28,840 nt of DNA from Candidatus Dadabacteria bacterium. Lineage in GTDB: Bacteria; Desulfobacterota_D; UBA1144; Nemesobacterales; CSP1-2. The stretch spans positions 1 to 28,840 of the forward strand of contig CAWDVW010000009.1 of assembly GCA_963805855.1 (NCBI GenBank), given 5' to 3'. Below are positions 1-28,840 of the stretch, in pieces (position 1 is the first letter of the stretch; every line of letters begins with the position of its first letter). Under the pieces are notes generated by a model. The model was not told the DNA's origin. It worked only from the letters and a program-made list of their open reading frames with translations, and ran no database searches. A program made the position numbers and the translations under genes.

Positions 1-374
1 TAACGATTTAACTAAAAATCGCTACCCATCACTTATTTCACGTATAAATTGCAGATAGCTTTTACAACGCCCATCATAAAACGAGCACCTAGGAAGTAAT
101 AATCAAAATGGAAAGTGTGATTTGCCATGTCCGTTAAATACGGCATCGACTCTGACTCCATCTTCAGAAAAGCCGAATATTTAATTTCTATTGTTAATAA
201 GGCCTAGCGAATCGATGTCAAATGTGAACTTGGCCCGATAGCTTTTCGATTTAGGGATTTCCGAGAAACCAGGCAATCGGCGAACCACTTAGCCAATCGC
301 CCAGAATCTTCTCGATTCATGGGCCCCTGATGAAAGCCATCATAGTACAGCGTTTTGTGGTCAATCCAAATTTC

Positions 375-1511
375 TCAAAACCTCTCTGAACTACATTTTT
401 CCCACATTAGGTCGACGATCCTACGTGAAGCATTGCCATCCCAGAGCTCCGGGATCTTTCCTTTTTTCCACCTACCATTTATTGCGTCATCGCAAAACTT
501 CGATAACTTTTCTGGATCTGTGCCAACCAAAATGTTGGTTCCGTCAGTGACAGTAATGGGCCTCTCCGTGTTTTCTCGAAGGGTAATACAGGGGACGCCC
601 AAGCTAGTTGTCTCCTCCTGTATTCCACCGGAATCTGTCAGGACAAATCTCGCATTGGCCATCAGGTTAATGAAATCGAGATATCCTAATGGATCAAGGA
701 TAAAGAAATTCTGGAATGACTTTAGCTGACTTTCCAAACACGATTCCTTGAGTTTTAACTTCGTCCTCGGGTGAACTGGGAATACAATTCTGATATCTCT
801 TTGTACAACCCCTAAGGTTGATATTATCCGTTTCAGAATCTCATCGGCGTTAACACTGCCTGGCCGATGCAGCGTCAAAATCGCATAATTCCCCTTCTTC
901 AATCCAAGCCGCTTAATATTTTGCCTTCTGCGCGCCCGTTCCAGAAAAGAAAAAAGCGTATCGATCATTACATTCCCGACAAAAAAGATCCTTTTCCGTG
1001 AGATTCCCTCCCTAATTAAATTTTCGTTGGCGCTCTTCTCCGTAGTAAATAGTAGATCAGCCAAATGGTCCGTGAGCGCCCTGTTTAACTCCTCAGGCAT
1101 AGCACGGTCAAAACTCCGAAGACCGGCCTCTACGTGTGCTATCGGGATACCTAATTTTCCGCCCGCCAAAGCACAGGCGAGCGTTGAATTAACATCACCA
1201 ACTACAACTATCACATCGGGCCTTTCTCGGAGGCACACCTTCTCGAATTCGATCATGATTAGTCCGGTCTGTACAGCGTGACTCCCGGAACCTATGCCGA
1301 GGTACATGTCGGGATCGGGAAGTTCCAGATCCTCGAAGAAAGTTTCTGACATCTTTTGGTCGTAGTGTTGACCTGTGTGAACTAGAACACTCCGTATGCT
1401 GGAATTCGTGCCCGATCGTCTCAATTGCTCATTCTTGTATTGAATAGCCGATATGATAGGTGCGATCTTAATAAAATTGGGTCTAGCTCCAACCACACTC
1501 AAAATCTTCAC
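375..1511 (-). CDS. wecB: UDP-N-acetylglucosamine 2-epimerase (non-hydrolysing)
   Basis: Motifs VGARPNFIK, HTGQHYD, VGDVNST, HVEAGLRS, MPEELNR and TDSGGIQEE...LRENTERP; GTG start. Confidence 0.96.
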   Translation of the reverse strand: MKILSVVGARPNFIKIAPIISAIQYKNEQLRRSGTNSSIRSVLVHTGQHYDQKMSETFFEDLELPDPDMYLGIGSGSHAVQTGLIMIEFEKVCLRERPDVIVVVGDVNSTLACALAGGKLGIPIAHVEAGLRSFDRAMPEELNRALTDHLADLLFTTEKSANENLIREGISRKRIFFVGNVMIDTLFSFLERARRRQNIKRLGLKKGNYAILTLHRPGSVNADEILKRIISTLGVVQRDIRIVFPVHPRTKLKLKESCLESQLKSFQNFFILDPLGYLDFINLMANARFVLTDSGGIQEETTSLGVPCITLRENTERPITVTDGTNILVGTDPEKLSKFCDDAINGRWKKGKIPELWDGNASRRIVDLMWEKCSSERF

Positions 1512-1676
1512 TGATAATCTCCCAAGTCTGTCTTATATAAGATTCTTCCTACTGATTAGTTATATCGATGATCCTGCATTGCCATCCAGATCTTGTCGTT
1601 TGTCGAGAAATAATTACTATCTCGGGCCCTGCGCGCCTAACCACAAATCTTGATTTATCAGATCAACCTCTGTTGG

Positions 1677-3476
1677 TTATAAATGAGAAATAGCAATCTT
1701 ATGGTATTCACCCTTTTTACCAATCAATTGCATCTCATTTCCTACCTCTACTACTCGGCCGCTTTTTAGCACGATAATTTTATCAGCATTTTTAATTGTA
1801 GATAGCCGGTGAGCAATTACAATCACAGTTCTTCCCTGACTCAAGTTGTAAATTGCATCGTGTATTAGTTTTTCAGTCACGGAGTCAAGCGAGCTTGTCG
1901 CTTCATCCAAAATTAGAATCTCCGGGTCCTTAAGAATTGCTCGCGCGATTGATATTCTTTGCCGCTGTCCGCCTGAGAGCCTCACACCCCGATCTCCAAG
2001 AGTTGTATTATAACCTTCGGGTAAATCCGCTATAAAATCATGAGCTCTGGCTTTTCTTGCACTCTCAATTATCAAATCGTCACTTGGTTTTTCTATTGCA
2101 CCAAACGCTATGTTATTCTTTACAGTATCATTAAAAATAAAGGTATCCTGACTAACCATTCCAATCTTTTTGCGGTACGATTCGATCCGATAATTCTGCG
2201 CGGGCTCTCCATCGACAAGAATCAAACCCTGCTTTGGATCATAGAATCTTAGTATGAGATTTACAATAGTAGACTTTCCTGCACCAGATTCACCTACTAT
2301 TGCTGTAGTCTTGCCTTTGGGTATGTCAAAACTAGCGTCTATGAGCACGCTGCTCTCGTTATCCCCGTAGGAAAATGATACGGACTTAAATTGAATACCA
2401 TGTCTCAGCATGTCGAATTCTTTGGAACCGCTCCTTATAAATGGCTTGTCCTCAATCCGCAATAGTTCAAATATCAAGTTTGCAAACGGCATGTTAACTG
2501 CAAAGCTGCTACGGGTTTGATTGAGGGTTTTTATAGTGGGCATAATTCTCGTCAAAATGTAGATAAACGGAATAAGTTGGGTAATTATTGTGCCACTATC
2601 GAGATCGTATATACTGATGGCCGTGAAGAAAATTATCGCAATTGCAATCAATCCAAGGCACTCGGTTATGATATGAACCAGATTGGTTTTGAAGTTTATG
2701 TACTGATTTACACTTCTATATTCTTCAATTTTGTTTTTGAATAATGATGCCTGAACGCGCTCTTTGACGAAGGTTTTAATTAGATGAATTCCACTTATGG
2801 TTTCATAAAACAGACTGGAAACCTCTCTACTCAATGTTGCACTTTTCCGTCCTTCGTTTTCCAATGATTTGATATAAAAAGAAACCGCTCTAGCGATCAA
2901 GATCGCACAAAGCGCGCTTAATAATGTCAGTTGCCATGAAAAGATGACAAGAATGACGAAAAGTACCAGAAAAGAAGCTAAATTGGCGATAAACTTGGTT
3001 ACCTGTACGACCATGGATTCTATTCGTGAGGTAGAGCCCAGAAGTCTTTCTCCCAAATCACCCGCTCTGGTTTTGTTGTAGAATCCGATACCGACATTCA
3101 TAAGCAAATCAATACCTTCAGCCCTGAGATTGGCACTCACTCTAGACGATATGAGAGTTCCTAGGTAGATGGAAATCGTCAAAAATGCATTCTTCAATAA
3201 GACAGCCATAACAACTGCTGTAGTTGAAAGAATAAGTCGCTTTTCGATAGGAAAGTCCCGAAACAACCCGGCGATGGTCTGTAAGACCTTAGGCAACGTT
3301 TGGATACCCTGTTCCGGAATCAAACTAGTCAACAGTGGAACCAGCATACCGGCTGACAGTCCATCCATAAGCGATGCTATAAACGCAACAGCAACCAGGA
3401 GAGCAACCTGGTATTTATATGGCTTCAATATCGGAATGAAAAATTTTCCAAATGTTATGTAATCCCGCAATCTCAA
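1677..3476 (-). CDS. ABC half-transporter (TMD+NBD), MsbA/PglK/Wzk-like; probable lipid-linked glycan exporter
   Basis: Hydrophobic N-terminal half. Walker A GESGAGKST, Q-loop VSQD, signature LSGGQRQR, Walker B ILILDEATSSLD, H-loop IAHRLST. TTG start (3476 or 3470). The substrate is inferred from context. Confidence 0.9.
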   Translation of the reverse strand: MRLRDYITFGKFFIPILKPYKYQVALLVAVAFIASLMDGLSAGMLVPLLTSLIPEQGIQTLPKVLQTIAGLFRDFPIEKRLILSTTAVVMAVLLKNAFLTISIYLGTLISSRVSANLRAEGIDLLMNVGIGFYNKTRAGDLGERLLGSTSRIESMVVQVTKFIANLASFLVLFVILVIFSWQLTLLSALCAILIARAVSFYIKSLENEGRKSATLSREVSSLFYETISGIHLIKTFVKERVQASLFKNKIEEYRSVNQYINFKTNLVHIITECLGLIAIAIIFFTAISIYDLDSGTIITQLIPFIYILTRIMPTIKTLNQTRSSFAVNMPFANLIFELLRIEDKPFIRSGSKEFDMLRHGIQFKSVSFSYGDNESSVLIDASFDIPKGKTTAIVGESGAGKSTIVNLILRFYDPKQGLILVDGEPAQNYRIESYRKKIGMVSQDTFIFNDTVKNNIAFGAIEKPSDDLIIESARKARAHDFIADLPEGYNTTLGDRGVRLSGGQRQRISIARAILKDPEILILDEATSSLDSVTEKLIHDAIYNLSQGRTVIVIAHRLSTIKNADKIIVLKSGRVVEVGNEMQLIGKKGEYHKIAISHL

Positions 3477-3921
3477 TCTCCACTTTCTAAGGGATTTGAA
3501 TGCTTCGACAACGCATCATCAACCATTTTAGTCACGTCTGTTGACAAGATTTGACACCCACAAAGCGCAACATCATACGGAAGCTTCAGTTTCCTCAAAG
3601 GTAGATGCCCCGCAAGCATGTCTTTTTTTTAAAAATTCTATGTGTGTCTATTCCTAGCCAGCGGGCTTTTTGTTATTATTCAGTGGGCGCATGGCAATAC
3701 CATTTCGGGGAATCTCAATAATAACGCTATTTGTCTTCACCTCTCCGTTGACAATCCCTCGCCCCTTACCTGGAACGTCCATATTCGTTGTATATATTCG
3801 ATCCCTTCCTGCTACAGAAATTAATCCCCTGATGTTGTTCCGACATTTAGGCTTGACAACTGGCGTCACTGTTCTGCACTCGAGTGGTCATAAACCCATT
3901 TTTCATTCGCCTTCTGCCCTT

Positions 3922-6163
3922 TTACCGGTAAACCTGTTTTTGTTTCGTACCTTGAAACAGATCTATGTACTTAAGAATATTCTTGTTTATATCAAACCTC
4001 TCCTCAACTTTTTCCCTCGCTTTTTCACCCAAATCTCTCCTCAATTTATCATCGTTAATCAGTCTGATAATTGCTTCCGTCAGGGCGCACTCGTTCTCTG
4101 GAGGAACCAAAATTCCACTAATTCCATCCTGCACAAGTTCAGGAATACCAGTAATATTCGTTGATATCACGGGAATCTTCATAGCCATAGCCTCTATCAA
4201 GACGTTTGGCGTAACATCTCTGCTGCCATCTCGTGCGATAACACAAGGCAAAATGAAAATATCTGCGTTTTTATATCCCTCCAATACGTTATTGAATGGC
4301 TGGGCGCCCAAGAATGAGACAGACTTTTCTAATCCGAACTTTCCGCGCAATTTTTTCAGCTCTACATAGTAGTTCGTGTATATTGGTTCATGAGTACCAC
4401 CGATAATTTCACATTTAAAGACGAAACCTCTCTTTTTCAAAGCTTTACAAGATTTGAGTAGGTATACGAGCCCTTTAGTTTCACCTAGCGTGGCTACAGT
4501 CAGCAACCTGGTCTCTTTTGACAACTGGTTTTTCTTCTCCGTGGGTTTGAGTTGTTCTAATTGAATGCCGTTATAGATGATATAGATTTTCCACCAATCT
4601 CGTGGACTCAAAAATGACTTCAGAAACGATTCATTATATCGGGTGTTTGTTATTATAAACTCAGCGGTCTCCGAATTTCTCCCTCAACGCATATGAATGT
4701 CGGTGTCTGTATAGGTCTGCAGATGCACGAGCCTGTACACTGAATGACACTCTCAAAAGTCTTGAGGCTATCAGTGCAATAAACGCAAATTGGTCAGCCC
4801 AAGGTGAATGAACATGGCTTATTTTTTTCTCTTCTAGGGCACCGGCCAAGAGTACTGCCTTTGAAAAGATACGGATATCTTCCCTAAAGCTTTTGAAGCT
4901 TGCATATCTGTGAGTCACCACGTATAAAAATAGATTGAGGAATAGAAAAGGATTTTGTAGGAAAAATCTCTTTTGGTAATCCTTGAGAAGCCTATTGTCG
5001 GCGTCCTTTAAATAGTGGCAACTCTCACTAATCGCTTGCGCATTCTCATTCAATAGATCGAGAGCTCCCGATGCTTCTGAGAATACCTCGACCGAACAAC
5101 CGAACCCCCTTAGCGCCTCTACCTCTCGCTGGATAAAAGTCTGAGTTAATGTAGGAAACCGCCAGAGAACATAGGCGATCCTCCTTTCTTGATCCAGTTG
5201 ATTCCTGATGTGAAAAGTGAACATGTCGATGGGCCACCAGGACCCGTAGTTGACGAAGGCTTTATAAGAGTATCTTAGACTCGGAGTTAGAATCTCTGCT
5301 GTTAGCAGTCTCCGAATTTTCCACAGAGCCCGTCTAGGGATGTTTCTTTTGAAAAACTGAGCGAATCCCGAAGATGTAAGAAGGCCTCGCACCATAAATT
5401 TGCTTAGGTTGTATCTTCTCTCACTTAGAAAGTGGCGAGGATCACTTTTCAATATACTGCGGCATGTCAACATTCTTTTAATCCACAATTGAATCGCCTC
5501 CAATCGTGAAATAATTCCCGATCGCTTTGGTTTTCGTGTGCAGGAGAGAAATTCTGGAGCACTCTGACCTCGTACTTGTTGGCAATCCTGAGGTCCATCT
5601 CGAATAGTGGATCCCGACACCGATTTACATTAAAATAGCCGACATCATCAAATAATTTTCTTCTATAGGCTCGTACAGAGCCAATAAAACCAGCGTTGAC
5701 CAATAGCTCTATCCTGTAATCTCCACTTGAGACAACATTTTCGAACAGAAATTTCCGCCATTTTCGAAAAGCATCTCTCGTGATCCTCCCGTTCTCGTCT
5801 ACATAAAAATAGTACCCACAAACTCCACCAACGTCGGGAGACCTTTTTAAAATGTCAACCATTCTCTTAAATACGCCTGGCAATAGCATATCACCCGTTG
5901 TCAGGGATATGATAAATGGGGATGCACTGTACTCTATAGCTGTATTATTGCAAAAAGCAACTCCCCGATTCTCTTTATTTCCAATCAGCTTGACCCTAGA
6001 ATCATCAAATGATAAACAGTCGATCCGGCGAAAAATCCTGAGCACCGTGATCGACGACTAACAGCTCGAAATCAACACCTCGCTGACGCAAAACGTGCGC
6101 GACGGTTTCCCGAATCGAAGCTCCGACACGGGGAGCAGGTATGCAGACGGATAATTCAGGCAT
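3922..6163 (-). pseudogene. GT2-like + GT4 (WcaL-like) glycosyltransferase fusion of ~746 aa, split by three single-base frameshifts (possibly sequence errors)
   Basis: ORFs 6005-6190 (MPELSVCIPA...FELLVVDHGAQD), 5467-6045 (GT-A core), 4661-5620 (IAYVLWRFPTLTQTFIQREVEAL) and 3922-4611 (DVTPNVLIEAMAMKIPVIST) join into one frame. The shifts are near 6010-6035 (+1), 5556-5557 (-1) and 4666-4672 (+1). 2242 nt minus 1 = 747 codons. Confidence 0.8.
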
Positions 6164-6167
6164 ATAT

Positions 6168-7280
6168 TTAAAAAGCCACGATTGTTTCAAGAAGTTTTTC
6201 GTAACAGTTTTTATGTAAAAAGAACTCCATATTTGCTTCGAATTTTCTCGTTGACGCAGGAATAATTTTTTCTATAAATTCACTCTCATCGCATGAAGCC
6301 ACAAGTAGATTGTCGTTACAGAGCTGCCAATTTCCGCAATTCTTAGAAGCTATGAGATTACAGCCGAGCGTCGCCCCTTCAAACAGTATCCCAGGGGCTG
6401 AATCAAAAACCGAGGGGCTGGCAATTGACTTTGAATTTCCCATTAGGCCGAATAAATGTTTCCTTTCCGCAATAATGCCATGATGGACTGCATCCGGAAT
6501 TTCGCAATCTGTGTCACCTACGATTTGGATATTTAAACCCTTCAATCTTGGGACAACGTTCCTTACAAGTTCATAATTCTTTTCAGGACGGTTCCAACTA
6601 CTTGAGACAAATAGTAAATCTATCTCTCTTTCGGCGAAGGGTTTACATAAGTGGATAAAATCCAGTGCAGACTGTCGAATCCACTGCGCACGCCAAATGA
6701 CATCAGGATAGATCTTCCCAGTGTAAGAGGCATAAATATGCTCGTAAAACGATTTAATCATGTCTGAATGTGTGATGACCAAATCCGAAGCTTTTACGGC
6801 CTCTTTCTCTTGGTGATTAAGGAACAACGCATTTCCGGTTTCTCGATTCATCAGTTCGGTGAATTCTGTGGCATTTCGTATTACTTTTCTCCCAATCAAC
6901 TGCTGGACCGACATACAGCCAGTTGTAGTAAATATCATGTTGATTCCGGGCTCGGCCTTCTTCAACAAAAGAGCCGCAATGTAGCCATCCCCGACCATTA
7001 TATTTGGTTTTACTTCCCCGATCAGTTTCGCCAATTCACTATCGGTTCGAGAAAACGAGCGATTCAAAATGCAGTTGTATACATTTCTTAGACATTTTGG
7101 ATTGCCGAAATCAGCGCCAAAAACATACTTAAAATAATCTAAGTCCACGGCATCAATCAGATTTAAGTAAAAAACATCGAAACCATCATTTTGGAGCTTT
7201 TCGAACAATTCGTACGTTGAGGTATTGGCACCACCAAAGCCCGGAATTTCATAGCAACCCAATAATATCCTTTTATTCAT
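6168..7280 (-). CDS. Divergent GT-B fold (GT4-like) glycosyltransferase
   Basis: N-terminal RILLGCYEIPGFGGANT and C-terminal PSVFDSAPGILFEGATLGCNLIAS (D-x7-E variant of the GT4 E-x7-E motif). ATG at 7280 is preferred over the ORF-track start at 7346, which overlaps asnB. Confidence 0.7.
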   Translation of the reverse strand: MNKRILLGCYEIPGFGGANTSTYELFEKLQNDGFDVFYLNLIDAVDLDYFKYVFGADFGNPKCLRNVYNCILNRSFSRTDSELAKLIGEVKPNIMVGDGYIAALLLKKAEPGINMIFTTTGCMSVQQLIGRKVIRNATEFTELMNRETGNALFLNHQEKEAVKASDLVITHSDMIKSFYEHIYASYTGKIYPDVIWRAQWIRQSALDFIHLCKPFAEREIDLLFVSSSWNRPEKNYELVRNVVPRLKGLNIQIVGDTDCEIPDAVHHGIIAERKHLFGLMGNSKSIASPSVFDSAPGILFEGATLGCNLIASKNCGNWQLCNDNLLVASCDESEFIEKIIPASTRKFEANMEFFLHKNCYEKLLETIVAF

Positions 7281-7323
7281 AATTCGATATAGTAAGTTCT
7301 GGTGGTTGAGTACATTTACGCAG

Positions 7324-9309
7324 TTATAATGAACTTGAATGCTCAAGCCACGCCTGAAACATCAACACATCCCATAGCCAGGTATAGCGATTATTTACGC
7401 CTCTAAGAAAGTCAGTCCACAACTTGCGAATCGGCCTCGGATTGAAAACTTGCTCGCGTTGCAAACGCCTTTCGTCAAGTAACGCTTCCGCCCATGGGCG
7501 TAGCCGCCCCCGGAGCCAAATCCCAATTGGCGCTGTAAAGCCCATCTTCGGTCTATCGATAAGTGACGGCTGTATATGCCTGTAAAGCACCTGTCGAAGT
7601 AGCCATTTGCTCTGCCCATTTTTGATTTTCAACGCAAGTGGCAACTGCCAGACGAATTCCACGACGCGATGATCCAAGAATGGCGTGCGAACCTCCAAGC
7701 CTAACCCCATGCTTGCGCGATCCACCTTTGTAAGAAGGTCATCCGGCAAATAGGTCATAGTATCCAAGTACATCATTTGATGAGTAAAGTCTCGGAGATC
7801 GGCCCACTGAGAGCTTGTCGAAAGAATGGTGGCCGGTTCGGTAGCGCCCAACACCAGGGACTTTGGGTCCTTCCAGTGACTCGTCACCTGTAAGAAAATC
7901 TCATGGGGCGCATCGACTTCAAGAGTCTCCGCCATTATGCGCAGCTGATCTCCTAAAGCTCCGACAAATCTGTATCTGGGCAATTGAGAGACAATCCACC
8001 TGAGGTCACCTCCCAACAATTTAGCCTTGGCAGCGGAGAGTGTTTTAGAAAAGAGCGTACGTACCAAAGGCGATACCGCCTCCAACCTTCCCCACATCGC
8101 TCGACCCTTCTCGTAGCGCTCAAAACGATCATGACCAAGATCATATCGACGGTAGCCACCGAATAACTCGTCTCCTCCATCACCGGAGAGACTAACCGTC
8201 ACATGTTGACTGGCCAAATTGCAGAGCAGAAATGTTGGGATCTGTGAGGAATCAGAAAATGGCTCGTCATACAAGATTGGAAGCTTTGGGAGCACGTCGA
8301 TCGCGTCTTCCGCGGATATATATAATTCGGTATGGTCGGTACCCAAACGCCTCGCCACAGCATTCGCATACACTGCCTCGTTATATTCGCGTTCGTGGAA
8401 TCCAATCGAAAAGGTCTTGACTGGTGTGACGCTTTGTTCTTGCATCAATGCTACCATTGTGGACGAGTCTATACCACCCGACAGAAACGCACCCACTGGC
8501 ACATCAGCAGCCATCCGGATTTTGACTGCATTCCCTAGTAGGAACTCAAGATATTCTATAGCCTCGTCCTGCGTGCCAGAATATGGCTCGGAGAGCCCCT
8601 GCTTCACAACCTCTTTCAAAGACCAATAGTTAATGGAATCTGCCATCTTACCGATTTTGTTTGGACGAAAACTCAGAATCGTACCCGGAAGCAACTTACT
8701 TATTCCTTTGTATATAGAATACGGGGCGGGTATGTAATTGTGACGAAGCAGGAGTGTCAGGACGTTACGGTCGATCTCACAGCTAAAATTCGGGTGCACC
8801 CTTAGTGCCTTCAGTTCCGAACCGAAGATCAAAGCACCTCCCACCCACCCGTAGTAAAGCGGCTTGATTCCTAACCTGTCACGCACCAAGTGCAGGATAC
8901 GTTCTTTCCGATCCCACAAGGCAAACGCGAACATTCCCACGAATCGCTTCAAAGCTGCTTCCAGACCCCACTGTTCTATCGAAGCAAGGACCACCTCAGT
9001 ATCAGATTGGCCGTAAAAATTGTGACAATAGGTCTGCAATTCCTCTCTTAGTTCCCGAAAATTATACACAGCTCCATTGTAGGAAATTGCGTATCGCCCA
9101 CTCTCAGAAAACATAGGCTGGTGTCCACCCGGCGAAATGTCAAATATCGCAAGACGCCGGTGGCCTAGGCCGACACCCGCGTCCGGGTCGAACCAAGTCC
9201 CACAGTCGTCCGGTCCTCGATGTGCCAAACTGTCGGTCATGGATTGGAGGATTAGGTTCCACTCTCCGGCCGGAAGGCCTGATTGTAAAAATCCTGTAAT
9301 TCCACACAT
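7324..9309 (-). CDS. asnB: Asparagine synthase (glutamine-hydrolysing) family amidotransferase, probably glycan-amidating
   Basis: N-terminal MCGI (Ntn Cys2), HRGPD, LGHRRLAI, RDRLGIKPLYY, FLSGGIDSS, LSGDGGDELFGGY, KVDRASM...EVRTPFLD and RPKMGF. Confidence 0.93.
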   Translation of the reverse strand: MCGITGFLQSGLPAGEWNLILQSMTDSLAHRGPDDCGTWFDPDAGVGLGHRRLAIFDISPGGHQPMFSESGRYAISYNGAVYNFRELREELQTYCHNFYGQSDTEVVLASIEQWGLEAALKRFVGMFAFALWDRKERILHLVRDRLGIKPLYYGWVGGALIFGSELKALRVHPNFSCEIDRNVLTLLLRHNYIPAPYSIYKGISKLLPGTILSFRPNKIGKMADSINYWSLKEVVKQGLSEPYSGTQDEAIEYLEFLLGNAVKIRMAADVPVGAFLSGGIDSSTMVALMQEQSVTPVKTFSIGFHEREYNEAVYANAVARRLGTDHTELYISAEDAIDVLPKLPILYDEPFSDSSQIPTFLLCNLASQHVTVSLSGDGGDELFGGYRRYDLGHDRFERYEKGRAMWGRLEAVSPLVRTLFSKTLSAAKAKLLGGDLRWIVSQLPRYRFVGALGDQLRIMAETLEVDAPHEIFLQVTSHWKDPKSLVLGATEPATILSTSSQWADLRDFTHQMMYLDTMTYLPDDLLTKVDRASMGLGLEVRTPFLDHRVVEFVWQLPLALKIKNGQSKWLLRQVLYRHIQPSLIDRPKMGFTAPIGIWLRGRLRPWAEALLDERRLQREQVFNPRPIRKLWTDFLRGVNNRYTWLWDVLMFQAWLEHSSSL

Positions 9310-9449
9310 AAAGGTTAGGGCTCCATGCGATTTAAGTCTCTTCGGGATTACTGCCGATTGATTTTTTTTGCTGTCAAGCGGGCAAGCCCATTATGCGTAA
9401 TTCTTGAAATGAAACAGTGTCGAGTACAGGGAGTGAGACTCCGGACGCT

Positions 9450-10721
9450 TTATGGTCTCAATGCGGGATGATGATCGTTCAGCCCTATGGCCCTCCCAGA
9501 TAGAGCTCGCATATAGACATCAGAATAAACGGCTGAGGTCTTTTCCCAAGAATGTTTTTCAAATACCCATGCGGGTCCTTGTCTCTCCAATTTTTGACGC
9601 AAGTCAGCGTTGTTTAATAGACATGTGATTGCTTCTACCAACGCAGACACATCACCGGCCGGGAAAAGCAAACCGGTATGACCGTGTTTGATCAGTTCTC
9701 GATGCCCACCGATGTCGCTTGCCGCAAGCGCCTTGCCCATAGCCATGGCCTCGAGCGGTTTTAGCGGAGTCACCATCTCGGTAAGACGCGAAGATTTTCG
9801 TGGATAGGCCAGGACATCGAGCAGCGCATAAACACCGGGGATCCGGTCACGAGGAACCCAGCCTGGAACGATAACCTTTTCTTCAAGGTTAAGTGTTTTT
9901 ATTCTTGCTTTGAGCTGAGCTTCCATGCTGCCTCCGCCAATCAATAACAGTAGAATATCTGATCTCGTTTTGTTAAGACGGGCAACGGCGTCGATAAGAA
10001 GATCAAGTCCCTCATATTGACGGAAAGATCCTATGTAACCGATGACCTTTTTCCCGACGAGTTTCCAGGCTTTTCTGTACGATTCATCTGGCTCAGAGCG
10101 CTTAGCATCATCTAGGTTGACCCCGTTAGACACGATATTGAGTTTCTCAGATGGAACCCCCCTTTCTATCATGTCCCTTTTCATTCCATTGCCGAGTACG
10201 ACAACCTGATCGGCCTTACCACAGACCCAGGTCTCGATGCACCTTATGAGTTTGTATTTCCAGAAATGTCGGCCATACCTTCCCTTCGCTACATCTGATT
10301 CCTCCCAAAAGGACCTAATTTCATAGACCACAGGAATTCCCAATTTACCTCCCACACGCAGTGTGGCAAGTGCGTTGAAGACAGGTGAGTGAGCATGTAA
10401 TAGGTCCGGTTTTTCTACATCGGCGACCTCAACAATGCGCCTACTTAGGGCAAAGACAAGTCGGAGTTCCGCCTCGAGTGGAAAAACTCCGCGAGGCACG
10501 GCTCCTGTTCGATAATAGCGGACCCCGTCGATCACTTCCTGATCACCTGAGAGGCATTTCCAATATTTCTTGCCTACGGGGCCGGTAAGCGCTACCGGTT
10601 TCCAGCCCCTCTTGCATTGGGCTCGAAAAATATTTTGGCTGCGTATCCCGTAGCCACTGAGAATTGGGAGTCCCTGATTGAGGATATGCAGAATTTTGGG
10701 AGATAAGTTATCTGCGATCAT
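9450..10721 (-). CDS. GT4 glycosyltransferase resembling the PEP-CTERM/XrtA-associated TIGR04063 type
   Basis: KILHILNQGLPILSGYGIRS, LHAHSP, VVYEIRSFWEE, IGYIGSFRQYEGLD and RLTEMVTPLKPLEAMAMG. The subfamily call is from memory of the family pattern. Confidence 0.85.
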   Translation of the reverse strand: MIADNLSPKILHILNQGLPILSGYGIRSQNIFRAQCKRGWKPVALTGPVGKKYWKCLSGDQEVIDGVRYYRTGAVPRGVFPLEAELRLVFALSRRIVEVADVEKPDLLHAHSPVFNALATLRVGGKLGIPVVYEIRSFWEESDVAKGRYGRHFWKYKLIRCIETWVCGKADQVVVLGNGMKRDMIERGVPSEKLNIVSNGVNLDDAKRSEPDESYRKAWKLVGKKVIGYIGSFRQYEGLDLLIDAVARLNKTRSDILLLLIGGGSMEAQLKARIKTLNLEEKVIVPGWVPRDRIPGVYALLDVLAYPRKSSRLTEMVTPLKPLEAMAMGKALAASDIGGHRELIKHGHTGLLFPAGDVSALVEAITCLLNNADLRQKLERQGPAWVFEKHSWEKTSAVYSDVYMRALSGRAIGLNDHHPALRP

Positions 10722-10870
10722 TCATTTATGTCGCCAATCCCTCTATAATACTTCTTCACATGTGACCAACCCTGAACCCGAATTCCTTACTTGCCGAAAC
10801 CCGACACGATTTGCACCACCTTGCTCTCGTCTCCATCGGCTCCTTGTCTATTATAAGTAGGCTGAGGCCA

Positions 10871-11744
10871 TTATTTGTAATTTTGTTGTTTCCAATTTCG
10901 TCTTGCATCGCACCCCAACTTCTCCTTTAACCACTTGTCAAGGGAGTTTCTGTATACGCATTGTTTCCCAAGCAAAGCCCTTCTTCCTCTTGCAATTATT
11001 ATCATTCTACTCAGAAAGCCTTCACCATGTTTTTTTAAAATTCTACTTACCTCTCGTTTATGAACACTTAAGGGAAGATGAGTTGTCAGCCTGTAACACT
11101 CACAGTGGTTTCTATAATAGTAGAGGCACTCCCTTATTGCCTTAAAAGTGGCACCATTCTCGGCCATCGCCCAGGGAAAATCATAATCATCGGGACCCAC
11201 GTTGTTAAGTGATTCGTCCAGTCCCCCGATTGATAAACCCTTGTCCCTCCGCCAGCAAAGAAGATGTTTAACCGGTGAGCCCCGCTTAAAATCCTCGAGG
11301 CTAAATTCTTCCTTACTATAAGAAATGGAACTAATTGCATTATCCCGTTCGTCTATGATAATTCTAGAGGAATGAAAAAAATCAACTTGTGGAAACTCTA
11401 CTATGTACTGGTTTAACTTTTCAATCGCATCGATTGACCACATATCATCAGCCAGAAGGATTGCGACAAATTCAGTGCTTGCGTATCTCATTCCGGAATT
11501 AACGGCACCTGCCATTTTCCGGCCTTGATTGACGATGATCTCAATGCGTGGGTCACAGAGCTCTTTTTTGTAACAATAATCTAAACCTGTTGTAATCCCT
11601 TTTTTCTACGATGATTAATAAATTCCAGTATTGACAGGTTTGCTTAATCACAGATTCAATAGATTTTTTCAGGAAATCAAAATAATAGTTTTTTAATGGC
11701 ATAAGAACCGTTATGCGATCCTTTTTCAGTTCCCGTCCTGTCAT
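10871..11744 (-). pseudogene. GT2 glycosyltransferase (~290 aa) split by one extra base in a homopolymer
   Basis: N-part ITVLMPLKN...SIESVIKQT (ORF 11553-11792, ATG 11744) and C-part FVAILLADD...GPDDYDF (ORF 10871-11515). Removing one base of the T6 run at 11564-11569 gives continuous QKELCDPRIEIIVNQGRKMAG. Confidence 0.82.
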
Positions 11745-11754
11745 ATCACCACTC

Positions 11755-12840
11755 TTATTTTCCCCCTTTTTGGTAAGCAAGCGAGTCCTCAATCATGTCC
11801 TGACAGCCCCATTTCGGCGAGTACCCGATCAATTTCTTTGCCTTTGTATTGTCCAGGTCATACACCCATCTGACTGGCGCGCGGTACTCTAACACATCGG
11901 TCCCTGTAAGTGCCGCCAACCTCCTGGCAGCCTCTGGGTAATCAATTGGTTGTGGTGCCGAGATATTAAACGCCTCGCCAGCGGCCGCTTTTGACTCCAG
12001 TGTGCAAAGAATTCCATGGGCGACGTCTCGGACATCCACAAGCTGGTTGACCCACGGACGCCCCACCTGGTCTGTAACGGAGCAAGGTTGATCGCCTGAA
12101 GTCGCCCTACTTCTCAATTCTTTCCACGGCTCATGAGCTACCTGGGCATATAACTCACCTTGTGGATATCTTGCGCCTTTTCGCATAATCGAGCACACGA
12201 AATCGACCGACCACCGGGACAAAACGCTGTTTCCGCTCACGATGCTGGAAGGACGGATAACCGAGGCAGAGAGTTTCGTATCCCGTGCTAAGGCCCAGAC
12301 GGTCTGCTCGCCAATCAATTTCGAAATCGAATACGCACCTACCGGCCTCATGGGATGCGTCTCGTCGACTGGGTGGTACTCACAGGCGATCACTTCCGGA
12401 TCGTTTGGGTAGACCGAGGACGAACTTACATAGATTAGGCGATACAGCTTATCCGCAAGATCAGTGCACGCCTTCACCACATTAAATGTTGCCATCACAT
12501 TGTTCTCAAAGGCATAGTCACTGATTAGATTGGCCGTATGGATAACCGCATCTACACCTTGCGCCGCGTGTGTCGCGAATTTTGGATCCATCAAATTACC
12601 GGTCATAAGGTCTATGTCTAGTTTTTCAAGTCGTCCCCTGCGCGGATTCTGAAATGGGATCGGACCTCCCCGCTTTATCTTTTTAGAAATAGAGTTCCAC
12701 ACGCGGTCCAGTCTTTTCCGCGGATTCAAATGGGGTTCGGCTAGAATCGTACCACGAACTTCATAGTTATTCGAAAGAAGCATTCTCACTACGTGGTAGC
12801 CCAATTGCCCATCTGCGCCTGTCACCAGTACTTTGCTCAT
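11755..12840 (-). CDS. NAD-dependent epimerase/dehydratase (extended SDR)
   Basis: VLVTGADGQLG Rossmann motif, YVSSSSVY, catalytic YSISK and VDVRDVA. Confidence 0.88.
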   Translation of the reverse strand: MSKVLVTGADGQLGYHVVRMLLSNNYEVRGTILAEPHLNPRKRLDRVWNSISKKIKRGGPIPFQNPRRGRLEKLDIDLMTGNLMDPKFATHAAQGVDAVIHTANLISDYAFENNVMATFNVVKACTDLADKLYRLIYVSSSSVYPNDPEVIACEYHPVDETHPMRPVGAYSISKLIGEQTVWALARDTKLSASVIRPSSIVSGNSVLSRWSVDFVCSIMRKGARYPQGELYAQVAHEPWKELRSRATSGDQPCSVTDQVGRPWVNQLVDVRDVAHGILCTLESKAAAGEAFNISAPQPIDYPEAARRLAALTGTDVLEYRAPVRWVYDLDNTKAKKLIGYSPKWGCQDMIEDSLAYQKGGK

Positions 12841-12895
12841 CTGTCTCTTTCCTTATGTAAGGCCACTAGGGTTGAAAAAAGATGCGTCTTTATCA

Positions 12896-13945
12896 TTATT
12901 TCTCACTGTCTAGATATTTCATATGGTACCTATAATTTAGATTCTGTGTCCCGGTGCCATCGGCGTTGCTCCGAGTATAGGTCAAGGCCTGTTGTAAACT
13001 TAAGTGCCCTGTTTTATACATTGCTATGGCTTTTTTTAAAGTGTTTAGAAGGGTATCATCTGTCTTATACTGCAGCATCGACGCGGTGAATTCCTCATCC
13101 TGCAATTGGTAGTAATACTTTTTATGTCGAATATGATATATTTTACTGAGATTAAAATAGATCGGATAAGCTGTTAGTTTTTTGAGCTCCTTAGTCAATT
13201 CACATACACCTTGTATATCACAAAGGTGAATGTCCTCAAAGTACATGTGATGACCCTTCAAGAACCAGTTATAGCGCTTGGCAAACTCTTTCTTCATTAG
13301 ATAAAGATCCTCATACGTGTTCATCACTGTGTAGCCGTTGCGATTGGGCATCACTTCTGTCCTGAACCCGAAATTCCACAATTTCAAACGGTTTTTCTTC
13401 AGGAAGTCGAATTTTCCCCGATAAGACTTTGGGCAGTTCGTGAACACCCAATGGGGTGACTCCTTTATCCCAGTTTCTTTAAGATACTGCATAAATTCTT
13501 CAGATCTCGCAGTGGCCAATATCCCCTTTATAGTTTCATAAGTCATCGTTGTTCTGCTGAGATTTCCCAGTATGATGTCAAAATCATTCTTCTCCAAGAC
13601 ACTCAAAACGTTCTCGACGTAATCGACGTCGAAGAACTCCTCCATGTGCATACACATGAAATAGTCATTAAGAACATTCTGATCTAATAGGAAATTGTGG
13701 AAGGAGTATAAGTCCCACGTCGGATAATTACCAAAGAAGTCGCTTTTCTCAATATTGAACAACTGGTAGTTAAAGACCGGTTTTACGGATAATTGAGAGA
13801 AGATTTCCTTTTCATTTTGCAACGTTTGATTGTAAAAAATGACATCGAAGTTTTTGCTTGTCTGCAGATTCAAGGAATGGATCAAAATGTTTAGCAACTG
13901 AATCCCTTTTACGGGATCGATGGTAACGATGAATGTTAATCTCAT
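12896..13945 (-). CDS. Hypothetical protein, probably a highly divergent GT-A (GT2-like) fold
   Basis: SLNLQTSKNFDVIF resembles the GT2 N-terminus. DYFMCMHMEEFF lies where the DxD strand is expected, and YFEDIHL lies at the ED position. ATG 13945 has AGGA upstream; the ORF extends to 13984. Confidence 0.55.
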   Translation of the reverse strand: MRLTFIVTIDPVKGIQLLNILIHSLNLQTSKNFDVIFYNQTLQNEKEIFSQLSVKPVFNYQLFNIEKSDFFGNYPTWDLYSFHNFLLDQNVLNDYFMCMHMEEFFDVDYVENVLSVLEKNDFDIILGNLSRTTMTYETIKGILATARSEEFMQYLKETGIKESPHWVFTNCPKSYRGKFDFLKKNRLKLWNFGFRTEVMPNRNGYTVMNTYEDLYLMKKEFAKRYNWFLKGHHMYFEDIHLCDIQGVCELTKELKKLTAYPIYFNLSKIYHIRHKKYYYQLQDEEFTASMLQYKTDDTLLNTLKKAIAMYKTGHLSLQQALTYTRSNADGTGTQNLNYRYHMKYLDSEK

Positions 13946-14155
13946 TATGGACTTTCCTAAAGGAAATTGCGAAAAGAGAAACAAGAGGTGAGAAGTTCGA
14001 CTTTGCCGCTAGTCGAGCACATGAAGATCATAATCGCCCCGAGTGTTCTTCCTATTGGATGCTAATCTTTCGTCGCAAATAAGCCAAGATTTTACTTGCG
14101 TCATTTATTGGATAATCAAATAGAAAGTTACAGGGCCCGTCGGCATTGAGTCCCA

Positions 14156-15826
14156 TCAAAGGAATCTAATTGTTCTCAACCTCCCATCAATGAGCGTTAG
14201 ATCGCGTGCAAAACTTAACGTGTGCACTCCGGTGATATTTCTGTCCCAATTAGGCTCAATAAAATTCACTTCTTTCTCCAAATACTCGACTTCATTTAGG
14301 ATGACTATTTGGTTGATTCTTATACCGTAGCCATAGCCGTTGGAGCAATCCTGCGATGGTCTATAAATATTGCCATTGCGTTTGAATATTCTTCCTGCTG
14401 GTCTTGACTTTCTAACATCTGAAACAATTGGGTTCTGAGGATGTTCTTTCCACCTATCACTCAATGGATTGTCGGCATAAAACAAGAACAACTCATCGCA
14501 AGTTGAAGCACCCTCATATTCCTTGATATTTGTAAACATCCACCACGTTTTCTGATAATGGAATATTGTAGTATCGACTGCTGTTATGTCTCTCAATAAG
14601 ATTTTATGAAACTGCCACTTATCAAAAGGCTCCAGGCATTTGTATACTTCGATGGTTCTATTTGAGGCGGACTCCGGAATCAAGTAGTATTCGCCATCCC
14701 AATAGAAAACGAAAGGGTGGGATAAGTGATAAGGACGTTCGATAATGATTGCTGGATTGGTAAAATTCCCCGTCTGGTCCATCTCCATCAATGAAATATG
14801 TCCCTTTCTTAACTTATGGATATATTCCTCTATAAAAATATGATAATTTTCTTTTTCTTGAATGACATGCGGATCTGCCCAACCTCTATCTTTCTTGGGA
14901 ATAATTTTCCTGAATCTCCAGAACGAAGTAGACGTTCCCTCATCGAGACTATACATCAAAATCCATTGCTGAAGAAACACTAGGTTGTAAAGCCTACTTT
15001 TGATATGCTTTGCCAAATGTTTAATGAGCAATTTAACAATTTCTCCATTCGTTGGCGCTCTATAAAGTCTATGAGAATAAAAGCTTTCATGGCCATTCAA
15101 TGCTCTTACATTACGAAAAAATTTTTTCTCTCCAAGTTCGTATAGCTCTTTTAATTTCCTAGGCAGCAATGCCGGACTCTTCCAGTAGCAATTATTAAGA
15201 TTTCGATTGAGAGAGAATTGATCCGTAGCTGAAAATGACTTAGATATTACCAAACCATTATCCAAGTCTTCGGTTAGTATCTGCAAAGTTGAACCAGTCA
15301 CGGGACGGCCTTCAAAAACCTCCCAAAACCCGGCCGGTCCACCTCTATTCACCCCATTATCCCCATGATGGTAAGACCATATACCAAATCTCGCTGTTTC
15401 CAATATATTGCCTCTCAGTATCCTAAACCCAAGTCGAATATGAATATCTATTTTGTGCTTTTTAATTTCTAAAATGTCCTTTTCTTCAAAGTAATCCGAA
15501 TACTTCGTCTGAGTCGGCTTTACTTTAATCACGGGAACCGAAGCCAATAGATCGGTTGCTTCCCTCTGCGCGAAGGCATAGGGATGTGGTCTTATGAATT
15601 TATTCTCCAGTCTTCTATAGGCAAGGTATAAGAGCCTGTCCGAATTATCTTTAACACGGGTAAAAAATTCTTTTTTGGTTTCTTCGGAGGTATTCAGAAC
15701 AACTAAATTAATATCTGCGTAATCCGATTGCTTTATTCTATCCAGCATTAGGTATGCCCAAGCAGGTATGATATACGAATCGACGAGGAGCCCTATGCGC
15801 AACTTTTTCTTATTCAGTTTGTGCAC
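14156..15826 (-). CDS. Formyltransferase-like N-terminal domain fused to a GINT1/GH43-32-like beta-propeller domain
   Basis: GIWSYHHGD...RGGPAGFWE...TGSTLQILTEDLDNG matches the formyltransferase pattern. The C-half has propeller-blade motifs WADPHVI, HLSHPFVF, YYLIPES, SRPAGRIF and IYRPSQDCSNGYG. The start codon is uncertain. Confidence 0.72.
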   Translation of the reverse strand: MHKLNKKKLRIGLLVDSYIIPAWAYLMLDRIKQSDYADINLVVLNTSEETKKEFFTRVKDNSDRLLYLAYRRLENKFIRPHPYAFAQREATDLLASVPVIKVKPTQTKYSDYFEEKDILEIKKHKIDIHIRLGFRILRGNILETARFGIWSYHHGDNGVNRGGPAGFWEVFEGRPVTGSTLQILTEDLDNGLVISKSFSATDQFSLNRNLNNCYWKSPALLPRKLKELYELGEKKFFRNVRALNGHESFYSHRLYRAPTNGEIVKLLIKHLAKHIKSRLYNLVFLQQWILMYSLDEGTSTSFWRFRKIIPKKDRGWADPHVIQEKENYHIFIEEYIHKLRKGHISLMEMDQTGNFTNPAIIIERPYHLSHPFVFYWDGEYYLIPESASNRTIEVYKCLEPFDKWQFHKILLRDITAVDTTIFHYQKTWWMFTNIKEYEGASTCDELFLFYADNPLSDRWKEHPQNPIVSDVRKSRPAGRIFKRNGNIYRPSQDCSNGYGYGIRINQIVILNEVEYLEKEVNFIEPNWDRNITGVHTLSFARDLTLIDGRLRTIRFL

Positions 15827-16256
15827 TCCTTTTTATCATAGCCCAATAAAGCGCTTCCACTTCAGGCCAGACCAGGCTTCTTGGGAAGGAAGACACATAA
15901 TTGCTGCCCAATTGCCCTCTTTCCTAAAGTCCAAAACGATAAAAGAGGTTCTATCTTCGCCGGATTTCCGATTGCCGTCTGACTGAATAAATTAGAAAAC
16001 GCCTCAGGTGCAAATGTTAATCCTAATGGATTTTGGATGTGAAGGTTTACCAACTGGACGACCACAACCCTTCTTGAATTAAGAAAGAGAAAAATCTTAA
16101 GACAAGGTCTTATCTCTGCTAACTATGTAATCTTCATAGATTTCCCGGTCTTGCGTAAATCCCAAACTCTAACGCCCTCAATCATTGGGCAACGATGAAT
16201 TCTGCTCCAATAATTGATCCGCTCTGTAAGGCTCTTTTTTGATGGAATATTCATGT

Positions 16257-17390
16257 TTACTTTGTTTGGCCTGTATTTATCTTTTGAAAAATTACAGGAA
16301 ATAGTTTTCTTAATCTATTACAAAAAAGCGACTGAGGAAATCGACCGTGTTTATGTGCGAAATAGCCTCTAAGTTTGTTCTTGATAATGATGGAAAGTGT
16401 ATGATTTGAAAGTAGCTCATTGAGCTTTTCATATTCCTTTTTGACCATATCTTCACTATAAGATTGTGAAAATAAACCATGGCACAAACCCGTTTTAGCT
16501 ATCCAGTTAAATTCATTGCTAGTTTCGTTCAAAACATCTATACAATCTTTAAACGATGAAAAGGCATTGGCATTCCTTAATTCTATACCCAGTTTGAAGT
16601 ACGTTTCAAATGTTTTTCTCGATTTAAGCACAGAAAAAGACGAGACTGTTGGCCGGTTCATTTTAATACTGCCTCCGCTCTCCAAAAATCGTTTCAAAAA
16701 ATCGAATTCTGGATCGCCTGAATACGGTTTTAATAAGTCAGTATCCTCACTAAGGAAGATGCCATGGAGCATTGCTATTTTCGCAATTAACGCCATTTCA
16801 TGGCTGCTATCTTCGAGCCTCTTTAGATGCGAAATTAGCCCGTCTAACTTTTTTCTGTATCTGTATCTCCTTCCTTCCAGCAAGTACTTTGAAAATGTAT
16901 AGTGTGGCGTATAGCTGGGTTTGTGTTCACCAAATGTGTGCCAAGTATATGTCGTATTTCCCTCTAACCTCAAGGCTTGTGACGTAGACCAGCCCTTTTC
17001 TATAATATCATCCCTGAAATCGGTATCCGGAGAAATTGAATCTCTTAATTGAACAAAATCAAAACATTCTCTTCTATACATTTTGATACAACAAGTTCTA
17101 CCGATCAAAGAATCCCTAAGTTGTCCATAAACAGCCCCGGTGCTTTGCTTAATAAATTTTCTAAGTTGTTCGAAGCAATCTTCGTCCAAAATCATATCAG
17201 AGTCCACCTGGACGAAGAATTCGGTTTTTACCTTACTCGCCCCTGAATTCAAAGCTTTATGAAAAGGCGTCACGTTCTCGACTATGATTATATCTCCAGG
17301 TTTAAGCGTTTGTTTTTCTACGCTCTTAATCGCCCGTTGAGTAGTTTCTTCGCCAGTTGTCAATACAACAGCACTAACGTCAGTCATCAT
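16257..17390 (-). CDS. GT2-like glycosyltransferase with duplicated C-terminal helical module
   Basis: VSAVVLT...AIKSVEKQT, ALNSG and FFVQVDSDMIL (DxD); internal 48-aa repeat in the C-half. Confidence 0.72.
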   Translation of the reverse strand: MMTDVSAVVLTTGEETTQRAIKSVEKQTLKPGDIIIVENVTPFHKALNSGASKVKTEFFVQVDSDMILDEDCFEQLRKFIKQSTGAVYGQLRDSLIGRTCCIKMYRRECFDFVQLRDSISPDTDFRDDIIEKGWSTSQALRLEGNTTYTWHTFGEHKPSYTPHYTFSKYLLEGRRYRYRKKLDGLISHLKRLEDSSHEMALIAKIAMLHGIFLSEDTDLLKPYSGDPEFDFLKRFLESGGSIKMNRPTVSSFSVLKSRKTFETYFKLGIELRNANAFSSFKDCIDVLNETSNEFNWIAKTGLCHGLFSQSYSEDMVKKEYEKLNELLSNHTLSIIIKNKLRGYFAHKHGRFPQSLFCNRLRKLFPVIFQKINTGQTK

Positions 17391-17397
17391 TTGCTAC

Positions 17398-18828
17398 TCA
17401 TATCGAGTTGCTCAAAATAACCTCATTAGCAACTTCGTTTAACGTCTTGAACTTTCCAAGTCCACGAATCTTTCTTAGAAATTCTCTATAATAGGGTAGC
17501 CAAATGGATCCGTAGCAATCGTGCAAACAAAAAGCGATAAAATCATGCTTTTTAATATTGTGTATCGCCTCTTTCTCCCAATCTTCATATTTCGCGCCAA
17601 GTTTGTACATTTTTAAATCATCAAAGAAGATCGGTATTTTTACAATTCTATTCTTCATCTCCGGCAATTTCATTCCCAGCGAGTTCTTCGAACTGGCGAG
17701 CCATTCAAAACTACGATAACAAAGGTTCTTGTCGCTTAACTCACGCGTTATTTTTGAGCGTGGTGGTCTGTAACCCTTAATGCGCATATCCACGTACCTA
17801 CACCTATACAGCTGATCCAAAAATTTAGCGTTAGGATTTTTACCTAAGGCTCGTACTAGCACTCGAACAATCTTTTTACAAGATTTCGGCATAGGCCAAA
17901 TTTGATTAAATTTGTGGTCGTAAGAATGAAATGCCAAGCAATGTCCGTCGGCTTCGATTTTAGCCCTTACTTCATTAAAAAGGCAACCGAGAACGTTGTA
18001 GGTTGCTTTCACGTCTAATTCTTTCTCAATTCTCAGCATTTCCTCAAGGTTCTTTTGGGAGGTGTAGTTCGCTAACTCTGCAAAATTGGGGTCCACGTCG
18101 AAATGCCCAATGCCCTTCTCTATATCATGAGTTATACAAATCGTTTTCTCATTATCCATTATTTCCTCTTTTCGCTCGGGAAGTATGACAGTATTTCTGT
18201 TTTTAGCTGTGTCGATTGCCCACCATTCCCCTTTCTTTATCACAGTAAAATGCTTAAGAACTGCCCTATCGTAAACTCTATCGAATAATTCCCTTTGAAC
18301 ATTTCGTGCACGATCGGTATGTTTGAGTACCAGGTCAGCGGTTGGTGAATAAATCGTTTGTAGTTTATGTTCTATGGCAAAATTCATAATGCCGTTTAGA
18401 AGCATATGATGCCAACCTTGGAACTTTTTTTCTATTCTGGTTTTAAACTCTTTCCTCCTGGAAATTCGCTGCACAACATCAGAAACGTAATTTAAGCCAT
18501 ACAGTTTTTTTCCGTCGATAACCAGATACGCAAAAGCTATATGACCAATTTTGCCGAAGTGCTGCTGGTGCCACACTATGTCATCATCAAAAAATAGTTC
18601 TTCGGCGAATTCGTCTATCAATGGCCTATTGGCATATAATATAATTTCCCACGATTTATTATGATCGCTGATTCCACACATTCGCTCGGATAACTTCAAC
18701 GCATCCGGTCCACATTTAGGAATGTAATATATTTTGTGCGGGAAAAAATTCCTTTCCTTATAGCCTTTGCCCAGGAATTCGCTTTTGCAGGCTACGGAAA
18801 TCTCTCGATATTTGGAAACTGATGTCAT
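17398..18828 (-). CDS. Unknown N-terminal domain fused to a polysaccharide deacetylase (NodB/CE4-like) domain
   Basis: C-half motifs ICITHDIE, KATYNVLG, LAFHSYDH, IKGYRPP and FCLHD occur in the canonical CE4 order. The N-terminal ~225 aa are unassigned. Confidence 0.72.
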   Translation of the reverse strand: MTSVSKYREISVACKSEFLGKGYKERNFFPHKIYYIPKCGPDALKLSERMCGISDHNKSWEIILYANRPLIDEFAEELFFDDDIVWHQQHFGKIGHIAFAYLVIDGKKLYGLNYVSDVVQRISRRKEFKTRIEKKFQGWHHMLLNGIMNFAIEHKLQTIYSPTADLVLKHTDRARNVQRELFDRVYDRAVLKHFTVIKKGEWWAIDTAKNRNTVILPERKEEIMDNEKTICITHDIEKGIGHFDVDPNFAELANYTSQKNLEEMLRIEKELDVKATYNVLGCLFNEVRAKIEADGHCLAFHSYDHKFNQIWPMPKSCKKIVRVLVRALGKNPNAKFLDQLYRCRYVDMRIKGYRPPRSKITRELSDKNLCYRSFEWLASSKNSLGMKLPEMKNRIVKIPIFFDDLKMYKLGAKYEDWEKEAIHNIKKHDFIAFCLHDCYGSIWLPYYREFLRKIRGLGKFKTLNEVANEVILSNSI

Positions 18829-20066
18829 TACGCTCGCGGCTCAACTTCTTTGCGTAAGAGTTTTACAAACTCCTCGGTCGCCTTACTGTAATTGGCAAAA
18901 CATTGACGCGAAACTTGCAATCTCTTGGCGCGCATCGGTGCGTGATAATTCAAGCAATTGAAAATATCTTTTATGTCCTTGGGTTCCGCTGCTACGAAAG
19001 AACAGTGTTTCATAAGGTGTATTCTGTCTTCATCCAATTTATCTTTGAACACATCGAGAGGAACCAACTGAATAAGTGGTTTATCAAGAAGCATAAAAGT
19101 GAACGCTCTGCTGGAAATATCAGTGATCAAAATATCCGAAAACGCAAGAGCAGGAATATCATCAATGTCATAGTCAATATGAACACCTGAAAAATTTGAC
19201 AATTTACTCAACTTGTGCTGCCAGTCCATACCTCCAACCATGACCTTGTTAAACGAGCAGGCATGTAGTTTAATAACGATATTGACGTTCAACTCTATGA
19301 GAATGGATATGACTTGGTCAAAATAATCCTCCCTTCGTCTATGAATTAACTCTAATCCTCGCCAGGAGGGCGCAAACAGCACAATTTTCCTATTTGCATC
19401 AAGACCCAGCCTCTGTTCGTACATTTGGCGGGTTACAATAAGGTCTTCAAACCTATCTAAATACGGAAAGCCAATAGAGATCAGCTTAAGGTTAGCTTTC
19501 CCGTTTGGGAGGAATCTACGAATCAAGTCCAAATCATAATTTCCGTTAACCAGCGTCAAGTCAAAATCGAAAATCGTTTTGCGAAAAGGATGTTTTGTAA
19601 CTATGCGACTTGAAACACCAGCTCCGTGCTTCAGCAAGATTTTCTTGGCTCTTCTTAACGGGAACTTCGAATACACATCGGTACAAACGATAATGTCGAA
19701 TTTGCACCAGATTGTTTGCCAATAATCTTTGATGTTCTTTCGTGGAATTCGAAGGGCCGAATGAACAAATTTTCTTAATTCAAGTCTCGATCTATGCGAA
19801 AAGTGAGGATGTGGCAAAATTATGAAGAATATTTCGATTGCTTCAGCCTCTTCGAGCAGTCTCGGAGTGATTGTTTGATAAAGCTGTGCCAAATGAACGG
19901 AGTAGGCTTGGAATGCTATCCGTTTCTTTCTGGTTTCGGCAGGAAAAAAAAGGGGGACTATGTTTAAAAATCCGAGTACATTGAGCATTGCCTCTTCCAA
20001 TGCTCGCAGTACTACAATGACTTTATGCTTATGATTTTCCTTCAAACGCTGAATTACCAATTTCAA
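18828..20066 (-). CDS. CDP-glycerol glycerophosphotransferase (TagB/TagF-like) family protein
   Basis: LLKHGAG, IGFPYLD, IVLFAPSWRG, IVIKLHA and SDILITDISS...FMLLDKP. Confidence 0.8.
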   Translation of the reverse strand: MKLVIQRLKENHKHKVIVVLRALEEAMLNVLGFLNIVPLFFPAETRKKRIAFQAYSVHLAQLYQTITPRLLEEAEAIEIFFIILPHPHFSHRSRLELRKFVHSALRIPRKNIKDYWQTIWCKFDIIVCTDVYSKFPLRRAKKILLKHGAGVSSRIVTKHPFRKTIFDFDLTLVNGNYDLDLIRRFLPNGKANLKLISIGFPYLDRFEDLIVTRQMYEQRLGLDANRKIVLFAPSWRGLELIHRRREDYFDQVISILIELNVNIVIKLHACSFNKVMVGGMDWQHKLSKLSNFSGVHIDYDIDDIPALAFSDILITDISSRAFTFMLLDKPLIQLVPLDVFKDKLDEDRIHLMKHCSFVAAEPKDIKDIFNCLNYHAPMRAKRLQVSRQCFANYSKATEEFVKLLRKEVEPRA

Positions 20067-21223
20067 TTACTCAATCCGAAGGCCTGGTAGATGCGCAAAT
20101 AGTTTTGCACGACTTTCTCGAAATCAAACTTAGCCGTAACAGTTTCGATAGCGTTTCTCCCCATCTCGGAAGCACTTGCTCTATCCTCTGCCATGCTTAT
20201 GATTAAGTCAGACAGAATGTCGCCCCGGTCAATTGGGAACAAGTAGCCGTTCTCGCCATGGCGAACAAGATCTTTCAAACCACCTGTGTCTGGAGCAATA
20301 ACAGGCTTACCCAAAGCCATCGCCTCGAGTGCAACGTTTGGGCATCCCTCGCTCGCCGAACTTAGCACTAGGCAGCGACATCGGTTGATTACACTCAGGA
20401 CTTCGCAATGCCTCAATGACCCCAATATTGTGACCCGCTCCCGAATCTTGCATGCCTCAATCAACTCTAGAATTTCCTCGCGCTGCTCGCCATCTCCAAT
20501 GATGTAAAGATCTTGCTGGTAATCCTTCTTCAGACTCTTACTAAATGCCGAGATTAGGAAAGGAACTCTTTTCACTCTCGTCAGCCTTCCGCAATAAACA
20601 AAACTACAGTCCTTCACCCCTCCAACCATTTCGGGCGCGTTCTTTTTAATCCTCGAACGGTCAACCCCGTTGCTGATGTAAATAGGGTTCTGAAAGTGAA
20701 AACTTGTTCTCAGATAATCACACATGTCTTTGGATACAGCCGTTACCGCATCTGCGAATTTAAGTGCAATTGCAACTTTGAATCGGGCCAAATGGCTTGA
20801 CTTCGCGAGCGCAAGGTCTGTCCCTCTAAATGTTATTACCAAACGATACCTAAAAAGATATCTATATAAGATCAGCAACAGCACATCCAGGTTTACAGAA
20901 TGTAAATGAATAACCTGTATTCCAGCTTTATAAAGAAAAAAACCAAACTGAACGGACGCCTTCGAATACTCTAAGAGTTTAATCGCAAAACGAAGAGGTC
21001 GATCTACGAAAAGTAAGGGGTTAGGAAAACTGTTTTGATAGACTTTAATATGGGGATGCAAAGGCTCGAAATGCTCGTTATCTCTTTGATCTTTGTTAGA
21101 CCTATCCGCAATGAGAAACATTTCTAAACCGAGTTCGCTAAAACGATTTAAAAGGTCATTAACTGCTTTCTCTGCTCCACCAAATCCTCGGAAATAACCT
21201 GTACTCCAAAGCGCTAATCGCAT
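20063..21223 (-). CDS. GT4 glycosyltransferase
   Basis: FGGAEK, YCGRLTRVKRV and SASEGCPNVALEAMALGKPVIA. Confidence 0.9.
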   Translation of the reverse strand: MRLALWSTGYFRGFGGAEKAVNDLLNRFSELGLEMFLIADRSNKDQRDNEHFEPLHPHIKVYQNSFPNPLLFVDRPLRFAIKLLEYSKASVQFGFFLYKAGIQVIHLHSVNLDVLLLILYRYLFRYRLVITFRGTDLALAKSSHLARFKVAIALKFADAVTAVSKDMCDYLRTSFHFQNPIYISNGVDRSRIKKNAPEMVGGVKDCSFVYCGRLTRVKRVPFLISAFSKSLKKDYQQDLYIIGDGEQREEILELIEACKIRERVTILGSLRHCEVLSVINRCRCLVLSSASEGCPNVALEAMALGKPVIAPDTGGLKDLVRHGENGYLFPIDRGDILSDLIISMAEDRASASEMGRNAIETVTAKFDFEKVVQNYLRIYQAFGLSN

Positions 21224-21511
21224 AGCAAGCTACAAAACCCACTTCCGTTTCGAGAATCTCCTCGAGCGCGCATGCTCGATCAAGCCCATGAGAAGATAAA
21301 TTGTATTAAACCGAACCCCATTAGCGAACTTAGTACCGAGAAATATATGAAGTACGGTAGTCATGAAAATCTGATGCGGAAAACTTCCAATAAAACAAAA
21401 TCATTACTTTCGTGATTGACTTTAACCGATCACAATTTCACGATACTCCGATTTATCTAATTGTTCCAAGTTGCTATTTCGAGGCCAATTTATTGCTTTT
21501 TAACCACTTTA

Positions 21512-21539
21512 TAAAAGCTCCAACGAATCCTGGAGCTCT
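21512..21539 (-). terminator. Candidate intrinsic terminator/stem-loop
   Basis: The minus strand reads AGAGCTCCAG-GATTCG-TTGGAGCTTT-TA: a 10-bp stem with two G-U pairs and a short U tail. Confidence 0.4.
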
Positions 21540-22122
21540 GTCTTCTTTCGCCAAGCTTTCAAAAGTAAATTGAAACGTTATTGAGTCTTACAAAGCGGCT
21601 TTCCAGCAGACAGGCTCCGATATCACCACGACTAGCTTTCTCTCCCCCATATTTGATGCGCGCCCATGGGCAGTTAACATTTTATGGACGGCCAGCTTTT
21701 TCGCCCTCGCCAAGGAAAGACCGCCCATTTCTTGTTGTAGCCGTTTTAATGATCATACTCCTTCGCATTGCTCGATCAATATCCTCCGTAATCTCACTGG
21801 AAATGGATTTGATTAATGTTTTAAACCCTTCGGTTCCATTTCCTTTAAGGCCGTAAGTAGTATACCTCAATGCTTGGGTAAGAGCGGTTCGAGGAGTTCA
21901 AGGTTTATCTCTGTGCTTTCGATAATATTCAGCCGATCATGAGGTGGCTGAATCATAATTCGTGCAGATTTACCGAGTGAAGGAAGGGACAATCCAATCA
22001 ACCGGCTGTTATACTCTGTTCTTTCTTTACTCAGAATCTCGCTTGTAATTCCTGCAAGTTAGCCGCTTTAGCTGGTCAAACCGAAATTAGAACTCGGAAG
22101 GAGATTTTCAATATAGGTAACT

Positions 22123-23127
22123 CTAGACGTATGGTAGATCAATCTTATGAGCCCAATACTGGTTACGCCTATACCAGTCTACAGTCTGCTCTAGCCCTGT
22201 TTCTAAAGTAGTACTGGGTGCCCAACCTAGCAGTTGTTTCGCTCTAGAAATATCCGCCCAGCTGGAGGGCATGTCACCCGGGAGAGGCTTGTTGTATTTT
22301 GTGAGAGCCCTTTTATCAAGAATATCCTCTAAAAGCGCAATGACAGAGATTAACGTTACAGGTCGATCGCTGCCCAAGTTAATCACCGCGTAACCGGAAT
22401 GGTTTAAAGCTAGCAACGTACCTTTCGCAATGTCGTCGATAAAAGTGAAGTCTCTCTCTTGGCGACCATTGCCGTAAACGATTACCGGCTCATTTTCGCT
22501 AATCCATTTGACAAACCTAAAGATGCTCATGTCCGGTCTTCCTGCCGGACCGTACACAGTAAAGTACCGGAGCACGGTTACATCTAGTCCATATAAATAG
22601 TGGTATGTATAGCAAATGCCCTCGGCTGCCTTTTTTGTAGCGGCGTATGGTGAAAGGGGTCTCTCGGTGTGTCGATCTTCCTGAAATGGACACTCCGTAT
22701 CCCCGTATACGCTGGATGATGAAGAAAGAACAAATTTTTTAACGCCATTTCTTCGACATAGATCCAATAGATTTAGTGTGCCCTTAACATTTGTTTCGTA
22801 GTATAGCCAAGGGTCGTGCAAACTTTGATTTACTCCCGCTCGTGCAGCCAGGTTTATCACTGCCTCAAGTGTTGGGTTTGTGGTGTCCGACTGCAGCTGC
22901 ATAGCAAATCCGAAAAATTCGTTAACAGACCTACGGTCGGTTATATCCAAGTAGTGAAAGCTGAATTGTGGATCCGCCTTAAGCTGTCGTAGCCTCCATT
23001 GTTTAAGTCTCACATCATAAGTGGTGTTTAAATTGTCCACCCCCAGAACGGTATGCCCCTGCTGAAGTAGAAGACTACTTACCTTCTGGCCTATGAAACC
23101 AGCACACCCCGTAACTAAGATACTCAT
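22123..23127 (-). CDS. UDP-glucuronate/uronate 4-epimerase-type NAD-dependent epimerase
   Basis: ILVTGCAGFIG, NLAARAGV, PLSPYAATKKAAE, LRYFTVYGPAGRPDM and RDFTFIDDI. Confidence 0.9.
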   Translation of the reverse strand: MSILVTGCAGFIGQKVSSLLLQQGHTVLGVDNLNTTYDVRLKQWRLRQLKADPQFSFHYLDITDRRSVNEFFGFAMQLQSDTTNPTLEAVINLAARAGVNQSLHDPWLYYETNVKGTLNLLDLCRRNGVKKFVLSSSSSVYGDTECPFQEDRHTERPLSPYAATKKAAEGICYTYHYLYGLDVTVLRYFTVYGPAGRPDMSIFRFVKWISENEPVIVYGNGRQERDFTFIDDIAKGTLLALNHSGYAVINLGSDRPVTLISVIALLEDILDKRALTKYNKPLPGDMPSSWADISRAKQLLGWAPSTTLETGLEQTVDWYRRNQYWAHKIDLPYV

Positions 23128-23316
23128 AACTTAAGACGATCTAACTTCTACTACGTTTTAAAAAAGGACTCTCCCTAGACTCTCGATCCGTTGATCTATT
23201 CACCGAATCCGCTTTCAACGGATAAACTCGACTCATACCGACAAAATCACTAGTGCCAACGTAATAACGGTCAAGAAATTAGTCAAACGATACCATTCGG
23301 CGATCCTTAGGAATAA

Positions 23317-24708
23317 TCATGCCTTAACGATTTTCCCCCTGCCGCTTCCTACGAACTTTGTTGCGTTTCTGGTATCTATGACAAGCTGACTCCTATCCGT
23401 TATCTCTTGCCAGTTATAACTTGAGTGGTCAGTAACGACGACAACGCAATCAAACTGCTCCAATACACCGTCTGTTAAAGGGACTGATTTCATGTTGAAA
23501 TTTGGATAATGACGAAACCCCGCAACATACGGCACATATGGATCATTATATTTAACATTCGCGCCATGGTCTTTCAAAATTGATATAATCCGCAGTGAAG
23601 GGGATTCTCTTGTGTCGTCCGTATCCTTCTTATATGACAATCCTAAAATTAGTATATTAGCGCCGTGTAAGCTCTTCTTTTTCTTAACCAGTTCATCGCT
23701 GATTTTACTAACTATGTAACTTGGCAAATTCGTGTTTATTTCGCCAGCAAGTTCTATAAACCTGGTTGGAATTCCGTAGGATCGCGCCTTCCAAGCCAGA
23801 TAGAAAGGGTCTATAGGTATGCAATGTCCCCCTAAGCCAGGCCCTGGATAAAACGGAGTAAATCCAAAAGGCTTTGTTGATGCGGCATCAATGACTTCCC
23901 ATATATCAATTCCCATTCTGTCGAATATTATTTTTAATTCATTGATAAGTGCTATGTTTACAGCCCTATAAATATTCTCTAAAAGTTTTGTCGCCTCCGC
24001 AGTCTTCGAAGAACTAACGGAATAAATTTTATTCACTATTTGCCTATAAAGTGTAGTCGCTAAAAAAAGACAGTCTTTCGTTACACCACTTATGACTCTA
24101 GCTATTTGAGAGGTCTGATAATCTTTATTCCCAGGGTCCACTCTTTCTGGGCAATACGCTAGGAAAAAATCCCTACCCACGTTAAGGTTTGCATTCTCTA
24201 GAATCGGAAGTACTTCTTCTTCCGTGGTGCCCGGATAAGTAGTGCTCTCAAGTACAACAAGCTGTCCTTTTTTTAGGTACTTTGATATTATCCGAGCAGT
24301 TTTAGTTATGAATGAAAGGTCTGGGTCGTTATCAGAATTAAGAGGAGTAGGTACGCAGATCAAAATGGCATCTGCTAGAGCGAGTCTTGAAAAGTCAGAC
24401 GTTGCCTGAAATTTTTCGTCTGCTAAAAGAGACGCAACGGTTTCTGATTCGATATAACTTATGTAGCTCTCACCTTGATTTAATTTATCTACCTTTCTTC
24501 TTTCAATATCGAAACCTAAGACGCTGAAGCCGGCCTTAAAAAACTCTACCACAAGTGGTAGCCCTATATAGCCAAGACCTATCACGGCTATGACTGCTTG
24601 TTTGGTTTCGAATTTCTCTGCAAGACATCGAACACTGACTGATTGCAAGTTATTGCGTTTCCTACTCTGATTTTTTCTTGCATGACCCTTATGCTTGACT
24701 TGCTTCAT
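23317..24708 (-). CDS. Nucleotide-sugar 6-dehydrogenase (WbpA/WecC/TviB-like UDP-HexNAc dehydrogenase)
   Basis: VIGLGYIGLP, ICVPTP, LESTTYPGTT, YCPERVDPG, KLLENIYRAVNIA, catalytic GGHCIPIDP and DTRESPS. The ORF extends to 24765; ATG 24708 is a plausible start. Confidence 0.92.
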   Translation of the reverse strand: MKQVKHKGHARKNQSRKRNNLQSVSVRCLAEKFETKQAVIAVIGLGYIGLPLVVEFFKAGFSVLGFDIERRKVDKLNQGESYISYIESETVASLLADEKFQATSDFSRLALADAILICVPTPLNSDNDPDLSFITKTARIISKYLKKGQLVVLESTTYPGTTEEEVLPILENANLNVGRDFFLAYCPERVDPGNKDYQTSQIARVISGVTKDCLFLATTLYRQIVNKIYSVSSSKTAEATKLLENIYRAVNIALINELKIIFDRMGIDIWEVIDAASTKPFGFTPFYPGPGLGGHCIPIDPFYLAWKARSYGIPTRFIELAGEINTNLPSYIVSKISDELVKKKKSLHGANILILGLSYKKDTDDTRESPSLRIISILKDHGANVKYNDPYVPYVAGFRHYPNFNMKSVPLTDGVLEQFDCVVVVTDHSSYNWQEITDRSQLVIDTRNATKFVGSGRGKIVKA

Positions 24709-24907
24709 CTCTTCACTTAAATCGGGCCTTAGGGTCCATTGTGGACATATTCGCTTTAGTATCAAATAAAAAGCTATCTAGCATCCAAGAGAACCTACGT
24801 GGTCACACATTTCAATTTAGATGTCATCATATGGCTTCGCCGTCTAACTTACAGTGACCAAAAGTTTAGCCACTACTAGGTTTAATCCTAGAGAGATTCG
24901 TGATTCT

Positions 24908-24936
24908 ATTTTATTTTCTGTACACATCAATTGCAA
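24908..24936 (-). promoter_or_regulatory. Candidate sigma70 promoter for the glycan cluster
   Basis: Minus strand TTGCAA-17 bp-TAAAAT, with an overlapping TTGATG-16 bp-TAGAAT, ~200 bp upstream of the first gene. Confidence 0.55.
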
Positions 24937-24945
24937 GTTGTCGAA

Positions 24946-25006
24946 TTGACTCATCAGAAATCTATCTGAAAAAGAATCGTTGCCTCATCTAAGAATCTAT
25001 TCAAAA
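24946..25006. repeat. Left-end IS repeats (two copies)
   Basis: TTGACTCATCAGAAATCTATCTGAAAA (24946-24972) and TTGCCTCATCTAAGAATCTATTCAAAA (24980-25006); 34-bp period. Confidence 0.8.
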
Positions 25007-25040
25007 TAGTCTCCCCTTAGACAGATAACGGGAGGCATAG

Positions 25041-26318
25041 ATGAGGCTAACCATGAAAGAAAGAAGATCGGTCAGTCGAGTAGTAGCGAAGAGGTATCAG
25101 AAAGCCACTAAAAAGGACAAAGGCACCATCCTTGGCGAGTACACACAACTGACGGGGTATAATCGCTGTTACGCTGCTTTTTTGTTAAGGAATCATGGCC
25201 GGAGAATGAGGATCAATAATAACACTGTTTTGGTGGGGGACTGCAGAAAGAGGGTTAAGAGGAACAGGAACAGGACCTACGATGAGCAGGTAGTTAGGGT
25301 TTTGAAGAGGGTATGGCTGATCATGGGTTTTATATGCGGTAAGAGACTTAAGCCAGCCTTGAAGGAGGTGATTCCCGTCTTGGAGAAGTATAAGGAGATA
25401 GAGCTGGATAAGACCGTCAGAGAGAAATTGTCTAAGATCTCTGCCGCCACTATAGACAGAGTATTAGCTTTGGAGCGTAAGAAAAGGTCCCTTCGCCATA
25501 GAGCCAGGACTAAGCCGGGCACATTGCTCAAGCATCAGATACCGATAAGGACCTTCTGTGAGTGGGATGAGCAACGACCGGGTTTTGTAGAGATAGACCT
25601 GGTGGGGCACGAGGGAGGAGACCCCAGTGGGGAGTATATCCAGACCCTGGATATGACCGATGTATGCACCGGTTGGACTGAGACCCAGGCGGCTAAGAAC
25701 AAGGCCCGGGTGTGGGTGTTTGAGGCACTTAAGGAAATAAGAAAGCGCTTACCTTTTGAGCTCCTGGGAATAGATTCAGACAATGGGTCAGAGTTTATAA
25801 ATGATCATCTCTATGGTTACTGTGAGGAGGAGAAGATCACTTTTACCAGGGCCCGAGCTTATCGGAAGAATGATAACTGCTACGTAGAGCAAAAGAACTA
25901 CTCAGTGGTCAGGCGTGGGGTGGGTTATCATCGTTATGATACTCCCGGGCAACTACGACTGTTAAACCAAATGTATTCCCGCTTAAGGCTATATACTAAC
26001 TACTTCCAGCCGGTGATGAAACTGGAGGAAAAGATTCGGGTGGGAAGCAAGGTGAAGAAGAGGTATGACCAGCCAAGGACACCATACCACAGGGTGTTAG
26101 AATCACCCTTGGTGGAGAAAGAACACAAGAAAAAGTTAAACCAAGAGTATGCTAAACTAAATCCGGCGGAACTGAGAAGACAGATAACCGCACTACAAAT
26201 TAAGCTCAGAAAGTTGGCAGCAAAAGAAAATTTAAGAAAAAGAAATCAAAAACAGAATTACAAAAATGAGAAAAATCAAAAAGATTTAGAGTATATTTTA
26301 CGTGAGGCAACGAATTAA
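25041..26318 (+). CDS. DDE-type transposase (integrase core/rve domain)
   Basis: N-terminal HTH-like region (ILGEYTQLTGYNRCYAAFLL). Catalytic triad in FVEIDLVGH, IDSDNGSEFIN and KNDNCYVEQKN. GGAGG RBS at 25031-25035. Confidence 0.93.
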   Translation: MRLTMKERRSVSRVVAKRYQKATKKDKGTILGEYTQLTGYNRCYAAFLLRNHGRRMRINNNTVLVGDCRKRVKRNRNRTYDEQVVRVLKRVWLIMGFICGKRLKPALKEVIPVLEKYKEIELDKTVREKLSKISAATIDRVLALERKKRSLRHRARTKPGTLLKHQIPIRTFCEWDEQRPGFVEIDLVGHEGGDPSGEYIQTLDMTDVCTGWTETQAAKNKARVWVFEALKEIRKRLPFELLGIDSDNGSEFINDHLYGYCEEEKITFTRARAYRKNDNCYVEQKNYSVVRRGVGYHRYDTPGQLRLLNQMYSRLRLYTNYFQPVMKLEEKIRVGSKVKKRYDQPRTPYHRVLESPLVEKEHKKKLNQEYAKLNPAELRRQITALQIKLRKLAAKENLRKRNQKQNYKNEKNQKDLEYILREATN

Positions 26319-26346
26319 CTTTCAAATAGATATTAATGTGAGGCAA
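26284..26346. repeat. Right-end IS repeats (two copies, inverted relative to the left end)
   Basis: ATTTAGAGTATATTTTACGTGAGGCAA (26284-26310, inside the transposase 3' end) and TTTCAAATAGATATTAATGTGAGGCAA (26320-26346); 36-bp period. Confidence 0.8.
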
Positions 26347-26356
26347 TAGTGTGGTA

Positions 26357-26386
26357 TTGCAAGTGGTATCAATCTAGGGGTAAAAT
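26357..26386 (+). promoter_or_regulatory. Candidate sigma70 promoter facing the metal ABC genes
   Basis: TTGCAA (26357-26362)-18 bp-TAAAAT (26381-26386). Confidence 0.45.
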
Positions 26387-26549
26387 ACAAATCTAGACTA
26401 GACACAAGAGAAAAATCTAACCCATGCTGTACTCTTCTCATACAAATCTTAAAAAACCAAAGAAGCTCCAGCTAGTTGACTAGAGAAAGATTTCATATTC
26501 ACCTACATTGTCTCAGTTTTTCTTTATGGTAATAATTTAAGGTCAATTT

Positions 26550-27249
26550 ATGGATAATGAAATTCTGACTGTCAGGAACTTAAATGTAACACTTAACGGT
26601 GAAGAGATACTCAAAGATCTCAGCTTCAACGTAAAAAGGGGAGAAGTGTTGGTGATATTAGGACCCAATGGAGCTGGTAAAACAACACTTTTTAAAACTA
26701 TTTTGGGCCTTTTACCCCACAGTGGGGAAGTTGAGTGGAATGCCAAAAGAATTAGTTATCTGCCACCCCAGGAATTGCTTCATAGAAAGGACCTCCCTCC
26801 CGCTGGTATTGGAAGATTTCTTTAAGTTTAAGAATGTTAATGATGGACAAATCACACAGACATTAAATCTAGTCGGCCTGGAACCATCAATTCTGAAGAA
26901 AGGCTTCGGCGCATTGTCGACAGGAGAATTCCAAAGAATGCTAATTGCATGGGGATTAGTTGACGAGCCTGAGGTCCTTTTATTCGACGAACCTACTTCA
27001 GGCATCGACCTGGGAGGTCAAGAAACTGTTTATACCCTCCTACATAATTTTTGGAAGGAACACAGTTTGACAATACTACTGATCACCCACGATTTAAGTA
27101 TTGTCTGGGGGCATGCTGATAGTGTTCTATGTCTCAACAAGAGCTACTTTTGCTACGGTAAGCCACAGGAATTAATCACTCCTGAGCAATTGAAAAAACT
27201 CTATGGCACTGGCGTTGAGTTTTATAAGCATTCACATTTAGGTAACTAG
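26550..27249 (+). CDS. znuC: Zn/Mn ABC transporter ATP-binding subunit (~232 aa), one apparent +1 frameshift near 26793-26815
   Basis: Walker A GPNGAGKTT is in ORF 26550-26825. LSTGEFQR, LLFDEPTSGID, ITHD and His-containing tail YKHSH are in ORF 26668-27249. 700 nt minus 1 = 233 codons. Confidence 0.8.
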
Positions 27250-27250
27250 C

Positions 27251-28013
27251 ATGCAATTGATCCTAGCATTGTTACTCGGAACGTTTATTTGCGGAGTAGC
27301 GGGTTACTTGGGTTCTCTAATGGTAAGTAAAAGAATGTCACTTATGGGAGGAGCCTTGGGACACCTGGCCCTACAGGGCATTGCCCTTGCTTTGATATAC
27401 GGTTTCGATATATCCCTTGGAGCAATAGTGTTCTTGGTATTTGGAATCAGGGTCTTGATATGGTTATTTGAGCTTAGAACGAATTTACCACTTGAGGCCC
27501 TTACAGCAATTGTTTTTTCTGCTTCGTTATCAGTAGCCTTTCTTTTCTTACCAGAGGAAGAAACAACGGAAGCCTTGATCGGTGACATTTCCAAAATCAC
27601 CCTAACCGATACAGTAATTACAGTAATAGTCTCCTTGATCATCTTCTTTGTAATCAAAAAGATCTTTAGAAACATCGTATTTGCTAGCGTCTCTGAAGAC
27701 TTAGCCAAGGTGAGTGGAATAAACATACGCATAATGAATCTAGTTTTTCTGATCTGTATAGCCGCGGTAGTTGCCATTGGAGTTAAGGTAGTAGGTGGCC
27801 TTTTAACTGCAGCCCTAGTCGCTATACCGGCAAGCACCAGTAAGAATATGAGTAAAAACCTATTTCAGTATTTCCTACGGAGGACTACTTCTGGGTAGTA
27901 CAGCGGGCATATTCGGAATAATAGGATTCCAGCTAACTGGTATCCCTGCAGGTCCCCTAATCATCATAACAAGCGCAGTATTCTTTTTGATCTCTTTATT
28001 ATTTGTGAAATAG
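27251..28013 (+). CDS. znuB: Zn/Mn ABC transporter permease (~253 aa), one apparent +1 frameshift at 27871-27873
   Basis: KRMSLMGGALGHLAL, EDLAKVSGI and KVVGGLLTAALVAIPA. Removing one T gives QYSYGGLLLGSTAGIFGIIGFQLTGIPAGPLIIITSAVFFLISLLFVK with stop at 28011-28013. Confidence 0.8.
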
Positions 28014-28043
28014 GTAAATGCCAAAGATTCAAAAACTAGACGA

Positions 28044-28296
28044 CGCGGATCATCAGCCCGCCGCGCATGTTGGCCCAGCGGCGCGCGTCCATGTAGGAGT
28101 ACTTCACCTTGTATTCGGAATAGACGCTGCGCTGGCCCTTGCCCTTGATGCGCAGTTGAAACGGCTTCCACTTCAGCCGGATGCGGTATGCGTCCTCGAG
28201 CGCGAAGGCGGGATCGAAGGCGAGAAAGGCATAGGGGCTCTTGAAGTCGGAATACATTTTGACTTCGGCCAAGCCCTGGGCCAAATCGTCCGCCAT
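28044..28296 (-). CDS. DsbA-family / 2-hydroxychromene-2-carboxylate isomerase-like protein, 3'-truncated at the GC junction
   Basis: MYSDFKSPYAFLA, WKPFQL and YMDARRWAN; only ~85 aa before the composition break; high GC. Confidence 0.75.
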
Positions 28297-28359
28297 CGGC
28301 GCCTCCCTTGGTCGTTCTTTATCGCTTCAGGGAAACGCTATGCCGCCGCCGGTGCTTGT

Positions 28360-28840
28360 CTACGCCTGCGCGGGCTTGGCCGCCGGCATCCTGATGCTGC
28401 GCCCGGCGCCTGCCGGCACCGGCAGCTTGGCATGCGCTTCCTTCATCGCCGCCAGCCGGCGCAGCACGTCGTCGGGCAAGGGCGCCACCTTCTTCGCCGT
28501 CATATCGACGTGCAGCGTCATGTTCTCGGAGGTGGCCGACACCCAGCCTTCCTCGGCGTGCTTGAGCGTTTCGAAATAATGAATGCGCTTGGCATCGAAA
28601 TCGAGCAGCTGGAACTCCACCCGCACCGGATCGCCTTCATGGATTTCGCGCAAATAGCGCACGTGCACCTCGGCGGTGAAGGTCGAGTGCCCGCTGCGTT
28701 TGAGGTAGCTCGGCCCGATGCCCAACTGCTCGTAGACCTCGTCCACCCGCGGTCGAACAGCACGTTGTAATAGGCCATGTTGAGATGGCCGTTATAGTCG
28801 ATCCATTGCGGCTCGACCTTCATGACCGAGGAGACGAAGG
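28360..28840 (-). CDS. Hotdog-fold (4HBT-like) thioesterase; start lies beyond the window edge; one-base frameshift near 28746-28749
   Basis: WIDYNGHLNMAYYNVLFDR (ORF 28518-28823) continues into VDEVYEQLG...FTAEVHVRYLREI...LHVDM (ORF 28360-28746). Confidence 0.82.

Follow-up and report, generated by a model that had tools for sequence, protein, structure and literature searches.

The locus raises two linked questions: whether an insertion sequence (IS) lying between divergent host genes reached a promoter by chance or by preference, and which bases were duplicated when it arrived. A first-pass annotation of the window (the whole stretch of 28,840 nt that was analyzed) had seen here an insertion into a 9-bp target whose core, a single palindromic TTGCAA, served as the common -35 box of two divergent promoters and was duplicated in the process. 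The best explanation overall, to which we give a probability of roughly 0.8, is a different one: an intact 1409-bp IS with a 5-bp duplication, a member of a family that homes to a position 5 bp upstream of -35 boxes, inserted at a tandem repeat that was already present.

The IS occupies positions 24942-26350 on the plus strand as one intact copy of 1409 bp (ends CGAATTGACTCA...TGAGGCAATAGT), its bounds being given by multi-copy alignment. The alignment with relatives in other genomes is confined to 24942-26350, and three contigs that consist of the element only (L005, L032, and L085) have the same length of 1409 bp. The equivalent ends are adjoined by perfect 5-bp duplications in L004, L006, L040, L042, L043, L092, L112, and L145, and the position of these duplications sets the outer ends as CGAATTG...CAATAGT (CG...GT). 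Both junctions in the window are backed by short-read contigs; the right one is spanned from 26321 to 26647 by an independent contig (X1 record 7) with 0 differences. The left end (24942-25012, plus strand; inverted-repeat pairs I1 and I4) possesses two direct copies of a presumed transposase-binding site, with cores TTGACTCA at 24946-24953 and TTGCCTCA at 24980-24987, and this two-site architecture is kept in every relative aligned. The right end (26283-26350, plus strand; direct repeat D8, inverted repeats I1/I4, and right-end alignments) carries two inverted copies, with cores TGAGGCAA at 26302-26309 and 26338-26345, a spacing of 36 bp. The tips of the two ends are asymmetric, being CGAA or CGCA at the left and variable at the right. 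L010 and L011, considered as miniature derivatives, proved to be the left ends of diverged full copies.

The single gene of the element (25041-26318, plus strand) encodes a transposase of 425 amino acid residues with an RNase-H-fold DDE catalytic core (D186, D247, E283). Its Pfam rve match (E 1.3e-5) scores 25.8 bits, below the cut-off of 32.6, and the same model is matched by 57 of 60 aligned relatives. D186 and E283 are invariant and D247 is near-invariant. The AF2 model (pLDDT 87) consists of N-terminal helical domains, the RNase H fold, a small beta unit, and C-terminal helices; its structural neighbors are retroviral integrases (Z about 15), IstA (Z 13.9), and TnsB (Z 11.4). Searched against the sequences in the PDB, the protein by itself gave no match, and the transposase profile returned integrase cores only (E about 1e-4). 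The enzyme is, then, a DDE transposase of the retroviral-integrase type, with relatives that form 13,014 clusters at 50% identity (E up to 0.001).

Close and distant homologues carry the NCBI label "ISNCY family transposase." The ISLbi1 group of ISfinder (ISLbi1, ISLbp8, and ISBj12), placed in the ISNCY category, which we take to comprise elements of 1.4-1.5 kb with a 5-bp duplication and a single rve-type DDE transposase of about 400-430 residues, agrees with the element in size and duplication (425 residues, 1409 bp, 5 bp). The existence of that group is documented (PMC13046281, Table 3), and the element probably belongs to it, judging from these shared features; no promoter targeting by the group is reported in the literature searched. 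A tblastn search of plasmids returned matches in Leptospira and Bradyrhizobium at less than 60% identity. ISBj12-like rhizobial copies differ from the element: they carry an additional repeat on the outside, and no -35 box is evident next to them. Among curated models the best match is to the IS481 family (NCBIfam NF033577; E 9.2e-11), at 41.8 bits against a cut-off of 224 and over residues 123-305 only. IS481 elements share with this one a single rve transposase and a short duplication, and differ from it in that the element here has the two-site end architecture. The IS481 transposase is presumably about 330 residues long, making that of the present element about 100 residues longer.

Which bases, then, were duplicated? 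The 9-mer ATTGCAAGT is indeed present at 24930-24938 and 26356-26364, as the first-pass annotation stated, but it does not abut the element: because relatives align only to 24942-26350, gaps of 3 bp at the left end and 5 bp at the right end separate the two. The concern that TTGCAA might be part of the element ends is likewise settled, the hexamer lying outside them. With one mismatch the repeat extends to the 12-mer ATTGCAAGT[T/G]GT (repeat D14), the left copy of which (ATTGCAAGTTGT, 24930-24941) includes the -35 box and the left duplication, and the right copy of which (ATTGCAAGTGGT, 26356-26367) begins just past the right duplication. The duplication itself, placed by the family ends, is imperfect in the window, GTTGT at 24937-24941 versus GTGGT at 26351-26355 (4 of 5 identical).

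The 9-mer repeat is unlikely to be a product of chance. When the two 40-nt flanks were shuffled 20,000 times, an exact direct repeat of at least 9 nt arose in 0.38% of cases, and the genome shows no enrichment of the 9-mer (37 occurrences versus 32 expected). That the repeat is real, as is its 12-bp extension, and that each copy is followed at 17 or 18 bp by a -10-like hexamer within similar -10 regions, are the points in favor of a 9-bp (or 12-bp) duplication that took with it one box common to both promoters. Such a duplication requires a left end at 24939 or 24942 and a right end at 26355, whereas no relative aligns past 26350-26352, and the element would need to carry an extra GTGGT matching the last 5 bp of the new duplication. 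Furthermore, the family duplication is 5 bp wherever it is seen, lying just upstream of the -35 box, and the left -35 box is repeated in no other right flank. We regard the duplication of a shared box as improbable.

Since the right 12-mer lies outside the duplication, the repeat is not a product of this insertion; and since that copy stands beyond a duplication of 5 bp, the reconstructed empty site has two TTGCAA boxes, 6 bp apart, in place of the one shared box envisaged earlier. Most simply, the empty site would already have contained the tandem 12-mer, with its two boxes belonging to back-to-back divergent promoters, and the element would have inserted between them. This arrangement is a reconstruction, the searches for an empty allele having been negative: none of 14 genomes from the same family contains a DNA homologue of the left flank, the DNA upstream of the znuC homologues in genomes G001 and G002 does not align with the window, the contigs of four salt-marsh runs contain no joint across the element, and a gapped pattern of both flanks has no match among metagenome contigs. 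A second insertion, excision footprints, and a 17-bp stagger were each considered as the source of the 12-mer repeat and rejected, as none reproduces the observed base order. The right-flank 20-mer has a near-copy at C5:1002916, within DNA that looks coding, and this match was treated as chance.

Both promoter-like motifs described earlier are present, and each agrees with the consensus at 9 of 12 positions; here and throughout the family, promoters are predicted, being consensus matches. The one that would have been targeted (24908-24936, minus strand) has its -35 box TTGCAA at 24936-24931, a 17-bp spacer, and its -10 box TAAAAT at 24913-24908. Its -35 box begins 5 bp outside the left end, and it points to the gene for a UDP-glucose/GDP-mannose dehydrogenase (23317-24765, minus strand; Pfam PF03721, PF00984, and PF03720), the first gene downstream, whose co-oriented reading frame starts 176 nt outward of the left end. 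The second site, TTGCAA-18-TAAAAT (26357-26386, plus strand), faces a znuC-like ABC ATPase gene (26550-27249, plus strand), and its -10 region is similar to that of the first site (inverted repeat I15). This site is peculiar to the locus and stands outside the family rule set out below (TTG occurs there in 1 of 46 right flanks). Another candidate promoter, TTGTCT-17-AATAAT at 26508-26536, lies closer to znuC. Promoter hexamers alone are not significant in this DNA, with 8 such sites in 24700-26650 versus 3.4 +/- 2.1 in shuffles. The znuC-like gene is split into two frames, with Pfam ABC_tran matching both pieces; a base at 26799 is missing in the contigs of all four runs. No Rfam family was found within 22000-28840.

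The weight of the argument is carried by the other members of the family, in whose flanks -35 and -10 motifs at fixed spacing do occur. The combined set of 85 distinct left flanks comes from genomes and metagenomes; deduplication was by sequence only, so that flanks from related genomes are not independent of one another, and a binomial figure for the discovery set overstates the case. In 59 of the 85, the left end is followed outward by TTG after exactly 5 bp (position 6); TTG is at position 5 in 6 and at position 7 in 2, which places it at 4-6 bp in 67, and 18 have none at these positions. The hexamer is exactly TTGACA in 24 of the 85, and the -10 box follows at 16-18 bp. When TTG stands at position 6, a -10 box with at least 5 of 6 matches is found in 31 of the 59 (shuffled 2.7%) and TAnnnT in 46 (shuffled 6.5%); 9 of the 18 flanks without TTG at positions 5-7 nonetheless carry, where expected, a -10 box that matches in 5 or more of its 6 bases (shuffled 7.4%). 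In the discovery set, 23 of 30 distinct left flanks reached at least 9 of 12 when scored for TTGACA-(16-18)-TATAAT starting 4-7 bp outside the left end, compared with 0.92% of random positions in the genome of the window. In an independent metagenome set, 44 of 57 left flanks had TTG at positions 6-8, versus 1 of 46 right flanks, and 35 of 57 versus 0 of 46 scored at least 9; over its 57 left flanks the first three bases are T, T, and G in 93, 89, and 82%. Transposase identity across the flank sets ranges from 56 to 100%. Right flanks (n = 79) show no positional signal past the duplication.

The window copy and its relatives in many bacteria are placed alike upstream of a -35 box, and so the family seeks promoters; the placement is strongly supported as a family-wide, orientation-specific rule and not a coincidence at a single site. 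The idea of promoter targeting thus outlives the 9-bp target with which it was first proposed. Judged by the predicted boxes, only the left end, on the 5' side of the transposase gene, follows the rule, and the sigma-70-type promoter fires away from the element. With the left end placed 5 bp before the -35 box, the bases that become duplicated are the five immediately preceding that box, and the predicted core promoter and its gene are left intact.

The duplication is perfect in 8 of 53 two-ended copies and agrees at 4 of 5 positions in 3 more, the window included, a perfect match having a chance of about 0.1% per copy; a looser listing adds another two perfect pairs (L048 and L144). The remaining 42 of 53 match at no more than 3 of 5 positions, which is tentatively attributed to chimeric metagenome contigs. 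L092 and L093 have a common right flank and different left flanks, as do L104 and L105.

Could selection alone have produced this pattern? If insertion were random, purifying selection would spare copies in harmless sites upstream of promoters; an intergenic survival bias is general for insertion sequences, and 14 of 30 right flanks also face the start of a gene. A co-oriented reading frame of at least 80 amino acids starting 30-300 nt outward is found next to 46 of 60 left flanks versus those 14 of 30. Selection cannot yield a precision of one base (59/85 at exactly 5 bp) or the strict orientation (44/57 left versus 1/46 right flanks), and in genome G001 all four left flanks examined, those of copies that are 91-93% identical (L006, L014, L023, and L031), obey the rule. 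Random insertion with selective survival is very improbable as the full account.

That the motif TTGACA-N17-TATAAT adjoins the left end in most copies might also be read as an outward-firing promoter belonging to the element, and many insertion sequences do carry outward -35 boxes. Here, though, the hexamer is separated from the element by the duplication; copies with near-identical ends (L004, L018, L024, and L026) are wholly unlike in their 5 bp, in their spacers, and in their -10 regions; and the flanks run on into unrelated host genes. We consider an element-borne promoter extremely improbable.

How the position is chosen is the harder matter. The transposase might read the TTGAC hexamer directly, without RNA polymerase, the target mimicking the core of its own ends (TTGCCTCA/TTGACTCA), in which case the -10 enrichment would reflect the survival of insertions beside real promoters in intergenic DNA. 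In the end sites TTG(A/C)C starts four bases in from the tip, which is near the 5-bp target offset; the -35 boxes are unusually close to consensus (in the exact TTGACA matches and the T/T/G frequencies given above); and direct binding easily explains single-base precision. On the other hand, the target consensus is the sigma-70 box TTGACA and not TTGCCTCA, positions 11-13 hold no TCA signal, and half of the sites without TTG (9 of 18) have a well-placed -10 about 28-34 bp from the insertion point. Direct readout is a serious proposal that we find distinctly doubtful.

In the mechanism that we favor, the transpososome would take its position from the entire promoter, most likely through contact with promoter-bound RNA polymerase holoenzyme, whose sigma region 4 occupies the -35 box, and the orientation would be set by the asymmetry between the left and right tips. 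Promoter recognition by way of the holoenzyme is our surmise from the analysis, at what we judge to be just short of even odds. The wider proposition, that a large, cross-phylum clade of integrase-type ISs docks on promoter-bound holoenzyme and integrates 5 bp upstream of the -35 box, is tentative and somewhat more open to doubt. The -10 enrichment could reflect selection for harmless sites instead of recognition.

In the literature searched, promoter-directed insertion is documented only for Mutator-like elements, and no paper on promoter targeting by this integrase-type family was found. The TnGBS conjugative elements, the ISLre2 family, and the ISKra4 group possess a prokaryotic Mutator-like (p-MULT) DDE transposase, whereas that described here is of the rve/retroviral-integrase type, an unrelated superfamily. 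They insert 15-17 bp upstream of the -35 box, compared with 5 bp (59/85) or 4-6 bp (67/85) in the present family, and the promoter-proximal end is the right one in TnGBS-type elements and the left one here. A fixed orientation relative to the promoter is common to both, and the suggested contact with RNA polymerase parallels the proposal made for TnGBS. The same promoter strategy would have arisen in an unrelated family with another geometry, as a convergent "safe-haven" targeting independent of the Mutator-like TnGBS/ISLre2 elements.

A second parallel is offered by the ISAjo2 subgroup of the IS1202 family. As described by Harmer, Pong and Hall (2023; PMC10132070), its members are about 1.5 kb in length, encode one large DDE transposase, produce a 5-bp duplication, and have extra internal transposase-binding sites at their ends; they lie in one orientation exactly 5 bp from the XerC site at dif/pdif, and direct contact with XerC is proposed. 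The element resembles this subgroup in size, single DDE transposase, internal end sites, 5-bp duplication, and fixed orientation and 5-bp distance. The target differs, being a recombination site in the IS1202 family and a promoter here, as do the outer ends (TGT...ACA versus CG...GT) and the seventh residue after the catalytic E, which is Q in that family (PMC10132070) and V290 here (E283), R291 being near-invariant. The TnsB-like domain order of IS1202 (HTH domains, RNase H fold, beta barrel, C-terminal part) compares with a TnsB match for the present model (Z 11.4) that ranks below integrases and IstA. Acinetobacter, which is rich in IS1202 elements, is absent from the ten most frequent organisms in the tblastn search of plasmids (33 further organisms lie beyond these).

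In eukaryotes, Ty3 integrates with TFIIIB at a fixed distance from the transcription start, set by the initiation factor, as cited in PMC3942029, and it is one of several integrases tethered to transcription factors. Ty3 integrase (PDB 7q5b) shares the catalytic fold (Z 12.8, 157 residues aligned, rmsd 3.7); Ty3 is a eukaryotic retrotransposon and the polymerase concerned is polymerase III, and tethering in the present family is a proposal by analogy. If it is correct, the family, which is very widespread in environmental bacteria, would supply a bacterial counterpart of Ty3-TFIIIB tethering and would tie a transposase to the transcription initiation complex in a way that can be tested. Its insertions would mark functional sigma-70 promoters in uncultivated bacteria, each copy pointing to a likely promoter in genomes without mapped ones. 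Two warnings for annotation follow: a TTGACA box beside such an element is the host's and not the element's, and a direct repeat close to an element need not be the duplication of its target.

The geometry extends to a distant copy on a Mycobacterium plasmid (47% identical), in which the duplication is CTACC and TTGCAT stands at position 6; other matches in that plasmid are different elements and were rejected as copies. Rhizobial homologues (about 39% identity), with their longer ends, showed no such promoter target, and the Bradyrhizobium copies, which are fragmented and also have longer ends, gave no target information. If the targeting is as proposed, repeated insertion at one promoter would build tandem arrays, and L042, in which a second left-end stump directly follows the right duplication, is as expected from such a process.

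The sequence ATTGCAAGT occurs at 24930-24938 and again at 26356-26364 of the window, on either side of a 425-codon ORF (25041-26318, plus strand) which shows a weak match to Pfam rve (E 1.3e-5; 25.8 bits, below the cut-off of 32.6). A consensus scan recovered both promoter-like sites proposed in the first-pass annotation, each at 9/12: the minus strand has TTGCAA-17-TAAAAT at 24936-24908, and the plus strand TTGCAA-18-TAAAAT at 26357-26386. Since the scan of 24700-26650 returned eight such sites, against 3.4 ± 2.1 in shuffled sequence, these two by themselves prove nothing. A UDP-glucose/GDP-mannose dehydrogenase gene (23317-24765, minus strand) and then an epimerase gene are found to the left; znuC- and znuB-like ABC transporter genes lie to the right.

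Of 60 relatives searched at the DNA level with 24939-26355 (1417 bases) as the query, 14 belong to the same family, and 10 of these have the element; the 46 from other families of the order gave no match. The full copies are 91-96% identical. All alignments end at query positions 1-4 and 1412-1414, limits which were reproduced in a second BLAST search with the flanks included, and the conserved element is therefore 24942-26350 (1409 bp). Three contigs composed solely of the element (L005, L032, and L085) are exactly 1409 bp long. The tips read CGAATTGACTCA... on the left, which is the 5′ side of the transposase gene, and ...TGAGGCAATAGT on the right, and each end possesses two copies, 34-36 bp apart, of a site of approximately 30 bp with the core TTGCCTCA. 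The 9-mer repeat is thus not directly at the IS ends as had been thought: its left copy stops 3 bp ahead of the element and its right copy begins 5 bp past it. The window genome contains this one full copy and, on a different contig (C7 391028-391074; L002 1501-1547), a solitary 47-bp right end, 98% identical and with no transposase gene nearby, which we regard as the relic of a lost copy.

Judging from its junctions, the target duplication of this element family is 5 bp. On long contigs the five bases outside each end form perfect duplications at eight loci: GTCCT (L004), GAATC (L006), GCGGA (L040), GAGTG (L042), GCAGC (L043), GGATT (L092), GGCGC (L112), and TCCCT (L145); two more (L048 and L144) come from a separate, looser pairing. 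Under the stricter pairing, 8 of 53 two-ended copies are perfect, three, the window included, match at 4 of 5 bases, and 42 at three or fewer, the mismatched copies being mostly short metagenome contigs. Two pairs of metagenome contigs (L092/L093 and L104/L105) have a common right flank and different left flanks; they seem to be chimeric assemblies across the element repeat, which would explain many of the missing duplications. In the window the two copies, GTTGT and GTGGT, agree at 4 of 5 positions. Short-read contigs from one salt-marsh run (X1) reproduce both junctions of the window: the contig over 24866-25414 shows a single difference, located inside the element, and that over 26321-26647 shows none. 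The T/G difference is therefore real.

When 30 distinct left flanks (the window and 29 from other genomes) were read outward from the element, TTG was found at positions 5-7 in 26, mostly as TTGACA at 6-11, with a TATAAT-like hexamer 16-18 bp beyond this -35. A consensus score of at least 9/12 was reached by 23 of the 30, compared with 0.92% of 200,000 random positions in the window genome and 1.5% of shuffled flanks; the corresponding binomial figure of about 1e-41 is overstated because relatives are not independent. An independent set from the metagenome collection (80 loci, giving 57 distinct left and 46 distinct right flanks) has TTG at positions 6-8 in 44/57 left versus 1/46 right flanks and scores of at least 9 in 35/57 versus 0/46; of these 35 left flanks, 32 begin their -35 at position 6. 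Pooling the left flanks under a strict left-end anchor gave 85, of which 59 have a TTG starting at position 6, six at 5, and two at 7, and 18 lack it; exact TTGACA is present in 24 and TTGCAA in three. Among the 59 position-6 flanks, 31 have a -10 matching at least 5/6 and 46 have TAnnnT, the shuffled rates being 2.7% and 6.5%, respectively. Right flanks (n = 79) exhibit no positional signal past the first base of the duplication. Where left flanks offered enough DNA, a co-oriented ORF of at least 80 aa starting 30-300 nt outward was found in 46 of 60, versus 14 of 30 right flanks.

Homologues collected with their flanks are thus enriched, on the left side, for -35 and -10 hexamers at fixed spacing, as the first-pass annotation had suggested examining. 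Its own caveat, that TTGCAA might be part of the element ends, can be rejected because the duplication lies between end and hexamer and because the 5 bp, the spacer, and the -10 vary among near-identical ends. These comparisons show, at the level of sequence, 5-bp staggered integration directly upstream of the -35 hexamer, with the left end always toward the promoter. The comparative flanks lend strong support to the broader proposal that an element from an integrase-type family seeks out promoters and spares its host (TTG at position 6 in 59/85). Read in this manner, the window conforms exactly to the family rule: left end, 5 bp, TTGCAA, 17 bp, TAAAAT, and the dehydrogenase gene 176 nt outward. 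A promoter targeted once would, under this rule, remain a target. At L042 the right duplication GAGTG runs directly into some 19 nt that belong to a further left end, as if this promoter had been hit twice and the earlier copy had since been largely deleted.

Beside the window element the full length of the repeat is 12 bp, with ATTGCAAGTTGT occupying 24930-24941 and ATTGCAAGTGGT occupying 26356-26367, and the order of bases is ...ACATCA ATTGCAA GTTGT (element) GTGGT ATTGCAA GTGGT ATCAATC.... Removal of the element and one 5-bp duplication copy leaves a tandem 12-mer, in which two TTGCAA boxes 6 bp apart each serve one of the divergent promoter-like sites. The duplication of a single shared palindromic -35 box, as first proposed, is consequently not upheld: the family duplicates 5 bp and the reconstructed site holds two boxes. 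That the window event itself made a 12-bp duplication is unlikely, for it requires five extra bases at the right end of the element to equal, by chance, the end of the new duplication. Chance is also an unlikely source of the repeat; when the 40-nt flanks were shuffled 20,000 times, exact repeats of at least 9 arose in 0.38% of the trials, and ATTGCAAGT is not over-represented in the genome (37 occurrences versus 32 expected). An empty allele was sought in four ways and not found: searches of 14 family genomes gave no DNA homologue of the left flank, znuC in two same-genus genomes has upstream DNA that is not alignable to the window, contigs of four salt-marsh runs contain no joint across the element, and a gapped pattern of both flanks has no match in the metagenome collection. 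The only other case seen with a box also on the right involves the left flank of L106 and the right flank of L108; joined at their common 5-mer TAGTG, they reconstruct to ATGCAA-TAGTG-TTGCAT, in which 5 bp separate two opposed -35-like hexamers.

The transposase possesses a DDE triad (D186, D247, and E283). Its AlphaFold model (pLDDT 87, pTM 0.76) combines N-terminal helical domains of DNA-binding type with an RNase H fold, a small beta unit, and a helical C-terminal part. Among solved structures, the closest matches are to retroviral integrases (Z approximately 15 over about 150 residues) and to the IS21 transposase IstA (Z 13.9, 215 residues aligned), with Ty3 integrase in its TFIIIB complex at Z 12.8 and TnsB at Z 11.4; Foldseek is in accord. 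One serious explanation for the target rule is that an end-binding domain reads TTGAC directly and selection supplies the -10 signal. We favor instead a mechanism in which the promoter would be found through contact with promoter-bound holoenzyme, because the target consensus is that of sigma-70 and not the element's own TTGCCTCA core, because the -10 is strongly enriched though some 28-34 bp from the insertion point, and because half of the sites that lack a TTG nonetheless have a well-placed -10 (9/18, versus 7.4% in shuffles).

Promoter-directed insertion is described for TnGBS, ISLre2, and the ISKra4 group (PMC3942029), all Mutator-like, which insert 15-17 bp upstream of the -35 with the right end adjoining the promoter; the behavior is alike, whereas the present enzyme is of integrase type and the distance is 5 bp. 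Closest in geometry is the ISAjo2 subgroup of the IS1202 family (PMC10132070), whose members insert 5 bp from the XerC side of dif sites with a 5-bp duplication; relative to that family the window element lacks the TGT...ACA end motif and Q at E+7. Against IS481 the transposase scores 41.8 bits, below the 224-bit cut-off. The database label is ISNCY. Such elements presumably belong to the ISLbi1 group. This group exists in ISfinder (PMC13046281, Table 3). A full-text literature search, mostly of journals outside subscription, found no paper on promoter targeting by an rve-type bacterial IS, and the element is apparently a new form of an already known insertion behavior.

By record names, the hosts include Thermodesulfobacteriota, Betaproteobacteria, Acidobacteriota, WOR-3, Thermotogae, Nitrospiraceae, and others. 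In a 47% identical copy on a Mycobacterium riyadhense plasmid, the duplicated bases are CTACC, and TTGCAT stands at position 6. ISNCY homologues of about 39% identity on rhizobial and Acidiphilium plasmids (L166-L169, L072, and L074) have the same two inner end sites and a further conserved outer inverted repeat (CGCTCTCATCCTGAT...), placing their true ends approximately 25-30 nt further out; with this additional repeat and no evident box beside them, the rhizobial homologues are uninformative on the target. Locus L035 and protein P0008, 89-94% identical to the window transposase, are assigned to archaeal bins (Bathyarchaeota and Nitrososphaerales) on contigs of 2.5-4 kb, and mis-binning of a multi-copy element is more likely than transfer to archaea.

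To the right of the element, znuC (26550-27249) is read as two overlapping frames (91 and 193 aa) with a break near 26799, where one base is absent from the contigs of all four runs (X1-X4); the same-genus homologue is intact (232 aa), and the break probably reflects either mis-assembly or a change peculiar to the window strain. The znuB-like ORF (27251-27898) encodes 215 aa versus 252 aa for the ORF at the same position in the same-genus genome G002 (L063 2218-2976), and may be truncated or have its start mis-set through another indel. Two observations on the stretches 1-24941 and 26351-26452 point to a possible island. Contigs from runs X2-X4 match the window from 26452 rightwards and carry unrelated sequence ahead of it, and the flank on the dehydrogenase side is, as stated above, without a DNA homologue in the 14 family genomes. 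A strain-specific island with its boundary near 26452 seems to contain the element together with the glycan cluster and the two TTGCAA boxes. Adjoining this boundary, between the right promoter-like site and znuC, is a minus-strand terminator-like hairpin with a T run (26466-26485), which may be due to chance (two found versus 1.3 expected).
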